From NCBI GenBank assembly GCA_039190745.1, contig JBCCXZ010000001.1, positions 1 to 64,000 on the forward strand: DNA of 64,000 nt, in the 5' to 3' direction. A program made the position numbers and the translations under genes. A model generated the notes under the pieces. It made no database searches. It had not been told where the DNA came from and worked only from the letters and a program-made list of their open reading frames with translations. Numbering within the stretch: the stretch's first letter is position 1; every line of letters begins with the position of its first letter. This document shows, in pieces, positions 1 to 64,000 of this stretch. Source of the stretch: Planctomycetota bacterium (lineage in GTDB: Bacteria > Planctomycetota > Planctomycetia > Pirellulales > Lacipirellulaceae).

Positions 1-67
<67 letters not shown>

Positions 68-119
68 GCTCGACAGCCCACGCTTGGTTCATTCGCGACA
101 CCAACAGACGAAACAATAT

Positions 120-2204
120 ATGACTATGCTCATTGTCCGGCTCCCCGACGGGAGCGAACGCCAGTTTTCCGAACCCGTTACTTCGTTTGATGTTGCGGCG
201 GATATTGGTCCAGGTTTGGCCAAGAGCGCTCTTGTGGCGGTGGTCGACGGCGAGATGGCCGACCTCTCCGCACCTTTGCCCACAGAAGGGTCGCTCGATC
301 TGCGGCTGCTGACCAAGCGGGACGCCGAGGCGCTGAACGTCATGCGGCACAGCTGCGCCCATGTCATGGCGCAGGCGGTCATGCGGCTGTTCGACGGCGT
401 GCAGCTCGCTTTTGGTCCCTGGACCGAGACTGGGTTCTATTACGACTTCGAGTGTGAGCGGCCGCTACGGGAAGAGGACTTCCCCGCGATCGAGGCGGAG
501 ATGAAGAAGATCGTCGCCGCAGATGAGCCGTTCGAGCGGATTGACGTTTCGCGTGAGGAGGCGATCGCACTCTGCAGAGAGATGGCGCAACCCCTCAAGG
601 TGGAGCACATCGAGACGGGGCTGGCCGATCAGGAGCGGCTTTCGTTCTACCGCGACGGGGAGTTCTTGGACCTCTGCCGCGGGAAGCACCTGCCGAGCAC
701 GAAGCACATCGGCAAAGCATTCAAGCTGCTGAGCATCGCGGGCGCTTACTGGAAAGGCGACTCGTCGAGGCAGCAGTTGCAGCGGATTTATGCGACGGCG
801 TTCTTCGACAAGAAGGAGCTGGCGACCTACCTGAATCGGCTGGAAGAAGCCAAGCGCCGCGACCACCGGGTGTTGGGCAAGAAGCTGCGGTTGTTCGAGA
901 TCGACGATAAGGTTGGGTCGGGCTTAGTGCTCTGGAAGCCGCGGGGCGCGGTCATCAGACAGCAATTGCAGGCCTTCATTACCGAGCACCTCGAGCGGCA
1001 GGGTTACAGCCAGGTGTTCACACCGCACATCGGGCAGCTGGACCTCTACCGGACGAGCGGGCACTTCCCCTATTACCAGGAATCGCAGTTCCCGCCGCTG
1101 GTAGGTCAGGACCAGATGAAGGCGCTGGCGGACGAAGGCGTGAGTTGCGGGGAGCTCTTGAGCCAGCTGCAAGAGGGCGAGATCGATGGCTTCCTGCTGA
1201 GGCCGATGAACTGCCCGCACCACATCCGGATCTTTGCGAGCGAGAAGCGGAGTTACCGCGACCTGCCGGTGCGGCTGTTCGAGTTCGGGACGGTTTATCG
1301 TTGGGAACAATCGGGCGAGCTGGGCGGGATGACCCGGGTGCGGGGCTTCACGCAGGACGACGCCCACCTTTTCGTCACCGAGGAGCAGCTCGCGGACGAA
1401 GTGGCCGGCTGCCTCGACTTGGTGAAGATTGTGCTGACGACCCTTGGCATGCAGAACTACCGCGTGCGGGTTGGCCTGCGTGACCCCGATGGGGATAAGT
1501 ATGTTGGCGACCCGGAGCAGTGGGACCGGGCCGAAGCGGCTTGCAAGGCTGCGGCGGCCGGGCTGGGCGTGGAGTTCAGCGAGGAGCCAGGGGAAGCGGC
1601 CTTCTACGGTCCGAAGATCGATTTCGTGGTCCGCGACGTCATCGGCCGGGAGTGGCAGCTCGGCACCGTGCAGATCGACTACCAGTTGCCGCAGCGGTTC
1701 GACCTCTCCTACACGGGTGCGGACAACAAGCAGCATCGGCCAGTGATGATTCATCGGGCGCCGTTTGGTTCAATGGAGCGGTTCGTGGGTGTGCTGATCG
1801 AGCACTTCGCGGGGGCGTTCCCCTTGTGGCTAGCTCCTGAGCAGGCGCGTGTGCTGACCGTGAGCGAAAAGAGCGAGGCCTACGGCCGGGAAGTGGAGCA
1901 GAAGCTGCGTTCTGCCGGCTTCCGTGTGGAGGGCGACTTCCGGGGGCAGAAGCTGGGGGCCAAGATCCGCGAGGCGCAGCTCGAACTGGTGCCCTACATG
2001 TTAGTGGTGGGGGAGAAGGACGCCGAATCTGGCACCGTCACAGTGCGTGACCGGATCGACGGCGACCAGGGCGCCATGAGCCTAGCCGAGTGTGTGGAGA
2101 AGCTCCGCAAGGAAGTCGACGAGCGGGTGGTCCGCCAGACGGCCCAGGCCGACGACGAGGAGCCCGTAGGCTCGGCGACCAAAGCGAGCGGCGGGGAGTA
2201 CTGA
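120..2204 (+). CDS. thrS: Threonine--tRNA ligase
   Basis: TGS N-terminus (LPDGSER), HSCAH editing motif, [33 protein letters not shown]. Start is ATG 120 or 126; the track start at 84 is a TTG extension. Confidence 0.98.
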
Positions 2205-2245
2205 TTCTGCGGACGGTTCCTGCGGTTCGGGTTGGCCCGATCCGG

Positions 2246-2275
2246 TTGACTGCGGGCTTGCGCGTGGTAGATACT
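2246..2275 (+). promoter_or_regulatory. Putative sigma70-type promoter for infC
   Basis: TTGACT at 2246-2251, then TAGATACT at 2268-2275; -10 register is ambiguous. Confidence 0.4.
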
Positions 2276-2362
2276 CTCGGATTGCGGCAGCGTGCGTCGT
2301 CGACGGGTACCCCGGCGGAGCCGTTCCCTTAGGGCCGCGTTTTCACTCCGGAGGTCGAGGCA

Positions 2363-2866
2363 ATCGAAAGAAAACAGCAGCGGATCAACGATCAGATCCG
2401 CGTGACTCCTCTGCGCGTCGTGAGCAACGACGGCGAACAACTGGGCGTGCTTGACAAAGACGACGCCCTCGAGCGGGCCCGCGAAGCGGGTCTCGACCTG
2501 GTGGAGGTGGCTCCGAACGAGAACCCTCCCGTCTGCCGGATTATGGACTTCGGCAAGTTCAAGTACCAGCAGAAGAAGCGGCAGCACAAGGGCCACACGC
2601 ACCAGAGCAAGAACAAAGAGATCCGGCTGCGTCCGAAGATCGGCGAGCACGACTTCGAGACGAAGAAGAACCGCGCCCGCAAGTTCTTGCAGGAGCGGGA
2701 CAAGGTGGTCTGCTCGGTGATCTTTCGCGGCCGCGAGAACGCGCACGTCGACGAGGGTTTTAAGCTCGTGGAGCGCTTGATCGCAGAGCTCGAAGATATC
2801 TCGAAGGTGGAGCAGGCGCCGGCGATGGCGGGGCGGCGGATTGTGCTGATTTTGGCTCCGAAGTAG
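2363..2866 (+). CDS. infC: Translation initiation factor IF-3, non-canonical ATC start
   Basis: GLDLVEVAP...PPVCRIMDFGKFKY, KEIRLRPKIGEHD, FRGRE. The conserved RINDQIR lies upstream of the track GTG at 2402. GGAGGT (2350-2355) is 7 nt before an in-frame ATC at 2363. Confidence 0.95.
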   Translation: MERKQQRINDQIRVTPLRVVSNDGEQLGVLDKDDALERAREAGLDLVEVAPNENPPVCRIMDFGKFKYQQKKRQHKGHTHQSKNKEIRLRPKIGEHDFETKKNRARKFLQERDKVVCSVIFRGRENAHVDEGFKLVERLIAELEDISKVEQAPAMAGRRIVLILAPK

Positions 2867-2880
2867 GACTGTCGTTTTCG

Positions 2881-2908
2881 GAGCCGCCGACGCGGAGGTC
2901 GGCGGCTT
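2881..2908 (+). other. GC-rich hairpin between infC and rpmI
   Basis: gagccgccgac / gtcggcggctt 11-bp stem, loop gcggag, no long U-tract. Confidence 0.55.
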
Positions 2909-3064
2909 GGAACGGCTTGCGGCGAGCTTCGGAGCTCTTTCTCGGGCCTCTTCGCCCCTTTTGCAGGTACGCCTTGGCCGCTATACTGCGAGGCTCGCAT
3001 CGGCGGCTCCGCAGCCTCCGTGCTTTCCCAATTCCGCAGGCAGTGCAGCGTACCGAGGCCCGTT

Positions 3065-3268
3065 ATGCCGAAGATGAAGACCCACAAAGGCACGAAGAAG
3101 CGGTTCCGGCTGACCGCGTCGGGCAAGGCGAAGCACCGTCACTCGGGCACCTCGCACCTCGCGGCGCGGATGAGCCAGAAGCGCAAACGCAATCTGCGCG
3201 GCACCACCGCGACGAACGACACGAACTCGAAGATGATTCGTGAGGCGCTGGCGGGGAACAGCTACTAA
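3065..3268 (+). CDS. rpmI: 50S ribosomal protein L35
   Basis: MPKMKTHKGTKKRFRLTASGK; ATG at 3065. Confidence 0.97.
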   Translation: MPKMKTHKGTKKRFRLTASGKAKHRHSGTSHLAARMSQKRKRNLRGTTATNDTNSKMIREALAGNSY

Positions 3269-3382
3269 GACAGCAGTTGGCCATTAGCTGTTGGTTGTTA
3301 GCTAGACGAGCCTGCCGGGCGAACAACGCTGCCGTTTACGCGGCGGGGCCTGGGCCGGCAAACGACATAAGGGGTTTCTCCG

Positions 3383-3739
3383 ATGAGAACCACCAAGGGC
3401 GCTGCCCGCAACAAGGCGAAGAACCGCCTCTTCAAGAAGACCAAGGGCTACCGCGGCGGCCGGGGCAATCTGCTCCGCACCGCGAAAGAGACCGTCGTGC
3501 GGGCCGAGGCGTACGCCTTCCGCGACCGCCGCGTCCGCAAGCGTGAGTTCCGCAAGTTGTGGATCATCCGCATCAACGCCGCCGCCCGTGAACGCGGCCT
3601 CCGTTACAGCGAGCTGATCAACGGCCTATCGAAGGCCAACGTCGAGCTCGACCGGAAGATGCTGGCCGAGATGGCGGTTTCTGACGCGGCCGCGTTCGAC
3701 GCGGTGGTCGAGAAGGCCCGCGAAGCGCTGGCTGCGTAA
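3383..3739 (+). CDS. rplT: 50S ribosomal protein L20
   Basis: [43 protein letters not shown]. Confidence 0.98.
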
Positions 3740-3768
3740 GGCCCCTGGAAGCCCCGGGTGCCAAAGCG

Positions 3769-4833
3769 ATGGCCCTAGCCGAATTCTTAGCCGAGCTGGA
3801 GAGTCTGGCCGCGGACGCCGAAGGTGCGTTCGCCGCCGCAGCGAACATCGATGCGCTCGAAGAGGCCCGCGTCGAGTTTCTCGGCGCCAAGGCGGGCCGG
3901 CTGAAGGCCGTGCAGAAGGGCATGGGCAAGGTCGACAAGGCCGACAAGCCCGTGGCTGGGCAGAAGCTCAACGGAGTGAAGCAGGCGGTGGAGGCGGCTT
4001 TCGAGGTTGCCCGCGAGCGGCTGGAGGGCGGCGGGGCGTCTGCGGCGGAGCCGATCGACGTCACGCTCCCCGGCAAGCAGGTGCGGCTGGGCCGGCTGCA
4101 CCCGGTCACTCAGACGATCCGGGAGATGAAAGATATCATGGGCCGGCTCGGGTTTTCGGCCGTTGAAGGGCCGGAGATCGAGGACGACTGGCACAACTTC
4201 GAAGCGCTCAATATCCCGCTGTCGCACCCGGCCCGCGACCCGCTGGAAAATTTCTATCTCTCAACCGCTGGCGCCGCAGTGGCGAGCGAGGACGACTCAC
4301 CGCTGCTGCTGCGGAGCCAGACGAGCACGGTGCAGATCCGTGTGATGGAGCGGATGATCGCGGAGGCCCCCGCGGGCGAGCAGCCTCCGGTGCGGATCAT
4401 CTCGCTGGGCCGGGTTTACCGGCCCGACACGGCCGACGCCACGCACTACCCGATGTTCCACCAAATCGAGGGCCTGCTGGTCGACCGCGGCGTAACGATG
4501 GCCGACCTGAAGAGCGTGCTGCGGCTGTTCTGCCAGAGCTACTTCGCGAACTCGGTCGGCGGTGAAGAGGTGCACGTGCGTTTCCGTACCTCGTTCTTCC
4601 CGTTCACCGAGCCGAGCGTCGAGGTGGACATGAACTGGCAGGGCGGCTGGATGGAGATGGGCGGCGCCGGGATGGTCGACCCGAACGTGCTGCGAGCGGT
4701 GGGGTACGACCCCGAGCAGGTTACCGGCTTCGCGTTTGGCCTCGGTGTGGAACGCATCTGCATGCGTCAGCACAACATTGTGGACATCCGGGATTTGTAC
4801 ACGAACGACGTTCGTTTCCTTGAGCAGTTCTGA
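3769..4833 (+). CDS. pheS: Phenylalanine--tRNA ligase alpha subunit
   Basis: [44 protein letters not shown]. Confidence 0.98.
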
Positions 4834-4839
4834 GCCAAC

Positions 4840-6855
4840 ATGATTGTTTCCGAGAAGTGGCTCGCGGATTACGTCGACTTGTCGATGCCGCAGGAAGAGC
4901 TGACCGACCGGCTTACCATCTCGGGCCTCAATCTTGAGGGGCTCGAAGAGGTCGGCGGCGACACGGCGATCGATCTCGAAGTAACGAGCAACCGGCCCGA
5001 TTGCCTGGGCCATGTCGGCGTGGCTCGGGAAGTCGCAGTTCTTTTTGGTTCCGAGCTGAAAAAGCCGGACCCGCAGCCCAAAGCAACGGGGGCTGCGATC
5101 GATTCTTTGGCCTCGGTCGAGTTGAAGAGCCCCGAGTTGTGCCCGCGGTACACGGCGCGGCTGATCCGCGGGGTGAAGGTCGGTCCGAGCCCCGAGTGGC
5201 TCGCCGAGCGGCTGCGGACGTTGGGGATCGCGGTGATCAATAACGTGGTGGACATCACGAACTACGTGATGATGGAGTGCGCCCAGCCGCTGCACGCGTT
5301 CGACTACGCGAAGCTCGCCGGCGGGCGGATCGTGGTGCGTGAGTCCAGGCCGGGCGAGAAGTTCACGGCGATCAACCACCAGGAGTACGAACTGGCGGCG
5401 GGCACGTGCGTGATCGCCGACGCGGAGCGGGCGGTTGCGCTCGCCGGCGTGATGGGCGGGGCGGACACCGAGGTGAGCGACGCGACGGTCGATGTGCTGA
5501 TCGAGGCGGCCGACTTCGAGGCGCTCTCGGTACGGCGGACGGCAAGGCGTCTGAACCTGCACAGCCCGTCGTCGTACCGGTTCGAGCGTGGCGTGGACCC
5601 CGAGGGCATCGACTGGGCGAGCCGGCGTTGCTGCGAGCTGATCCTGGAACTAGCCGGCGGCGAGCTGGCCGAGGGTGTGTTGGATGAAGGCTCCGAGCCG
5701 GCAGGACGCGATCCGATCAAGCTGCGTTTCCCTGAGATCGAGCGGGTGCTCGGCATTTCGGTGCCCAAAAAGAAGGTGCGGAAGATCCTCACCGACCTCG
5801 GGTGCGAGGAGACCCACGAGTGCGACCACTCCGTGAAGGCGGTCCCGCCGAGCTGGCGGGCGGACCTGACGCGGGAGATCGACCTGGTGGAAGAGGTGGC
5901 CCGCATCCATGGGTACGATCAGATCCCCGAGGACGCCGGCGTGCGGATGGTCACGTCCTCCCGCAGCCAGGAAGACCGCGTGCTGGACGAGGTGCGGGGG
6001 GTGATGGTCGCCGGCGGGTTCTGCGAGGCGATGACCATCAGCACGGTCGAGCCGGAGTGGGTTGGGGTCTTCCGCGGCTGGAGCTCGGCCGATCCGTTGG
6101 CGACGAGCACGTCGGTGCTGCGGCGGGCGAACTGCCTGCGGCAGAGCCTGCTGCCGAGCTTGCTCGCGGCGCGGCGGACGAATGAAACGTTGTCGAACCG
6201 CGCGATCGAACTCTTCGAGGTGGCAAAGGTTTATCTCCCGGAGGCGTCGGGACTGCCGGCGGAGAAGCGGATGCTGGGTGTCACCAGCGGCGGCGGGTTG
6301 CTGGAGCTGAAGGGCTTGGTTGAGGCGCTGGTCGCCCGGCTGGCGCCGGCGGAGCCGCTAAGTTTTGAGCCGCACGAGGATCCGTTGTTCGCGCCCGGGC
6401 GTGGTGCAAAGGTTTTGCTCGGCGGCGAGCTCGTAGGTTACCTCGGCCAAGTAGCAAGCGGAGCGCTCGATACTTTCGAGCTGCGTGGCGAGACGAGCGT
6501 TGCAGAGATCGACCTTGGGCCATTAGTCGAGCGGGCCCGGCTAACGCGGACGGCCGATCGGCTGTCGCCCTACCCGCCGGTGACGCGGGACCTGAATGTG
6601 GTGTTCGACGAGTCGGCGGCCTGGAGCGACGTGGAGCGGATCGTAGTCGCCGAGGGCGGTGAGCTGATCGAGTCGGTCGACTTCCAGGAAGAGTGGCGGG
6701 ACGCGGAGAAGCTCGGCGCCGGCAAGAAGAGTCTGCTGTTCTCGGTGCAGCTGCGTTCGATCGAGGGCACGCTCACCGGTGAGCGTTGCGACGGCGTGCG
6801 GGACGCGATCGTGTCGGCGCTGGGCAAGCAGCTCGGCGGCGAGCTGCGGGCTTGA
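4840..6855 (+). CDS. pheT: Phenylalanine--tRNA ligase beta subunit (short form, 671 aa)
   Basis: TSNRPDCLGH, NNVVDITNYVM, SYRFERGVD, PSWRADL..EIDLVEEVARIHGY, FDX-ACB C-terminus; follows pheS. Confidence 0.97.
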   Translation: MIVSEKWLADYVDLSMPQEELTDRLTISGLNLEGLEEVGGDTAIDLEVTSNRPDCLGHVGVAREVAVLFGSELKKPDPQPKATGAAIDSLASVELKSPELCPRYTARLIRGVKVGPSPEWLAERLRTLGIAVINNVVDITNYVMMECAQPLHAFDYAKLAGGRIVVRESRPGEKFTAINHQEYELAAGTCVIADAERAVALAGVMGGADTEVSDATVDVLIEAADFEALSVRRTARRLNLHSPSSYRFERGVDPEGIDWASRRCCELILELAGGELAEGVLDEGSEPAGRDPIKLRFPEIERVLGISVPKKKVRKILTDLGCEETHECDHSVKAVPPSWRADLTREIDLVEEVARIHGYDQIPEDAGVRMVTSSRSQEDRVLDEVRGVMVAGGFCEAMTISTVEPEWVGVFRGWSSADPLATSTSVLRRANCLRQSLLPSLLAARRTNETLSNRAIELFEVAKVYLPEASGLPAEKRMLGVTSGGGLLELKGLVEALVARLAPAEPLSFEPHEDPLFAPGRGAKVLLGGELVGYLGQVASGALDTFELRGETSVAEIDLGPLVERARLTRTADRLSPYPPVTRDLNVVFDESAAWSDVERIVVAEGGELIESVDFQEEWRDAEKLGAGKKSLLFSVQLRSIEGTLTGERCDGVRDAIVSALGKQLGGELRA

Positions 6856-6897
6856 TTGCCGATTGCGTGCGGCTGCCGCTCGCGGGATGATCGGTGG

Positions 6898-8520
6898 ATG
6901 GCCGAGCCGATTCCGCAGACGATCCCCGCGTTTCTTGCGGCCGCGGCTTCTGACCGGGATCGGCCTGCGTTGGCCGCAGTCGAGTCCGGGCAACTCGTGT
7001 GGCGGTCTTGGGGGCAGGTGCTCTTAGATGTGCGCCGTGTGGCTGGTGGGATAGCCGCCCGGGACATTCAGCCTGGCGATCGTGTCGCGCAGACGGCCCC
7101 CAACTGCTACGGCTGGGTGATTGCCGACTTGGCGATTTTGTCGCTCGGCGCGGTTCATGTGCCGCTTCATGCGTCTTCAACCAATGAGCAGATCCGGCAG
7201 CAGATAGAGCACAGCGGCGCGAAGCTGTTGCTGACGGATGATTCGGCGGGCCAGCGCGATCTTGCTGTTCCCCGGCTCAGCCACGGGGAACTGTTCCACG
7301 GCTCTTCGACGTCGACTGCGGCGTTGGGCGATGGGCTGGGGCCCGACTCGCTTGCGACGATCCTCTACACCTCCGGCACGACGGGCGAGCCGCGGGGTGT
7401 GATGCTCACGCATAGCAACCTGGTCAGCAACGCGGTGGCGTTGGTCGAGGCCGTGGCGACAGGCAGCAACGAGGTGCGTCTCTGTTTGCTGCCGCTCTCG
7501 CACATCTACGCGCGGACGTGCGACCTTTACACGTGGCTGGTTCGCGGCTCGCGGCTGGTGCTGGCGGAGAGCCGGGACACGATCTTGCGCGACTGCCAAC
7601 TCGTGCGGCCGACGGCGATCAACGCGGTGCCCTACTTCTATCAGAAGGTGGCGCAGCGTTTGGAATCTGCTGGCAAGGCCGAGTGCCTGGGGGCGCTGCG
7701 TGAGGCGCTCGGCGGCGAACTGAAGCGGTGCTTCTGCGGCGGGGCCGCGGTAGCCCCGGAGACCGAAGCCCTCTTCGAGCGGCAGGGGCTGCCGGTGCTG
7801 TCGGGTTACGGGCTGACAGAGGCTTCGCCAGTGGTGACGGCTAGCGGGCCGGAGGATTACGCAGCGGGCTCGGTCGGTCGGCCGTTGCCCGGCGCCGAGG
7901 TGAGGGTTGCCGGGGATGGGGAGCTGCTCGTGCGGGGGCCGGGAGTGATGCGGGGCTATTGGCGTGACGAGCCGGCCACGTCAGCGGCCTTGGCGAACGG
8001 TTGGCTTCACACGGGCGATCTGGGGCGTTTGGACGACGCGGGGCGGCTGTTCATCACTGGGCGGAAGAAGGAAATCATCGTGCTGTCGACGGGGAAGAAC
8101 GTCGACCCCGCGCGGGTTGAGGCGCTGCTGTGCGGCAGCCGGTGGGTGGAGCAGGCTTTGGTGGTCGGCGACGGCCGGAAGTGCTTGGGCGCACTTATCG
8201 TGCCGAACCCTGAAGCGTTGCGTGCCGAGATCCGCCGCCGGCGATTGTGGGTGTGGTCGAAGCGTCGTGCGGTGACTCACCCTCGGGTGGTAGAGCTCTA
8301 CCGAGAGGAAATCGACCGCTGCCTGGCGTCGGCGGCGCCGGAAGAACGGGTGGGGCCGTTCCGGCTTTTGGCGCGGGGTTTCACGCCGGAGCTGGGGGAA
8401 TTGACGCCGAAGCTGAGCCTCCGCCGCGGGGTGCTGACTGAGCACTTTGGCATTGAGATCGCGGAGTTATTCGACGGAAAAGCCGGCCGACCGGCGCCAC
8501 CGGACCCTCCTCCGGCCTAG
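6898..8520 (+). CDS. Long-chain fatty acid--CoA ligase (AMP-dependent synthetase)
   Basis: YTSGTTGEPRGV, GYGLTEASPV, HTGDLG, GRKKE, ELTPKL; ATG at 6898. Confidence 0.9.
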   Translation: MAEPIPQTIPAFLAAAASDRDRPALAAVESGQLVWRSWGQVLLDVRRVAGGIAARDIQPGDRVAQTAPNCYGWVIADLAILSLGAVHVPLHASSTNEQIRQQIEHSGAKLLLTDDSAGQRDLAVPRLSHGELFHGSSTSTAALGDGLGPDSLATILYTSGTTGEPRGVMLTHSNLVSNAVALVEAVATGSNEVRLCLLPLSHIYARTCDLYTWLVRGSRLVLAESRDTILRDCQLVRPTAINAVPYFYQKVAQRLESAGKAECLGALREALGGELKRCFCGGAAVAPETEALFERQGLPVLSGYGLTEASPVVTASGPEDYAAGSVGRPLPGAEVRVAGDGELLVRGPGVMRGYWRDEPATSAALANGWLHTGDLGRLDDAGRLFITGRKKEIIVLSTGKNVDPARVEALLCGSRWVEQALVVGDGRKCLGALIVPNPEALRAEIRRRRLWVWSKRRAVTHPRVVELYREEIDRCLASAAPEERVGPFRLLARGFTPELGELTPKLSLRRGVLTEHFGIEIAELFDGKAGRPAPPDPPPA

Positions 8521-8651
8521 TCGTTTGCCGGTCTGCGATCCGTAAGCTACTTTTCGGTTAGAGGGCCGGTGCCCCTCCGTCTCATCCTGCCGCACCGATG
8601 GCCGCCGCACTTCCTGCCCGCGGTAGGCCGCTCGTTTTCTACGAGACCGAT

Positions 8652-10076
8652 ATGCAAGCAGTTGAAACACCCGATGCCGGTGTCGACCGCGCTTCCGCGA
8701 CCGCGGCTTCGCTGAGCGAACTGCGCGGCCGGGTGGACGGGGCGCTCGCCAACTACCGGCAACGCTTGGTCGATGTGCAGACGCAGTTTGGTCAGCACAT
8801 GTACCAGGCGACGCAGCAGCACGGCCAAGAGCTGAAGGAACTGAGCGACTCGGCCAATGCGAAAGATCAGGAAATCGGCCAATTGCGGCTTAGCCTGGCC
8901 GAAGCGGAGTCGCGTCTGGGGCCGCTGCGTGGAGAGTTGGAGACGGCCCGGCTGCGTGTGCAGGAACTAGAGGAGGGCGCAGGGGACGAATCGGCCCAGG
9001 TCCAGCGGTTGACGAACGAGCTGGCCGCAGCGCGGGCGGATATCGTCGCGGCCCAGGAAGCGCCTTGCGCGGAGTGCGAGGCGCACTCCGCCGAACTGAA
9101 CGAAGCCCGGTCGAGCCTGGCGGCAACCCACGCGGACCTTGATCAACTCCGCGGAAAGAACGAGGAGATCTGCCAGTCGCTCACCGAGCTGCAAGGCCAG
9201 GTGAAGAGCCAGGCGGAGATCGACGCGCTGCTGGCCGACGCGGAGAAGAAGTTTGAGATCGCGCTGGCCGACGTCGACCGGCTGAAGCAAGACAACGAAC
9301 GGCTGAAGGAGGAGCTGGCCCTGCGGCCCGAGCCGGACGAGGGGCAGGCCCAGGAGGTGGTGGCCCTCAAGGCGGAGCGGGACGGCCTCGCCGAGCAGGT
9401 GCGTGATCTGAAGGCTTCGGCGATCGAGCAGGTCGGCGGCGGCGAGGAGCTGGAAGACCTGCAGCGGCGGTTCGAGATGGCGGTCGACGAGGTCCGGGAA
9501 CTGAAGGCGGAGAACGAGCAGCTCCGTGCCCAGCCGGCAACCAGCGCCGCCGGTGCCCCGATGGACATGCCCGCGGGGGATGACTGGGAGGCCCAGAAGG
9601 CCCGCTTGTTGGCATCGCTCTCCGGGGAGGACGAGTCGTCGGCCACCCCCGAGCGGCTGCAGGAGCGGGCACGGATCGAGGAGACGATCGCGAACACAGA
9701 CCGGGTGGTCGCCGAGCGCGACAGGGAGATCGAGGAGCTGCGGCAGCGCTTAGATAACCCCGGGCAGGCCGCGGACGCGGCACAGCAAGAAGCGCGTGAA
9801 GCGATCCTGGACGAGAACGAGGTGATTGAGGAAGAGAAGGCCCGGCTGGAGGAGCTGCAGGAGGAGCTCAAGAAGATGCTGCGTGAAGCCGAGCTGGAGA
9901 TCTCAGTGGAGAAGGCAAAGCTCTCTCGCGAGAAGGCGGCCCTGGACGAGCGGCTGTCGCAGGCCGAGAGCGGCACCGGGCCCGAGCCGGCCGGCGACGG
10001 CGCCGGCAAGCCGAAACGCCGTTGGCTCTCGGCTCTAGGGATGGGGGACGAGGATTGCGAGGGCGAGGAAGCGTAG
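8652..10076 (+). CDS. Acidic long coiled-coil protein of unknown function
   Basis: E/L/A/Q-rich heptad pattern over ~400 aa with genome-typical codon usage; start 8652 or 8598. Confidence 0.8.
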   Translation: MQAVETPDAGVDRASATAASLSELRGRVDGALANYRQRLVDVQTQFGQHMYQATQQHGQELKELSDSANAKDQEIGQLRLSLAEAESRLGPLRGELETARLRVQELEEGAGDESAQVQRLTNELAAARADIVAAQEAPCAECEAHSAELNEARSSLAATHADLDQLRGKNEEICQSLTELQGQVKSQAEIDALLADAEKKFEIALADVDRLKQDNERLKEELALRPEPDEGQAQEVVALKAERDGLAEQVRDLKASAIEQVGGGEELEDLQRRFEMAVDEVRELKAENEQLRAQPATSAAGAPMDMPAGDDWEAQKARLLASLSGEDESSATPERLQERARIEETIANTDRVVAERDREIEELRQRLDNPGQAADAAQQEAREAILDENEVIEEEKARLEELQEELKKMLREAELEISVEKAKLSREKAALDERLSQAESGTGPEPAGDGAGKPKRRWLSALGMGDEDCEGEEA

Positions 10077-10094
10077 CTCTTTCGCCGGCCGCAT

Positions 10095-10622
10095 TTAGCG
10101 GACGCTGACCGCGTCCATCTGGTAGATCGCGAGGTGCGTGCCGTCGGGGCCGAGCATCTCTTCGTAACGGAAGTTGCCCTCGACGGCGACGGGGCGGATC
10201 GAATACTCGGCGGTCTCGCCGTCGACCATGGTGACGAGGATGCAGTCGTAGAGGGCGGCGCCGGGGCCGAAGCAGCACTCGAGGTTGTCGCGCACGAGGA
10301 CGAACTGCTTGATGCCCTTCTGCTTGAGCGTGGGGTAGATGTAGCCGCGGATGCGGATGTCTTGGCCGAACCGCTCCTTGACTTGCGGCGTGAGCAGTTC
10401 TTTTGTGTAGGGCTGGGCCGGGTCTTGCTCGAACTTGATATCGTCGAACGTGGTTTCTTGGAAGCCGCCCGATCGGGCGGTGCGCCGGACCTTCGGCGTG
10501 CCGGCGGGGGCGGTTGCGGAGGCTCCGGGCCCGGACGCGGCGTTGCTCCCGCCGCAGCCACTTAGCAACGGACCGGTTAGCACGGCCGTGGTCAGCAACA
10601 AGGCTTGGGCCGATCGGGGCAT
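10095..10622 (-). CDS. DUF3299-like lipoprotein
   Basis: Lipobox LSGC; IRIRGYIYP...FVLVRDNLECCFG; C-terminal IYQMDA. Confidence 0.75.
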   Translation of the reverse strand: MPRSAQALLLTTAVLTGPLLSGCGGSNAASGPGASATAPAGTPKVRRTARSGGFQETTFDDIKFEQDPAQPYTKELLTPQVKERFGQDIRIRGYIYPTLKQKGIKQFVLVRDNLECCFGPGAALYDCILVTMVDGETAEYSIRPVAVEGNFRYEEMLGPDGTHLAIYQMDAVSVR

Positions 10623-10666
10623 AGCAACGGTCGACGGGTTGGCGGCTTGGGAGGGAGTCTAACAGC

Positions 10667-11383
10667 TTACTTACAGTAGTCGGCTTCGAGCGTGTAGACC
10701 GGTTGGCCGGGCCCCCGCCGGGCGTTCTCGGGCTGGAGGCGGAGCGTGCCGCCCATCCGGAAGACGCCCGTGGCGTAATCGGTCCGCAGGTCTCCGGTCA
10801 TCTTGACCTGCATCTGGTCGTAGTACTTGATTTTGGAGATGTCGCCGAAACAGCATTCGTTGCTGTCGCGGACCAGCAAGAAGTCGGCGATGTTTTTGCG
10901 GTACGGTGTCGAGTCGGGGCGGATGTAGCCCTTGATGAAGACTCTCTTGCCTTCGAGTTCGGCAATACGGGGCGGCACTGCTTTGCCGCCCCGTTCGTCG
11001 ACTTCGTCGGGCCGGAACGCGAGGAACGAGGTCCGTTCGTAGCCGTCGGGCACTTCGGTGGCGTAGACGTACCCGGAGAACGTGACGCCGCCGATGAGGC
11101 ACGCCAGCGAGAGCGCCAACCCGGCGGAGGCGAAGGTCTTGCCGGAGTAGTGCGACGGCTCGGCACGCATCGTTCGCAGTGCTTTGGCTCCGAGGAGGGC
11201 GCCGATTACGGGGATGGGGCAGAGCGTGAGGCACCACTGGAGGCTGTCCTTGCCGGCGACGAAAACGAGCGGCGAGAGCAGGCCAAAAACCAACGCCGCG
11301 ATTGCGGCGGTGCTGAGCGGCTGGTAGTTGAACTCTTCCTCAAGGGGCAGAGTGTCGGTCGGCAGTGTCTCGACGGCTGACAT
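10667..11383 (-). CDS. Membrane protein: N-terminal TM region (DUF4190-like) plus DUF3299-like domain
   Basis: Three hydrophobic segments, then VFIKGYIRP...FLLVRDSNECCFG; ATG at 11383. Confidence 0.7.
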   Translation of the reverse strand: MSAVETLPTDTLPLEEEFNYQPLSTAAIAALVFGLLSPLVFVAGKDSLQWCLTLCPIPVIGALLGAKALRTMRAEPSHYSGKTFASAGLALSLACLIGGVTFSGYVYATEVPDGYERTSFLAFRPDEVDERGGKAVPPRIAELEGKRVFIKGYIRPDSTPYRKNIADFLLVRDSNECCFGDISKIKYYDQMQVKMTGDLRTDYATGVFRMGGTLRLQPENARRGPGQPVYTLEADYCK

Positions 11384-11415
11384 AGTACGGAGTGTCGTAG
11401 TTCTTGGGTCTGGGG

Positions 11416-12930
11416 TTAAGTTTCGCTCGTGCGGAGGTCGACCGCGCGGAGCAGCAGCGTGTAGACGCCCATGAGGAGCAGCCCGGCGAGCAGCGGGATT
11501 CCGACGATCGCGACGGTGCTCGGCGGATCGATCGGCTGCTGTGTCTTCTTGCTGGGCTGGGCGTTTGGAGCCCCGCTTGTCGCGGTGGTTTGGTCGGAGG
11601 GGCTCTTGGAATCGGCAGCGGCCGCGGGGTTGCCCGCCGCGGCACGGGGTACCAGTGCAAAGGCTGAGTACTGCCGAGCCCGTTTGACGCACTTGGGGTC
11701 CAGCTCTTCGAGTTCTTCCAGGGCGGTCGTGGCCTTGGCGGCGATCTCACCGCCCTGCTCCTCCGCAACGAGGAGGTACGAAGCCACCGGCTGGCGGATC
11801 CAGGCGTCTTGTTTGGACTCTCGGAACAGATTTACTAGCCGGTCGAGCACCGACCAATCGCCCCAGCGGGCGAGGTCGGGGACGACCTGCTCGGCGATCT
11901 CGCCATTGTCTAGCAGGAGGCGGACCGATTCGAGCAGGCGTTCTTTCGGGATGTCTTCGGTCTCCTGGCCGTGGAACCGCAGGGCCATGATGGCGGCGTA
12001 GACCTGGGTGTACTCGGCGTCGGGGTTGGCGAGGAGCCGTTCGTCGATCAGGTCCATGCCGGAGGGCCCGCGGAGCTTGAGGAAAGCGGCGATGAGAGCG
12101 TCCAAACACTGCTTTCGACGGCGTTCGTCGGCGCGGAGCAGGTCGTCGATGAGCGGCATGCCGAGGGCGGCGCCGTTGGCGCCGGCCAGGGCGATGGCGG
12201 CTTTGACGGCTGGTTGGGCTTCGCGGTAGTCGTTTCGTAGGAGCCGCTCGAGCATGTCGGCGTCGTCGGGGCCGCCGCAGATGCCGAGCATCGTGAGGTA
12301 GAGCCGGCGGCGTGTGGGGCCGACTTCAGGGTCGTTGATCCAGGCGACCAGTTGCGGGCGGTTCATCCGGGGGCCGAGGTCGATGACTTCTTGGTAAGGC
12401 GCTCTGGCGAACTCGTCGTAGGCGTCTTGGGCTAGCAGCGGGTCTTCCGATTCGAAGTGCTCTTGGAAGAATGCGAGCCGGTCGGCTCCTTTCTCGGGCA
12501 GGCCGCCGAGCGACTGGACGTACTCCACCCCCTGGGTTGTGAGCGGCAACGGCATGTTCCACTGGATCGCGTCCGGCGCGAGTCCGCTGATGAGGAACGA
12601 CTTGTCGTCTTCGGCTTGGCCGAAGTAGACGGCGCGGAACTCTTCGCCGGCAGCGATGAGGTCGCCGCCTTTGATGGCTTCTGTCACGCGGAAGGTGGCC
12701 ATGCCGGCGTCGGGGTCGGGCGGGCCCTCCGGGAGGGGGGCGTCGAGGTCGATCTCTTCGGCGGGCTCGATCAGCTCGGCGATGACGGCGACATCCATGC
12801 TCGCCATTTCTTCGGTTAGCGTCTGCGAAGTCGACGAGCAGAAGGGGCAGGCGGCCGCGGGGAGGTTTGTCGTGAACAGTGCGATGACGGCAGCGAGCGA
12901 TGCGGCATGCTTTAGTCTCAGGGTAGGCAT
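11416..12930 (-). CDS. Secreted, C-terminally anchored helical-repeat protein with N-terminal CPFC motif
   Basis: Signal peptide ending AAA|CPFCS; helical core; C-terminal hydrophobic segment. Confidence 0.75.
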   Translation of the reverse strand: MPTLRLKHAASLAAVIALFTTNLPAAACPFCSSTSQTLTEEMASMDVAVIAELIEPAEEIDLDAPLPEGPPDPDAGMATFRVTEAIKGGDLIAAGEEFRAVYFGQAEDDKSFLISGLAPDAIQWNMPLPLTTQGVEYVQSLGGLPEKGADRLAFFQEHFESEDPLLAQDAYDEFARAPYQEVIDLGPRMNRPQLVAWINDPEVGPTRRRLYLTMLGICGGPDDADMLERLLRNDYREAQPAVKAAIALAGANGAALGMPLIDDLLRADERRRKQCLDALIAAFLKLRGPSGMDLIDERLLANPDAEYTQVYAAIMALRFHGQETEDIPKERLLESVRLLLDNGEIAEQVVPDLARWGDWSVLDRLVNLFRESKQDAWIRQPVASYLLVAEEQGGEIAAKATTALEELEELDPKCVKRARQYSAFALVPRAAAGNPAAAADSKSPSDQTTATSGAPNAQPSKKTQQPIDPPSTVAIVGIPLLAGLLLMGVYTLLLRAVDLRTSET

Positions 12931-13015
12931 GACGGGCACTCGTGGGGACAGAAACGAACTCGTGGGCTAGCTGCCTATTCTACCGACGGGGGGCCCCCCC
13001 GGGCAGTGTATTCGG

Positions 13016-14335
13016 CTAGCGGCCGCCGCCGAGGGCCCGGCCGACATCGGTGCGGTAGGCGGTCATAGCGGGCATGAAACCCACCAGCGATGCGAACGCC
13101 ACCAGCCCGGGGACGAGCAGGGCCTCCTGCCAGTTGAAGTCCCAGAAGGAGACCGCGACGCCGGCGTGTTCTTCGACAACGGGCGCCGCCAACGCGAGGA
13201 CGGTGTGCCCGATGAGCACGCCGGCGAGGCCGCCCAGCAGCGAGAGCAAGATGGACTCGACGAGCACGATCGACATCACGGCGTTGCGGCTGGCCCCCAG
13301 GGCGCGCATGACGGCGATGTCGTGAGCGCGCTCGGCCATGGAGTTGTAGATGCTCACCAGGATGCTGATGCCGGCGACGATGACAATCAGCACGGTGAGC
13401 ACCATGAGTACCATCTGCACGGGTTTGACGAAGCTGTCTTGCAAGCGTTGCACCTGGTAACGGGGGGCGACGGCCTGGGCGATGCGGTCTTTGCCCTTGT
13501 TGATTTGCGTGTCGAGGATCTGGGCGCCGAAGCTGTCTTTGCAGCGGACGAGGATGGAGGTGACCTCGCGCTGGGCCTCGGGCAACGGGCGTGGGTTGCC
13601 GTTCTCGTCGGGGGGCGGGATGGTCGGCGGGGTGGGCTGGCCCTCGACCGGCTCGGGCGTGAGCGCGTGGCCTTCGAGCAGGTAGAAGCCTTCCATATTG
13701 GCGAACAACGCGCGGTCGTTTGCGGTGCCGGTGCGTTTGAGGACGCCGACAATCTTGAACTGGCGGTGCTTGTCGCCGGCGGAGCCGAGGCCGTGGGTGG
13801 GCTCGAACAAGTCCCCGACCTTGAGGCCGCACTTGCGTGCGACTCGAGACCCGACGACCGCTTCAAAGAAGTTCTCGGTCTTGAAATTCCGGCCGTCGGC
13901 AAACTCGTAATTCTGTTCGGTGCCGTCTTCGTTGGCGCCGTAGGGGAGCCGTTCGAACAGGTCGGGCGTGGTAGCGACGACGCGGAAGACCTGCCCTCCG
14001 CCGACGAAACTGTCGCCCAGGCAGTAGGGGATCGCGACCTCGGTGTACGGGGCGAGGTCGCCGTCGACGAATCGTTTGTAGTAGCTGTACGGGATCGGGT
14101 AGAGCGGCTTGTCGAGGTGGAAGACGGTGTTGAGCACCAATTGGAGCGAGCCGCCCTTGCCGCCGACGATAAGGTTGTAGCCCTGGGCGTCGTTTTCGAG
14201 CTGGTCGACGACGACGCCGTAGACGACGATCACGAGGATCATCAGCGCAACGCCCAAAGCCATCGAAAGGCCGGTAAGCGACGACGCGAGTGCCCGCTGC
14301 TGCATGTTTCGCCAGGCGATCTTCCAGAAGCTCAT
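13016..14335 (-). CDS. ABC transporter permease, MacB/FtsX family
   Basis: IAWRN N-terminus, GGKGGSLQLVLNTVFH, ERAHDIAVMRALGAS, 1+3 TM topology. Confidence 0.9.
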   Translation of the reverse strand: MSFWKIAWRNMQQRALASSLTGLSMALGVALMILVIVVYGVVVDQLENDAQGYNLIVGGKGGSLQLVLNTVFHLDKPLYPIPYSYYKRFVDGDLAPYTEVAIPYCLGDSFVGGGQVFRVVATTPDLFERLPYGANEDGTEQNYEFADGRNFKTENFFEAVVGSRVARKCGLKVGDLFEPTHGLGSAGDKHRQFKIVGVLKRTGTANDRALFANMEGFYLLEGHALTPEPVEGQPTPPTIPPPDENGNPRPLPEAQREVTSILVRCKDSFGAQILDTQINKGKDRIAQAVAPRYQVQRLQDSFVKPVQMVLMVLTVLIVIVAGISILVSIYNSMAERAHDIAVMRALGASRNAVMSIVLVESILLSLLGGLAGVLIGHTVLALAAPVVEEHAGVAVSFWDFNWQEALLVPGLVAFASLVGFMPAMTAYRTDVGRALGGGR

Positions 14336-15003
14336 ACGGCCCCCACAACGCGGTTGACGTCTTCGAGGTGCTCGACGCGGTCGAACTGGTCGGCGACCTC
14401 AGGGGAGTGGGTCACCAGGAGCATGGCGACTTCCTCGCGGCTACAGGCCTCGCGGAGAACATCGATTACCTGTTGCTGATGGGCAGAGTCGACGTTAGCG
14501 GTGGGCTCGTCGGCTAGCAGTAGAGCTGGCTTGTTGGCGAGCGCGCGGGCGACAGCGACACGTTGCTGTTCGCCGACGGAGAGGGCGGCCGGCTTGTGCG
14601 TGAGGCGGTGTCCCAGGCCGAGGTCTGCTAGCAGGGTGGCGGCGCGGTCGTGATCGACACGCTGGCCGGTGAAGGTCATGCCCAGCAGAACGTTCTCGAT
14701 GGCGGAGAAGCCCTGCAGGAGGTTGAAGGTTTGGAACACGTAGCCGATGAACCGGGCTCGGAAGCGGTCGCGGGCGACTTCGGGCAGGCCGGTGACGTCG
14801 GTGCCTCGGAGGGTGATTTGGCCGCGGTCGACGGTGGTTAGGCCGGCGATGCAATTGAGCAGGGTGGTTTTACCGCAGCCGCTGCGTCCGCGGAGGACGA
14901 CCTGCTCGCCGGCGTCGATCTGGAACCGCTCGACGTCGAGAATCGGCAGGGGCGTGCCGTCGGGCTCGCGGTAGGCTTTGCTGACGTCTTCGAGCAGGAG
15001 CAT
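14332..15003 (-). CDS. ABC transporter ATP-binding protein (LolD/MacB type)
   Basis: Walker A GRSGCGKTT, LSVGEQQRVAVARA, LADEPTANVD, VTHS; ATG at 15003; 4-nt overlap with the permease. Confidence 0.93.
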   Translation of the reverse strand: MLLLEDVSKAYREPDGTPLPILDVERFQIDAGEQVVLRGRSGCGKTTLLNCIAGLTTVDRGQITLRGTDVTGLPEVARDRFRARFIGYVFQTFNLLQGFSAIENVLLGMTFTGQRVDHDRAATLLADLGLGHRLTHKPAALSVGEQQRVAVARALANKPALLLADEPTANVDSAHQQQVIDVLREACSREEVAMLLVTHSPEVADQFDRVEHLEDVNRVVGAV

Positions 15004-15286
15004 CGGTAGGATCGTCGAGGCGGGGTGTAGTCGCGGCGAGGTGGACCGGGCAGGCCGGCGTGGCATGATAGGGCAAACCGGCAGGAGGCACAGCCTGAAT
15101 TGGGTGCTCAGAAGCATGCTGCTACGGGAGGAGCCACGAGAGGGTTCGACCGAAGGGCAAAAGCTACAAGGTTGCTTGCCTTAAGTTACAAGCGTCTTCC
15201 TGGCTTATTTTGATGGGAGCCGGCGAAACCCGCGGATATCGCCAGTTTCTGGGGAGTCGGGCCGCCAACCCGAGTGCAGGCCTTGA

Positions 15287-15303
15287 TTGGCATCGGCTTT
15301 GCT
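15287..15303 (+). promoter_or_regulatory. Sigma54 (-24/-12) promoter
   Basis: TTGGCATCGGCTTTGCT has exact GG-N10-GC spacing, close to consensus TGGCACG-N4-TTGCW; predicted +1 about 15314. Confidence 0.7.
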
Positions 15304-15313
15304 TTCCTAGAGT

Positions 15314-15458
15314 GGTGTTGAAGAGACAGCCGGGCGGCGGCCCTCACCGACCCCCGACCCGGCGGGAAGCTCCAAACCACGGCTCTTCACACATTCGACG
15401 TCTCCCCCCTCAAGGGCTGGCGAGGTTTCCCGCACCTCGCCGGCCCTTTGTTTTTTTT
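15314..15458 (+). ncRNA. Candidate sigma54-dependent small RNA (~145 nt)
   Basis: Starts at the predicted sigma54 +1; 5' gtgttgaagag pairs with ctcttcacac (15383-15392); ends in an intrinsic terminator; no convincing ORF. Confidence 0.55.
15412..15458 (+). terminator. Rho-independent terminator
   Basis: aagggctggcgagg / cctcgccggccctt 14-bp stem (one G-U pair) followed by tgtttttttt. Confidence 0.9.
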
Positions 15459-15572
15459 GGGGCGTTGCCTGCCGCTATCTGAAGATCGCTCGCCGGCCAC
15501 TCGCTGGGGGGGTAGTGCAAGCACTACACTGAGCCCGTTCTGCTGGCGAAAAGTTTTGTGGGAGCTGCGCGG

Positions 15573-17036
15573 ATGAGTGGTGCGGATCAGGAGAGCCTTG
15601 CGGTCCGGCGGGCCGAGGCGGAGCGGTTTCTGCTCGACCGGATCAACTACGAGACCTTCCGCTCGATCCCTTATTCTCAGCGGAACCTGAAGCTCGACCG
15701 GATGCGTCGGCTGCTCTCCAAGCTGGGCGATCCCGACGCGGGGATGCCGATCGTGCACGTGGCGGGGACGAAGGGCAAAGGCTCGACCAGCGCGTTGATC
15801 GCCGGCATCTTGCACGCGGCCGGTTACGACGTGGGCGTGTTCAGCTCGCCGCACATGAATCGGCTGGAAGAGCGTTTCAGCATCAACGGCGTGCCTTGCC
15901 CTGCCGAACAGTTTGTGGGGCTTGTCGAGCAAATCCGGCCGGTTGTCAGGCAGTTAGACGAGGCGGCCGTCGAAAGCGGCGACCCACAGGTGCGGCCCAC
16001 TTTCTTTGAGTTGGTGACCGCCGTTGCGTTGATGCACTTCGCCCAGCGGCGGGTCGACGCGGTGGTTTTGGAAGTCGGCCTGGGGGGGCGGCTAGACAGC
16101 ACCAATGTGTGCCAGCCTTTGGTCACGGTCATCACAGCGATCGGCTTCGACCACATGAAGCAGCTCGGCTCGACGCTGGAGGAGATCGCCGCGGAGAAGG
16201 CTGGTATCGTGAAGCCGGGCGTGCCGCTGGTGTGCGGCCGGGTGGCGCCGGGGCCGCGGGCGGTGATCGCCGGGGTGGCCCGGAAGCATGGTTGCCGGGT
16301 GATTGAGGCTGGGCGGGATTTTTCCTACCGCTACGAGCCGCCCAGCGGGGGCCGGCGAGGAACCCTCGATTACCGGCGAGAAGGCGGCGTCGAGTTAAGC
16401 GGCGCCGAGCTGGCGATGGTCGGTCAGCACCAGGCGGCCAACGCGGCCGCGGCAGTCGCCGCCTTGGGCGAGCTCCGCGACCGGGGGTGGTCGGTGCCCG
16501 ACGAGGCGATCGTGGACGGGCTGCGGCAAACGAGCCTGCCCGGGCGCTTCGAGATTGTCGAGGGCTCCCCGACCGTTGTGCTCGACGCGGCCCACAATAT
16601 GCCGTCTGCCGAGGCGTTGGCGGCGACGCTCGAATCGCTCCGTTGTCCGCCGGGGCGGGTGCTGTTGTACGCCGGCACACGCGAAAAGGACATCCGCGGG
16701 ATGGTCCGGGCGCTGCTGCCGGCGTTCCGGCACGTGGTTGTCACCCAGTACCGCGACAGCCAACGGGCGGTCGACCCGGAGGCGGCTGCGGCGATGTTCC
16801 GCGAGGAAGCTGCGCTACTCGGCCGCGGGGCCGACAACCACAAGGTATTGGTGGCCGAGGATTCCGCTAGCGGGCTCGACGAAGCTTGCCGGTTGGCGGG
16901 CGGGGATCAGTGGGTCTGCATCACCGGTTCGTTTTTCATCGTGGCAGAGTTAAGGGCACGCGTGCTGGCGGCGGCGAAGCCGCGGCAACCGGGGGACTGC
17001 TCGCGAGAATCGGACCAGATGTCGCAGAGCACGTAG
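15573..17036 (+). CDS. folC: Bifunctional folylpolyglutamate synthase/dihydrofolate synthase
   Basis: HVAGTKGKGST, SSPH, TFFE, LEVGLGGRLDSTN, DH..LG, EKAGI, LDAAHN, ITGSFF. Confidence 0.96.
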   Translation: MSGADQESLAVRRAEAERFLLDRINYETFRSIPYSQRNLKLDRMRRLLSKLGDPDAGMPIVHVAGTKGKGSTSALIAGILHAAGYDVGVFSSPHMNRLEERFSINGVPCPAEQFVGLVEQIRPVVRQLDEAAVESGDPQVRPTFFELVTAVALMHFAQRRVDAVVLEVGLGGRLDSTNVCQPLVTVITAIGFDHMKQLGSTLEEIAAEKAGIVKPGVPLVCGRVAPGPRAVIAGVARKHGCRVIEAGRDFSYRYEPPSGGRRGTLDYRREGGVELSGAELAMVGQHQAANAAAAVAALGELRDRGWSVPDEAIVDGLRQTSLPGRFEIVEGSPTVVLDAAHNMPSAEALAATLESLRCPPGRVLLYAGTREKDIRGMVRALLPAFRHVVVTQYRDSQRAVDPEAAAAMFREEAALLGRGADNHKVLVAEDSASGLDEACRLAGGDQWVCITGSFFIVAELRARVLAAAKPRQPGDCSRESDQMSQST

Positions 17037-17068
17037 TAGGTCATGCAGCAGCAAATGAGGGTCAGCAT
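16907..17068 (-). CDS. Putative 53-aa small protein MLTLICCCMTYYVLCDIWSD..., antisense-overlapping the folC 3' end
   Basis: Strong SD AAAGGAG 7 nt before ATG 17068; hydrophobic Cys-rich N-terminus. Confidence 0.4.
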   Translation of the reverse strand: MLTLICCCMTYYVLCDIWSDSREQSPGCRGFAAASTRALNSATMKNEPVMQTH

Positions 17069-17147
17069 CGCGGGACTCCTTTCGCGGTTCAAATCTCGGC
17101 CCGATGATCCATCATCGGAGGCCATTCTGTCGCGGCGACTCCGGGGG

Positions 17148-17492
17148 TTACTCCCCGGGTTCGCCGGTCGGCTCGGTGAGCCGTGTCCAGTTGGGCTCGT
17201 CGCCCCAGTCCCAGTCGGCGTCAGTCACGGGGCTGGGCGGCTCGAGGTCCGCTTGCGGCGCCGTGTTGCGGCTGGGGTTCAGGTGCTTGAGTCGTTGGTT
17301 CATAGCTCGGTCTTCACGCGCCCGGTCTTCCCGGACTTCCTTCTGTAGGTTCTCAACGAGTTGGCAGATGTATGGGTCGGCCCAGGGCAGCAGGTCGCTG
17401 GGGCGAGAGCGGAAGCGGTCGGAGGCGACCTCTTGCTCGTGGACTCGTACGATCGTGCAAACAACTCTCCGCGTAGTGCGTGGCGCAACCAT
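17148..17492 (-). CDS. Hypothetical protein (114 aa)
   Basis: Purine-rich RBS gagggaagaag before ATG; protein-like motifs LPWADPYICQLV and DWDWGDEP; downstream of a sigma54 promoter. Confidence 0.65.
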   Translation of the reverse strand: MVAPRTTRRVVCTIVRVHEQEVASDRFRSRPSDLLPWADPYICQLVENLQKEVREDRAREDRAMNQRLKHLNPSRNTAPQADLEPPSPVTDADWDWGDEPNWTRLTEPTGEPGE

Positions 17493-17689
17493 GGCTTCTT
17501 CCCTCTTTTCGTGGGGCGTGAACGGCCCGGATCAAGATGCAAAAAAGACTCGAATGGAAGAGCGTCACGTCCCGCGGCGAGCCAGCCAGTTCCTCTGGCC
17601 TCGTCGATCGGCCTGCGACTTGGGGTGTTCGATCGTGGCGATCATCGCGACCCCCAGCAGCCTGCTGGCCGCTGTTGCTTATGTTCTAG

Positions 17690-17706
17690 AGCATCCGCCG
17701 TGCCAA
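17690..17706 (-). promoter_or_regulatory. Sigma54 (-24/-12) promoter
   Basis: Minus strand TTGGCACGGCGGATGCT: perfect TGGCACG box and GG-N10-GC spacing. Confidence 0.7.
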
Positions 17707-17745
17707 AACTGTGTTGCCCTGCCGTAGGAATGGAATTGGTATTGG

Positions 17746-17758
17746 TAAGTTATTGATC
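17746..17758 (-). promoter_or_regulatory. IHF-like binding site
   Basis: Minus strand gATCAAtaacTTA versus consensus WATCAAnnnnTTR, just upstream of the sigma54 promoter. Confidence 0.5.
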
Positions 17759-17819
17759 TGCATTGGTTTACGGCGGAAATGGCCAAGTCCGGAGAGCAGG
17801 GGGCGGCCGTGCAGATTCG

Positions 17820-17855
17820 TTGCAAAGCCAGGAAGGACTTGCAAAGCCTCGGAAG
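17820..17855. repeat. Tandem direct repeat TTGCAAAGCC-(A/TC)-GGAAG x2, candidate enhancer (UAS)
   Basis: Copies begin at 17820 and 17839. Confidence 0.6.
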
Positions 17856-17911
17856 AGAGCCTGAACACAGGATCCGACACTAGGCGGAAGGCTGGGCTGG
17901 TTGCGGTGAGG

Positions 17912-19240
17912 TTACCGATTGAGCTGTTGCCGGAGGCAGTCGATGGCCGCGTCCAGGGCATCGTCGGCGTATCCGGCGGGGAGCGGCCCCGGGTCTTTGT
18001 CGAACTGCTCGGCGACGACCCCGTCGGTCTTGGTTCCGAGGATGTCGCGGCGGCGGCGGTAGTTCCTCCAGTTGAGGTAGTCCTCTTCGGAGAGTTCGAC
18101 TCGCAGGCCCGAGTCTGGCGAGACGCCCCACTCTTCGGTTTCGGGAGCGTCGGGCATCCGATGGATGTTCTTGCCGCTGGGACGCCAGTACGTGGCCGAG
18201 GTGAGCTTCAGGATGCTGCGGCCCGACTCGACGGGCATGAGCCGTTGGACGGTGCCTTTGCCGTAGGTCCGCTCGCCGACAATCGCCGCCTGTTCGTAGT
18301 CCTGCAGGCAGGCGGCGACGATCTCGCTGGCGCTCGCGCTGTTCTTGTTGACGAGTATCGCGAGCGGCACGTCGGTGTAGCGTCCCTTGCCTGTGGAGAC
18401 GAAGCGGTCGCGGACGAGCGCGTCGCGCCCGCGCGTGGTAACGATAGGCAACCCCGCTCGGAGGAACATGTCGCTGATGCCGACCGCCGCGTCGAGAGCC
18501 CCGCCGTAGTTGTCTCGTACATCGAGGATGAACGCCTCGGCTCCGGCTTTCGTGGTCTCCCGCATCACGGTGTCGAGTTCCTCTTCGGTCTTGTCGCCGA
18601 AGTTGATCAGTCGGATGTAGGCGATCCGGGGTTCGTGCGGGAGTTGGAAGACCCAACGGCCGTCGTCGTCGCGTATGTCGCCGCGGACCGACTCGACGTT
18701 GATGACGGCCCGGGTGAGGCTGACGTCTTCAGGCTCGGTTTCTCCTTGGTGGCGGAGGGTGAGCACGACGGGCTCCCCCGGTTCTCCGCGGGTGAGGCCG
18801 ACGATTTCAGAGATGGGGAGCCCCTCGGTCGGCGTGCCGTCGACGGCGAGGATTACGTCGCCAGAACGGATGTCGGCGAGGAAGGCGGGCGTGCCGGGTT
18901 GGGGCGGGCCGACGACGATGGGCATCGGCGGTTCGCCGAGCAGCCCGAGCCGGATCCCCACGCCGCCGAACTCCTGGCGGAGTTCCAGACGAAACTCGCC
19001 CTGGACCTGTTCGGGGACGAAGACGGAGTGGTCGTCGCCGTCGCTCCTCAACTCGTTGACCATGCCCCGCATGGCGCCTTCGAACAGCCGCTGGTCGGGC
19101 ACGTCCTGAAGGGCCCAGCGTTCGATCACCGAGTAGCCGTCGGAGACGTAGCGAGCGTAGGGGTTCTGCTCGGCCCGTACGTAGCAGGTGTACGAGAGGA
19201 CAAGTGTGAACAGGATGATGAGCAGGTTGCGTTGCGACAT
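17912..19240 (-). CDS. S41A C-terminal processing peptidase with PDZ domain (CtpA/Prc-like)
   Basis: FGGVGI PDZ, LDVRDNYGG, SASASEIVA, GERTYGKGTVQ, GVSPD. Confidence 0.93.
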   Translation of the reverse strand: MSQRNLLIILFTLVLSYTCYVRAEQNPYARYVSDGYSVIERWALQDVPDQRLFEGAMRGMVNELRSDGDDHSVFVPEQVQGEFRLELRQEFGGVGIRLGLLGEPPMPIVVGPPQPGTPAFLADIRSGDVILAVDGTPTEGLPISEIVGLTRGEPGEPVVLTLRHQGETEPEDVSLTRAVINVESVRGDIRDDDGRWVFQLPHEPRIAYIRLINFGDKTEEELDTVMRETTKAGAEAFILDVRDNYGGALDAAVGISDMFLRAGLPIVTTRGRDALVRDRFVSTGKGRYTDVPLAILVNKNSASASEIVAACLQDYEQAAIVGERTYGKGTVQRLMPVESGRSILKLTSATYWRPSGKNIHRMPDAPETEEWGVSPDSGLRVELSEEDYLNWRNYRRRRDILGTKTDGVVAEQFDKDPGPLPAGYADDALDAAIDCLRQQLNR

Positions 19241-19367
19241 GTCGCCGTGGCCGGGCTATGCCGCCTCGCCGCTCGGGATGGGCGGCGGCAGCGGCGCCTG
19301 ATTGTCGACCGACGGCGGGCGGCCGTCAATCAACGACCGCTCCGGCGGGTGGGCGGAGGGGGATCGG

Positions 19368-22300
19368 CTAGGACGAGACCGAACCGCGGGAGGGGTCGCG
19401 ACGCAGCGAGCGGAGTTTTGCGTGGAGGGTTGCGTGCGGGCCCTCGGAGATCGACTCGTGGTCGATCAGCGGCGGCTCGGGCGCCTGCGCCGCAACCGCG
19501 GCGGCGGTTGATCCCGGCTGGCTCTCTGCAGGGTCTTCCTCGGGTATATGGTGGACCTTGGAGTCGACCGCTGCGAAGTCTTCGGAGGCGGTGTGTCGAC
19601 CCGAGTCTTGGCCTTCGTCGGGGGCGGAGCCGCCGAAGAAGTAGCCAAGAGGCCCTGCGAGCAACGCCGGCAGTAGCAGGAGGTCGCCGATGAGCGCGGC
19701 CCCGAGCATGGTGATCATCAGGTAGCCGAACTGTTGGGTCGGCGTGAAAGTGCTGGTGGCAAAGACTGCGAGCCCCAGGCCGCCGATGATGGTGGTTTGC
19801 GTCATCGCCGTGGCGCATCGGTCGTAGGCCAGCATGGTGGCCTCGACGCGGTTGAGGCCCTGCTTCACGCCGCGGCGGAACCAGGTGAGGAAGTGGACGG
19901 TGTCGTCCACCGCGACGCCGAGGGCGACGCTGGCGGTCATCATGATGCCGATGTCGACCTTGATGCCCATCCAACCGAGCAGGCCGAAGACGATCACGAT
20001 GGGGAAGACGTTGGGCACCATCGAGATAAGCCCGGCCATGGGGCTCTTCAAGACGAAGACCATCACCACGGCGATGAGCACAGTGGCCCACATGATGCTC
20101 TCGCGGAGGCTGATGAGCAGCTGGCGCTGGGTCTTGTAGACCAGTGGGACCATGCCAGTGTAGACCGCGCGGATAGGCCGGGGTTGGTCGCTGACGGCCA
20201 GTTCTTTCGCAGCCGTGGATTCGATGATCGGCACGTCGGAGACGTCGACGACATTGCCGCCACGGGCGAGCATCTTGGCGGACGGGTCGCTCGGGACTGA
20301 GACGATCACTAAGCCGTCTCGCTCGCTCAGCGTTTCGATAATGCGGTCGATTTGCTCGGTCTTGCTCGGGTCGTTGGCGATGGCGTCGAACTTGGTGAGG
20401 TTGACGAAGCCGACATCGCCCTTGATGCCGCTCTGCTCAAGCAGGTTGGCAAGGACCCGTTCCTGGGAGTCTTCGTTCGGGACTCCCTGGTTTTCGGGGG
20501 CGCGGAACAGGATGGCGAGCGTAGCGCCGTTGATCTGCTTGCTCTTGGCGTTCAACGCCTTGACGACTTGATCGCGCTGAGCGTGCGCCACGAGCACGGG
20601 GTCGACTGCGTGCTTGAGCTCTTCGACAAACTGGCCGTAGTCGACGCCGCCGGAGTCTTCGCTGAGCGCGGCGACGCGGGCGCTGATCCGCCAGAGCTCG
20701 CGGGGCTCGTCGTCGCCGGACGTTTCTAGTCGTAGGTAGCCGGCCTCGGTGAGTAGCTCGCGGTTCTCTTCCAGGCTCTTGTTCTTTGCGAAGTCGCCGG
20801 AGCGGTCGGCGGTGGTGTAGCCGGAGTCGGTGTTCTCGGGGGCGAAGGTCGCGGCGGAGAGGGTGCGGCTGATCTCGGGGAGGCTCTCGATGCGCTCTTG
20901 GATGGTGCGGACCGTGGTGAGCATCTCGAGCATCGTGTCGCGGTATTGCAGGCCGTCTTCTTCCGCGTGCTCGGTGGCATCACGCATCCGCTCGGGCGGC
21001 ACGGTGAGGACCACCTCCATCGGGACGAGGTTGCCGAGGTTCTCTTCGAGCCATGCGTAGTCGTGGATCAGGTCGGCGTCTTCGTCGAGCAGTTTGAGCA
21101 GCTGCACCGAGGTGCCGATCTTGGTGATGCCGTAGCCGACGCCGCACATGATGAATGCCCAGAGGACGCACGCGAGGGCGTTGTTGCGGATGACCCAGCC
21201 GAACAGGCCTTCGGCCCAGGCGGGGAGGTTGTGGGACTCGCTGCCCTTGCGGCCGCGGTCGATGACAGCCTTGCTGACGGGGAAGCGGTGGAGGAACACG
21301 GGCAAGACCGTGAAGAGCACGCCGACTGTGGCCAAGACCGCGATGGCGGTGAACATGCCGAACTTTGCGATCGGCAGGATATCGCTGGTGTAGAGCGAGC
21401 CGAGTCCTACCGCGGTGGTGAACGCGGCGAGCACGCAGGGGCCGACGCCGTGGCTGACCGCGGTCTCGGCGGCGTTGTGCAAACCGTCTTCGCGGCGGGC
21501 GTCGCGGTAGTAGTTGACGATATGGATTGAGCCGGAGAGGCCGAGCACGTAGACGACCGCTGGCATCGACATGAGGATCGCGTCGACGGTTCCGAGCCGG
21601 GGCGACTCGAGGCTGGAGGCGACGACCTCGACGATGCCGAAGTAGAAGACAATCGCGAGGCTCATGCCGGCGCTCATGACGCCGACAGCGAAGACGATCG
21701 CGGTCAACTTCATACTCCGGAAGCACCAGTAAGACAGTGCCAAGCCCACGATACCGGAGAGCGAAGCGAGGCGGACGAGGGTGCGTTCGCCCTCGATGTC
21801 GATGGTGATGTTGTCGACGGGCGGTCCACCCATGTGGATGTCGGGTTCGGCGATCGCGCACTGGGTGGTTGCGATGTGGACGATATTCTCGATCGCCGCG
21901 CGCATCGTTTTATTGTCTTTGGTCGCTTCCTCGGAGAGGTAGACGATCAGGCAGGTGACGCGGCTGTCGTTGCCCAGAGGTTCGCCGTCTTCGCCCTTAA
22001 GGGGTTCGCCGAGTTCGTCCCGTGCGAGAGGGCCGACCAGGGCTCCTTCGAACCGCTTGATTGCCTCGCCGTAGCTGAGGCTGAGCGGATGCTGGGTCAG
22101 CTGTTCGAGTGCTTGTGGGCCGGTTTCGACGCGTGTGTACCAGCGGGCGTTGCGGGCGATGTCGGAATCGGCCCCCGCCTTTTCGATGGCTGTCTCGTCG
22201 GGCACTAGCTTGCGTGCGAGCGCGTAGAGCTTCTCGTTATCGCCGAGGGTGTTGCCCTTCCAACTAATCAGGGCGAACTGGCCGTCGACGAAATGCTCGC

Positions 22301-22490
22301 GGAACCAGCGGAGGTCGATCGACTCCTCGTAGCTGGAGGGGAGCCAGTCTTCGGCTTTGTTGGTGTTGCTCTCGACCGCTTTGCGGACGCCCCGGGGGAT
22401 GAAGGCTGCCAAGAAGGCGACCGCCATCGCGATCAAGAAGTAGTTGGGGGCGCCGAAGGTGCGGCGTGCCAGAAACGAAGGCTGTTTCAT
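19368..22490 (-). CDS. MMPL/RND family transporter
   Basis: Two TM bundles each preceded by a large periplasmic loop; ALGVAVDDTVHFL, TTAVGLGSL, DLLLLPALL. Confidence 0.88.
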   Translation of the reverse strand: MKQPSFLARRTFGAPNYFLIAMAVAFLAAFIPRGVRKAVESNTNKAEDWLPSSYEESIDLRWFREHFVDGQFALISWKGNTLGDNEKLYALARKLVPDETAIEKAGADSDIARNARWYTRVETGPQALEQLTQHPLSLSYGEAIKRFEGALVGPLARDELGEPLKGEDGEPLGNDSRVTCLIVYLSEEATKDNKTMRAAIENIVHIATTQCAIAEPDIHMGGPPVDNITIDIEGERTLVRLASLSGIVGLALSYWCFRSMKLTAIVFAVGVMSAGMSLAIVFYFGIVEVVASSLESPRLGTVDAILMSMPAVVYVLGLSGSIHIVNYYRDARREDGLHNAAETAVSHGVGPCVLAAFTTAVGLGSLYTSDILPIAKFGMFTAIAVLATVGVLFTVLPVFLHRFPVSKAVIDRGRKGSESHNLPAWAEGLFGWVIRNNALACVLWAFIMCGVGYGITKIGTSVQLLKLLDEDADLIHDYAWLEENLGNLVPMEVVLTVPPERMRDATEHAEEDGLQYRDTMLEMLTTVRTIQERIESLPEISRTLSAATFAPENTDSGYTTADRSGDFAKNKSLEENRELLTEAGYLRLETSGDDEPRELWRISARVAALSEDSGGVDYGQFVEELKHAVDPVLVAHAQRDQVVKALNAKSKQINGATLAILFRAPENQGVPNEDSQERVLANLLEQSGIKGDVGFVNLTKFDAIANDPSKTEQIDRIIETLSERDGLVIVSVPSDPSAKMLARGGNVVDVSDVPIIESTAAKELAVSDQPRPIRAVYTGMVPLVYKTQRQLLISLRESIMWATVLIAVVMVFVLKSPMAGLISMVPNVFPIVIVFGLLGWMGIKVDIGIMMTASVALGVAVDDTVHFLTWFRRGVKQGLNRVEATMLAYDRCATAMTQTTIIGGLGLAVFATSTFTPTQQFGYLMITMLGAALIGDLLLLPALLAGPLGYFFGGSAPDEGQDSGRHTASEDFAAVDSKVHHIPEEDPAESQPGSTAAAVAAQAPEPPLIDHESISEGPHATLHAKLRSLRRDPSRGSVSS

Positions 22491-22725
22491 CGGTAGCGGC
22501 CGGCAGGGGATACGGCGAAGGCGGGTCCGCGGACCCGCGATCGGGCGGCCTGCTCGTCCATGGCAAGCCGGGGCAACCCACGCAGATAGGCTAACGTGGA
22601 CAGCCCGTGGAGTCTACGCCGACCCGATGGCGTCGGCTTCTTGTCTTCTTTGCTTGCACTCTTCTGCTAGCAGTCTTCGGCTAGCACTGTCGCCCGTCAA
22701 GATTCGGGCCGAGGTCTCTGGCGGC

Positions 22726-24054
22726 TTACCAGTAGCCCTCCAAGCCGATCGAGGTCCCCAAGTAGACGTTGTCTTGCGTGGCGGAGAGCGTGCCCGGGCC
22801 GGTTTCAGGGGCGAAGTTGATTTGGAAGGGGGCCAATGCGAGGGCGTTTGCGTAGAGCACTTCCAGGCCGAGTCGAAGCGAGAGGTTCTGCTGGATGTGC
22901 CATTTGAACCTGACCGACGATTCGCCGACGAAGGAGAGGTTGTCGCCTTCGATGTCTCGTGTGGCCCCCTGGCCGTTGTTGGTGCCCGAGAGCACCGAGT
23001 CGACCGTGATGAAGTTCCAGTACCCGCCGCCCTTAGCAACCCACTCGATGCCCCAGCGGGCGGTTTCGTATCCGACGCCGAAGCCGAGCTGGGTGCCTAT
23101 CATGTCGTTGTCGGTGCGGATGTTGTAGACGCCGTCGTTGGTAATCCCCATCCCGGCGTCGGGCCCTAGGGTGACGGGGACGTCCGAGGAGCGCCAGTCG
23201 AGGTTCTCGGTCAGGTCGAAGTACCGCAGGCCGGCGAAGAGAGACTTCGTGCTCGAAGGCGAGGCGCGGCGGATCCACTCGCCCGCCGGGTTCATCTGCA
23301 TCTGGTCGCGCTCCATGCGGCCCTTGATGCGGTAGTTCAGTTCGAAGCTGTTGAAACGGCTGTCGTAGCTGAACGCGGAGCTTGAGGCGCCGTCGAACGA
23401 GGGGTTGCCCAGATCAAGGACGTCAGGCACTTGGAGCAAGGGAGAGGCGCCAGGCACGACGATATCGGGGTCTGCGTCGACTGTTTGCTCCTGAGACCAC
23501 TGGCCGCCGCCGAACGCGGTGACTTCCAGCGCGTGGTCTCTATTGTCGAGGTCGCGGAACAGGAAGCGGCCCACGGTAAGCCGGGGCAGCCCTTCCAAGC
23601 CGGGGCGAGAACGCCGCACGAGGAGTTGGTTGTTTTGGATCCCGCCGAAAGTAGGGAAGGACGGGGCGGTGACGTTGGTCACCTGCTCGGTGAGGATGAT
23701 CGACGCGCGGGTAAACTCGCGGCCGAGCAGCATCGCGTCTGCTTCGCTGTACCAAAAACCTCTGCGGAACCAAGTGCCGGAGCTCTCCAAAAGCGCGGGC
23801 TGCATGTCGAAGATGCGGTCGGCGAGGAAGCCGGACTCGTCGATTTCTTCGAGTTCGCCCGCATCGATCGATTCTCCCAGGTCCACGAGAGACGGAGTCC
23901 CAGCGGCGTCGCCCGTTCCGGGCAACTCGGTCGTGATCGGGGGGAGATCGCCCGGGTCGGGCAGTTGCGGCGGCGCTAACGGCTCCTGTGCGGCCGCCCC
24001 CCGGCCGGTTGTTACCAGCAGACCTGCAAGCAGGAGTACGATGTAGTGCTTCAC
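22726..24054 (-). CDS. Outer-membrane beta-barrel protein (BBP7-like)
   Basis: Signal peptide AAA|Q, AGLRYF, NDMIGTQLG, ALAPFQ, aromatic C-terminus EGYW; GTG start with purine-rich SD. Confidence 0.7.
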   Translation of the reverse strand: MKHYIVLLLAGLLVTTGRGAAAQEPLAPPQLPDPGDLPPITTELPGTGDAAGTPSLVDLGESIDAGELEEIDESGFLADRIFDMQPALLESSGTWFRRGFWYSEADAMLLGREFTRASIILTEQVTNVTAPSFPTFGGIQNNQLLVRRSRPGLEGLPRLTVGRFLFRDLDNRDHALEVTAFGGGQWSQEQTVDADPDIVVPGASPLLQVPDVLDLGNPSFDGASSSAFSYDSRFNSFELNYRIKGRMERDQMQMNPAGEWIRRASPSSTKSLFAGLRYFDLTENLDWRSSDVPVTLGPDAGMGITNDGVYNIRTDNDMIGTQLGFGVGYETARWGIEWVAKGGGYWNFITVDSVLSGTNNGQGATRDIEGDNLSFVGESSVRFKWHIQQNLSLRLGLEVLYANALALAPFQINFAPETGPGTLSATQDNVYLGTSIGLEGYW

Positions 24055-24364
24055 CGGACTTATCTCCCCTCTCGGATGAAATCGCGCCTTCCGCGTTGCC
24101 GCGGAGACTCACACAATGGTTTGATCGTCCGGAAGACTGCGTCCGAACAGGAATAACCGTCAGAATCGTCGAAATAGGCTCGACCCGTAGTGTCGGGGCC
24201 ACCGGTGCAATCGCTGCTGGATTGCCTAGAATGCCGCGTTCGCGAAAAGGCGCTGAAACGGAATCAGAGAGCTAGCGGTGCTGTCGGATGCCGACAATTC
24301 CCGTCGAGTATGAAATCCCGTCGAGTACCAAAGTCCACTGGGCCCCAAAGCAACGAGATCACGA

Positions 24365-25420
24365 ATGACTTCTCCCCTGGGATCGATCATTGCCGCGGGG
24401 ACCAAGCTCTGGCTCGACTCGGTCGACCCAGACCTCGTGCGGCACAACCGGGCGCTCGGCGCCACCGGCGCCACCTCCAACCCGATCATCATCAGCGACC
24501 TGGTGAAGACGGGCCGTTTCGACTCAGACCTGGTCGCGCTGCTGAATGAAAAGGGCCTTGAGCCAACCGACGCGGCCTGGGCGCTGACCGACCAAGTCGT
24601 TGCCTCTGCGCAAGAAGTCTTCCTGCCCGTGTGGGAGGAGTCTTCCGCGAACGATGGTTACGTGAGCTTCGAGGTCGACCCGTTGCTTGAGGATGAAGCC
24701 AATACGCTGAGTCTCGAAGATCGGGTTGCGCGGTACGTCGAGTTGGGAAAGAAATGGTCCGCCGGCCACTCGAACCGGATGATCAAGGTGCCGGCGACCC
24801 CGGCGGGGTTGGGCGCTCTTGAAGAGCTGGCCGCCGCGGGCGTGCCGCTGAATGTGACGCTGATCTTTTCGATGCGGCAGTACGAGGCGGCCCGCGACGC
24901 GATCTGGCGTGGGGCGCAGCGGCTGAAGAGCCTCGATCGGCTGAAGAGCGTCTACAGCATCTTCATCTCGCGGGTCGACGTGTACACGGCGAAACAGGCG
25001 CCGCAGCTGTCGGCGGACGCTCAGGGGCAGGTCGGCATCGTGAACGCCAAGCGTATCTGGGCGGCTAACCGGGAGTTCTGGTCGGAGCACAAGACGCCGC
25101 TTGAGCAGGAGATGGTGTTCGCCAGCACGGGGACCAAAAACGCGAGCGACCCGCCCTGGAAGTACGTCGAGGCGCTGGTCGGGAGCGACATCCAAACCAA
25201 CCCGCCGGCTACCAACGACGCGGTGCAAGAGAGTGGGCGGCTGTTCGAGCCGACCGTCGCGCAGATGCCGCCGCAGGAAGTGCTCGCCGAGATCGACCGC
25301 GAGATCGACGAGTCCGCGATGGAGGAACAGCTCATGGCCGAGGGCCTGAAGAAGTTTGCCGACCCGCAGAAGGCGTTGTTGCAGCTGATCGAAGAGAAGA
25401 AGACCGCTCTGGCCGTGTGA
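24365..25420 (+). CDS. tal: Transaldolase family protein
   Basis: [47 protein letters not shown]. Confidence 0.9.
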
Positions 25421-25507
25421 CCGTTTGCGTAAACGGTGCTTGATCTGCGACGATCGTAAAGACGCCGTCCGCACAGCGCGGGCCGATCCCAACCGAAGAG
25501 AAACGCT

Positions 25508-27604
25508 ATGGCGATGGACCCCTACGCCCCGTGCCCGTGCGGCAACGGCAAGAAGCTGAAGTTCTGCTGCGCCGACATCGCCGATGACATCGAGAAGGTC
25601 TACAAGAAGATCGAGGGCGACCAGCCCCAGGCGGCGCTCAAGCAGGTTGAGTCGCTGCTCGCCGCGAAGCCAGATCGCTCAGCGCTCATCGACCTGAAGG
25701 CTTCGCTCGAGTTGTCGCTCAAGAAGCTCGACGCGGCCCGCGAGACGATTGTCCGGTTCATGCTCTCGCACCCCGACAGCCCGGCGGCTCAGGCCCAGTC
25801 GGCGATCCTCGAAGCCTCGACCGGGCACGGGCACAAAGGTATCGCGCCGCTGCAGAATGCGCTGGAACTGCTCAGCGACGAGATGCCGCAGCGGGTGCTC
25901 GAAGCGGTCGGAGCCGTGGGGCACGCTTTGCTGCTGGATGGGGACGTCTTCGCGGCCCGCGGGCACTTGCTGCTCTACGCGGGCATCTCGCCGGAGAAAG
26001 ACAACGCGGCGATCGACTTGTTGCTTCGGCTGAACCTCGAGTCGGGGCTGCCGCTGCTGCTGCGGCAGGAGTACTTCCTGAAGCCTGCCCCCGAGGGTTC
26101 TCCTTGGAAGCAAGAGTACGACGAGGCCGCGGTGCTCAGCGGACGCGGGCTCTGGCGCGAGGCCGAGCAGAAGCTCGTCGGGCTTTCTGCCAAGCACCCC
26201 CAGACGCCCGTGTTGATCTACGGACTCGCGTTGGTGCGGGGCTGGCTCGGCGACGCCGCCGGCTTGGCTCAGGGCATGCACGACTTCGCCGGTTTGGGCG
26301 TCCCTCGACAGGAGGCCGTCGAGGCAGAGGCGCTGGCGCAGCTGGTCGACCCGGCGATCGAGGAGCCTTCGTTCAGCATGGTGAAACGCGGTTACAGCGT
26401 GCCGGACGCCGATGTGCTGACCGAGGCGTTGACCGCGGACGCCCGCATCGAACCCTACGACCTAAGCGAGCAAGAAACGGGCGATCAAGCTACGCCTCCG
26501 CGGGCATCTTTCATACTGCTCGACCGCGAGCCGGTAGAACCTGAGACCGAGTTTGGCATCGACGAGGTCCCCAATGTAATCGCGTTCCTGTCTCTTTACG
26601 GCAAACGGACCGATCGCGACGCCCAGTTGGAAGTGACGACCGACGAGGGAGAACTCCTCAAGCGCTCCGCCGCTCTCCTGGCTGAGATCGCTGACAGCGA
26701 GCTGGGCGAGTCCGCCGCCGACGAGGTCTTGGCTGAGAAGTCGCACGCCGAGGGGGCGCTCAGTTGGCGGTGGCGGCTGCCTGAGAGAACGCCCCCGGAT
26801 GTCCGCCAGCGTCTGCTCGCCGAACGGCGTCGGCGGGCGATCTTGTCCGACTGGCCTGCAAGCCCGCTGGGTGCGTTGCGAGGGAAAACGGCCGATGAGG
26901 CGCGGGGGCAGGAGGAATCCTCGATTGCTCTCGAGGCCTGTGTGCTGTTGCTGGAACAGGCGTCGAGCGACCCCGACGAGTTGCCGCTGTTCGATGAGTT
27001 GCGTCAGCAGTTGGGTATTGCGCCCTTGGAGGGTGTTGCCGCGGACGCGGGGGACGAGGCGCCCCTGAGCCGGTTCACGAGGTACGACGCGGCCGGGGCG
27101 AGTTTGGAGCAGTTGCTCTCTGTGCTGCAGCGGGCTTCGCTCGGCGGGGCTTCCGTCGCGGCGTTGTTGGCGGCGCGTGCGTTGGTGGCCCGCTCGAAAG
27201 ACGCCGGTGAGGCGGACCTCTCGGCTGCGTTCCGGCAGGCGATCCGCCTTGAACCCAACCCGAAGCGCGCCCAGGAGCACGCCGCTAGCGCCGTTGCCTG
27301 GTCGGAGGCCCGCGGTCACTCAGCCGGTGAGTGGCGCGTGGCGCTGCTGGAAGTGGCGATCAGCAGCGGCGATGTTGAGCAGTTGGAGCGGACGCTGCAG
27401 GAGATCCGCGAGAAGCACGCCGGCGAGGCGGACGTCGCGGAGGCGGCGTACCGTGTTCTGTTGTCCGCCGGGCTCATCCCGCCTGAACAGGCCGTGCCCG
27501 TTGGGGCGGGCCCCGAGGCGGATCCGAGCGGGGTCTGGACCCCCGGCCAAGAATCGCCCCCCGCCGGAGGGGAAGAGAAGTCCGGGCTCTGGTTGCCGAG
27601 CTGA
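25508..27604 (+). CDS. SEC-C motif-containing, TPR-like protein
   Basis: N-terminal DPYAPCPCGNGKKLKFCC; helical repeats; C-terminal SGLWLP. Confidence 0.8.
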   Translation: MAMDPYAPCPCGNGKKLKFCCADIADDIEKVYKKIEGDQPQAALKQVESLLAAKPDRSALIDLKASLELSLKKLDAARETIVRFMLSHPDSPAAQAQSAILEASTGHGHKGIAPLQNALELLSDEMPQRVLEAVGAVGHALLLDGDVFAARGHLLLYAGISPEKDNAAIDLLLRLNLESGLPLLLRQEYFLKPAPEGSPWKQEYDEAAVLSGRGLWREAEQKLVGLSAKHPQTPVLIYGLALVRGWLGDAAGLAQGMHDFAGLGVPRQEAVEAEALAQLVDPAIEEPSFSMVKRGYSVPDADVLTEALTADARIEPYDLSEQETGDQATPPRASFILLDREPVEPETEFGIDEVPNVIAFLSLYGKRTDRDAQLEVTTDEGELLKRSAALLAEIADSELGESAADEVLAEKSHAEGALSWRWRLPERTPPDVRQRLLAERRRRAILSDWPASPLGALRGKTADEARGQEESSIALEACVLLLEQASSDPDELPLFDELRQQLGIAPLEGVAADAGDEAPLSRFTRYDAAGASLEQLLSVLQRASLGGASVAALLAARALVARSKDAGEADLSAAFRQAIRLEPNPKRAQEHAASAVAWSEARGHSAGEWRVALLEVAISSGDVEQLERTLQEIREKHAGEADVAEAAYRVLLSAGLIPPEQAVPVGAGPEADPSGVWTPGQESPPAGGEEKSGLWLPS

Positions 27605-28719
27605 TGCCTCTGAGCGAATTCGATCGGACGCAGATGCGGCGGGCGGTCGAGCTGGCCCGCCGGGGCGAGGGGTACGTCGAACCCAACCCGATGGTGGGTT
27701 GCGTTCTTGCGCAGGGCGAGACTGTGGTTGCCGAGGGTTGGCACCGGGGCTTTGGGATGCCGCACGCGGAGGCCGAGGCCCTGAACGCGGCCGGCGACAC
27801 GGCCCGGGGAGCAACCGCTTACATCACACTCGAGCCGTGCGCGCACGAAGGCAAGACCCCGCCCTGCGCAAACGCGCTCCTCGCGGCCGGGGTCGGGCGT
27901 GTGGTGATCGGACGGGACGACCCCAACCCACGAGTCGCTGGCGGCGGCGCCGAGCGGCTTGCCGCCGCGGGCCTGCTTGTCGAAGTACTCGACGAATCTG
28001 AGGCCGCTCTGAAGAACGAGTGCTGCCAACTGATCGAGCCGTTCGTCAAACTGGCCACGGCTGGCCGGCCTTGGGTCATCGCGAAGTGGGCCATGACGCT
28101 CGACGGCCGGATCGCGACCCGCACGGGGAGCAGCCAGTGGATCAGCAGTGAAGAATCGAGGGCTTTGGTCCACCGCCTGCGCGGGCGGGTGGACGGAGTC
28201 TTGGCGGGTGCAGGCACTGTCCTGGCGGACGACCCGCTGCTGACGGCCCGCCCTGCTGGCCCGCGCGTTGCAGCGCGGATTGTGCTGGACGACCGCGCGG
28301 AGCTGCCCGTGGACAGCCGACTGGTAGCCACCGCCGGCGAGGCGCCTGTCTTGGCAGTCGTTCAAGACGCAGGGTCTGAAACCGCTCGCGCGCTCGCTGA
28401 CCGCGGCGTGGAGTTGCTGTGCCCCGAGCCCGGGACGAGAGCGAGGCGCCTGGGGGACTTGCTCGACGAGTTGGGCCGTCGCGGGATGACCAACCTGTTG
28501 GTGGAAGGCGGCCCGGGCGTGCTCGGCGGCTTTTTCGACGCCGGGTTGGTCGACGAAGTCTGGGCGTTTGTGGCGCCGAAGGTGGTCGGCGGGTCAGCCG
28601 CGCCGGGGCCTGTCGGAGGCGAAGGCGTGGGCTTGATCGCAGGCGCCTGGGGTCTCGCAGGCTTGGGCTGGGAGCCGGTGGGCGACGACCTGCTCTGCCG
28701 CGGCCGGCTGAGGGGCTAG
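27604..28719 (+). CDS. ribD: Riboflavin biosynthesis deaminase/reductase RibD
   Basis: PNPMVG, HAE, TLEPCAHEGKTPPC, KWAMTLDGRIA, LLVEGG. Confidence 0.97.
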   Translation: MPLSEFDRTQMRRAVELARRGEGYVEPNPMVGCVLAQGETVVAEGWHRGFGMPHAEAEALNAAGDTARGATAYITLEPCAHEGKTPPCANALLAAGVGRVVIGRDDPNPRVAGGGAERLAAAGLLVEVLDESEAALKNECCQLIEPFVKLATAGRPWVIAKWAMTLDGRIATRTGSSQWISSEESRALVHRLRGRVDGVLAGAGTVLADDPLLTARPAGPRVAARIVLDDRAELPVDSRLVATAGEAPVLAVVQDAGSETARALADRGVELLCPEPGTRARRLGDLLDELGRRGMTNLLVEGGPGVLGGFFDAGLVDEVWAFVAPKVVGGSAAPGPVGGEGVGLIAGAWGLAGLGWEPVGDDLLCRGRLRG

Positions 28720-28731
28720 GCTTTTCAGAGG

Positions 28732-29151
28732 TCACTCTCCCCAGAGGGTGGCGATCACGGTGCGCGGACCCGCGTGGTTGCGGTGTTCGCAAAGGTAAAC
28801 GCCCTGCCAGGTTCCCAGCATCAACCGGCCGCTGCCGACCGGGATGTTCAGGCTGCAGCCGATAAAGGCCGCCTTCACGTGGGCCGGCATGTCGTCGGGG
28901 CCCTCACAAGTGTGCCGGTAGGGGAGCGTCTCGGGCACAATCGCAGAGACCGTGGATTCGAGGTCGAGCGGCACGTCTGGGTCGGCGTTCTCGTTGATTG
29001 AAAGCGACGCGCTCGTGTGCTGGAGGAAGAGGTTCAACATTCCGGCCTTTACGCCGGTTAGGTCGGGAACTTCGGAGAGCAGTTCAGTCGTCACAATGTG
29101 GAAGCCCCTCGGCTTGGGCGTGAGGCAGATTACCGACTGCTGGCACGGCAT
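28732..29151 (-). CDS. yjbQ: YjbQ/UPF0047 family protein (secondary thiamine-phosphate synthase)
   Basis: HTSASLSINENADPDV, EGPDDMPAHVK, LGTWQGVYLCEHR. Confidence 0.92.
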   Translation of the reverse strand: MPCQQSVICLTPKPRGFHIVTTELLSEVPDLTGVKAGMLNLFLQHTSASLSINENADPDVPLDLESTVSAIVPETLPYRHTCEGPDDMPAHVKAAFIGCSLNIPVGSGRLMLGTWQGVYLCEHRNHAGPRTVIATLWGE

Positions 29152-29267
29152 AGGATTCTCCTGGCTTGCGCTCTGGCGTGGTATGGAAACGCAGATGTGT
29201 TGACCAAGGACGGCCTTGAACCCGGTAGTCCTGACCGAGTCTGAACAACTTACCTAGCTTGAGGATA

Positions 29268-29294
29268 CGAGAGATTTCTATGCGATATCTCTCG
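29268..29294. promoter_or_regulatory. Inverted repeat CGAGAGAT-N11-ATCTCTCG, candidate operator
   Basis: Perfect 8-bp arms ending 11 nt upstream of a TTGACT -35 box. Confidence 0.45.
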
Positions 29295-29305
29295 ACGGAA
29301 AAAAC

Positions 29306-29335
29306 TTGACTTGCTTCACACGCTGGTAATAATCT
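29306..29335 (+). promoter_or_regulatory. Putative sigma70-type promoter
   Basis: A-tract, TTGACT at 29306-29311, then TGGTAATAATCT; locally AT-rich in a GC-rich genome. Confidence 0.6.
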
Positions 29336-29339
29336 TTTC

Positions 29340-29641
29340 ATTAATCTGCCATTCGGGTCGCTGGCGTGCTAAGTGCAAACGCCGCAAAGACTCCGATAAG
29401 GAGTCCCCGCTGACGATTGTTTCATCCAGCGGGACCAACCCACCCACCTAAGCGACTCGGGCCCTGCAGAAATAGCAGAACGGAGAGCAGGAATCTGACT
29501 CTGTCCTTGGAGGACAGAGAGTCGGTAAGGACACCGTGACGAATCACCGAGGGTAGCCGAGGCGCAGGAACGCCAAGCCGTGCACCCGCCAGCGAGCATC
29601 CGCTTTGCGTCCGCAAGGCGTTACGAGAGAGAAGGTTAAGA
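29340..29641 (+). ncRNA. Candidate structured GGA-rich RNA or long 5' leader (CsrB/RsmZ-like)
   Basis: Multibranch domain 29354-29459 plus hairpins CGGT-AAGGAC-ACCG and GGCG-CAGGAA-CGCC; lies next to csrA. Confidence 0.5.
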
Positions 29642-29872
29642 ATGCCTGACCACAAGCTTAAGAACGTCTTCGAAGCCATCCTGAAGTATGGGCACGACGA
29701 AGACTTTGCTCCCTCGATCGACCGCGGCTTCCGTGCGACGCAGGCCCCCGCGGGTTCGCGTGAGAAGCTCGATGTGCTTGCCGATCGTGTTCGGTCGGGC
29801 TACCCGCTCTGGCACGACGAAGACCGTGCGGATTACACGGGCCTGACGGGCGCCGTCCGCCCGCGCGATTGA
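29642..29872 (+). CDS. Small hypothetical protein (76 aa)
   Basis: ATG after a purine-rich RBS, GC3-rich codons, motif TQAPAGSREKLDVLADRV...PLWHDED; followed by a terminator. Confidence 0.8.
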   Translation: MPDHKLKNVFEAILKYGHDEDFAPSIDRGFRATQAPAGSREKLDVLADRVRSGYPLWHDEDRADYTGLTGAVRPRD

Positions 29873-29957
29873 GCCGCTGCCGCGATTTAGCTCAGGCGAT
29901 TGTGCCTGCCGGCGCCCTGCGGGGTTCGTGGTTTCCGGTAGAGTGACTCCAAAACGC

Positions 29958-29994
29958 AAAAAGGCCGCCCGCTATCCAGCGGGCGGCCTTTTTT
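29958..29994. terminator. Bidirectional rho-independent terminator
   Basis: aaaaaggccgcccgct-atcc-agcgggcggcctttttt between convergent genes. Confidence 0.92.
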
Positions 29995-30068
29995 GGCCTT
30001 TGTGGCTCGCACGCAGCGCGATTAGGTTGGGCCCTCGCCGCCCCGGTCGCGCGTTAGGCTGCGGATGC

Positions 30069-30287
30069 CTAAGCGATTTTCTCGAGTACGCCGGCCGGCT
30101 CTGCGGCGTTTTCGGACGCTGGCGCCGCGAGTGACTCGAAGCTCTCCAACTCATCTCTGAGGACAACAAGGTCTCTGGGCGCCTGGATGCCCAGGCGTAC
30201 TTTGTCGCCCGCGAGGCGGATGACGGTAATGACGATCGAGTCTCCCAGTCTGATTTTCTCTGCTTCTTTTCTGGACAGGACGAGCAC
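30069..30287 (-). CDS. csrA: Carbon storage regulator CsrA/RsmA family protein
   Basis: MLVLSRKEAEKIRLGDSIVITV...KVRLGIQAPRDLVVLRDEL; GTG start with GGAGG SD. Confidence 0.93.
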   Translation of the reverse strand: MLVLSRKEAEKIRLGDSIVITVIRLAGDKVRLGIQAPRDLVVLRDELESFESLAAPASENAAEPAGVLEKIA

Positions 30288-30290
30288 GTG

Positions 30291-30306
30291 AACACCTCCG
30301 TGTGTC
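30291..30306 (-). promoter_or_regulatory. Putative CsrA-binding hairpin occluding the csrA Shine-Dalgarno
   Basis: Minus strand GACAC-ACGGAG-GTGTT, 3 nt before the GTG start. Confidence 0.6.
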
Positions 30307-30323
30307 AGTCGTTCAGTATGATG

Positions 30324-30341
30324 ATCATATGTTCATATGAT
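30324..30341. promoter_or_regulatory. Palindrome ATCATATG-TT-CATATGAT upstream of csrA
   Basis: Perfect 8-bp AT-rich inverted repeat. Confidence 0.5.
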
Positions 30342-30647
30342 AAATGGATCCGTCCGCCTGACAACCTCTTTTGGTAGATTTGCCCCAGACCCCCTCTCGC
30401 CTCGATGACCAAGTGTGGTTTGCTGATCGAGCGATAGGGTTGAATGGGAAGAGTGGGTTGTTTTGGCGTAGTGTAAAGTATCGGCAAGATATGCGGTTTA
30501 CTTCACGCCTGACGCAGAGAAGTGCGGCGGGCAATGAATCGAGAGCGCACTTCGAAGGCTAATTTCACCTGCGGCTCGTTGACGGCTGCAGAAGTTGGCG
30601 GCTGCAGAAGGTAGTCGCTTCGCGTCGGGGCCACGACCTGGAATGGG

Positions 30648-31280
30648 TCAGTCCTTCGGGAAGATCCCGGCGCCGAACTGCTCTCCCCCGTCGAGCGGCG
30701 GGGCGTGGTCGTTGGCGGCCGAGTTATCGATGTGCGGCGGCCGGACGGGCGATCCCTGCGCGTCGTGGGCCCCGGAGCGGCCCTCGCGGTGCGGCGCCTG
30801 GCTGGCGTTCTTGTGCGGCGAATCGAAGCGCTTCTGCTGGTCCGGTTGCCCGGGGTGGTCGTAATCGCCGTCGAAATCGTCGTAGCGTGAGACGTAGCCC
30901 GGCTGCTTCGCTCGCTCGGTCTCCTCGTGGAACTCACGGATGACTTCTTCCTGGATCATCTCCCGGCAGGCGGAGTTGATCGGGTGTGCGATGTCGGCGT
31001 AGAGCTTCGCGCGGCCTTCGCTGTCTACGGGCAACCGGTTGGCGTTTTGGGCGACACCGCATTGGTTGCAGAATTTGGCCCGAAGGTGATTCTTGGTGCC
31101 GCAACGGGGGCAGTGCGAGGTGAGCTTTCGGCTCGGCATCGCCACGAAGGGGCCGTTGCCGCCTTCGATGATCTTGAGGTCGCGGACGACGAAGCAGTTG
31201 TCAAAGGTGATCGAGCAAAAGGCTTTGAGTCTCTCACCGGGCTCTTCCATGAGCTTGATCCTGACTTCGGTGATTCGCAC
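30648..31280 (-). CDS. spoVG: SpoVG family protein with inserted Zn-ribbon
   Basis: [41 protein letters not shown]...[15 protein letters not shown] 31280 after AGGAG. Confidence 0.9.
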
Positions 31281-31312
31281 AGCACTGTCTCCTGGAGCAG
31301 CCTGCCCAGCTG

Positions 31313-32254
31313 CTAACGAGTGGTCGTTACGAACGTGTTGTTGTTGTTTTCCGCTTTCATGATTCCCTCTATCGCTCGCGCGTGTGCGGCGTTCACCGCG
31401 AGGCCTACGCACGCCGAGCCGCTGCCCGTCATCCACTGTCCCACACAGCCGGCCCACGCGAGGCGATCGAGCGTGTCGCCGATGGAACGGACGAGCGCTG
31501 CCGCCGCGCCCTGCAGGCTGTTCACCGTACGCTCGGCGAATGCGCGGAGTCTGCCGGCACGCAGCGCATTGAGCAACCGACGTGTTCGCTCTTCGGCTTC
31601 AATGGGGTCGCCATTGCCGTTCTGCCGGGCCAATTCCGCGAAGGCATCTGCGGTGGGGACGCCCTCGTGTGGTTGGCTAACTACCAAGTGCAGTGCCGGA
31701 AGGCCTCCGATGGCACGCACCCGTTCTCCCCTGCCGGTGCAGACGGCGGGGCTGCCGGCGAGGAAGAAGGGGACGTCGCTTCCCAGGCGAGCCGCCAGTG
31801 TTGCGAGCCGCGGCTTGGTGAATCCCAAACCCCAGGCCTTGTTCAGCAGGAGAAGCGCGGCGGCGGCGTCGCTGCTGCCGCCCCCGAGGCCCGCTTGGGG
31901 CCGGGTGTGTTTCCAGAGGTCGATCCGCCCGTGGGCGACCACCCCGGCGGCGTCCGCCAAGAGACGGGCGGCCCGGGTAACTAAGTTGTCTTCCTCCACG
32001 CCGATCTCAGAAAAACCATCGTGGCAGGCAGCGGGCGGGTGGAGTCGGAATGAAAACTCCTGCTCTCCCCTATCGGTCGCCTTGGGGATCGCGGATACAG
32101 GCGTCCAACGCAAGCGATCACCCCAACTGAGCGGGGCCATCAGAGTGTGGAGCTCGTGAAACCCGTCTTCGCGTTTCCCCAGCACCTGCAGAGAGAGATT
32201 TACTTTTGCCGGGGCAAATCGGGTGAGCGGCTGATCAGAACGGCGAGGTCGCAT
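31313..32254 (-). CDS. ispE: 4-diphosphocytidyl-2-C-methyl-D-erythritol kinase
   Basis: [44 protein letters not shown]. Confidence 0.95.
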
Positions 32255-32618
32255 CAATGGCGCCCAGTTTCTTGGCTGGCCCGGACTTCTGACTTGTCCG
32301 TGTGTTCGGCTTGTTTGCCGGCGTCTCTCCTAAGCTGCTCACCACACGCTGATCGCTCGCTGCACTCGCGTCCGGGTGGTTCGTCGTTCGGGCATTCCGC
32401 GTCAGAAAGCGGCGACCAAAAGCGACGAAAACTCTCTGCCACGCTTGTGTTGCACAATATTGATGGCGTCTAATCTTAGCGCTTCCCTTGAAAAAGGTCA
32501 ACGGAATCTACGCATAGACACGCATCGCGATTGTCGTAACGTCTTGTTCTTGATTGGTGATACGGCTTGCGTGGAGTGAATTACCTACGGGTTACTGTGT
32601 GGAGGGGCAATCTAGGCG

Positions 32619-33584
32619 GTGGGATTTGTGGCAGACCTAAAGCAGTTCGCGCGGGGCGTGTTGATGGGGGGCGCGGACATCATCCCCGGCGTCTCCGGCG
32701 GGACCGTCGCGTTAGTCCTCGGCATCTACGCACGGCTGGTCTCGGCGGTGAGCCGGTTCGATTCAACGGCACTACGCCTGCTCTTCAGCCGCCAGTTCCG
32801 ATCGGCCGCCGAGCACGTGGACCTGCGGTTCTTGGCCGCTCTGGGGGCCGGTGTGCTCAGCGGCGTTGTATCGCTGGCGGCGACGATGCGCTACCTCCTC
32901 CAAGAGCATCGAGGCCCGACGATGGCGGTTTTCTTTGGGTTGATCCTCGCCTCGAGCTTAATGGTCGCCCGCCTGGTCCGCGCCGAATCGGCCGCTGACC
33001 GGATGCGTGCGGCGCTGTTGGGCGTGGCCGGTGCAGTGTTTGCCTACTGGGTCGTCGGTCTCGATCAGTTGCGTTTCTACGACCACCCGGCTTACTTCTT
33101 TGGGTGCGGCTCGATCGCCATCTGCGCGATGATCCTCCCCGGCATCAGCGGGGCGTACATCCTTTGGCTACTCGGCGCGTATGAAGCCGTGACGGGGCTC
33201 ATCGGGAAGGCACGCCACTTCTCGATGACCGGCGATGACCTTCTTGCCTTAGTGGCCTTTGCCTGCGGTTGCGCCGTGGGGTTGCTCGGCTTCAGCAAGG
33301 TGCTCCGGGTGCTTCTCGAACGGGCCTACTCGACGACGCTCGCCGTCCTGGGCGGCTTCATGGTCGGGTCGCTGCGTGGGTTGTGGCCGTTCCAAACGCT
33401 GCTCAATCCCGAAGAGACTGAGATGAAGCTGCGACGATACGAGCCGTTTATGCCTTCGTCGCTCGATCGTGAAGCGGCGTTCGCCTTCGGCTTGATGATC
33501 GTTGCGGCGGGGGCCCTGCTCTTGCTCGACCGCGTTGCAGGGCAGAGGCGAAAGGCCGGGGTGGATCCACCGGCTTCGACTTAG
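32619..33584 (+). CDS. DUF368 family membrane protein (undecaprenyl-phosphate recycling flippase family)
   Basis: Two motifs, MGGADIIPGVSGGTVA and AMILPGISGA; start 32619 or 32628. Confidence 0.9.
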   Translation: MGFVADLKQFARGVLMGGADIIPGVSGGTVALVLGIYARLVSAVSRFDSTALRLLFSRQFRSAAEHVDLRFLAALGAGVLSGVVSLAATMRYLLQEHRGPTMAVFFGLILASSLMVARLVRAESAADRMRAALLGVAGAVFAYWVVGLDQLRFYDHPAYFFGCGSIAICAMILPGISGAYILWLLGAYEAVTGLIGKARHFSMTGDDLLALVAFACGCAVGLLGFSKVLRVLLERAYSTTLAVLGGFMVGSLRGLWPFQTLLNPEETEMKLRRYEPFMPSSLDREAAFAFGLMIVAAGALLLLDRVAGQRRKAGVDPPAST

Positions 33585-33596
33585 TCGTAAGCATCT

Positions 33597-34205
33597 TTAG
33601 TCGGAAGCATCGAGCTGGGCGGCGATCTCCCGGATGCGGGCCTGGATTTCTTCCACGGCCCCCGAAGCGTCGATGACGTGCATCGTCTCGGGCGCGCGTC
33701 GGGCTTCGAGGAGAAACCCGTTGCGGACCTTTTGCCGGTAATCGGCGCCACGGCTCTCGATACGGTCGGGTTCCCGGCCGATCCGCGCGAGCGCCGCGTC
33801 TGGGTCCATGTCGAAGAGGAACGTGCAGTCGGGCCGCAGCCCCCCGGTGGCGGCTTGGCCGACGGCGCGCACCTGTTCGACATCGAGCCCGCCGGCGTGG
33901 CCCTGGTAGACGATGTTGGCGGTCACGAACCGATCGGAGACGATGGTTTCTCCACGGTCGAGCGCGGGCCGGATGACCTGCTCCACGAGCTGCGCGCGGG
34001 AGGCCATGTAGAGGAGCATCTCTGCATTGAGCCCGACCTGGGTCTCGTCGTGCAGCAGCAGGCTCCGGACCCGCTCGCCGAGTTCCGTTCCGCCGGGGTC
34101 ACGGCAGGTGACAACCGACTGGCCCCGCTCTGCGAGCCATTCACAGAAGAGCCGCAACTGGGTCGACTTGCCTGCGCCGTCGATTCCGTCGAAGCAGTAG
34201 AACAT
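33597..34205 (-). CDS. tmk: Thymidylate (dTMP) kinase
   Basis: DGIDGAGKSTQ, RDPGGT, SDRF, YQG. Confidence 0.96.
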   Translation of the reverse strand: MFYCFDGIDGAGKSTQLRLFCEWLAERGQSVVTCRDPGGTELGERVRSLLLHDETQVGLNAEMLLYMASRAQLVEQVIRPALDRGETIVSDRFVTANIVYQGHAGGLDVEQVRAVGQAATGGLRPDCTFLFDMDPDAALARIGREPDRIESRGADYRQKVRNGFLLEARRAPETMHVIDASGAVEEIQARIREIAAQLDASD

Positions 34206-34309
34206 CTTGCGGGGACCCTGGTGACGAAGGCCCAGATGCCGGGCGGCTTGCGGGCTGCTGTGGTTCTACAATGGCGGAGCGGTTGGCCCCAGGGGCCTGC
34301 CGACCAGAT

Positions 34310-35308
34310 TCAGGCCTCTTCTGCCGGAGCGTCAGCCTGCTCGTTGTAAAGCCGGTGCATGGCGGCGGCCCGGCCGGCTACGATCGCCCGGAGCCTCGCG
34401 GGGCGGATCACCTCGGCCTGGTCGCCGTAGCCGAGCAGCCACCAGGTGATCTCCGAGAGCCCCGACACTCGGCAGTGGAAGTCGATCGAGCCGTCTTGCC
34501 GCTGTTCGATCTCCTGCGTTTTGTGCCACACGACCTCGGCCACATTGCGGGCCACGAGCGGCTGGAAGCGTATCGTGACGTCGTAATCGCGTCCTTCGGA
34601 GGGGATCAGGTGCCACGCGTTGCCGAGGTAGCGGTCGACGCTGAACCCCCGCGGCATGGCGTACTTCTCTTTGAGTTTGGTGAGTCTCGTGATGCGGCTG
34701 ACGTTGAAGGTGCGGGGCTTGTCGTGCAGCGAGCTGCGGCCGATGACGTACCAGCTCCGTCGGCTGAAGATCAGCCGGTAGGGGCGGAGCTTGGTGGTAA
34801 TGACTTCGTATTCGGTGAAGCTGTCGTACTCCATACGCAGCACACGCCTCTCGGCGATGGCGTCGACGAGTTGCTCGTAGTGAGACTGCTGCTGGTCGAG
34901 CGGGTTGATCTGGTCGACGCGTACCTGGATAGCCCTGGTGAGCGTGCGGACTTCGTCGCGGAGGGCGCCGGGGAGGCTGCTCTCGAGTTTCAAAGCCGCG
35001 GCGCGGGCGGGTTCGAGGAACGGCAGCGGGTCGTTCGGCCCGAGTTTCCCCGCGAGCACCAGCAGAGAGAGCGCCTCGGCCGGGGTGAAGTTCGTCGAGG
35101 GCAGAAAGAAGCTCTCGGGGATCGAGTACCGGTCGTCGGCCTTATCGAAGTGCAGAGGGACTCCGGCTTCGCGGAGCGTTTCTAAGTCCCGGAAGATTGT
35201 GCGGCGACCCACGCCGCACGCGGCGGCGAGGCCGTCAGCGTTCTGCCCCTGGCCGGACTGCAGGGTCTGCAGCAGCTTCAGCAGGCGTGTGGTCCGCTTG
35301 AGGTTCAT
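34310..35308 (-). CDS. HTH-WYL-WCX transcriptional regulator (YafY/PafBC-like)
   Basis: RRTIFRDLETLREAGVP winged HTH; PYRL...WYVIG...RTFNVSRI; WLLGYGDQAEVIRPARLR; ATG 35308. Confidence 0.92.
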   Translation of the reverse strand: MNLKRTTRLLKLLQTLQSGQGQNADGLAAACGVGRRTIFRDLETLREAGVPLHFDKADDRYSIPESFFLPSTNFTPAEALSLLVLAGKLGPNDPLPFLEPARAAALKLESSLPGALRDEVRTLTRAIQVRVDQINPLDQQQSHYEQLVDAIAERRVLRMEYDSFTEYEVITTKLRPYRLIFSRRSWYVIGRSSLHDKPRTFNVSRITRLTKLKEKYAMPRGFSVDRYLGNAWHLIPSEGRDYDVTIRFQPLVARNVAEVVWHKTQEIEQRQDGSIDFHCRVSGLSEITWWLLGYGDQAEVIRPARLRAIVAGRAAAMHRLYNEQADAPAEEA

Positions 35309-37742
35309 AGGCGGCGGGCGGCTTCGGGCGGGTTCGTCGGATAGGCGGCATGCCGCGGGTGGTGGCGTCGATCCAGGCCTGGAGCTGCGGTTTGGTTGGT
35401 GAATGGAAACTCTTGGGATTGGCGGGTTGGTCGCTGGCCGGGTTCGTTGCCGATGGAGCCCTATCATGCACGCTGTCAGTCGCCGCGGCGAGTGAAACGG
35501 CCGCTTGGTTTTGCCCCGAGTCGGCTTGGGACCCGCCGGTTGCCGGCAGGGGCATGAGCTGAGTTTCCGATGCGGAGGAGGCGTCGCCCGGCTTGGTGAC
35601 CGGCGCCGCTTGGTCGGAGTTAGACTGCTGCGGCTCGGGGAGCGGGTCGACGCTCTCGCCTTCGGGGACGATGATCGGGCCCTCGCCGGCTTCGTTTGCC
35701 TCAACAGGCTCGGGTGTGCCGATGCTCTCGAAGCCTTGGTGCTGCGGGACGGGGCCGCGGCTGATGGCCCCGGGCAGGGTGAGGCCGTAGTTGATCCTGT
35801 GTTGAGCGTTCCGCTGACGGGCACGCCGCAAGGCGTCGAACTGCGCCTTGTTCGCCCAGGGCCCCTCGGAGAGGTAGACGCCGTTGTACTCCAGCAGCGA
35901 GCCCTTGCGGAAATGCGCCCGCATGATGGCCCGGTTGTAGTCGGCAAGCGACCGGTGGTAGGAAGACTCGGCCTCCGAGCGGCGGCGTTGGGCGTCGAGG
36001 AGTTGGTCGAGCGTCACGCGGCCCTGGCGGTACACGGCCTCGACGGCGTCCACTTCGTCCTGAGCAGCAACGAGGCGGTTGAAGAACGTCTGTGTCTGTC
36101 CGTAATTGAGGTCGATATCACGGATCGCGTCGCTGAGCTGGTGCGAGACTTCGAGTTCGAGGTCCTGCAGGACGGCCCGTTCTTTAGCGAGCAGCAGTTG
36201 CTGGTGCCGCACGCCGGCCAGTGCGCTGCGGAAGCCGATGGGCATGCTGAACTGCAGGCCGAGTTCCCACTCTTGGAAGTCGCCCTCGGTGAGGACGCTC
36301 CAGGCGTCGGAGCCGGGCTGGAAGATCTCGATGTTGTTCCGCGAGCTGTCGATCAACTGGTCGCCGGCTCCGAGCCAGCGGTAGCGGCCTGTCGCGTCCA
36401 AACGCGGCATGAGGTTGTTCTTCGCGGCGATCAGCTCGAGCTCTCGTCGCTTGATCTGCCACTTCTGTTGGCGGAGCTCCGGTCGGCGGGCCAGCGATTC
36501 GACGTGCACAGTCGACCAATCAAAGTCGACGCGGGCGACGGTCGGCTGGTCGCTCGGGCGGACGAGCCGGCCGTCCGAGGCGGGCAGCCCCATCATGTAG
36601 CGGAGGCGGTTCTCGACGCGGAAGAGGAACGTCAGCCGTTGCTCGACCTGCGCGCGGAAGAGGTAGTACTGCGATCGGGACTGGGCCTCGCGGTCGGCCT
36701 CGCCGCCGAGGCTGCCGACCCGTTGGAGGGCCTTCACCTTCCGCCAGGTTTCTAGTGCGCTGTCGCGGCCGACTTTCTGGGCTTCCAGGTCGCGGTACGC
36801 GAAGTAGAGCTCCCAGTAGGCGTCTTCGACGTCACGCATTAGGCTGATGACGCCGGTCTCGAACTGGGCCAGCGTGACGTCTTCTCGGATGCGTGCGATC
36901 ATGACGCCGTCGATTTGGTTCGGCGCGCCTGCGGCCTGCGAGGCGAACGACTGGGGGCCGGCGATGCGGTTGTATTGGGTGCCGGCGCCCTGCAACAACG
37001 GGCGGCTGAAGGCCGCCTCGAGGTTAGTGCCCCATTCACTGGGGGCGATGCGGCCGCCGTTGGTGTTGGCGTCGTAGTTGGTGTTGCCTCGGAACTCCCA
37101 AATCGTGCCGTCGGCGGTGTTCTTTGTGATGCCGAGGGTCGCGTTCGAGAGGTCCTGCTGGAACTCTGGGGCGAAGAGCGAGGCGCCGCCGCCGATGGGG
37201 ATGTCGAAGTTTTGCGGGCGGTCGTTCTTCTGCCAGACGATGCTGCTGTCGAGCACCGCGTCGAAGGCGGCGAGGGCGGCCTCGGCGCCGGTGCCGGAGA
37301 ATTGGTTGCCGTTGCCGACACCGTTGCCGCTGGCTACGAGCGACGGGTCGTAAGTGCTGACTACGCCGCCGGGGTTGTTGGAGATCGTCTCGGGGGTGGT
37401 TGAGGAGATGTTTGTCTGGTCCAGGATCCGCCCGCCGAGTTGCCGGATGACCTGGCTGTTGGCGAGCGTGATGCGGGTGACTTCTTCGAGGGTGAGGTCC
37501 CAGATGTCGAAGTCGTCTGCGTTGGCGATGGTCAGCGGCGACTGGGCGTGGGTCACCTCGTCGAGGGTGCGGACGTTGACGTTCGGGTACTCGATGTCCG
37601 AGGCGACGTCGACGTAGTGCTGCAGCCCGCCGCCGGCGTGCTCCTTCCCTGAGAAGAAGAAGGGCTGCTGCGGGTGGCAGCCGGTGGCAAAGACCACCGC
37701 TGCCATCGCGACCGAGATTGTCGACCTGTGCTGCCGATTCAT
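35235..37742 (-). CDS. TolC-family outer-membrane lipoprotein with disordered C-terminal tail
   Basis: Lipobox ATGC, PLLQGAG, DVEDAYWELY, MPRLD, LLDAQRRR; ATG 37742; overlaps the WYL gene start by 74 nt. Confidence 0.85.
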   Translation of the reverse strand: MNRQHRSTISVAMAAVVFATGCHPQQPFFFSGKEHAGGGLQHYVDVASDIEYPNVNVRTLDEVTHAQSPLTIANADDFDIWDLTLEEVTRITLANSQVIRQLGGRILDQTNISSTTPETISNNPGGVVSTYDPSLVASGNGVGNGNQFSGTGAEAALAAFDAVLDSSIVWQKNDRPQNFDIPIGGGASLFAPEFQQDLSNATLGITKNTADGTIWEFRGNTNYDANTNGGRIAPSEWGTNLEAAFSRPLLQGAGTQYNRIAGPQSFASQAAGAPNQIDGVMIARIREDVTLAQFETGVISLMRDVEDAYWELYFAYRDLEAQKVGRDSALETWRKVKALQRVGSLGGEADREAQSRSQYYLFRAQVEQRLTFLFRVENRLRYMMGLPASDGRLVRPSDQPTVARVDFDWSTVHVESLARRPELRQQKWQIKRRELELIAAKNNLMPRLDATGRYRWLGAGDQLIDSSRNNIEIFQPGSDAWSVLTEGDFQEWELGLQFSMPIGFRSALAGVRHQQLLLAKERAVLQDLELEVSHQLSDAIRDIDLNYGQTQTFFNRLVAAQDEVDAVEAVYRQGRVTLDQLLDAQRRRSEAESSYHRSLADYNRAIMRAHFRKGSLLEYNGVYLSEGPWANKAQFDALRRARQRNAQHRINYGLTLPGAISRGPVPQHQGFESIGTPEPVEANEAGEGPIIVPEGESVDPLPEPQQSNSDQAAPVTKPGDASSASETQLMPLPATGGSQADSGQNQAAVSLAAATDSVHDRAPSATNPASDQPANPKSFHSPTKPQLQAWIDATTRGMPPIRRTRPKPPAAYEPQADHTPAEAAADPAVRPGAER

Positions 37743-37988
37743 GTGCTGAGGCGTTCCTGGCTTTGGACCGGTCGCCGAGGGGGAGGCCGATCGGATGCAC
37801 TCGTTTGCCGGACGGCTACGCGGCCGCCTTGCCTTGCTGGCGCCTTTCGGGGGCGGCGCACAGGTACGGGCGCAGCCTCCGGAGGAAGATCCGGCACAAC
37901 TGTTATCGTCGACCCAACCCGCAAACTTTGACAAAGTTAGGGTTGTGCTGCGCGGGGCGAACTTCACCGGCCTGCTAGCGGCGGCGAG

Positions 37989-38474
37989 TTAGACGCCCGA
38001 GCCTTGAAAGACCGAGAGGCCCGGCCCGGTTTGGCCCGATTCGAACTCGGCCTCGCGGGCCTTGAGTTGGCCGGCGGCGATGTAGCGATCGAATTCAATC
38101 GCGATCGCTGCTTCGACCCTTTCGGCGAGCCAAGACAGCACTGCTGGCGGCAGCTCGCCGCAGGTGTTGCTGGTGAGGCGGGACTCGATGTCGACCGCGG
38201 CGGTCTTCCGGTCACCGGCGTCGGTTAGGACGGCCCCCTCGAACTCGAAGCGGAGCAGCCCCTCGACGTCGGAGTTGGCCGTGCGGAACACGCACCGGGC
38301 GTCGTAGAGAAAATAGGCGCGGCCCGCGTCGTGCTTCTCGACCATCCGCTTGAGATGCTCGATCCGCTTTCGGAAAGACTCGGAGGCGTCGAGCGGGACG
38401 TCCACTCGGCCGACCCGCTTCAGCGGCAGGCAGTCGAACTGGATCTCAACCACAGGGTCGTCGGTAGCGTCCAT
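37989..38474 (-). CDS. Hypothetical protein (161 aa)
   Basis: Intact ORF with operon-like spacing and typical codon usage (FDCLPL, EFDRYIAAG). Confidence 0.75.
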   Translation of the reverse strand: MDATDDPVVEIQFDCLPLKRVGRVDVPLDASESFRKRIEHLKRMVEKHDAGRAYFLYDARCVFRTANSDVEGLLRFEFEGAVLTDAGDRKTAAVDIESRLTSNTCGELPPAVLSWLAERVEAAIAIEFDRYIAAGQLKAREAEFESGQTGPGLSVFQGSGV

Positions 38475-38483
38475 TAAGGCAGT

Positions 38484-40430
38484 CTACCGTTTCGGCAGCG
38501 ACCACACTACGGTGAGCCAGCCGCCGTCGCAGTCGATCTGGTTGAGCACCAATGGTCGGTCTTCGAAGCCTTTTACGGGGAGTCTAACGCCTTCGATGGG
38601 GATCTCGGAGGGGAAGCCTTGGCCGGTTTCGGCGCGGGCGTTCATGTTGCCCGATAGCGTGCGGCGGAGGCTGAGCTGCTTGGCGGTCAGCTTCGAGTCC
38701 CACTCGGGGTCGAAGCCCGTGGGGAAGGCGTCAACCGGGCCGGACTTCCGGAGGAGGATCCCGCTGCCGGAAGCCGCGACTTCGTAAGTGACCACCAGGT
38801 CCCAGTTCTTGAGCGGCTCTTCCAGGGCGGTCGAGCCGAGCTCCTCGGCACGCAAGCGGATCGTGGCAACCTGGCCGTCGAACGTCACGCTTGCCGGGCG
38901 GCTCCGGTTGAGCTGCATAAACCATGGTTCGAACCCCGCGTTGTCGGTCGGCTCCGGGGCGGCGCCTTGGGTCGCAGTGGTTTCTTTGCGAGTGGAGAGT
39001 TGCTTCAGCCACTTCGGCGCATTGCCAACAAGCTGCGGTTGCTCGGAAGGGTTGTCTTGTTTGATCACAAGTCCCCCGACCAAGAGCGGCAGCACGTTGT
39101 CGACAGCCGATTCGTGGAGCTGGAACACGATGTCGCCGTCCGCTGCGACTGGGGGCTGGGTGTCGGTCGCCAGGTGGCCGCGGGCCGCGACGGCAGTCAG
39201 CAGGGATACGGCCTCGCTCGAAGAGCTCAGCCTTAGCAGACGCGGCAGTGCGTTGCGACGGGTGAGGGGCAGGATGACTTTTTCTTGATAGTTAGCGTTG
39301 CCCTGGGCGATCGCGTCACGGACCTGCTCGTCGAACCCGGCGGCGACTTTGCGTTTTGCTTTCTGAGTCGCTTCGCGTTCGGCGCAGGGCTTCGACTCGC
39401 AGGCCTTCTTCCAGGCGATTTTCTCGATGAGCTTCTTCCCGACCTTGCCGCCGGTCTTTTGGATCGAACGGATGTTCGTGTTGGTTTTCGCCTGCACCGT
39501 CGACGGGCTCGCGGCAAGATTCTCGCCGTCGGCGGTCACGACGCTCGATGCGCAGAAATCGGTCCGCCCGTTGCTGTAGATGCAGACCGGCTTGCGGCTG
39601 CCGGTGGTGCGGCTGTTGATGACGCCTTCAAAGTGCAGGGCGACCTTGACCTGGTCCGGGCTTTCGAGCGGTTTGACTCGGACCACTCCCGTGGTGTGGG
39701 CGGTGCCGCGGATCGGGGTGCCCTGGATGGTGTCGCGGACGGGCTGCTGTTGAGAAATGGGGCGGCTGGCAACGCCGTTGACGGCGGTCTCGGAGATGCG
39801 TGCGATGAGGTTGGGTTTCTCATAGCCTGCCTCGACGGTTGCGGTGACGTCCGCGGCGGCGCCGAGCCGCTGCAGTGAGCCGATGGCCTCCCCGATCTTC
39901 CAGCGGGTCTCGGGCGTTGGCCGCTCCGCGTGGCGGCGGAGTTGCTCCTGCAAGCCTTCGAGCCGCTTCCGGTAAATCGGCAGCGGGTCGCGGGCCCGTC
40001 CGACGGCGACCCAGAAGGCCGCTTCGCGGTAGTGTTCCACCGCGTCGGCCAGCGCGACGAACTCGGGCAGTTCCAGTCCGGGGTGATTGGCCCGCAGTTT
40101 CATCAGCATCGCGTCGAGGCCGAGCAGGTCGCGGCGCGTCAGCGGAGGCGCCTCGCCGAATTGCGGCTCTAGGGCCTGCCAACCGAGGTAAGTTTGCCAC
40201 GCACGCCAGGCATCGGGGTCGGGCGAGAGCCTTTCCTCAAGCCGCTGTGCCGCGGCTTGTAGCGAGTTTTGGAAGTTCTCGAAGCGGCTCTGAGGCAGGG
40301 GCTCGGCTTCTGTGAGTGCCGCCTTTATGGCAGCGGTTACCGCGGCCTCCTCCGCCGTGGCGAGGCAGGCAGGAGCGGCTAGATAGCCAGATAGGCAAAG
40401 CAGGGCGGCCGCAAGGGCTCGTCGTGGCAT
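38484..40430 (-). CDS. Secreted hypothetical protein (648 aa)
   Basis: Signal peptide; long intact ORF; GGAG upstream. Confidence 0.8.
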   Translation of the reverse strand: MPRRALAAALLCLSGYLAAPACLATAEEAAVTAAIKAALTEAEPLPQSRFENFQNSLQAAAQRLEERLSPDPDAWRAWQTYLGWQALEPQFGEAPPLTRRDLLGLDAMLMKLRANHPGLELPEFVALADAVEHYREAAFWVAVGRARDPLPIYRKRLEGLQEQLRRHAERPTPETRWKIGEAIGSLQRLGAAADVTATVEAGYEKPNLIARISETAVNGVASRPISQQQPVRDTIQGTPIRGTAHTTGVVRVKPLESPDQVKVALHFEGVINSRTTGSRKPVCIYSNGRTDFCASSVVTADGENLAASPSTVQAKTNTNIRSIQKTGGKVGKKLIEKIAWKKACESKPCAEREATQKAKRKVAAGFDEQVRDAIAQGNANYQEKVILPLTRRNALPRLLRLSSSSEAVSLLTAVAARGHLATDTQPPVAADGDIVFQLHESAVDNVLPLLVGGLVIKQDNPSEQPQLVGNAPKWLKQLSTRKETTATQGAAPEPTDNAGFEPWFMQLNRSRPASVTFDGQVATIRLRAEELGSTALEEPLKNWDLVVTYEVAASGSGILLRKSGPVDAFPTGFDPEWDSKLTAKQLSLRRTLSGNMNARAETGQGFPSEIPIEGVRLPVKGFEDRPLVLNQIDCDGGWLTVVWSLPKR

Positions 40431-40606
40431 CGTCTTCTGTTTCCGGAGATTTTCCGCGGCTGAGACCGCTTAGGCGTCTGGACCGGCGGCCGGGGCTCCG
40501 GAGAGTGTACCTCAAATTGGGCAAACTAGAGAGACGATTACGCCGGATGGTGCGATTAGGACCCCGGCCGTGAGAGTCGAATAGGCGGTTTGAGGGCTTC
40601 GCAGCC

Positions 40607-42241
40607 CTACTCGCCCTCTCGGATCGAATTGAAGAACTCCTCGGCATGGGCCCGCCGAGACTTGGGGAGTTGCTCGATGACGAGCGGGTCGGCGTCGGTG
40701 CTGTTTTCCGCGGCCAACTCTTCTTTGATAGCCTCGGCGACCTGGCCGCGCATGTTGGGGCCGTCGGCTTCTCCGGCGAAGACTGCCGCGCCTCGACCGG
40801 GCTTCTGGCGGACCCGGGAGTTGCGGAAGCGAACGTCGTTCTCTTCGTCGGAACGAGATCCACCGCCGCGGCCTTGTCCCATGCCTTGGCCTCTGCCCAT
40901 CCGGTTGCTGAGCTTACCCATGCCCATACCCTCTCCCTCGCACTGGCCCTCGCACATCGAGTCGCGGGCCATCTGGAGCTGATCCATTGCCGAGTCGAGC
41001 ATTTCCATCTCAGCGGACTGCGCCTGCATCTGCTCCATGCTCTTCATCATCTCAGACATCGCGTCGGAAGCACCAGAAGCATCGCCCTGGCTCATACACT
41101 GTTGGCACTCGCTCATCTGCTGAGCGAGTTTGTCGAGCGGGTTGGATTGCTGCTGCTGTTGGAGCTGGTCTAGCTTCTGCTTCAGCTCGCCGGCCTTGGC
41201 CGTGTCGCCCTGCTGCTTGGCCTGCTCGATCTGTTTCTTCAGGTCCTCGGCTGCTTGCTTCTGGGCTTCTGCGGCTTTGGAGAGCTGCTCCTTCAACGCT
41301 TCGAGTTGCTTCTGGAGTTTCTGCTGCGCTTCGGGGCTGAGGTTGCCCTCTTTGATCTGCTGCTGCAGCTTCTTCAGCTCCTGCATCGCGGTCTGCCACT
41401 GGCCGTTCTTCATCGCTTTCATCATCTTGTCGGCGGGCCCTTTGCCGACGTTCTTCACTTTGGAAAGCTGCTTGCGGAGGGCTTCTTGTCCGCCCAGGTT
41501 CGCCTGCCGCTTCTCGAGCTGCTTGGCGAGATCGTTCAGCTTGATCAGCGCTTTCTTGCGGCCGGCCTCTTCGGCCTCGCCCAACTGCTTGGTTTGACGC
41601 TCAAGTTTTTGGAACAACTCTTCGGCGTCCTTGAGTCCTTTCTCTGCCGCCTTCTTCTTTTGCTTCAGCAGCTTCTCGCGGAGGTCCTTGGTGGAGTTCT
41701 CAAGTTGCTCTTTGGTGAGGGCGTCGGGCGCGGGCTCGGGGCTGCTCTCGGCACGGCGGTTGTCGACGAGCAGGATCAAGCAGAACGCCAACGCGGCGGG
41801 GACCAGCGGCCACCAGCCGCGGCGGTCGACCCGCATGCGGAAGCGTTCGTCGACGTCGATGCGGCCGACGGCCCGGAGGGCGTCGTTGACCAGTGCGCGC
41901 CCGGCGGGCGTTTCGGCGTCGTCGGAAGAGAGGGCGAGGCTGCTAGCGACGCGTTCGCGGAGGTCGTAGCGGTGGTCGATCTCCTGGGCGGCTTCGAGCG
42001 GCGTGCGGCTCTTGAGGAAGGTCCAGGCGGCGGCGACCAGCGGCCCGGCGGCCAGAGCCGCGAGCAGGCACCCAGCGCCCCAGCGGTCGGGCAGGTTTTC
42101 GATGGCGATGAGTTTCGGGACCGTGATCGCGATCAGGGCCAGGCAGAACCCAACCAGCCAGCAACGCAAGAGCCGGTTGACGAAGAGTTCTAGCGTCAGA
42201 CGGCGCCGGGCCCGAGAAACCTGCTGTTGGATCTGATCCAT
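40607..42241 (-). CDS. Membrane-anchored Q/K/E-rich coiled-coil protein
   Basis: Three N-terminal TM segments, LRERVASSL, long coiled coil, G/M-rich linker. Confidence 0.8.
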   Translation of the reverse strand: MDQIQQQVSRARRRLTLELFVNRLLRCWLVGFCLALIAITVPKLIAIENLPDRWGAGCLLAALAAGPLVAAAWTFLKSRTPLEAAQEIDHRYDLRERVASSLALSSDDAETPAGRALVNDALRAVGRIDVDERFRMRVDRRGWWPLVPAALAFCLILLVDNRRAESSPEPAPDALTKEQLENSTKDLREKLLKQKKKAAEKGLKDAEELFQKLERQTKQLGEAEEAGRKKALIKLNDLAKQLEKRQANLGGQEALRKQLSKVKNVGKGPADKMMKAMKNGQWQTAMQELKKLQQQIKEGNLSPEAQQKLQKQLEALKEQLSKAAEAQKQAAEDLKKQIEQAKQQGDTAKAGELKQKLDQLQQQQQSNPLDKLAQQMSECQQCMSQGDASGASDAMSEMMKSMEQMQAQSAEMEMLDSAMDQLQMARDSMCEGQCEGEGMGMGKLSNRMGRGQGMGQGRGGGSRSDEENDVRFRNSRVRQKPGRGAAVFAGEADGPNMRGQVAEAIKEELAAENSTDADPLVIEQLPKSRRAHAEEFFNSIREGE

Positions 42242-42442
42242 GGCGGCATCTGCCTTCGCGGTGGGGTAGACTGGCGTGGTACCGGCAACGGCCTAATCAT
42301 ACCGCATCGGCCGCGATGGGTCATTTCGGTTAGCGCCCGGGGTTAAGCGCCGCTGGAGGCAAGCGGTTGCTTTGATAGCTAAATGTGCCGAAACACCGGC
42401 TTCCATCGTCCAACCCCCAATCACAACCACTTGGCGGCCCCC

Positions 42443-42871
42443 ATGGCGGACCAACCCGACACCGCCCTGCCCTCGCCCGCTGAGCGTCCGGAAACCGACG
42501 TCGTCGTCTACGACGGCGACTGCGGCTTCTGCAGGGCTCAGGTGGATCGCCTGTTGTGGTGGGACTGCCAAGGAAAGTTGTCGTACCTCTCCTTGCACGA
42601 CCCTGAAGTCGCACGCCGTTGGCCTGATCTTTCTCGAGACCGGCTGATGGAAGGCATGTGCGTCGTCGACACGAGCGGCGGGCGGCACTGGGGACCCGAG
42701 GCGGTCCGCTACCTCACGTCGCGCTTGCGGCGTTTATGGTGGGCGACGCCGTTGACCTACTTCCCCGGGAGCATGCTCCTCATGCGGCCTGCGTACCGCT
42801 GGATCGCACGCAACCGGTACTGGCTGAGCGGCGCCACGTGCGAGACCGACGCCTGCAGCCTGAATCACTAA
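42443..42871 (+). CDS. DCC-family thiol-disulfide oxidoreductase (DUF393)
   Basis: VYDGDCGFC, YRWIARNRY, C-terminal CxxxxC. Confidence 0.9.
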   Translation: MADQPDTALPSPAERPETDVVVYDGDCGFCRAQVDRLLWWDCQGKLSYLSLHDPEVARRWPDLSRDRLMEGMCVVDTSGGRHWGPEAVRYLTSRLRRLWWATPLTYFPGSMLLMRPAYRWIARNRYWLSGATCETDACSLNH

Positions 42872-42880
42872 GGGCCGGCT

Positions 42881-43687
42881 CTACTCGTACTCGTGCTCCG
42901 GCGCCGGGAAGGCGCCCGACTCGACCTCTCCGCGGAACTGCTCGACGGCCTCGACGATCTTCGAGCCGAGCGTTCCGTAGGCTTTGACGAACTTCGGCAG
43001 GTAGCCGGTGTTGATGCCGAGCACGTCGTGGAGCACGAGCACCTGCCCGTCGCAGTGGGGCCCCGCCCCGATGCCGATGGTGGGGATGCCGACCTCGTCG
43101 GTGATTGCTTGTGCGATCTCTGAAGGGATGCACTCCAGCACGATCGCGAACGCGCCTGCTTCGGCGGCGGAGCGTGCGTCGGAGAGCAGCGCCTCTTGAT
43201 CGCGCTGGACGCGGTAGCCGCCCACCTGGTGGACGCTCTGGGGCCGCAGCCCGCAGTGGGCCATCACCGGGATGCCGGCGGAGACGAGGGCGTGGATCGT
43301 CTCGGCCTGATCGGTCCCGGCTTCCAGCTTCACGGCCTGGCAGCGCGTTTCCTTGAGGATCCGCCCGGCGTTCTCGATTGCCTTGTGGCGCCCGACGTGG
43401 TAGCTGGGGAACGGCATATCGACCACCACCAACGCCCGGTCGACCGCCCGGCCGACCATCTCGGCGTGGTAGATCATTTCGTCGAGCGTCACCGGCAGCG
43501 TGTTCTCGTGGCCCTGCACCACCATCGAGAGGCTGTCGCCCACCAGCACAGCGTCGACGCCGGCCTGATCGACCAGCCGGGCCATCGGGTAGTCGTAGGC
43601 CGTAACGACCGAGGCTTTGCGCCCGCTGCCTTTGATCGCTGCAAAGCGGGGCACGGTGACGCGTCGGGCTGGCGGTGAGGTGCTCAT
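42881..43687 (-). CDS. panB: 3-methyl-2-oxobutanoate hydroxymethyltransferase
   Basis: TAYDY, LVGDSL, DMPF, AVKLE, HCGLRPQ, IGIGAG, DGQVLV. Confidence 0.97.
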   Translation of the reverse strand: MSTSPPARRVTVPRFAAIKGSGRKASVVTAYDYPMARLVDQAGVDAVLVGDSLSMVVQGHENTLPVTLDEMIYHAEMVGRAVDRALVVVDMPFPSYHVGRHKAIENAGRILKETRCQAVKLEAGTDQAETIHALVSAGIPVMAHCGLRPQSVHQVGGYRVQRDQEALLSDARSAAEAGAFAIVLECIPSEIAQAITDEVGIPTIGIGAGPHCDGQVLVLHDVLGINTGYLPKFVKAYGTLGSKIVEAVEQFRGEVESGAFPAPEHEYE

Positions 43688-43756
43688 ATGTGTTCAGGCT
43701 AGTCCAGTGGAGTTGGGGCAGTCAAACCGACGTGACAGCGAATCGGTGGCGTGCGG

Positions 43757-44575
43757 CTACGAGCAGACGACAATCCAACCGTTGGTCCGTAACGGGCCGA
43801 GAAGCCACGGCCAGCGGAGGCGGTGGCGGCGTTGGACGTTCAGCGGGATGCGTTCGTCGATCCGGAAGCCGGCCGCACGCAGGTCCGCCCGCAGCTCGGG
43901 CCAGCGGAAGACGTGCAGGAACATGTTCGGCACGCCGCGGTAGGGGAACCAGCGGTCGCCGAATTCGATGTCTCGCTGAGACACCGCCGCGCCGGCGTTC
44001 CGCAGCAGCCACCACGGCCCGCCGGGGTCGCGGAGGTTGAACCAGTAGTTGTGCACATGCAGTATGAATCTCCCGCCGGGTTGGATAATCCGCCGCGCGT
44101 GGCCGAGCGCCTTCTGCCGGTTCGGCCGCCCGCGGATCATTCCTAGCGTGCTGAAGAGGCAGACGGCGTGGTCGACCGACGCCGTGCGGACACCGTCGAG
44201 CGTGACCATGTTCGCCCGGACGCAGCCGATCGGCAGCCGGTCTAGCTGAGCTTTCTCGCGGACGATCCGCAGCATCGGTAGCGAGAGATCGACCGCCAGG
44301 CCTCGGTGCCCGTCTTTGCAGAGCGTCATGAGCGCCCGGCCGGTGCCGCAGCCGAGGTCGGCGACCACGCCGATTCGGTGGGCGAGCCTGCTGCGGATGA
44401 TCTCTTCGTCGAACTCGAACAGGCTGTTGAAGGCGAAGTACTCGTCGTAGTCGTCGGCGACCAAGCTCGATTGGGTGTAGTCCCACAAACCAGGGGAGAC
44501 GCCCTCCGGCAGCCGCCAAGTAGGGCGAGCCTTGCGGGCAGAGTTTGCGGCGGGCTGGGTGTCCGATTGATCCAC
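43757..44575 (-). CDS. Class I SAM-dependent methyltransferase
   Basis: ADLGCGTGR, VDLSLPML, QPGG; start uncertain (GTG 44575 or 44599). Confidence 0.85.
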   Translation of the reverse strand: MDQSDTQPAANSARKARPTWRLPEGVSPGLWDYTQSSLVADDYDEYFAFNSLFEFDEEIIRSRLAHRIGVVADLGCGTGRALMTLCKDGHRGLAVDLSLPMLRIVREKAQLDRLPIGCVRANMVTLDGVRTASVDHAVCLFSTLGMIRGRPNRQKALGHARRIIQPGGRFILHVHNYWFNLRDPGGPWWLLRNAGAAVSQRDIEFGDRWFPYRGVPNMFLHVFRWPELRADLRAAGFRIDERIPLNVQRRHRLRWPWLLGPLRTNGWIVVCS

Positions 44576-44586
44576 GTCGTTGGTAG

Positions 44587-45825
<1,239 letters not shown>

Positions 45826-45855
45826 CCGCGAGGCGTCCAGCAAACCTAAGGCCGG

Positions 45856-47214
45856 CTACCGGTAAGGCGACCAATCGGGAGCCTTCTTCGGCTGCGTGCT
45901 GACCTTCCAGGTGGGGATAGCCTTCTCTGCGCTGGCGGTCTGCACGCGCCGGTCGGTGCTGGACTGTTTCCAGCCACCGCTCTTGGGACCGGCTTGGATC
46001 GCGGCGATCGCACGCTTTACCGGAGCGGGTCTCTTGGCCTTCTCCGAGGTCCGCCAGCCATCGCCGGCGGGTCGCGGGGCGGCCTTCTCCGTGATGGGCT
46101 GGGTCAGGATGCGCACCTCTGCCGTTCCCTTCTGAGGCGGGGGGGACAACGCCTCATGTTCCTCCATCCGCTCCGGCGCGACCGTGACTCGGATTTCGTT
46201 AGCTCCCTCCACGGGCAGCGGTAACGGGCTTGGTTCGGGGACGGAACCCACCGACGCGAGCTTCAATGGTTGGAACCGACGCCGGGTGAGCAGCTTGCGC
46301 CCGTCATAGGTTGTGAAGCGGGCCCAGAGCTCAAGCTTCGCCTCGGGCAGTTCCACGCCCTCGAGCGGCAACTCGAGGTGCAGGCCGCTTCCGAGCGGCG
46401 TTGATTGCCAAGCTTCCGTGGATTCTTCGGGCGTGAAGTCCCACTGATGCAGCTTCTTTGGCTTCGAGACGGACGTGTCGAGCACAAGCAGCGAGACACG
46501 CCCCGACGCTTCGACGACCGACTGCTCGGCGTCCTTGAGTTCGATGACGGTCAGCAGGCTCTCGACCGGCTGTTCGCCGAACAATTGGGTGATCTCAATA
46601 GCGTTGGTCTGCGCGGTAAGCTCTTCCTCGGCAGAGGCGAGTTGCACATCGGCCTGCGATTCGGCGGCAGGCTCTTCCGCCTGATCTCGGCTCTCACTGA
46701 CGGCGAAACCGGTGGGGTCCGGCATCGCGGCGCCAACGGCCGCGTTGCGTGCACTTGGTTGCGGGGTGCTCTGTGAGGTCGGACCGCCGATCTCAAGATC
46801 GGGGATGTCGATGTCATCCGGCGTCGCAGAGGGATCGATGGTCGGCGTGCGCGATCTTGGTCGGAGCGGCACGACGCCGGTCTCCTCGGGTTCGTCCGCG
46901 ATCGCGGGCCCGTCGTCGAGCGGCGGCTCGTCGGCGATCTCGGGTCCGGATTCTGAGTCGACCGTCCCGGTCACGGTCCCGCCGTGCATACGCAGCCCGC
47001 GGAGCTTCTGTGAGTACTCCAGGATGTAATCTTCCAGCTCGTAGATGTAGTCTTCCTGGGCCCGCAGCTCACGCTCCAAGAGATCGATCTGGTTGTCCGT
47101 GGTCGTACGGCAGCCCGCCGCAGAAAACATAAGCAACAGCGTGCCGAACAGCCACGCACTTGTGACGGTCGAACCGCTTTGTTTGCAGACTAGACTCGGG
47201 TGCGTGGCAGACAT
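45856..47214 (-). CDS. Hypothetical lipoprotein
   Basis: Lipobox AAGC, short coiled coil LERELRAQEDYIYELED, disordered linker, globular domain (GLHLELP). Confidence 0.75.
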   Translation of the reverse strand: MSATHPSLVCKQSGSTVTSAWLFGTLLLMFSAAGCRTTTDNQIDLLERELRAQEDYIYELEDYILEYSQKLRGLRMHGGTVTGTVDSESGPEIADEPPLDDGPAIADEPEETGVVPLRPRSRTPTIDPSATPDDIDIPDLEIGGPTSQSTPQPSARNAAVGAAMPDPTGFAVSESRDQAEEPAAESQADVQLASAEEELTAQTNAIEITQLFGEQPVESLLTVIELKDAEQSVVEASGRVSLLVLDTSVSKPKKLHQWDFTPEESTEAWQSTPLGSGLHLELPLEGVELPEAKLELWARFTTYDGRKLLTRRRFQPLKLASVGSVPEPSPLPLPVEGANEIRVTVAPERMEEHEALSPPPQKGTAEVRILTQPITEKAAPRPAGDGWRTSEKAKRPAPVKRAIAAIQAGPKSGGWKQSSTDRRVQTASAEKAIPTWKVSTQPKKAPDWSPYR

Positions 47215-47456
47215 GAACGGGCGTCCCGGTCAGGCAGTGTTCTGGACGAGTGCGTTGGCACGCCAACCGCAAAACGGGCGGCGGCCGGCGTTGGCCTGGC
47301 GATCATCTACAGCGACGAGCAGCGCACGGCACAACGCCGAACGCGGGGCGCCGGATGCGGCGCCGGGCGGGAGGAATAAGCGATGCGGCGAGCCGGGTCA
47401 ACGTCGATCGACGCACCGGTGGGGCAAGGCTGGCGGGCAAGCGGCCGGGAGCCGTG

Positions 47457-48044
47457 CTAGCTCTCCATGCTGGAGACGACCTTGTCGATGATCCGGTACT
47501 CAAGGGCCTCGCCGGCGGACATGAATTTGTCGCGGTCGGTGTCTTGCTCGATCTGTTCGAGCGACTGCCCCGTGTGCTGCAGGAGGATCTTGTTGAGCTT
47601 GTCTTTGGTTTTCTTGTACTCGGTGGCGTGGATCATGATGTCTTCGGCCGTGCCCTCCATGCCGGCGGAGGGCTGGTGGATCATGATCCGGGCGTTGGGC
47701 AGGGCGTGCCGCTTGCCGGCGTGGCCCGCTGCTAGCAGCAGGGCTCCCATCGAGGCGGCCTGGCCGAGGCAATAGGTCGCCACGTCGCAGGTGACGAACT
47801 GCATCGTGTCGTAGATCGCCATGCCGGCGGTGACGCTGCCGCCGGGCGAGTTGATGTAGAAGTGGATGTCTGCCTTCGGGTCGTCGGACTGGAGGAACAG
47901 CATCTGAGCGACGATGCTGTTGGCCACCTCGTCGTTGACGCCCGAGCCCATCAGGACGATGCGGTCTTTGAGCAGCCGGCTGTAGATGTCCATGGCCCGC
48001 TCTTCGCGGCCGGACTTCTCGATGACGTAAGGAATAAGCGGCAT
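47457..48044 (-). CDS. clpP: ATP-dependent Clp protease proteolytic subunit
   Basis: [38 protein letters not shown]. Confidence 0.97.
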
Positions 48045-48087
48045 AGTGGGCGAGCTCGGTTTGAGTCCGTTCTTGTTTGGTTTGTTA

Positions 48088-48160
48088 TCAGTGGTCCGTT
48101 GTCAGTGGCGGGCAGCAACCATGTGTCGTCCCGACGGACAACTGACCACTGACCACGGAC
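48088..48160. repeat. Inverted arrays of 7-nt tandem repeats
   Basis: tcagtgg-tccgttg-tcagtgg (48088-48108) and acggaca-actgacc-actgacc-acggac (48134-48160). Confidence 0.7.
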
Positions 48161-48163
48161 GAA

Positions 48164-48841
48164 TCACTCGTCTTCGTCCTCTTCGCTGCCGGGCGGTTTG
48201 ATCAGGATGTCGTCGACCAAGCCGAAATCGACTGACTCTTGGGCGGTGAGGTAGTGGTCACGGTCGCAGGCGTTGTGGATTTCCTCCACGCTCTTTCCGC
48301 AGTGCTCAGCCAGGATCTGGTTGAGGGTCTCACGGGTGCGGATGATCTCGTTGGCCTGGATTTCAATGTCGGAGACCTGCCCCCCGACGCCTCCGTGGGG
48401 CTGGTGGATCATGACCTTGGAGTGCTTCAGGGCGAAACGCTTGCCCTTCTCACCGCCGGCAAGCAGCACGGCCCCGCCGCTCGCTGCTAGGCCGACGCAG
48501 TAGGTCGAGACGGGCGGCGAGATCATCTGCATCGTGTCGTAAATCGCAAGGGTCGAGGTGACGCTGCCTCCGGGCGAGTTGATGTAGAAGTGGATGTCCT
48601 TGCGGCGGTTCTCGCTTTGCAGGTACAGCAGCTTCATCACCAGTTCGTTGGCGTTGCCGTCGTAGATCTCCCCCTGGAGGAAGATCACGCGGTTCTCCAG
48701 CAGCAGGTCGCCGAGGGTCATCTGCCGCTGGCGTTGGTAGTCGCGCATCGCAGAGGCGGCGCGGGGCTCGGCCCCGCTGGCAAAGGGCATCGATGCCTGC
48801 TGCATCGACAAAGACCGCGCGAACGCGTCGTCGTGGTTCAT
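48164..48841 (-). CDS. clpP: ATP-dependent Clp protease proteolytic subunit (second paralogue)
   Basis: [33 protein letters not shown]; start uncertain. Confidence 0.95.
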   Translation of the reverse strand: MNHDDAFARSLSMQQASMPFASGAEPRAASAMRDYQRQRQMTLGDLLLENRVIFLQGEIYDGNANELVMKLLYLQSENRRKDIHFYINSPGGSVTSTLAIYDTMQMISPPVSTYCVGLAASGGAVLLAGGEKGKRFALKHSKVMIHQPHGGVGGQVSDIEIQANEIIRTRETLNQILAEHCGKSVEEIHNACDRDHYLTAQESVDFGLVDDILIKPPGSEEDEDE

Positions 48842-49018
48842 CAGATTGCGTGCTCCGGTGTCTTCCTGAACAGTCACGGCATTATTAGGCAAGCGCTGCG
48901 GTGAGGAAACCCGAGCTTGCCCCGCCTCCGTGCGGCATGTGGGAGTAACGTCAAGTTTGAAAGTGAGCCAATCCGGCAAGCTAGCCCTTGCGGGGGCTTG
49001 CATTGTCTTTCACGGGGC

Positions 49019-50491
49019 TCAGCCCTCGTCGCCGCCTTCGGTGTCTGCTGTAGTTTCGATTGCTTCGGGGATCTCGGCGTCGCCCCGTCCGCCGGCAACC
49101 GCCCAGTCGATGGCTTCAACAGTCACCTGATCCGGCTCGAAGGGTTCGTCCTTGAACTTGGCCTCGCCCTGGACACGTTCGAGGACCTTGCGCTCCAGGA
49201 TCTGATTCTGCAGCACGTCCATCAGGCCGCGTTTCTCGATCTGTGCTCGGACGCGACGTGGGGAGTCTCCGCTCTGCATCGCGATCAGCATAATCTCACG
49301 CTCGAAATCGCCCTCCTCGGCCTCGATCGACTCCTCTTCGGCGATCCGTTCGAGGATGAAGTGCTCTTTGAGAGCCGACGCGGTGGACTGGGCGCTGTTC
49401 TGGCGGAGTTCGTTCTCTCGGGCCCGGATCTGGGCCTCGGAAAAGCCCGACCGACGCAGCTCCATGACCGCACGTTCCAGTTCGCGGACGCTCTGTCGCT
49501 TCAGCAGCCCGGGCGGGAGCTCCCAATCAGCCGATGCGGTGAGCTTCGCGGTGATCTGCTGGCGGGCGTTCTGCTGCTGGCGGTACTCGAGCTGCCTAGC
49601 GAGGTCTGCCTTGACCGCCTCGCGGAGTTTCTCTTCCGACTCAAAACCGCCGATCTCGGAGAGGAAGTCCTCGGTGAGCTCGGGCAGCTTAAGCTTCTTC
49701 ACCTCAAGTACGTCAAACTTGACATCGACCTCTTTGCCCCGAAGGTCTTCGTTTGTCGCCTGCGCGGAGATCGTGACCTTTGCCTCGCGGGAGTCGCCAG
49801 CCTTGGCGCCGGACATCGCCTCGATGAAGCCCTCCAAGGTGGCGTCGGTGAAGCTGAGGTTGGGCCGCAGCCGTATCACCCGCTCCTCTTCGCTGTTGAG
49901 CTGCTTGCCGTCGTGGGTCGCGACTAGGTTGACGGAGACGTAGTCGCCCTCCTCCGCCTCGCCGTCGTGGGGGCTGAGCTGACCGTAACGGGAGAGCATC
50001 TGCTCGAGCTGCTGGTCGACATCTTCGTCGGTGAACTCACGCACTGGCCGCGTGACCTCTAGCCCGCGCCACTCGGGGAGATCGAACTCTGGGCGGACCT
50101 CGATGCTGAATTCGAACGTCATCGGACCGTCGGCGGGCAGTTCGACCGCGTCGAGGTCGATTTCGGGTTCGCTGATCGCGGTGAAGGATTGCTCCTCGCT
50201 GATCTGCCCCAGGCTATCCATCAAGAGCGAGCCTTTGATCTGCTCGCCGATGTCTTTCTTGAAGCGGTTTTCGACGAGCTTCCTCGGGGCACGGCCGGCG
50301 CGGAAGCCAGGCACCTCGGCTTTGGGCATCAGCTCGCTGTAGGCGTCGTCGAGGTAGCGCTCGATGTCTTCGCGGGCGATCGTCACGGTGACGTGCCGCT
50401 CGCAGGCGCTGGGGCTCTCGACTTCCACCTCCAAACTGAGGTCGAGGTTCTCTTCTTGAGCGGGGGCTGCTTCTAGTTCTTCCGCTGCCAT
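49019..50491 (-). CDS. tig: Trigger factor
   Basis: VPGFRAGRAP ribosome-binding motif, EVRPEF, FKBP-like middle domain; ATG 50491; upstream of clpP. Confidence 0.95.
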   Translation of the reverse strand: MAAEELEAAPAQEENLDLSLEVEVESPSACERHVTVTIAREDIERYLDDAYSELMPKAEVPGFRAGRAPRKLVENRFKKDIGEQIKGSLLMDSLGQISEEQSFTAISEPEIDLDAVELPADGPMTFEFSIEVRPEFDLPEWRGLEVTRPVREFTDEDVDQQLEQMLSRYGQLSPHDGEAEEGDYVSVNLVATHDGKQLNSEEERVIRLRPNLSFTDATLEGFIEAMSGAKAGDSREAKVTISAQATNEDLRGKEVDVKFDVLEVKKLKLPELTEDFLSEIGGFESEEKLREAVKADLARQLEYRQQQNARQQITAKLTASADWELPPGLLKRQSVRELERAVMELRRSGFSEAQIRARENELRQNSAQSTASALKEHFILERIAEEESIEAEEGDFEREIMLIAMQSGDSPRRVRAQIEKRGLMDVLQNQILERKVLERVQGEAKFKDEPFEPDQVTVEAIDWAVAGGRGDAEIPEAIETTADTEGGDEG

Positions 50492-50729
50492 GGAACTTCC
50501 TGTGTTGCAAACAAGTGCGTGTTTCGAGGCCTGCCTAGGCATCTGGAACAAAAACGGCTCGTGTTCTCTGCCGCGGCGGGGCCGGGGACCGAAACACGAG
50601 CCTGATTCACGAGCCTGATAGGCCTGGCCGGACCAATGGGGCCCGCGATGTACCCCCCGTCTGGGCAAAAACACCAAGCCGCAATGAAAAAACCAACGAC
50701 TTGTGTACTCCGCAAGACGGGACTCTGAG

Positions 50730-50802
50730 AGCGGGTGATCGGATTCGAACCGACGACAACAACGTTGGCAACGTTGTGCTCTACCAACTGAGCTACACCC
50801 GC
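50730..50802 (-). tRNA. tRNA-Gly(GCC), CCA not encoded
   Basis: GCGGGTGTAGCTCAGTTGGTAGAGCACAACGTTGCCAACGTTGTTGTCGTCGGTTCGAATCCGATCACCCGCT forms a cloverleaf with anticodon GCC. Confidence 0.97.
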
Positions 50803-50875
50803 AGAATCGGTATCAACCAAGTTGCTCGGCGGGCGGCCCCGCTTGTGGGTGCCCGTTAACCCTGGCGATCCCCGG

Positions 50876-50903
50876 ATTATAGGTTGCTAGGGCGACGTTG
50901 CAA
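50876..50903 (-). promoter_or_regulatory. Sigma70-type promoter of tRNA-Gly (possibly also tig-clpP)
   Basis: Minus strand TTGCAA-16 nt-TATAAT. Confidence 0.7.
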
Positions 50904-51028
50904 GGCCTCCGGCACCTGCCATTCAGGGGCTATGCCTGCGTTGCGTGGCCGATACGCTGTCCTCGTCCAGCGTTGCACGACGGGTGTTTCTGAGAAGGAT
51001 CGCCACTAGCCGCCGAAGGAGGTCCCGC

Positions 51029-51352
51029 ATGCTGCTCTTCAAGAAGAAGTTCCTGCCCGCCATCCGCGCGGGAGAGAAAACACAAACGGTTCGTTTGTGG
51101 AAGCACCGCATGATGCGCTCCGGCCAGCGGAGCTACATCCCTGGCGCGGGGTATGTTCGTGTGGAGAGTGTTGACTCGGTTCGGCTCGACGAACTGACTG
51201 ATGGTGACGCCCGCCCGGACGGTTTCGAGACCGCGGACCTGCTCAGGGCCGAGCTCGATGCGATCTACGGAGATAAGCTCAAATCCGGCTATCAGGCATT
51301 CCGTGTGCGTTTCCGGCTGATCGGCAGCGACGAAAGCGGGCTCAGTAGCTGA
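51029..51352 (+). CDS. ASCH domain protein
   Basis: IRAGEKTQTVR, DARPDGF; SD AAGGAGG. Confidence 0.85.
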   Translation: MLLFKKKFLPAIRAGEKTQTVRLWKHRMMRSGQRSYIPGAGYVRVESVDSVRLDELTDGDARPDGFETADLLRAELDAIYGDKLKSGYQAFRVRFRLIGSDESGLSS

Positions 51353-51998
51353 GCACCTCGCGGACGGCTTGGGCAACACGCACCGGGTCGGAGAGGAGGT
51401 GCGCCGTGCAGAGCGTCATCAGCGCTATGGCCACAAGTGAGATGCCCAGCGCCCGTGGGTTCCGCTCAACGCGTAGCGATTCCAGCCGCTTGTTGAGTTC
51501 CCCGCCGAGCCGGCGCCAGCCGCCGAGGTCTTGGCCCGGGCCGCTCGAGATAAGTGACACGTTGCGCATGAACTCCGACTGCTCGACGTGTAGTTGAACG
51601 CCCACTTTGGGGAGCGCCAGGCTGTCGCCCGCCCAGCGTGCCTCGCTGTCGAGGTTCCGGGCCGCTTCCGAGAGGATCGGACGCAGCTCCGCGTCGCTGA
51701 CGTTGTAGATCACCAGTCTCGGTCGGGCGATCAGCACCGCCAGCCACACCCACAGCCAATAGAACACCAGCAGAAAGAGCCACACGTAGCTCCCAAACTC
51801 CGCTGAAGCCGCCTGAGGCCGGAAGAGCTCGATGGGCCCCACGAGCACCAAGCCAGACAACGCGGCTCCCAAGGCAGCGAGGTCGCAACCGCCGGTGGTG
51901 ATAAACGGCTTCCGACGCGCGTTCAGCAGCGCGATCAGCAGGCAGTACGCTGCTAAAGGCACGAAGGCAACGGCGAGGCGGAAGGGGTCGGGCAGCAT
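51342..51998 (-). CDS. Hypothetical membrane protein
   Basis: Several hydrophobic segments; GPIELF, RPRLVIYN. Confidence 0.75.
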   Translation of the reverse strand: MLPDPFRLAVAFVPLAAYCLLIALLNARRKPFITTGGCDLAALGAALSGLVLVGPIELFRPQAASAEFGSYVWLFLLVFYWLWVWLAVLIARPRLVIYNVSDAELRPILSEAARNLDSEARWAGDSLALPKVGVQLHVEQSEFMRNVSLISSGPGQDLGGWRRLGGELNKRLESLRVERNPRALGISLVAIALMTLCTAHLLSDPVRVAQAVREVLSY

Positions 51999-52075
51999 AT
52001 GTAACCCGCGGTTGGCGTGGCAGAGCAGGGCGTCCCTCACTCCGCTATCCTATCCGCGACAAGCCGCGGTGACGA

Positions 52076-52483
52076 CTACGGAGAATCTCGATCTCCCCCG
52101 CTTCCCGACCGAGCTTCCCGGAGCTGCGCGTTCTGAAGCTCGCGGGCGAGCCTGTCGAGCGTTTCCCGATTCCGGGCGCGAGTCGTGGAGACGACGTCCG
52201 CGATCCCCAGGCAAAGGATCAGGCATGCTCCGGAGGCAAGTCCGGCCAAGTAGCACGAGATTGCCCACGGTGTGCGCGGCACCTCGCCGGCCATGGCTAG
52301 GGCGAAGCCTAGCAGCCCGATCATCGAGCTGGCCAACGTCCGCCGCTTCAGCTGAGAGATGCGGAACGGGTTGAGTTTCCGAACGGTCGCCCATGGATCG
52401 GCCCCGTCGGCGTGCCACTGGACGGCCAACAACGCCGCCGACACGGCGATCAGGATCAGGCCGAAGGGTTGCGCGGATTCCAT
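52076..52483 (-). CDS. Hypothetical membrane protein
   Basis: Three TM segments; 6-nt gap after the upstream gene. Confidence 0.65.
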   Translation of the reverse strand: MESAQPFGLILIAVSAALLAVQWHADGADPWATVRKLNPFRISQLKRRTLASSMIGLLGFALAMAGEVPRTPWAISCYLAGLASGACLILCLGIADVVSTTRARNRETLDRLARELQNAQLREARSGSGGDRDSP

Positions 52484-52489
52484 GAGAGG

Positions 52490-53518
52490 TCACTCGCCCG
52501 CTGTTGCCCCCTGGTTGCCGACGGCCAGTCTGTCGTGCAGCCAGTTTTGGATCACCCAACCGACCTTGCCGAGCGATTCGGCAGAGCAGCGGGCCGGCGT
52601 GTCCTGGGTCGTGTGCCAGAAGCGGTTCCACCGGTCCGGGTAATTGAAATCGATTACGTCGATCGTTGTGATCTTCGCGATGTTGTTGAGCGGCAGGTGG
52701 TCGTCGCTCACTTCGTAGCGTGCGACCGGGATAAACTCTTCGACGCCGAGCCGTTCGGCGGTGCTCCAGATCTCTTTGACGATGGGTCGGGTGGAGGGCA
52801 TCGTGGCGCTGCGGGTCTCTTGGAAGACCGAAAGCTCCTTGTCGCCAACCATGTCGAGCAGCACGCCGGCTTGGTAGCGGTAAGCGGGCGGTTTCTTTCG
52901 GTACTGGCGGGCGAACCAAGTGCTCCCCAGGAAGTACTTGTCCTTGCGGTCGTCGTAGACCAGCTCTTCCGCGTCGAAGAAGACAAAGTCGAGGCCGAGG
53001 CCCGTGGGCATCTCGTCGACGTGGTTCCCCAACTCCATCAATGCAGCGACGCCGCTCCCGCCGTCGTTCGCGCCTAGGAACACCGCCCTGCGGAGTCTCG
53101 GGTTCGGGTCGCGATCTGGATAGGGCCGTGTGTCGTAGTGGGCGCAAAGGAGGATCCGCTCTTCGGCCTCTGGCCTCCACTCGACGATCAGGTTTGCCAA
53201 CTGCACGCGGCGTCCTGTCAGCGGGTGGCGGTACGAAAACTCCTGCAGCCACGCCTCCGCCCCCAGCTCTCGAAAGTGGCCCAGCAACAGCTGCTGCTGC
53301 TTGAGCATCCCCTCGGTGCCGGAAATGCGGGGCCCAGTACCGCAGACTTGCTTGAGGTAGCCGTACGCCCGCTTCCCATCGAAACGATCGCCTTGTACAG
53401 CAGCATTACGGTCCGGATTCTCCGACGCGGCCTCGCGGACCGGCGTTACCTGGCTGAGTAGGCAGAATGCTAGCAAGAGCCGTGCGGGCTTGTTCAATCG
53501 ATCGAGCATGGCGTGCAT
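52490..53518 (-). CDS. M28 family Zn peptidase / glutaminyl-cyclase-like protein
   Basis: Signal peptide; [38 protein letters not shown]. Confidence 0.88.
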
Positions 53519-53688
53519 ACCAATTAGTTTACCCGTCCGCCCTTAGACGGGCGACCTGGGGTGAACGGCCTCTCTTGCTGCGTCCGGCAGGCCTGCCTAG
53601 ACTCCCCGCCCCCACGGTCCAGACACCCGGCATTGGATGGTTCCATGCCGGTGCGACGGGCCGTCCCACCCGCCGAGGCAGGAGTGCT

Positions 53689-54303
53689 ATGTCGACCGAC
53701 CCGAAGCAACTTGTTCAGGACGTCCTCCACCTGCAGGAAACTACCGTCGCGGCTTGGCACGAGGAGGAGATTGCCAATCGGTACGACGGCCTGCTGGCGA
53801 CGGTCTGCACTCAGCACGAATTCAACTTTCGACTCTGGCACGAAGAAGACATTGCTCGCAGCCCCGACGTGAGCGACGCCCGCATCGCCGCGGTCAAGCG
53901 AGCGATCGACGGATACAACCAGCAACGCAACGACTGGATCGAGCGGATCGACGAGGCGTTACTCGATGAGCTCAATCGCTTCGGGGTTCAGGCCGGGGAG
54001 TCGGCGCCGCTCAACACCGAGACCCCCGGCAGCGCGATCGACCGGCTGTCGATTATGTCGCTGCGGATTTATCACTTGCGGGAGCAGCTTGAGCGCGACG
54101 GGGTCGGAGCAGAGCACTTCGCCAAGGTCAACGAGAAGCTCGCACGCTGCAGGCTTCAGCTGAAGGACCTCTCGACCTCGCTGGCCGAGCACCTCGCGGA
54201 CTTGTTCTCAGGCAGGAAGCATCTGCGGGTCTACCGGCAGATGAAGATGTACAACGACCCAACGCTCAACCCGTACCTGTACGACAAGTCCCAGGCCGCC
54301 TAG
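53689..54303 (+). CDS. DUF4254 domain protein
   Basis: [58 protein letters not shown]. Confidence 0.88.
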
Positions 54304-55343
54304 GCGGTCTGCAGGCCTGGCTGCGTCCCCAAGAGTTCTCCGCAGGCTTCGCCAACCATCTCGGTCGTGATCGCCCGCATGGCGGAGTCGTCGTTGTGGC
54401 GGCGTCTGCCGGGCTTGTCGTCGTAGGCTGCTTGCACGGTCCTGTGAGCCGGTCCGTAGGCGCCCGTCTCCGCGGCCAGAGAGGTGCCGTGCAAGCTGAT
54501 GCTCGGCGTGCCGACCGCCACCGCCAGGTGGAGCGGACCGGTGTCGGACCCGACGAACAGCCGCGCGTGCCTCGAGAGTGACGCGAGCTGCGTCATGGTC
54601 GTCGCGGGCGCGAGGATGGCCGCCCCCTCCGAGGCGGCGACGATCTGCTCGGCAAGCGGCTCTTCCTGCGCTCCGCCCCACACGGCGAGCGAGCGTATCC
54701 CATGTTCTTTCTGCAGGCGTGCGGCAAGCCCTCCGTAACGCTCGGGCGGCCAGCGTTTGGAGGCCCAACCGGCGCCGGGGTTTACGATTGCAAACGGCTC
54801 TTCGGCAAGCCCGAGTTCCGCCAGAGAGGCCTTCGCAAACTCCTGGTCCGCGGGGTTCTCGGGCATGCGGAACGCAGCAGGTTCGTGCCCCGCGCCCAGG
54901 TAATGGGCGAGCGCGAGGTAACGGTCGATCACGTGATCTGCCGAGACGGCGATCCGCTCGTTGTTCAGAAGCTTACTGACTTCGCGTCCCAGTGGGCCGG
55001 CGTAGCCGATCCGCCGGGGCGCCCCGCTGAGTCGGGCGGCGATTGCGCTCTTCGATAAGCACTGCAGGTCGACGGTCGTATCGAACCGGAGGGCGCGGAG
55101 CTCCCGGGCGGCCCGCATCACCTCGCGGCGTGACTTGAGCCACCGCCGCCGGACGCGGATCAGGTGGTCGATCGCGGGGTGGCCTTCGAGCAGGTCGCCG
55201 TTCCGGCCCTCGACGACCCAACCGATTTCTGCTTCCGGGAACGCGTCGCGGAGTGCGCACGCCACGGGGATGCCGTGGATGACGTCGCCCATCGCGCTGA
55301 GGCGGACGATTAGGATCCGTTGAGGTTGGAGCTCCCGTGGCAT
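54300..55343 (-). CDS. GT9 glycosyltransferase (LPS heptosyltransferase-like)
   Basis: [35 protein letters not shown]. Confidence 0.92.
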
Positions 55344-55593
55344 GCTGTTCTGCTCGGGTTTGACGCCTGCTGCTCCCGTTCTCGGGAGGGCTGCGGCAGG
55401 CCGTTTGGCGAGCCTAACAGCACCGGTTGATTGCTACAACGTCGCCAACCGGGCCGCTGCGCATGAACTGCCGGTGAAGAATCCAAACCGCTTGTTGACC
55501 GGCCTCTGGCGGCTGCTGAGAATGGCCCAGCAACGGCCGCGAAATCCCCGGCCCGCTCCAGACGACCGACTGCCCCAGCCGAGAAAACACCGC

Positions 55594-56337
55594 ATGGACA
55601 ACGATTTGTTCGACAGGGTTTACCCCGAACGCCGGTTTGGGGGCTATACCCGGGTCGACGGCACCGTGGAGTTCTTCACACGCGTCCAGGCGATCGCTTG
55701 CGGGTCGGAGACCCTGCTCGACGCCGGATGCGGCCGCGGGATGCACCTGATCGAGGGCAGCGAGTTCAAGTGCAAACTGGCTAATTTCAAGGCTCCCGGC
55801 CGCAAGGTGATCGGCATCGACGTCGACCCCGTCGCGGAGACGAACCCCGGCATCGACGAGTTCCGGAAAATCGAGGAGTCGGGCGGTTGGCCGGTGGAAG
55901 ACGCCTCGGTCGACGTGATCGTCTCGAACTCGGTCGTCGAGCACCTCGGCGACGCGGACGCCTACTTCGCTGAGTGCAGCCGGGTCCTCAAGCCGGGGGG
56001 GACCGTCTGCGTCCGCACCTACAACGTGTGGAACTACGTCGGTCTGGCCTCGCGGCTGATCCCGAACAAGTACCACGCTCGGGTCACCTCGACGGTGCAG
56101 AAGACGCGCAAAGAAGAAGATGTCTTCGACACCTACTACCGGTGCAACACGCGGCGGAAGCTGAAGAAGGCCTTCGAGCGGGCGGGCCTGGAATGCTGCG
56201 TTTACACATTCGAGGCCGAGCCTTCTTATCTTCAGTTTAACCCGCTGGTGTTCCGCATTGGCGCGCTCGTCCACAAGTGGATGCCGTCGCCGCTTCGGTG
56301 GGCGCTCTTGGGGTTCGCGACCAAGCCGGCGGGCTGA
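55594..56337 (+). CDS. Class I SAM-dependent methyltransferase
   Basis: LDAGCGRG, GIDVD, VVEHL, RVLKPGG. Confidence 0.9.
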   Translation: MDNDLFDRVYPERRFGGYTRVDGTVEFFTRVQAIACGSETLLDAGCGRGMHLIEGSEFKCKLANFKAPGRKVIGIDVDPVAETNPGIDEFRKIEESGGWPVEDASVDVIVSNSVVEHLGDADAYFAECSRVLKPGGTVCVRTYNVWNYVGLASRLIPNKYHARVTSTVQKTRKEEDVFDTYYRCNTRRKLKKAFERAGLECCVYTFEAEPSYLQFNPLVFRIGALVHKWMPSPLRWALLGFATKPAG

Positions 56338-56354
56338 CCCGATCTGCGGTCCGG

Positions 56355-58007
56355 CTAGTACGCGCCCCTTGAGAACAGCACGGTCTTGACCGTCCTGGCG
56401 AGCAGGTACAGGTCCAGCCACGGCGACCAGTGGTGGACGTAGTACACGTCTAGCTGCACCCGCTCGTCGTAGGTCGTGTCGTTGCGTCCGCACACTTGCC
56501 ACATGCCCGTCATCCCGGGCAGGACCGTGCAGAAGGTCTCGAAGTGCTCGCCGTACTTGACGATCTCGGCGTCGACGATCGGCCGAGGCCCCACCGAGCT
56601 CATGTCCCCGCGGAGCACGTTCCAGAGCTGCGGCAACTCGTCCAGGCTCCACTTCCGCATGAACTTGCCGAGGCTGTTCACGCGTGGGTCGTTCTTCAGC
56701 TTGTGGTCGCGTTCCCACTCTTCGCGGAACTCGGGGTGCTTCTCCAAGTACTGATCGAGGACCTTATCGGCGTCGACGCACATGGTGCGGAACTTCCAGG
56801 CCATGAACCGGGTGTTCCCGCGTCCGATCCGTTTGTGCCCGTAGAAGATGGGGCCCTTCGACGTGAGCTTCACGGCTACGGCGAGGGCGATCAGCAGCGG
56901 CGAGAGGGCGATGCCCGCGGCGATACCGATCGCGAGGTCCATTGCGCGTTTCACAAGCTGCGGGACCGGCAACAGCAGGTGCTGCTCGATCGTGAAGCCC
57001 GAGAGGCCTTCATCCATCTGGTGGCGGTCCCAGTGGTCGGGCATCCCCGTGCTTTCCGATACGACAAACACGTGCGGCAGGTTGGTCAGGTACTGGTCGA
57101 CCATCCGGGTGCGGTCGGTCTCGGCATCCGGCGAATCGACCATGACGGCCCAGTAGGCGTTGTGCTTGTTCGCCAGCTCGCGGGCTTCTTCCCAGGGGCC
57201 GATGTAGCGCGGCGTCTCGGCGTCGAGTTCGAGCCTTTCGGGGTCGGTGACAACACCGATCGGACGCAGCCCGAGGCGGCGGTTGTTGTCCAGCCACTCG
57301 CAGACGCTGAAGACGGTTGTGTCGTGGCCGCAGACCAGCGTGGGGAAGCCCCACCAATCGGTCTTCGCTAGGGCGCGGCGGAGTTTGCTCCGGACCACGG
57401 GGGCGGCTACCACGCAGACCGCGTACGCAAGGATCAGGAAGCACAACCGTTCGCCAAACTTGATTTGTGTCGGGTGCAGGCGAGCCGCCGTGATTAGGGC
57501 AACGATGGTGTAGGAAAGCGTCAGCTTTCGGATTTCATCGACGACCCCTAAGCGGACCCCGGGGTACAAGCCCGATATTGCGTTAAGAAGCAGCAAGGCT
57601 GCCGCAACCGGCGGCAGCCAGACGGTCGCCCGGGAAGTAGCGTCGGCGGCGATCAGCCAGTCCAGGCCGACGAAACTGCAGCAGAATATACCGCCCAGCA
57701 GCACGGCTAAGTCGCCCAGCACGAGTGGTGCGGTCGTCAATAGCAATTGGCGGAGGTAGGCGAGGCTGCCCTTCTCGCGACGCGGGGGCAGTTTGACGGG
57801 CGCCTTAATGGCGCCGGTGAGCTTAGGGATGGTGAGCTGGCTCCGGTGGGTCCCGCGTAGACCGATCTTCCGCTCCGCAACGGCAGCGGAGGCATCGGGT
57901 CGGGTTTCGGGTGCTTGCGGTAGTGCGGCGTCTTCGGGCGTTTTCGGTGACTCAAACCCGTTTGAGTTTCCCCGCGGCGTGCCGGGCTGGGTTGTTTCGG
58001 TGGCCAA
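56355..58007 (-). CDS. wbaP: Undecaprenyl-phosphate sugar phosphotransferase (WbaP-like priming enzyme)
   Basis: KRAMDL, KFRTM, KLKNDPRV, SLDELPQLWNVLRGDMSSVGPRP, PGMTGMWQV; TTG start after GAGGA. Confidence 0.9.
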   Translation of the reverse strand: MATETTQPGTPRGNSNGFESPKTPEDAALPQAPETRPDASAAVAERKIGLRGTHRSQLTIPKLTGAIKAPVKLPPRREKGSLAYLRQLLLTTAPLVLGDLAVLLGGIFCCSFVGLDWLIAADATSRATVWLPPVAAALLLLNAISGLYPGVRLGVVDEIRKLTLSYTIVALITAARLHPTQIKFGERLCFLILAYAVCVVAAPVVRSKLRRALAKTDWWGFPTLVCGHDTTVFSVCEWLDNNRRLGLRPIGVVTDPERLELDAETPRYIGPWEEARELANKHNAYWAVMVDSPDAETDRTRMVDQYLTNLPHVFVVSESTGMPDHWDRHQMDEGLSGFTIEQHLLLPVPQLVKRAMDLAIGIAAGIALSPLLIALAVAVKLTSKGPIFYGHKRIGRGNTRFMAWKFRTMCVDADKVLDQYLEKHPEFREEWERDHKLKNDPRVNSLGKFMRKWSLDELPQLWNVLRGDMSSVGPRPIVDAEIVKYGEHFETFCTVLPGMTGMWQVCGRNDTTYDERVQLDVYYVHHWSPWLDLYLLARTVKTVLFSRGAY

Positions 58008-58827
58008 TGCTCTTCCTCTCGGAGTTGCCGTACTCGTGTGCAGCGGGTTTCTGAGTTGCTTCTTAAGCGGGCGGGTGTCTCCCGGTCCGCGGTTGTCTTT
58101 TAGGCCTATCAGCGTATTCGGTGAGCTTCTCTGAACTAGTGTCCTGGGCGATGAGTCTAATCAGACGAGTCTAATCGTAAGATGAAGAAGAAGAAAAGAA
58201 CCGGCAAGAACCTTGATTGATTGGGGAGTCGCTGATTGGGGGAGACATGTCCAGCTGGCCTGGGGCGACGGCTTAGACGTACTTGCTGCGATGGGAGTTC
58301 CGTGGGTTGGTGGAGACTGTTTGCCCCGCCAGCCATATAGGGTAGCCGGATCGGACGCCGTCCGGTGGCTTTTGGTCTGCAAAGCGTATGCCGAGCACCG
58401 CCTACAGAGCCGTCGGCCGAGGTTCGTGGGGCTTCATGACCAGGTTGTTGCCGCACGAGGGGCTCCGATTGGGTCTGCTTTCGCTGGAAGGCGAACTCGC
58501 CAACCCTCCGCCCTAAGGTCGACGCAACCCACCTTACCGGACCCGCCCGCGTGGTCTCCGGGCAACTCGGATGTGTACATGGTACAACGGGTGCCATGCT
58601 TGCTTGCGGGGAGCAGCCTGCGGGAATTCTGACGCCTCAGGCCGTAAACCTCTATGATTCTCCCGCTAAGCCATTGTCAAACCTGGTCGCGGAACGCGGC
58701 GTGCTCTGGTCCCAGAGCACACAGGTTCCGAGTCAAGCCGGTTCCGATCGCAACGAGTAGGACCCACCCGCCCCCTGCCGCGTGCCGGTAGCACTTTGGG
58801 GTGAACCGAGCCAATCAGTCTGAGCGT

Positions 58828-60381
58828 ATGAGCACCGCCAACGTCATGACGTTCAACGTCCTGGTGACCTTCGCCAGGATGGGCACGACCGTGTGCATGG
58901 GGCTGTACGCGACCCGGCTGCTCGTGGAGTCCTTGGGCAAGATCGACTACGGGATCTATGGGCTACTAGGGGGCGGCGCCGCCATGCTCCTGCTCGTGCA
59001 GGCCTCGCTCGTCTTGAGCGCCCAGCGGCACATGGCCCACGAAATAGGCCGCGATGATCAGGAGCAGCTCCGCGCTGTGTTCTCGACCAGCTTGGTGTTG
59101 TTCGCGGTCGTTGCTCTGCTGCTCACGGCGCTCGGCGCGGCGATGACTCCGCTACTGCTCGACTACCTCGAGTACCCTGCCGAACGCAGAGAAGCGGTTG
59201 CCGTTACCTGGTATTCCACCTTGGTCATCTCTGCGGCCTTGGTCATGAAAGCCCCCTTCAACGCCTTGTTCATGGCCCGCCAATTCATGGCGCGAGAGGC
59301 GCTCCTGCACGGGGCGTCAATGATGGTTTATCTCGGTATCGCGTTGGCGGTGCACTCGTACGAGGGCGACCGGCTGATCTTCTTCGGCGTTGCGGTAGCT
59401 GTTTACCGGGCTCTCGAGGTCGTAGTGATGGGCCTGATCGCGGCCCGCACGTTCGACGAGGGTCGGCTGCGTCTCGGTTCTTTGAAGCCCGCGATCTTCC
59501 GCGAGTTGCTCACGTTCGGCGGGTGGGGGTTCCTGGACGCCCTCGCGTGGCGGATGAGGCAGCTGGGAGGCAACCTCATCCTGAACCCCTTCTTTGGCCC
59601 CTCGATCAACGCGGCTTATTCTGTGGGTTCGCAGGTCCAGATGTACGAGTACAGCCTCGCCTGGACCATCACGCGGGCCACGAACCCCGTCATCATCCAG
59701 AAGCACGCGGCGGGCAACCTGGAGTTCGTCCGACGCTTGATCCTCTCGGTCTGCCGCATCAGCTCCTTCTTTGCGGCCGCTGCCTGCATGCCGTTCGTGA
59801 TCGAGATGGAATATATCATCGACGTCTGGCTCGAAGACCCGCCTCCGGGAACCGCGTTGTTCTGTCGGGTGATGCTCCTGACCATCCTCTGCGAGCAGCT
59901 CGCCTGCGGTTTTCTCTCCGGGATCCAAGCGGTGGGCCGGGTCGGGGTTTACCATTCCGCGACCGCCGTGGCGACGTTCGTCCCGATGGCGGTCGCGTGG
60001 ATTGCCTTCCGAAACGGGTTCGAGAACCCCCAGTTGCTGGTTCAGTTGGTCCTGGCGGGGATCGCCGTGGTCGTCGGATTCCGGGCCTGGTACGTGGGCC
60101 GCATTTTGGGGATCCGCTTTACGAGTTGGCTCGGCGACGTCGTGGGTCGCGTTGCCGTTTCTGTCGGCACGGCCTGCACGGCTTCGGTCGTCGCGGCAAG
60201 CCTTGTCGAGGCGCCTTCAATCGCTAGATTCGTCCTCGTCGCGACCGTGTTTTGGGGGGTGCTTGGCCCGATGGTCTGGCTGATCGGGGCCCACCGAGAC
60301 GAGAAGGAGAAAGCAGTGGCCTGGTTGGCTACACTGTCCGCTAAGCTCCGCAGAGCCCGCCCGCCCCGTGGTTCGATGTGA
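58828..60381 (+). CDS. Wzx-type polysaccharide flippase (MOP superfamily)
   Basis: About 12-14 TM segments, LGKIDYGIY, FFGPSINAAY; start 58828 (or GTG 58801). Confidence 0.85.
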   Translation: MSTANVMTFNVLVTFARMGTTVCMGLYATRLLVESLGKIDYGIYGLLGGGAAMLLLVQASLVLSAQRHMAHEIGRDDQEQLRAVFSTSLVLFAVVALLLTALGAAMTPLLLDYLEYPAERREAVAVTWYSTLVISAALVMKAPFNALFMARQFMAREALLHGASMMVYLGIALAVHSYEGDRLIFFGVAVAVYRALEVVVMGLIAARTFDEGRLRLGSLKPAIFRELLTFGGWGFLDALAWRMRQLGGNLILNPFFGPSINAAYSVGSQVQMYEYSLAWTITRATNPVIIQKHAAGNLEFVRRLILSVCRISSFFAAAACMPFVIEMEYIIDVWLEDPPPGTALFCRVMLLTILCEQLACGFLSGIQAVGRVGVYHSATAVATFVPMAVAWIAFRNGFENPQLLVQLVLAGIAVVVGFRAWYVGRILGIRFTSWLGDVVGRVAVSVGTACTASVVAASLVEAPSIARFVLVATVFWGVLGPMVWLIGAHRDEKEKAVAWLATLSAKLRRARPPRGSM

Positions 60382-60527
60382 CCCCTAAGCAGAGGCGATG
60401 AACCCGAGACTCCCGCCTATCGGGGTCTCGCAAGACATGGAAACAGAAGAAGCGGAATCGGATATCGCTGCCTAATCTGCCCGACGCACAGGATGCTCGA
60501 CTCCACCATCGACAGAAAGCACCCACC

Positions 60528-61178
60528 GTGAAGAAGCTGCTCCGTCAGATTCCACTTGTTGGCGATCTAGCCGTCAAAGCCCGCAGCGTGAAGCGGTCGA
60601 TTATCGACCGCAAGCGGCTTCAGACCTACGTCCGGCAGGCCCCGGAGTTGAAGATCGTAATCGGCGCTGGCAACCTGCACGACAAGAGCTGGTGCCCCAC
60701 GGAGGTTGATTACCTCAACCTGCTCGAACGCGACCAATGGCTCGGCTACTTCAGCGAGCGGAAGATCGACTGCATCCTTGCGGAGCACGTTTGGGAACAC
60801 CTGACGCAGGAGCAAGGAGCCGCCGCCGCCCGGAACTGTTTCGAGTTCCTCAAGCCCGGAGGGTACCTGCGTGTAGCGGTGCCGGACGGCAACCACCCGG
60901 ACCCGCAGTATATCGAGAAGGTCAAGCCCGGCGGCACTGGTCCCGGCGCCCACGACCACAAGATGCTCTACACCCACAAGACCTTCGGCGGCCTGTTCGA
61001 AGGGGTTGGGTTCCAGGTCCGATTACTCGAGTACTTCGACGACGAAGGCAATTTTCAGGCCAACGACTGGAACACCGACCAAGGGACCATCAACCGCTCG
61101 CAGCGCGTTGATCCACGCAATCAAAACGGCAAACTCGTCTACACCTCAGTAATCGTAGATGCCGTGAAGCCCGAGTAG
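60528..61178 (+). CDS. SAM-dependent methyltransferase
   Basis: IVIGAG, EHVWEHL, LKPGGYLRVAVPD. Confidence 0.85.
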   Translation: MKKLLRQIPLVGDLAVKARSVKRSIIDRKRLQTYVRQAPELKIVIGAGNLHDKSWCPTEVDYLNLLERDQWLGYFSERKIDCILAEHVWEHLTQEQGAAAARNCFEFLKPGGYLRVAVPDGNHPDPQYIEKVKPGGTGPGAHDHKMLYTHKTFGGLFEGVGFQVRLLEYFDDEGNFQANDWNTDQGTINRSQRVDPRNQNGKLVYTSVIVDAVKPE

Positions 61179-61232
61179 ACGTACTGCCACTCCCATGCAC
61201 CACCGTGTATTGCACATCACAGTTGCTCTGCC

Positions 61233-62453
61233 ATGCCCGTCGCCTCTGGACAACCTGCGAAGACTGAAGAGCTTCCCTCCCAAAGCAGCGGGACTGGGGA
61301 AACGATCCGGGTCGCGCTGGTCCAGCCTTCTCTTGCGAAGTACCGGATCCCCGTCTTCCGCGAGCTTGCGGCACGCGATGGTATCGACTTGACCGTCTAC
61401 TACGGCACGCGCAGCGATTTGATCAACGCTGAGCCCGAAGGCTTCAAGGCGGTCGCGGCTCCGCTCCACAAGCTGGGGCGGGGCAACCGTTACCTCTTGC
61501 TGCACGGGGCTCAATGGGCTCACGCCACCCGCAAGGCGTGCGACGTGCTCGTGCTGAACTGGACGCCGCGCTACGCTACGCTCATCCCGTCACTATTCAA
61601 GGCCCGGTTCAACGGTGTCCCCACCGTGCTGTGGGGCCACGGGTTCTCAAAGCGCGACCGTCCCTCACGGCAAGCGATGCGGAAGTTCATCGCCGACCGA
61701 GGGTCTGCTCTGCTCTTCTACGATGCCCACACGGCGCAGAAGCAGGTGGACTCCGGGTGGGACGCGGAGCGCATCTTCGTTGCCCCCAACACGGTCGACC
61801 ATACCGGGGCTATTGAGGCCCGTAACGAATGGTCCTCCGACCCAGATCGGCTCGCGGCTTTCCGGCGGGAGCAAGGGCTGGAGCCCGGGCCAGTGCTCCT
61901 CTACGTCTCAAGGCTCGATCCCGCAAACCGGGTCGACATGCTCCTACGAGCCACGGCCAATCTCAAACACGAATGGCCGGACGTCAAAACCGTTGTAATC
62001 GGCAACGGCGACGAGGAGAGGGAGCGGCTCCGGAAGATAGTTGGTGAGCTTGGCATCGAGTCGAGCGTCATTTTTTCGCCCGGCATCTATGACGAGAAGC
62101 GGCTTGCCCCGTGGTTCCTGTCTGCAGCGGCCTATTGCTACCCGGAGAACATTGGCCTAAGTATAATTCATGCAATGGTTTACGGCGTTCCGGTAGTCAC
62201 CAGCGACCGCCGCGAGTGCCAGAATCCGGAATTCGCGGCTCTGACGCCCGGCGAGAATGGGCTGACTTACGCGCACGGCAGCTTGGAAGATCTGTCCGCG
62301 GTGCTCTCCCGCTTGCTGAGCGATACCGAGCAGCAAGGTAAGTTAAGTAGAAATGCCCACGAGACCGCGATGAGCCGGTTCCCGGTCTCGAAAATGGTAG
62401 ACGGCATGGAGGCGGCCATCCGCTACGCCTACGCCAAGCGTACGCAGGGATAA
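61233..62453 (+). CDS. GT4 family glycosyltransferase
   Basis: YRIPVF, WGHG, LYVSRL, GLSIIHAMVYGVPVVT, NG. Confidence 0.9.
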   Translation: MPVASGQPAKTEELPSQSSGTGETIRVALVQPSLAKYRIPVFRELAARDGIDLTVYYGTRSDLINAEPEGFKAVAAPLHKLGRGNRYLLLHGAQWAHATRKACDVLVLNWTPRYATLIPSLFKARFNGVPTVLWGHGFSKRDRPSRQAMRKFIADRGSALLFYDAHTAQKQVDSGWDAERIFVAPNTVDHTGAIEARNEWSSDPDRLAAFRREQGLEPGPVLLYVSRLDPANRVDMLLRATANLKHEWPDVKTVVIGNGDEERERLRKIVGELGIESSVIFSPGIYDEKRLAPWFLSAAAYCYPENIGLSIIHAMVYGVPVVTSDRRECQNPEFAALTPGENGLTYAHGSLEDLSAVLSRLLSDTEQQGKLSRNAHETAMSRFPVSKMVDGMEAAIRYAYAKRTQG

Positions 62454-62543
62454 CGCGAGCACGGAACTCGTTGTCGGGTTCTGGAACACTTCAGAGGCAG
62501 CGGCAATCGAACTAGCCGTTACGACGAGAATAGAGGTAGCCCA

Positions 62544-63935
62544 GTGTTTGCAGCGATGACATCCTCGGTGGAGAGCCTAGTTAGCTTCACGGGCTACTTC
62601 TGCGTGTTCTTTCCGGTATTGCTGGTGCTCTGGAGATACTTCCGTGCAGGCGACGATCTGGTCTCGGCGTGGAACCTCGCCTTGTTTGGTTGCATGGCGT
62701 CGCTCGGCGCCGGCGCCTTTGAGGCCCTCGACCCGCCGAACTCAGTGTTCGAGCTGTACATACCCTTTGAGTTTCCCGCGGCGCACTACGTAGACGTGGT
62801 CTACCGAACCTTCTTCTTCATGGGCTGCCTGCTGCTGTTCTATTACAGCGGCCAGCGCATCAAGAGGTTCGCCGGGAACCGGTTCATCGAAACCCCAGAG
62901 TGGTCAGGTTCGCTGCTGACTTGGGCGCTCTTTATTTGTGCGCTCTCGGTCCTCGGAGGGCTCTTCGTCCGCGTCCCGTTCTTCGGGCAGATCCTCCAGA
63001 ACCTGGGGCAGAAAGGGGCCGTGTTCGCAACGACCTTTACTTTCTACGCCTGGTACAAGAAGAAGGGTTCGATACCCGCCCTACTCCTCTTTGTGGTCGT
63101 GCTCGGCGTGGCGGCCTTGTACGTCACCCAAGTGAACCGCGGCCGGCGACTGCTGCTCACCCTCGCGATGGCCCCTGCCGCCGTGATGTACTGGACCTCC
63201 TGGCGATACAAGAAGCCGGGGCGCGTGCTGTTGTATGGGGGGGTTGCCGGTGCGGCCATTATCACCGTCGGGCTCGCTTACCAGCAGATCCGGCGGTACG
63301 ACCAGCACGGCGGCGGCGAGCGCAGCGTCGCGAATACCATCGCCGCGTTGAGCAACATCAACAGCGACGCGATCGTCGACCAGGTCTCTGGGTGGAAGCA
63401 CACGCTGGGGCAGAACGTCTTCCAGTACGCGATGCTGACCCGTCGCGCCGTCGAGTCGGGGGCCCTCGAGCCCCGCTTTTTGAACACGGTGCAGTTTACG
63501 CTTGCCTACCCGATTCCGCGGAGTTTCTGGGAAGGCAAGCCGCCCCTGGTAGGCATCATCATCATCAAAGCACTCCGTCTGGGCCACGAGACGACCTGGG
63601 GATTGAGCGTCGTCGGGCACTCCTACTACGAAGGCGGCTACCTCGCGATCGCCGTCTACGCCGTGATCATTGTGGTCCTCGTCCGATTGTTCGACGAGCC
63701 GCTCCGCAGGGAACCGGAAAACCCCTTCTTCATCGCGAGCCTGGCGGCCGGGTCGGCCTTTATCGTGTCTTGGGTCCGAGGAGACCTCGGGATCCACACC
63801 GTCGACCTGCTCGAGTGTTTCCTCTTTGCTCAGTTGCTGAACTACTCGTCACGGATGTTCTCCGCGGCCCGGCCTCTCGCCTACGCGCCGCAGTGGCAAC
63901 AGCTCGCCCCGTGGGGTTACTTTCCTAGGCAATAG
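62544..63935 (+). CDS. Wzy-like polysaccharide polymerase
   Basis: About 10 TM segments, GRR motif, large loop with PIPRSFWEGKP, late RGD; polysaccharide-locus context. Confidence 0.72.
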   Translation: MFAAMTSSVESLVSFTGYFCVFFPVLLVLWRYFRAGDDLVSAWNLALFGCMASLGAGAFEALDPPNSVFELYIPFEFPAAHYVDVVYRTFFFMGCLLLFYYSGQRIKRFAGNRFIETPEWSGSLLTWALFICALSVLGGLFVRVPFFGQILQNLGQKGAVFATTFTFYAWYKKKGSIPALLLFVVVLGVAALYVTQVNRGRRLLLTLAMAPAAVMYWTSWRYKKPGRVLLYGGVAGAAIITVGLAYQQIRRYDQHGGGERSVANTIAALSNINSDAIVDQVSGWKHTLGQNVFQYAMLTRRAVESGALEPRFLNTVQFTLAYPIPRSFWEGKPPLVGIIIIKALRLGHETTWGLSVVGHSYYEGGYLAIAVYAVIIVVLVRLFDEPLRREPENPFFIASLAAGSAFIVSWVRGDLGIHTVDLLECFLFAQLLNYSSRMFSAARPLAYAPQWQQLAPWGYFPRQ

Positions 63936-64000
63936 CCCTGCGCCCGTCTCCCCGCCTCTGTCCGATGTCCAAGGCCGAGAGTACGGCTCCACCAGGAGCC

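Follow-up and report, generated by a model that had tools for sequence, protein, structure and literature searches.

The DNA described here is tentatively read as four separate transcription units rather than one regulatory module, with the leader of its small-protein mRNA as a candidate CsrA-bound mRNA leader; on sequence grounds, we give this whole reading somewhat less than an even chance. The features involved (Table 1) lie in the window, a stretch of 64,000 nt from a planctomycete of the order Pirellulales. An earlier note had described the same region as a self-contained Csr module, in which an RNA titrates CsrA or CsrA controls the small protein, and the comparisons below appear to support that view in part. 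The leaders of orthologous loci carry GGA in predicted hairpin loops more often than expected, and they share a second motif, CCCACC(U), that is found mostly unpaired.

Table 1. Features of the region, numbered from the first nucleotide of the window.
Feature	Position	Strand	Description
yjbQ-like gene (UPF0047)	28732..29151	-	PF01894 129.5 bits; divergent from the small ORF
Inverted repeat CGAGAGAT-N11-ATCTCTCG	29268..29294	.	Perfect 8-bp arms, immediately upstream of promoter
Small-protein gene promoter	29299..29333	+	A-tract, -35 TTGACT, 16-nt spacer, -10 AATAAT (hexamers at 29306-29333)
Putative 5' UTR of small-protein mRNA	29340..29641	+	~302 nt; start placed from the -10 position
CCCACCCACCU	29439..29449	+	CCCACC(U), the single-stranded motif shared across the family, present twice with overlap
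CAGA[ACGGAGAGCAGGAA]UCUG	29476..29497	+	4-bp stem read by eye; two GGA among the enclosed 14 nt
Hairpin CUCUGUCC-UUGGA-GGACAGAG	29499..29519	+	GGA at loop; in MFE and centroid folds
Hairpin GGCG-CAGGAA-CGCC	29561..29574	+	GGA within hexaloop
76-aa orphan protein gene	29642..29872	+	ATG at 29642; signature APAGSxEKLxxLxxRVxxGxPLWHxxDR
Bidirectional intrinsic terminator	29958..29994	.	A5, 11-bp GC-rich stem, 4-nt loop, T6
csrA paralogue	30069..30287	-	GTG start; subfamily MLVLSRKESQRIRLGDSIVITVV...LVLRDELE, variable tail
csrA ribosome-binding region ACACACGGAGGUGUU	30291..30305	-	SD inside ACAnGGAGG
csrA promoter TTGTCA-16-TATCAT	30324..30364	-	From promoter scan
Palindrome ATCATATG-NN-CATATGAT	30324-30341	-	Perfect; over the csrA -10 and start region
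spoVG	30648..31280	-	Inserted CxxC...CxxC zinc ribbon, long C-terminal tail; GTG start at 31280 taken from the SpoVG N-terminus
ispE-like GHMP kinase	31313..32257	-	PF00288 and PF08544; directly upstream of spoVG

Genes, promoters and neighbours

The 76-aa ORF that had been predicted is present and, judged by its homologues, ranks with the best-conserved genes of the locus. It was found in 40 of 41 relatives with 54-97% identity and occurs order-wide; 928 homologues were counted, and clustered sequences gave 552 representatives. The protein has no family in Pfam or NCBIfam, its AlphaFold model (pLDDT 82) shows two short helices, and no PDB match was found. The sigma70-like promoter with its upstream A-tract was also recovered, scoring 10 of 12 consensus matches in the promoter scan. 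Its pattern is present in 97 of 100 loci, with the locus of the window counted among them and loci common to both retrieved sets counted twice, and AAAMYTTGACW-N14-17-WAATAAT has a single site in the 3.9-Mb genome, which is this promoter; both results count in favor of the CsrA reading. The operator-like palindrome fared less well, since the 8-bp repeat exists but is specific to the window: the best arm at the same-genus locus (L011) is 4 bp, and no conserved upstream inverted repeat was found over 77 loci, where the mean best arm is 4.3 compared with 4.05 in shuffles.

The terminator between the small ORF and csrA was scored on both strands, as had been claimed. Under strict perfect-stem criteria, the corresponding spacers of 58 loci contain a terminator-like hairpin on the plus strand in 28 cases and on the minus strand in 19, and 17 have one on each strand. 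Imperfect stems escape these criteria, which makes 17 of 58 a minimum. The convergent csrA beyond it is confirmed by a PF02599 match (70.1 bits, cut-off 27, residues 1-47) and has GGAGG within its SD. The NCBIfam equivalog models score its product below their cut-off (55 vs 73), which marks it as a divergent subfamily. Among 28 orthologues 23 columns are invariant, including M1 L2 V3 L4 S5 R6 K7 and V42 L43 R44 E46 L47; we take the N-terminal strand and the R44 region to be the RNA-binding residues, as in E. coli CsrA. The C-terminal tail is variable and often ends ...RSA. The genome has eight csrA matches, and no specific CsrA can therefore be assigned to the leader, which weighs against the CsrA reading. 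It also has one FliW (PF02623 89.8 bits, contig C78:16-336), so the known type of antagonist is present; this is the sole match in the genome, and fliW is absent from beside this csrA.

The csrA gene appears to be autonomous. It is preceded by a separate promoter, a box or palindrome specific to this gene covers the -10 and start region, and the SD lies within ACAnGGAGG. No second copy of the palindrome occurs in the genome at up to 2 mismatches. Most orthologues have TAyTATACATAAGTACAC conserved in its place, 51/59 of them with a TATACA-like box, and this box is also found at 5/5 unlinked orthologues. Upstream of csrA, CA.GGAG occurs in 57 and ACA.GGAGG in 46 of the 59 orthologues, compared with 12 and 1 of 112 GGAGG-type SDs in the genome background. 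This favors the CsrA reading, and the placement of the SD within the motif suggests translational autorepression.

A convergent csrA is found at most 1 kb from the small ORF at 55 of 80 loci, or at 41 of 64 when only loci with full flank are counted. The gap between the two, measured from the end of the small ORF up to the closest csrA residue in the alignment, has a median of 226 nt. The cultured relatives Lacipirellula limnantheis (L038) and Adhaeretor mobilis (L057) have the same arrangement. This adjacency speaks for a CsrA link; against it, the csrA orthologue was 23 kb to ~1 Mb away or on another contig in all five non-adjacent genomes that were checked. The yjbQ-like gene is divergent from the small ORF and at most 900 nt upstream of it in 73 of the 78 loci with enough upstream flank.

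The gene upstream of csrA is spoVG with a zinc-ribbon insert, as the earlier note had it. Its product matches PF04026 with 94.2 bits (cut-off 29.6; profile positions 2-82 over residues 3-120), and the ribbon matches DZR with 27.1 bits, just under the gathering cut-off of 27.3. Of the order, 61 genomes were compared and 58 have spoVG, and the ribbon is inserted in the SpoVG domain in 30/30 Pirellulales loci. The neighbor of spoVG is ispE at 30 of 30 loci and csrA at 2 of 30. The proposed gene linkage holds in part of the loci for the small ORF and csrA but not for spoVG, and ispE-spoVG is, by this synteny, a separate order-wide operon unrelated to csrA or the small ORF. An ispE...spoVG neighborhood is also found in Bacillus, whose SpoVG shares the domain and the adjacent ispE but differs from the Pirellulales protein in the zinc-ribbon insert and the long C-terminal tail. 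A literature search on SpoVG with a zinc ribbon gave nothing relevant. Given eight csrA paralogues, a FliW gene, unlinked genes and the pairing of spoVG with ispE, the term self-contained module is too strong.

Motifs in the leader

The earlier note had called the ~300 nt upstream of the small ORF non-coding, strongly base-paired and GGA-rich. The first two descriptions stand: the ~302 nt are non-coding and fold at -115.7 kcal/mol compared with -101.8 for shuffles (z -3.0, with 0/100 shuffles as good), and the same-genus alignment retains 4 compensatory pairs of 72. The third does not, as the window leader contains 8 GGA in 302 nt (1 per 38 nt) and dinucleotide shuffles contain 6.5, a result that counts against the CsrA reading. 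Across 78 distinct orthologous leaders, 237 GGA were counted against 231.8 expected (z 0.5, with the SD window left out).

Within the loops of predicted hairpins, the orthologous leaders are enriched in GGA: 36 were found against 15.7 expected (z 5.7), or against 15.6 (z 6.3) when all trinucleotides were compared. This is a 2.3-fold enrichment that places GGA second among the 64 trinucleotides, and the excess is absent on the antisense leaders (16 vs 29.5 expected) and in the yjbQ-side sequence (16 vs 14.3 expected). Additionally, A.GGA outside the SD window occurs 72 times (47.4 expected, z 3.5) and UGGAU occurs in 34/78 leaders (11.7 expected). All three excesses favor the CsrA reading. Three points count against it: the leaders share ancestry, which makes shuffle statistics overstate independence; 45 of the 78 have no MFE-predicted loop GGA; and loop GGA is equally frequent with an adjacent csrA (26 in 58 leaders) and without (10 in 20). 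The SD window contains GGA in 60/78 leaders compared with 953/2929 crude long ORFs of the window's own genome (windows of -21..-2 and -24..-4, respectively, which differ slightly). This counts for the CsrA reading, and 60/78 would be expected of any good SD.

In the window leader GGA is absent from the last 70 nt and the RBS, the nearest being 75 nt upstream of the start, which counts against the CsrA reading; its loop GGAs, at -133 and -75, are separated by 58 nt. Of the GGA sites of hairpin type, three persist in the same-genus relative, one of them through a compensatory change, and this counts for the reading. The element at 29476..29497 sits inside a 23-nt block that is identical in the relative (alignment columns 149-171), and its GGAAUCU resembles the subclade motif GGAUUCU described below; its 4-bp stem is absent from the window MFE and from the same-genus consensus fold. 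The hairpin at 29499..29519 has one U-A to C-G compensatory change relative to L011 (pair 179-189), and the 5' arm of the hairpin at 29561..29574 is one base short in L011.

The most conserved leader element is, on these comparisons, CCCACCU, which is not a CsrA-type site and so weighs against the CsrA reading. Leader k-mer excesses reach z 13-15, with CCCACC in 43/78 leaders (6.8 expected) and CCACCT in 38/78 (4.0 expected). The mean unpaired probability of CCCACC(U) is 0.74 compared with 0.44 over whole leaders, and a complement to it was found within the same mRNA in only 2/46 cases.

A subclade of 24 leaders conserves CCCACCU in 20-24/24 members per position and is described by a model, R1, whose matches at E<1e-4 are 24 distinct leaders; every match lies at the leader 5' end, just upstream of the small ORF. 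Pairing reaches 91% in helix P1 of the model and 98% in P2, with ten double-change pairs, a number matched by 0/500 shuffles. Both the matches and the helices count for the CsrA reading. Two GGA motifs are nearly invariant, the first with conservation of G23/G19/A24 and the second of G24/G23/A22 of 24, and they support the CsrA reading. The second reads GGANG in 18/24, the two are spaced 23-31 nt apart (median 25), and the pair precedes the start by ~70 nt (median 71). The stems around them are 74% and 70% paired with little covariation, which counts against it. The order of P1, then P2 enclosing CCCACCU, then the GGA pair appears to form an undescribed leader RNA element. R1 matches in 2/41 relatives, with one site per genome, and in 2/24 other genomes of the window's family, one per genus, so this precise architecture is not family-wide; the window leader gave no match at E<=1, a further point against the CsrA reading.

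Possible roles of the leader

In the reading that we favor, the 76-aa protein would be made from a monocistronic mRNA that runs from the near-consensus sigma70-type promoter to the bidirectional terminator, and the leader would be its 5' UTR. Family-wide, this UTR keeps single-stranded CCCACCU as well as GGA in or beside short hairpins, and two of these GGA have a fixed spacing of 23-31 nt in the subclade; such a layout would be that of a CsrA-bound leader. The most likely mechanism would be that a CsrA-family dimer bridges two GGA hairpins and thereby alters the translation or stability of the small-protein mRNA. We infer the transcription start, the RNA-protein contacts and the direction of regulation from these features. 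The convergent csrA product would be the obvious candidate among the eight paralogues, and a strongly transcribed leader could also titrate some CsrA in the manner of flaA mRNA; CCCACCU would point to a second trans-acting factor. The proposal that CsrA controls the small protein is plausible, with the loop-GGA excess and the subclade GGA pair lending it some support. It is unlikely, in our estimate, that this mRNA has a dual function in a Csr circuit specific to planctomycetes, its abundant leader with GGA hairpins being both repressed by and titrating the neighboring CsrA outside a flagellar/FliW context, with the 76-aa protein as output and CCCACCU as second input. If true, Planctomycetota would gain their first defined CsrA target or antagonist.

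The leader may instead have no link to CsrA, a serious possibility that we judge to be probable in about one case of three. It would then be a cis-regulatory 5' UTR read by another factor (an sRNA, protein or ligand) via CCCACCU and P1/P2, with GGA being structural or part of that factor's site and csrA adjoining by shared descent in part of one family. This fits with CCCACC(U) being the strongest shared motif, unpaired and without a partner in its own mRNA, with the GGA count at chance and the loop-GGA rate independent of adjacency, and with small ORF and csrA being unlinked in every non-adjacent genome checked and the yjbQ/small-ORF pair being wider than csrA adjacency. It does not readily account for GGA being the second most enriched loop trinucleotide with flat controls, or for two near-invariant GGA at a fixed spacing with a preference for GGANG, in a genome with eight genes for CsrA, of which this motif is described as the usual ligand (PMC13443453, PMC4894983). 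If the csrA link fails, an ordinary syntenic neighborhood and an unexplained leader motif remain.

A fast-drifting spacer without a specific regulatory role, in which shared motifs are remnants of ancestry, is quite improbable. Leader sequence does diverge fast on the alignments, and no conservation past the genus level was found in a global alignment from promoter to RBS. The median per-leader folding z is only -0.93, with 14% of leaders below -2, and RBS accessibility is the same as with shuffled upstream sequence (0.49 vs 0.48, Wilcoxon p 0.16), which is also evidence against the CsrA reading. However, nearly every locus maintains a long leader (the 78 distinct ones measure 100 nt or more and average 209 nt), the summed folding energy is lower than that of shuffles (z -6.45), and both the k-mer excesses and the P1/P2 compensatory changes argue for function.

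Two explanations concern the pair of genes and not the RNA, and both seem very unlikely to us. The 76-aa protein could be a partner or antagonist of the neighboring CsrA, in the manner of FliW or CesT. Bacillus FliW acts at CsrA tails; the variable, often ...RSA tail of this subfamily, the convergent adjacency and the lack of any known family or fold for the small protein would be in keeping with such a role. The small protein is, however, order-wide and far more conserved than the adjacency, the genes are unlinked in the five genomes checked and stand on opposite strands with separate promoters, and a true FliW is present in the genome. Alternatively, antisense read-through from the small ORF into csrA, or the reverse, could let one gene damp the other. 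The genes face each other across a median gap of 226 nt, and only 17 of 58 spacers have a strict bidirectional terminator, but that count is a lower bound and the window itself has a strong two-strand terminator between the genes.

A sponge sRNA of the CsrB/RsmY/RsmZ type that would be encoded at 29340-29641 and sequester CsrA is hardly credible, and the sponge half of the earlier note's proposal is not supported: the promoter is strong and genome-unique, several hairpin GGA occur in the window and csrA adjoins, but GGA is no denser than chance predicts, the subclade conserves just two GGA, no terminator-like site was found between the promoter (29333) and the ORF (29642) in a scan of 28900-31500, none of the 3 matches of an Rfam search (28500-32500, E<=1) falls within the leader, and the leader runs on into the small ORF, which is highly conserved and has an RBS of its own.

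Relation to known Csr systems

The glgC and hag leaders are CsrA-bound mRNA leaders, and a CsrA dimer can bridge sites 10-63 nt apart, a range that holds both the 23-31 nt of the subclade and the 58 nt between the window loop GGAs. A precedent is the flaA mRNA of Campylobacter jejuni, which is described as titrating CsrA besides being its target and as having a GGA in each of two neighboring hexaloops (PMC4894983). The leader resembles these three in being the 5' UTR of a protein-coding mRNA with a few GGA in predicted short hairpins at a dimer-bridgeable spacing and csrA nearby, and its strong promoter makes titration conceivable, as with flaA. It differs from them in that the subclade GGA pair is not over the SD, the window RBS has no GGA, CCCACCU is extra and without counterpart, and binding is predicted only; its product is an orphan protein and not flagellin.

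CsrB and CsrC are described as carrying 13-22 GGA-type sites (PMC6546359). Like these and RsmY/RsmZ, the leader is a structured RNA with loop GGA in a CsrA-bearing genome; unlike them, it has GGA at chance level, is not a separate non-coding transcript and has no Rfam match.

E. coli csrA is autoregulated through CsrA sites over its own SD, and the CsrA SELEX consensus is RUACARGGAUGU. The ACAnGGAGG SD of this csrA and most of its orthologues matches the ACA-N-GGA core of that consensus. In contrast to E. coli, a single GGA is visible in the short predicted UTR, just 10/59 orthologues leave the GGA of the SD unpaired in the local MFE, and nothing in E. coli corresponds to the gene-specific box or palindrome over the promoter. 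The FliW-CsrA switch of Bacillus and Campylobacter is paralleled by the single FliW in the genome but differs in that fliW is on C78.

CsrA is reported to be common in Planctomycetota, with up to 15 copies in some bacterial genomes (PMC13443453), and literature searches returned no paper in which a CsrA target or antagonist from a planctomycete is named. The locus is a concrete and cheap test case, with a short leader, two to four candidate sites and a defined CsrA subfamily adjoining. Independent of CsrA, it offers a conserved orphan protein with a unique near-consensus promoter, a leader element that appears undescribed, and an order-wide Zn-ribbon SpoVG.

The small ORF, its promoter and its neighbours

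The interval 28800-31800 was read, its open reading frames were listed and a Pfam scan was carried out; the features found are collected in the table together with elements of the leader, the 302-nt 5' UTR (29340-29641) whose start is placed from the -10 box. An earlier note had proposed that these features form a self-contained Csr/Rsm module of an RNA sponge or leader, a small protein, csrA and a zinc-ribbon SpoVG. Its inventory of objects (promoter, structured leader, 76-aa ORF, terminator, csrA, spoVG and palindrome) is essentially correct. The idea of a self-contained module fails, and the region appears to consist of separate units instead. A consensus scan of 28900-31500 returned two promoter-like sites where 0.4 were expected, and a hairpin at 29965-29986 scored as a terminator on the + and - strands alike. 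Farther upstream, a 698-aa ORF (25508-27604, + strand) has a Cys-rich motif at its start, which we take to resemble a SEC-C-type metal-binding motif.

Features of the csrA region and of the leader in the window
Feature	Position	Strand	Basis or remark
ribD	27604-28719	+	name from the ORF translation as read
yjbQ-like UPF0047 gene	28732-29151	-	ORF listing and Pfam
Palindrome, 8-bp arms	29268-29294		presence confirmed by reading
Promoter-like site before the small ORF	29306-29333	+	consensus scan
CCCACCCACCU in the leader	29439-29449		
4-bp stem CAGA/UCUG around ACGGAGAGCAGGAA	29476-29497		by eye; lies in a 23-nt block that the same-genus relative shares unchanged
Hairpin CUCUGUCC-UUGGA-GGACAGAG	29499-29519		one compensatory change
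Hairpin GGCG-CAGGAA-CGCC	29561-29574		in the leader
76-aa ORF, no family	29642-29872	+	ORF listing and Pfam
csrA	30069-30287	-	PF02599, 70.1 bits
Promoter-like site before csrA	30364-30337	-	consensus scan
spoVG	30648-31280	-	PF04026, 94.2 bits
ispE-like GHMP kinase	31313-32257	-	ORF listing and Pfam

Sequence comparison shows the small ORF to be a genuine gene with unusually high conservation. A word-indexed protein search returned 928 homologues and an exhaustive search 552 cluster representatives at E<=0.001, and the gene is present in 40 of 41 relatives from 17 families of the order, with 54-97% identity. Most of these relatives' genomes also encode an additional, more distantly related paralogue. 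Members of the family share the signature NVFEAILxYGHDEDFxP...APAGSxEKLxxLxxRVxxGxPLWHxxDRxDYxGLxG..PR, and neither Pfam nor NCBIfam holds a family that matches the small ORF. The AlphaFold model (pLDDT 82.3) contains two short helices; Foldseek found no match in the PDB at E<=0.001, a wide VIA-align search gave nothing at Z>=2, the profile had 0 hits among PDB sequences, and the matches in the ESM Atlas are solely unnamed Planctomycetota clusters. The domain also occurs in longer proteins; a Pfam scan of 19 of these gave no family, and they are probably over-extended ORF calls.

A 67-aa paralogue on contig C7 of the window's own genome (G000:C7:15851-16030; locus L140, 3334-3537, - strand) keeps the core ALPGSxEKLxxLxxRVxxGLPLWHxxDR. 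Its promoter, TTGACA...TAATACT, is similar to that of the small ORF, and its ~100-nt leader has no copy of CCCACCU, an element of the small-ORF leaders. Downstream of this paralogue follow a 100-aa ORF and then, at a distance of 586 nt from the paralogue, a CheY-like receiver ORF.

The best-conserved non-coding feature in the sequences compared is the small-ORF promoter. The pattern AAAAAAC-TTGACTT-N-(G/A)nAATAAT is matched in 97 of 100 loci, a set in which the locus of the window itself and some duplicate entries are counted, and is unmatched in L102, L106 and L107. The form AAAMYTTGACW-N14-17-WAATAAT occurs once in the window's own genome, at this promoter. The palindrome just upstream, which had been called operator-like, is not evolutionarily kept: the best arm in the same-genus locus is 4 bp, and across 77 loci the mean best inverted-repeat arm upstream of the promoter is 4.3, against 4.05 in shuffles.

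The gene order around the small ORF was compared. A divergent yjbQ lies upstream in 73 of 78 loci. A convergent csrA lies within 1 kb downstream in 55 of the 80 named loci and in 41 of the 64 whose downstream flank reaches 3.9 kb or more; spoVG is found within 4 kb downstream in 41 of those 64, and csrA lies inside the 1.5-kb flank in 12 of an initial 20 loci, each from a different genus and the window's own among them. Five same-family genomes in which the two genes are not adjacent were examined. Each has one csrA orthologue that stands out by score (about 110 bits, the runner-up reaching about 70), and it is separated from the small ORF by 23 kb to about 1 Mb or placed on a different contig. 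Therefore, by these comparisons, adjacency characterizes some members of one family and is not a requirement. The genes ispE and spoVG are adjacent in 30 of 30 loci across the order, and csrA is near spoVG in two of the 30, the window's own and one from another family in which csrA is inverted. The SpoVG profile of the window is split by ~36 residues that match zinc-ribbon models (DZR 27.1 bits against a cut-off of 27.3), and this inserted ribbon, HCPxCGxKNHLRAxxCNQCG, is present in all 30 Pirellulales loci (L110-L139); a literature search on a SpoVG zinc ribbon found no description of it.

Structure and shared elements of the leader

The 323 nt from 29338, which include the window leader, fold at -115.7 kcal/mol compared with -101.8 kcal/mol for shuffles (z -3.0), and the leader has no Rfam match. 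When 20 upstream regions were aligned globally with MAFFT, the promoter and the RBS/CDS alone fell into register, with nothing between them beyond the genus. Short common elements that this alignment missed were found by a k-mer test on the 78 distinct inferred leaders of at least 100 nt (16,273 nt in total): CCCACC in 43 leaders (6.8 expected), GCCGGC in 42 (10.0), CCACCT in 38 (4.0), TGGAT in 34 (11.7) and GGATTC in 21 (4.5). Many leaders follow a common plan in which a 5' hairpin, P1, is followed by a helix, P2 (GCCGGCC/GGCCGGC), which encloses one or two single-stranded copies of CCCACCU; 3' of P2 comes GAAUUGGAUUCUC, the first GGA motif (GGA#1), and ~25 nt on UUGGAUG, the second (GGA#2), in a GCGGC-type hairpin. 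The predicted unpaired probability of CCCACC(U) is 0.74, against 0.44 for whole leaders, and a complement within the same mRNA was found in just 2 of 46 cases.

A covariance model of one subclade, R1, was built from 20 leaders of this plan; RNAalifold gave P2 alone on the subclade alignment, and a column-pair scan guided the manual placement of the remaining helices. R1 matches 24 distinct leaders at E<1e-4 (100 sources), in each case at the leader's 5' end and a short way before the small ORF; two of 41 genus-diverse genomes match, each at a single site that likewise precedes the small ORF. In the 24-row alignment P1 is 91% and P2 98% paired, both with compensatory changes, and double changes occur at 10 pairs, a number reached by 0 of 500 shuffles. 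The stems around GGA#1 and GGA#2 are weaker (74% and 70% paired). CCCACCU is kept in 20-24 of 24 rows at each position, GGA#1 as G in 23, G in 19 and A in 24, and GGA#2 as G in 24, G in 23 and A in 22; GGA#2 has the form GGANG in 18 of the 24. A distance of 23-31 nt (median 25) separates the two motifs, and the median distance from GGA#2 to the ATG is 71 nt.

The window leader is a long, divergent version of 302 nt, and R1 does not match it at E<=1. By eye, a second subclade (L031, L034, L037, L038, L052, L058, L072 and L080) has a Lacipirellula-type 5-bp hairpin, GGCGA-AUGGA-UCGCC, whose pentaloop, A/C-N-GGA in form, also occurs as CUGGA and CAGGA, together with two CCCACCU copies and GAGGAUUCUU. 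In several orthologues (L017, L021, L023, L026 and L028, in the first 21 nt) codons 3-6 of the small ORF are GAUCCCACCCUG (Asp-Pro-Thr-Leu), which resembles the leader element AUCCCACCUGA; the window's small ORF has GACCACAAGCUU at these codons. The likeness may be a coincidence or a duplication relic.

The leader had also been described as GGA-rich, a description that the counts do not bear out: it has 8 GGA in 302 nt compared with 6.5 in dinucleotide shuffles, and the 78 leaders together, with the last 20 nt removed, have 237 compared with 231.8 (z 0.5). The RNA sponge likewise does not hold up, and a classical sponge RNA is very improbable. What is in excess is GGA within predicted hairpin loops, with 36 against 15.7 (z 5.7) and, in a rerun, 36 against 15.6 (z 6.3), second of the 64 trinucleotides after ACC. 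The antisense strands of the leaders give 16 against 29.5, and yjbQ-side sequence of equal length 16 against 14.3. The hairpins concerned mostly differ from lineage to lineage. This excess should not be overweighted because 45 of the 78 leaders have no loop GGA in the MFE fold, the leaders in the statistic are mutually related, and the rate is the same regardless of csrA adjacency (26 in 58 leaders with it, 10 in 20 without). The RBS of the window's small ORF, GAGAGAGAAGGUUAAGAAUG, contains no GGA. Across the family the RBS accessibility is 0.49, compared with 0.48 with shuffled upstream sequence (p 0.16), on which ground the idea of a closing helix between the 5' end and the SD, suggested by the window's MFE fold, was dropped.

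csrA and its upstream region

The 3.9-Mb genome that contains the window has eight CsrA matches above the cut-off, on contigs C12, C121, C7 (two), C8, C103, C1 and C14, and five relatives have 5-9 each. The C7 pair lies ~2.6 kb apart on opposite strands, the gene on C103 is cut by the contig start, and two paralogues have equal scores (93.4 bits) and identical first 63 residues. One FliW is encoded at the start of C78, another contig than that of the window csrA. The window csrA is a member of a well-defined orthologous subfamily, 28 sequences of which share 23 invariant columns. Its upstream region is itself conserved, in the form of a box and an SD context, both of which are retained by the unlinked orthologues of the five genomes. 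The box, TAyTATACATAAGTACAC, covers the csrA -10 and start region, and a TATACA-like form is present in 51 of 59 orthologous upstream regions. In the window's genus it is replaced at the same place (30324-30341) by a perfect 8+8 palindrome, ATCATATG-NN-CATATGAT, which, with up to 2 mismatches allowed, has no second copy in the genome. As a regulon motif the box was rejected, with 1-2 sites per genome and the site being the csrA one solely in the genome G023.

The SD context reads CA.GGAG in 57 and ACA.GGAGG in 46 of the 59 regions; a crude background of 112 GGAGG-type SDs in the window's own genome gave 12 and 1. The SELEX consensus of CsrA has ACA-N-GGA as its core, which makes autorepression of csrA through the ACAnGGAGG SD reasonable to infer. 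The GGA of this SD is unpaired in the local MFE fold in just 10 of 59 cases.

Candidate regulators of the leader

We consider the leader a putative cis-regulatory 5' UTR; that anything binds it, where transcription starts and in which sense regulation acts are all points that we infer. Tentatively, we regard binding by a CsrA-family dimer as the likeliest single mechanism, given that GGA hairpins recur, that the conserved pair has a fixed spacing and that the genome has eight CsrA genes; the neighbouring paralogue would be the first candidate. If strongly transcribed, the leader could additionally titrate CsrA, as described for flaA mRNA (PMC4894983). Almost as likely is that the leader responds to a different factor, one recognising CCCACCU, and that csrA is a mere neighbour, as the unlinked genomes would allow.

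CsrA is described as prevalent in Planctomycetota, with up to 15 copies in some bacterial genomes (PMC13443453). A literature search on CsrA in this phylum brought up no paper on a target or an antagonist of a planctomycetal CsrA. Taken together, the motif in the leader, the evidence on GGA and the orphan protein form a case that can be tested directly.

Among known systems, CsrA-regulated leaders and dual-function mRNAs are the closest. Unlike in CsrA-regulated leaders, the conserved GGA pair is distant from the RBS, the SD site is missing in the window leader, an extra element, CCCACCU, is present, and the product is an orphan protein.

Follow-up and report, generated by a model that had tools for sequence, protein, structure and literature searches.

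An uncatalogued 5' leader of a Pirellulales 76-aa protein gene, with a candidate CsrA hairpin and a recurrent CCCACC(U) box

The closest described systems to the RNA reported here are the targets and antagonists of the CsrA/RsmE proteins. High-affinity CsrA/RsmE binding follows a consensus in which an ANGGAX hexaloop sits on a stem (Duss et al. 2014, PMC4005645), and the sRNAs CsrB/CsrC and RsmY/RsmZ/PrrB (RF00018, RF00166) carry GGA in small hairpins. In Campylobacter jejuni, the flaA mRNA leader is described as both a target and a sponge in the CsrA-FliW network, and an 18-nt optimum for GGA spacing is cited in the same report (Dugar et al. 2016, PMC4894983). Planctomycetes carry many CsrA paralogues; their high prevalence has been noted, and about half of the natural CsrA homologues failed to repress a test target, according to PMC13443453. 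Two further RNAs invite comparison. The Rhodopirellula-1 motif is a candidate cis-regulatory RNA from Planctomycetes (Weinberg et al. 2010, PMC2864571), and Rli31 of Listeria is a free Firmicutes sRNA whose C-rich apical loop is bound by SpoVG, a protein whose specificity is portrayed as weak and undefined by Burke and Portnoy (2016, PMC4959528). In the openly accessible literature searched, no description of planctomycete CsrA targets or of a C-box leader motif was found.

In this study, we report the analysis of a 302-nt element at positions 29340-29641 of the window, the whole 64,000-nt stretch of Planctomycetota DNA that was analysed. An earlier note, made from the sequence alone, had described the element as a highly structured RNA with GGA hexaloops that was either CsrB/RsmZ-like or a new leader motif. 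The element is a real, uncatalogued cis-regulatory leader and not a sponge sRNA. Its scaffold turns over between lineages, while two short motifs persist much more often than expected by chance. The reading that we prefer, and hold to be reasonably probable, is that a monocistronic mRNA (about 29340-29995) encodes a 76-aa protein and that its leader, the present element, serves as a regulatory platform to which proteins bind. The locus is made up as follows:

28732-29151, minus strand: divergent UPF0047 (YjbQ-like) gene, a neighbour in 84 of 95 loci
29306-29333, plus strand: sigma-70-type promoter, with -35 TTGACT at 29306-29311 and -10 AATAAT at 29328-29333 (10/12)
29340-29641, plus strand: structured 5' untranslated leader of the 76-aa gene, 302 nt
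29629-29635, plus strand: probable ribosome-binding site GAGAAGG, without GGA, identical in the sister genome
29642-29872, plus strand: gene for a conserved 76-aa protein of no known family
29958-29993, both strands: bidirectional intrinsic terminator, with 16-nt perfect arms and A and T runs
30072-30306, minus strand: csrA paralogue (gene 30072-30287; Pfam CsrA), with its own ribosome-binding site in an ACGGAG hexaloop at 30291-30306
30648-31457, minus strand: homologue of SpoVG, carrying an inserted zinc ribbon and a long tail that is disordered

The promoter ends 6 nt upstream of the element, and the transcription start would lie near 29340. The promoter pattern was found upstream of the 76-aa gene in 93 of 95 loci and then in 123 of 123 distinct orthologous loci, and a looser pattern in 63 of 80 loci of other families; in most matches outside the genus, the promoter was the sole part of the 349-nt query to be matched. 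As the earlier note had held, no terminator-like site was found between the promoter and the 76-aa ORF. The first plus-strand terminator (29958-29993) lies beyond the ORF and also serves the csrA paralogue, which converges on the 76-aa gene. With the promoter upstream and the first terminator behind the gene, the element is the whole promoter-to-start interval and therefore a leader. It is non-coding, because the leader of the sister genome differs by indels of 14, 12, 1, 1, 2 and 1 nt, and these frame-breaking changes ruled out leader peptide or antisense ORFs within it. That it is a leader rather than a separate sRNA is highly probable, and the suggestion of a regulated 5' UTR or new leader motif was supported. 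No other copy of the leader was detected in the same genome by blastn or nhmmer.

Among orthologues the leader ranges from 123 to 714 nt in length, with a median of 209 nt. The genera g9 and g19 (e.g. L107, L108, L022 and L177) have leaders of 376-714 nt, most with one textbook CsrA hairpin, and one relative (L329, G017:C40) carries a second, degenerate copy of leader and gene with internal stops.

Every stem and motif named in the earlier note was recovered where it had been placed. The elements within the leader are:

29354-29459, plus strand: domain 1, in which P1 (29354-29362/29451-29459) encloses P2 (29363-29383), P3 (29389-29405) and P4 (29406-29433)
29439-29449, plus strand: C-box, two overlapping CCCACC copies (CCCACCCACCU) in the junction linker just before the 3' strand of P1
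29464-29492, plus strand: small hairpin P5 (29464-29478), followed by ACGGA (29480-29484) and CAGGA (29488-29492)
29499-29519, plus strand: hairpin P6, 9 bp, with a UGG loop followed by A (GGA at 29509)
29523-29536, plus strand: hairpin P7, with an ANGGAN hexaloop (AAGGAC), 115 nt before the start codon
29561-29574, plus strand: hairpin P8, with a CAGGAA loop of the non-canonical, lower-affinity class; MFE frequency 0.80
29587-29595, plus strand: alternative partner of the 5' strand of P1, pairing with 29358-29366

None of 100 shuffled sequences folded as well as the 302 nt (z -3.4), contrary to the possibility that the folding energy would be no better than that of shuffled controls; the opposite strand gave z -3.8. 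The description of some 300 highly structured nucleotides held for the element as a whole, but the signal came mostly from domain 1. This domain on its own formed the four-helix junction exactly as first described (z -4.85; 0 of 200 shuffles as good). The earlier note took this domain for the motif, although P3 is absent in the nearest relative, and overlooked the C-box, the most widely conserved part. Domain 2 was weaker (z -2.0; 8 of 200 shuffles), and the folding of the final 86 nt was unremarkable (z -0.3). Overall leader stability is not conserved across orthologues: the leader of the sister genome was not unusually stable (z -0.1), and the median z was -0.85 over 40 orthologous leaders, sampled as every other leader of at most 310 nt.

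The full 302-nt sequence was matched in one of 120 family genomes, the same-genus sister genome G001; the other 18 leader matches consisted of 16 to the promoter only and 2 to short stretches elsewhere. Covariation between the two leaders was counted over helices P1, P2, P4, P6, P7 and P8, defined from the reference leader alone; P3, which the sister lacks, P5, which is retained but misaligned, and a single P8 pair with a gap were excluded. Six of the 37 pairs had changed; five of these were still paired, in three cases with both bases changed (P of 2.4e-4 and 3.6e-4 in simulations, about 3e-4, for two genomes). Compensated pairs were a G-U to C-G change in P1, a C-G to U-A change in P4 and one pair in P6, which also had one U-A to U-G change; the terminal P1 pair was broken. 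Both single-sided changes in stems were U-A to U-G, which fits the plus strand as the transcribed strand. In P8, AGGAA and three of four pairs were kept. The local helices are under selection within the genus, as seen in the covariation of two genomes. The scaffold was not alignable beyond the genus, and a metagenome pattern scan returned two matches, both chance and inside unrelated coding sequence, so that no third genus member was obtained. The locus is a clear example of short motifs that persist on a scaffold turning over too fast for covariance models.

Exactly eight GGA trinucleotides are present in the leader (29400, 29432, 29482, 29490, 29509, 29512, 29529 and 29567). The count previously given for 29400-29570 was exact, but it is not above chance, as 5.6 were expected from composition (P=0.14). 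The sister leader has 6 against 6.3 expected, and over the leader sets the totals were 248 against 240 (72 leaders) and 241 against 243 (58 leaders of other families, 7 of which overlap the first set). Six of the eight are kept in the sister genome, the two lost (29400 and 29512) being stem-buried, with an unpaired probability of 0.0. At least two clean GGA hexaloops had also been proposed; both hairpins exist, but only the AAGGAC loop of P7 is a canonical ANGGAN hexaloop, the other being the CAGGAA of P8. In the sister genome the P7 loop reads AGGGAC on the same stem, with N alone changed.

An ANGGAN hexaloop hairpin was found in 18 of 91 non-redundant leaders, against 2.8±1.6 in shuffled leaders (maximum 7), and in 6.0 of 23 genera against 0.7 when one leader per genus was counted; the remaining 73 leaders are without one. 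GGA ranked first of the 64 hexaloop cores in leaders (z 8.7, the next 1.9), and the hairpin occurred per kb at 7-17 times the upstream background of the genome (17 times for 4-bp stems), genome-wide backgrounds resting here on crude gene calls (ORFs of at least 90 codons) in which small genes are missed. The stems of these hairpins are unrelated between genera, N and the last base vary, and most of the 19 sites in the 18 leaders lie at a distance of 90-160 nt upstream of the start codon. The signal, strong within the family, was weak outside it: 9 of 58 leaders had the hairpin against 2.1, three of these having been counted before, which leaves 6 of 51 leaders that were new, and families gave 2.5 of 23 against 0.8. 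NNGGA pentaloops were rejected as an enriched motif, as they occurred in 20 of 91 leaders against 11.6 without being the top core, and in 9 of 58 against 9.2 elsewhere.

The hunch that CsrA binds this leader thus gained comparative support, and from these comparisons we regard binding to 29340-29641 as fairly probable. The P7 hairpin (29523-29536) is the best candidate for a CsrA docking site, and ACGGA (29480-29484) and CAGGA (29488-29492), whose contexts are identical in the sister genome, are candidate low-affinity sites. P7 is a weak helix (-3.5 kcal/mol) and its GGA was 0.07-0.5 unpaired in full-length folds; the accessibility of 29480-29492 was context-dependent (predicted 0.07-0.54). 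The GGA nearest to the ribosome-binding site GAGAAGG lies 75 nt upstream of it in both the leader and its sister, while 63 of 91 orthologues have a GGA within the last 20 nt of the leader.

The genome encodes eight CsrA paralogues and FliW. In the paralogue next to the 76-aa gene, R44 is invariant in 46 orthologues, and 63 of the 65 distinct orthologous loci carry CANGGAG at the ribosome-binding site, where each of the four bases occurs as N; the minus-strand hexaloop at 30291-30306 is a strong candidate for an autoregulatory CsrA site. GGA is also the top hexaloop core in the intergenic DNA of the genome (0.025 against a median of 0.013), and, by this and by the 63 of 65 csrA sites, canonical CsrA specificity is under selection here, which independently supports canonical recognition by CsrA. 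In flanks of 1.5-3 kb at 95 loci, csrA was matched in 65, as the usual downstream neighbour, and spoVG in 44; in the window the spoVG homologue is about 1 kb away. Dispersed, long palindromic repeats rich in CAGGAT and ACTAATC/GATTAGT were seen elsewhere in the genome (G000:C9:46217-46387, C71:5058-5226, C54:14071-14275 and C27:1250-1423). As the GGAs in them are matched by a complementary arm, they resemble REP/MITE-type repeats and not sponges.

In the proposed mechanism, one of the eight CsrA paralogues would load on the ANGGAN hairpin at 29523-29536, and would then bridge to GGAs about 20 nt apart (29509 and 29490), a spacing close to the cited 18-nt optimum, or to 29567. As no GGA lies at the ribosome-binding site in this genus, an effect on folding, mRNA stability or premature termination would be likelier than ribosome occlusion. 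The leader resembles the hcnA-type targets (Duss et al. 2014, PMC4005645) in having ANGGAN on a stem, with a variable N and last base and with weaker flanking GGAs, and differs from them in a canonical site 115 nt upstream, the lack of GGA at the ribosome-binding site, an extra C-box and the eight CsrA paralogues. The locus offers a concrete CsrA test case in a family of which some named relatives have been cultured.

A dual-function mRNA would use many of the same sites. Here an abundant leader would mainly titrate a CsrA paralogue with little effect on its own gene, as for the Campylobacter flaA or Salmonella fim leader. The near-consensus conserved promoter suits this idea, as does the position of the best site in most leaders that have one, which at 90-160 nt from the start is too far for ribosome occlusion. 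The usual csrA neighbour also agrees with it, and FliW without a CsrB match is the setting in which flaA, a GGA-hexaloop mRNA leader like this one, acts as a sponge (Dugar et al. 2016, PMC4894983). Compared with flaA, however, the gene is not a flagellin gene, the promoter is sigma-70 and not flagellar, the leader is much longer and there is one canonical hexaloop, not two adjacent. With usually one canonical site per leader, no enrichment of total GGA and many genera without any site, we consider titration as the main role unlikely.

The second motif is the C-box, CCCACC(U). By sequence comparison it is the most widely conserved element of the leader, conserved beyond the family and kept across Pirellulales. 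Of all 7-mers, CCCACCT was the most enriched in the first leader set, where 25 of 72 leaders had it against 1.4 in shuffled ones, and it ranked first again in other families (15 of 58 against 0.7). Counted per lineage, it occurred in 6.1 of 23 genera against 0.5 and in 6.4 of 23 other families against 0.3. CCCACC was present in 29 of 49 groups and missing in 20, and it was found in none of 36 upstream regions of paralogues. As a genome-wide leader motif the C-box was rejected (16 against 14 expected, the tandem copies giving no coherent regulon), as was its pairing in cis with a G-rich partner or the ribosome-binding site, GGTGGG being present in 2 of 65 transcripts.

At 29439-29449 the C-box is predicted to be single-stranded (unpaired 1.0). 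Compared with shuffled context, the motif was more unpaired in 40 of 52 leaders and, counted by group, in 18 of 23. It is enclosed by a predicted helix in 67 of 83 cases, with stem sequences unrelated between lineages. A helix closes soon after it in 39 of 52, and enclosure beat the control in just 14 of 23 groups. Within genera the C-box stem is nearly invariant, so its covariation was not above shuffles in either of two alignments (173/500 and 307/500). A covariance model built from 27 g22, g10 and g20 leaders did not detect the 29340-29641 leader, so that homology of domain 1 to the core of those leaders is a matter of short motif and layout only; covariance model R1 detected only g10 and g22 leaders and, weakly, g3, and not this leader.

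We lean, by a little, towards the C-box being an RNA-level protein site. It would most simply be a site for a second protein, with the 76-aa protein and SpoVG as candidates. In the proposed mechanism, this factor would read the CCCACC(U) boxes displayed in the P1-closed loop, and the reader would most plausibly be the 76-aa protein itself, by feedback, or the nearby SpoVG-type RNA-binding protein. A C-rich loop is shared with Rli31, a free sRNA unlike this leader. The locus pairs a comparatively supported CsrA site and a csrA with a conserved self-site with a C-box that points to an RNA-binding factor. A bolder version, which we offer as speculation, is that the C-box marks an order-wide Pirellulales RNA-protein system in which the 76-aa protein, a new RNA-binding regulator or CsrA partner, would read the tandem C-boxes of its own leader, while ANGGAN would link the self-regulated csrA paralogue as a feedback module.

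The C-box could instead act on DNA, as an operator or pause signal after a strong promoter, with hairpins that merely stabilise a fast-evolving leader and GGA loops that are lineage-specific or chance. A scaffold that cannot be aligned beyond the genus, modest folding across orthologues, stem covariation that is not significant and a first box at a median of 54 nt from the leader start would all agree with this. An operator, however, would hardly be expected to show the tandem spacing of 4-32 nt often seen here, or a distance from the leader start of about 20 to 170 nt. The motif is also preferentially unpaired, the U-G wobble changes fit the transcribed strand and the hexaloop enrichment is specific to GGA, which makes the DNA-level account improbable.

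A stand-alone CsrB/RsmZ-like sponge sRNA, released from the transcript or ending before the ORF, is very improbable. In its favour, the retained GGAs include several in or beside hairpins, ANGGA or CAGGA occurs five times in the leader against 1.9 expected (P=0.03), and there are eight CsrA paralogues. Per 120 nt, however, the density of ANGGA/CAGGA was exceeded by 14 of 2260 intergenic strand-segments and equalled by 29 (42 others at or above the leader). In contrast to the CsrB/RsmZ sRNAs, the leader has no terminator of its own, no GGA enrichment (nor has its sister), one canonical hexaloop and no model match, and its sequence, at widely varying lengths, is always fused to the same gene; the CsrB/RsmZ-like label was therefore dropped. 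The CsrB model had no match in the whole genome, and the PrrB/RsmZ model had one sub-threshold match elsewhere, at a gene end and terminator.

No Rfam match at E<=10 overlapped 29340-29641, and none was found at the leader in 22 orthologous loci, where two sub-threshold hits lie downstream of the gene. In agreement with the initial impression of no likeness to tmRNA, RNase P, SRP or a known riboswitch, the RNase P, SRP, tmRNA and 6S models did not match at the locus, and the leader is without the conserved ends and order-wide conservation of these RNAs. RNase P and SRP were matched elsewhere in the genome; tmRNA and 6S RNA were not found in the 95% complete assembly with Rfam or ARAGORN, being unassembled or divergent. 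The Rhodopirellula-1 motif, compared by eye as it has no Rfam model, looks unrelated: in the alignment rows compared (PMC2864571) it is one hairpin, interrupted, whose ends read GAU/GAAC and UUAUC..CGUU, and it has no C-box or GGA loops.

In the isolated 302-nt fold, the P1 closing stem was replaced by the competing 29358-29366/29587-29595 pairing; the local P1 stem won once the fold included 30 nt of the coding region, and it also won in snapshots of at most 200 nt. A conformational switch (riboswitch-like or a thermosensor) through these alternative partners is very doubtful: both partners (29451-29459 and 29587-29595) are largely retained in the sister genome, and by ensemble energies with coding sequence the 29587-29595 pairing is about 5 kcal/mol less stable here and about 3 in the sister, but accessibility of the ribosome-binding site was not consistently switched between conformers in the two genomes, and no terminator, order-wide conserved aptamer core, Rfam match or covariation above shuffles was found.

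The leader with its C-box draws attention to a protein that is nearly universal in Pirellulales and belongs to no known family. The 76-aa gene was present in 40 of 41 relatives and, as a single copy (E<=1e-25), in 112 of 120 family genomes. Of 131 Pirellulales genomes 126 have it, as do 8 of the 201 sampled across the phylum. Its named relatives are Lacipirellulaceae and other Pirellulales. The protein had no match in Pfam, PHROGs or PDB sequence and scattered single-member matches only in NCBIfam; an Atlas search returned hypothetical Planctomycetota clusters only, and the viral contigs searched contained no relative. Its AlphaFold2 model (pLDDT 86) has two short helices and gave no fold match with Foldseek or VIA-align.

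A 66-aa paralogue of the protein is encoded at G000:C7:15836-16036 (minus strand). It too lies behind a sigma-70-type promoter, the pattern being present at 23 of 36 loci, and its leaders have no C-box. The 76-aa domain was also seen attached to either end of six long low-complexity proteins (P0163, P0166, P0187, P0194, P0200 and P0233) that match no Pfam family, and it may be a docking module.
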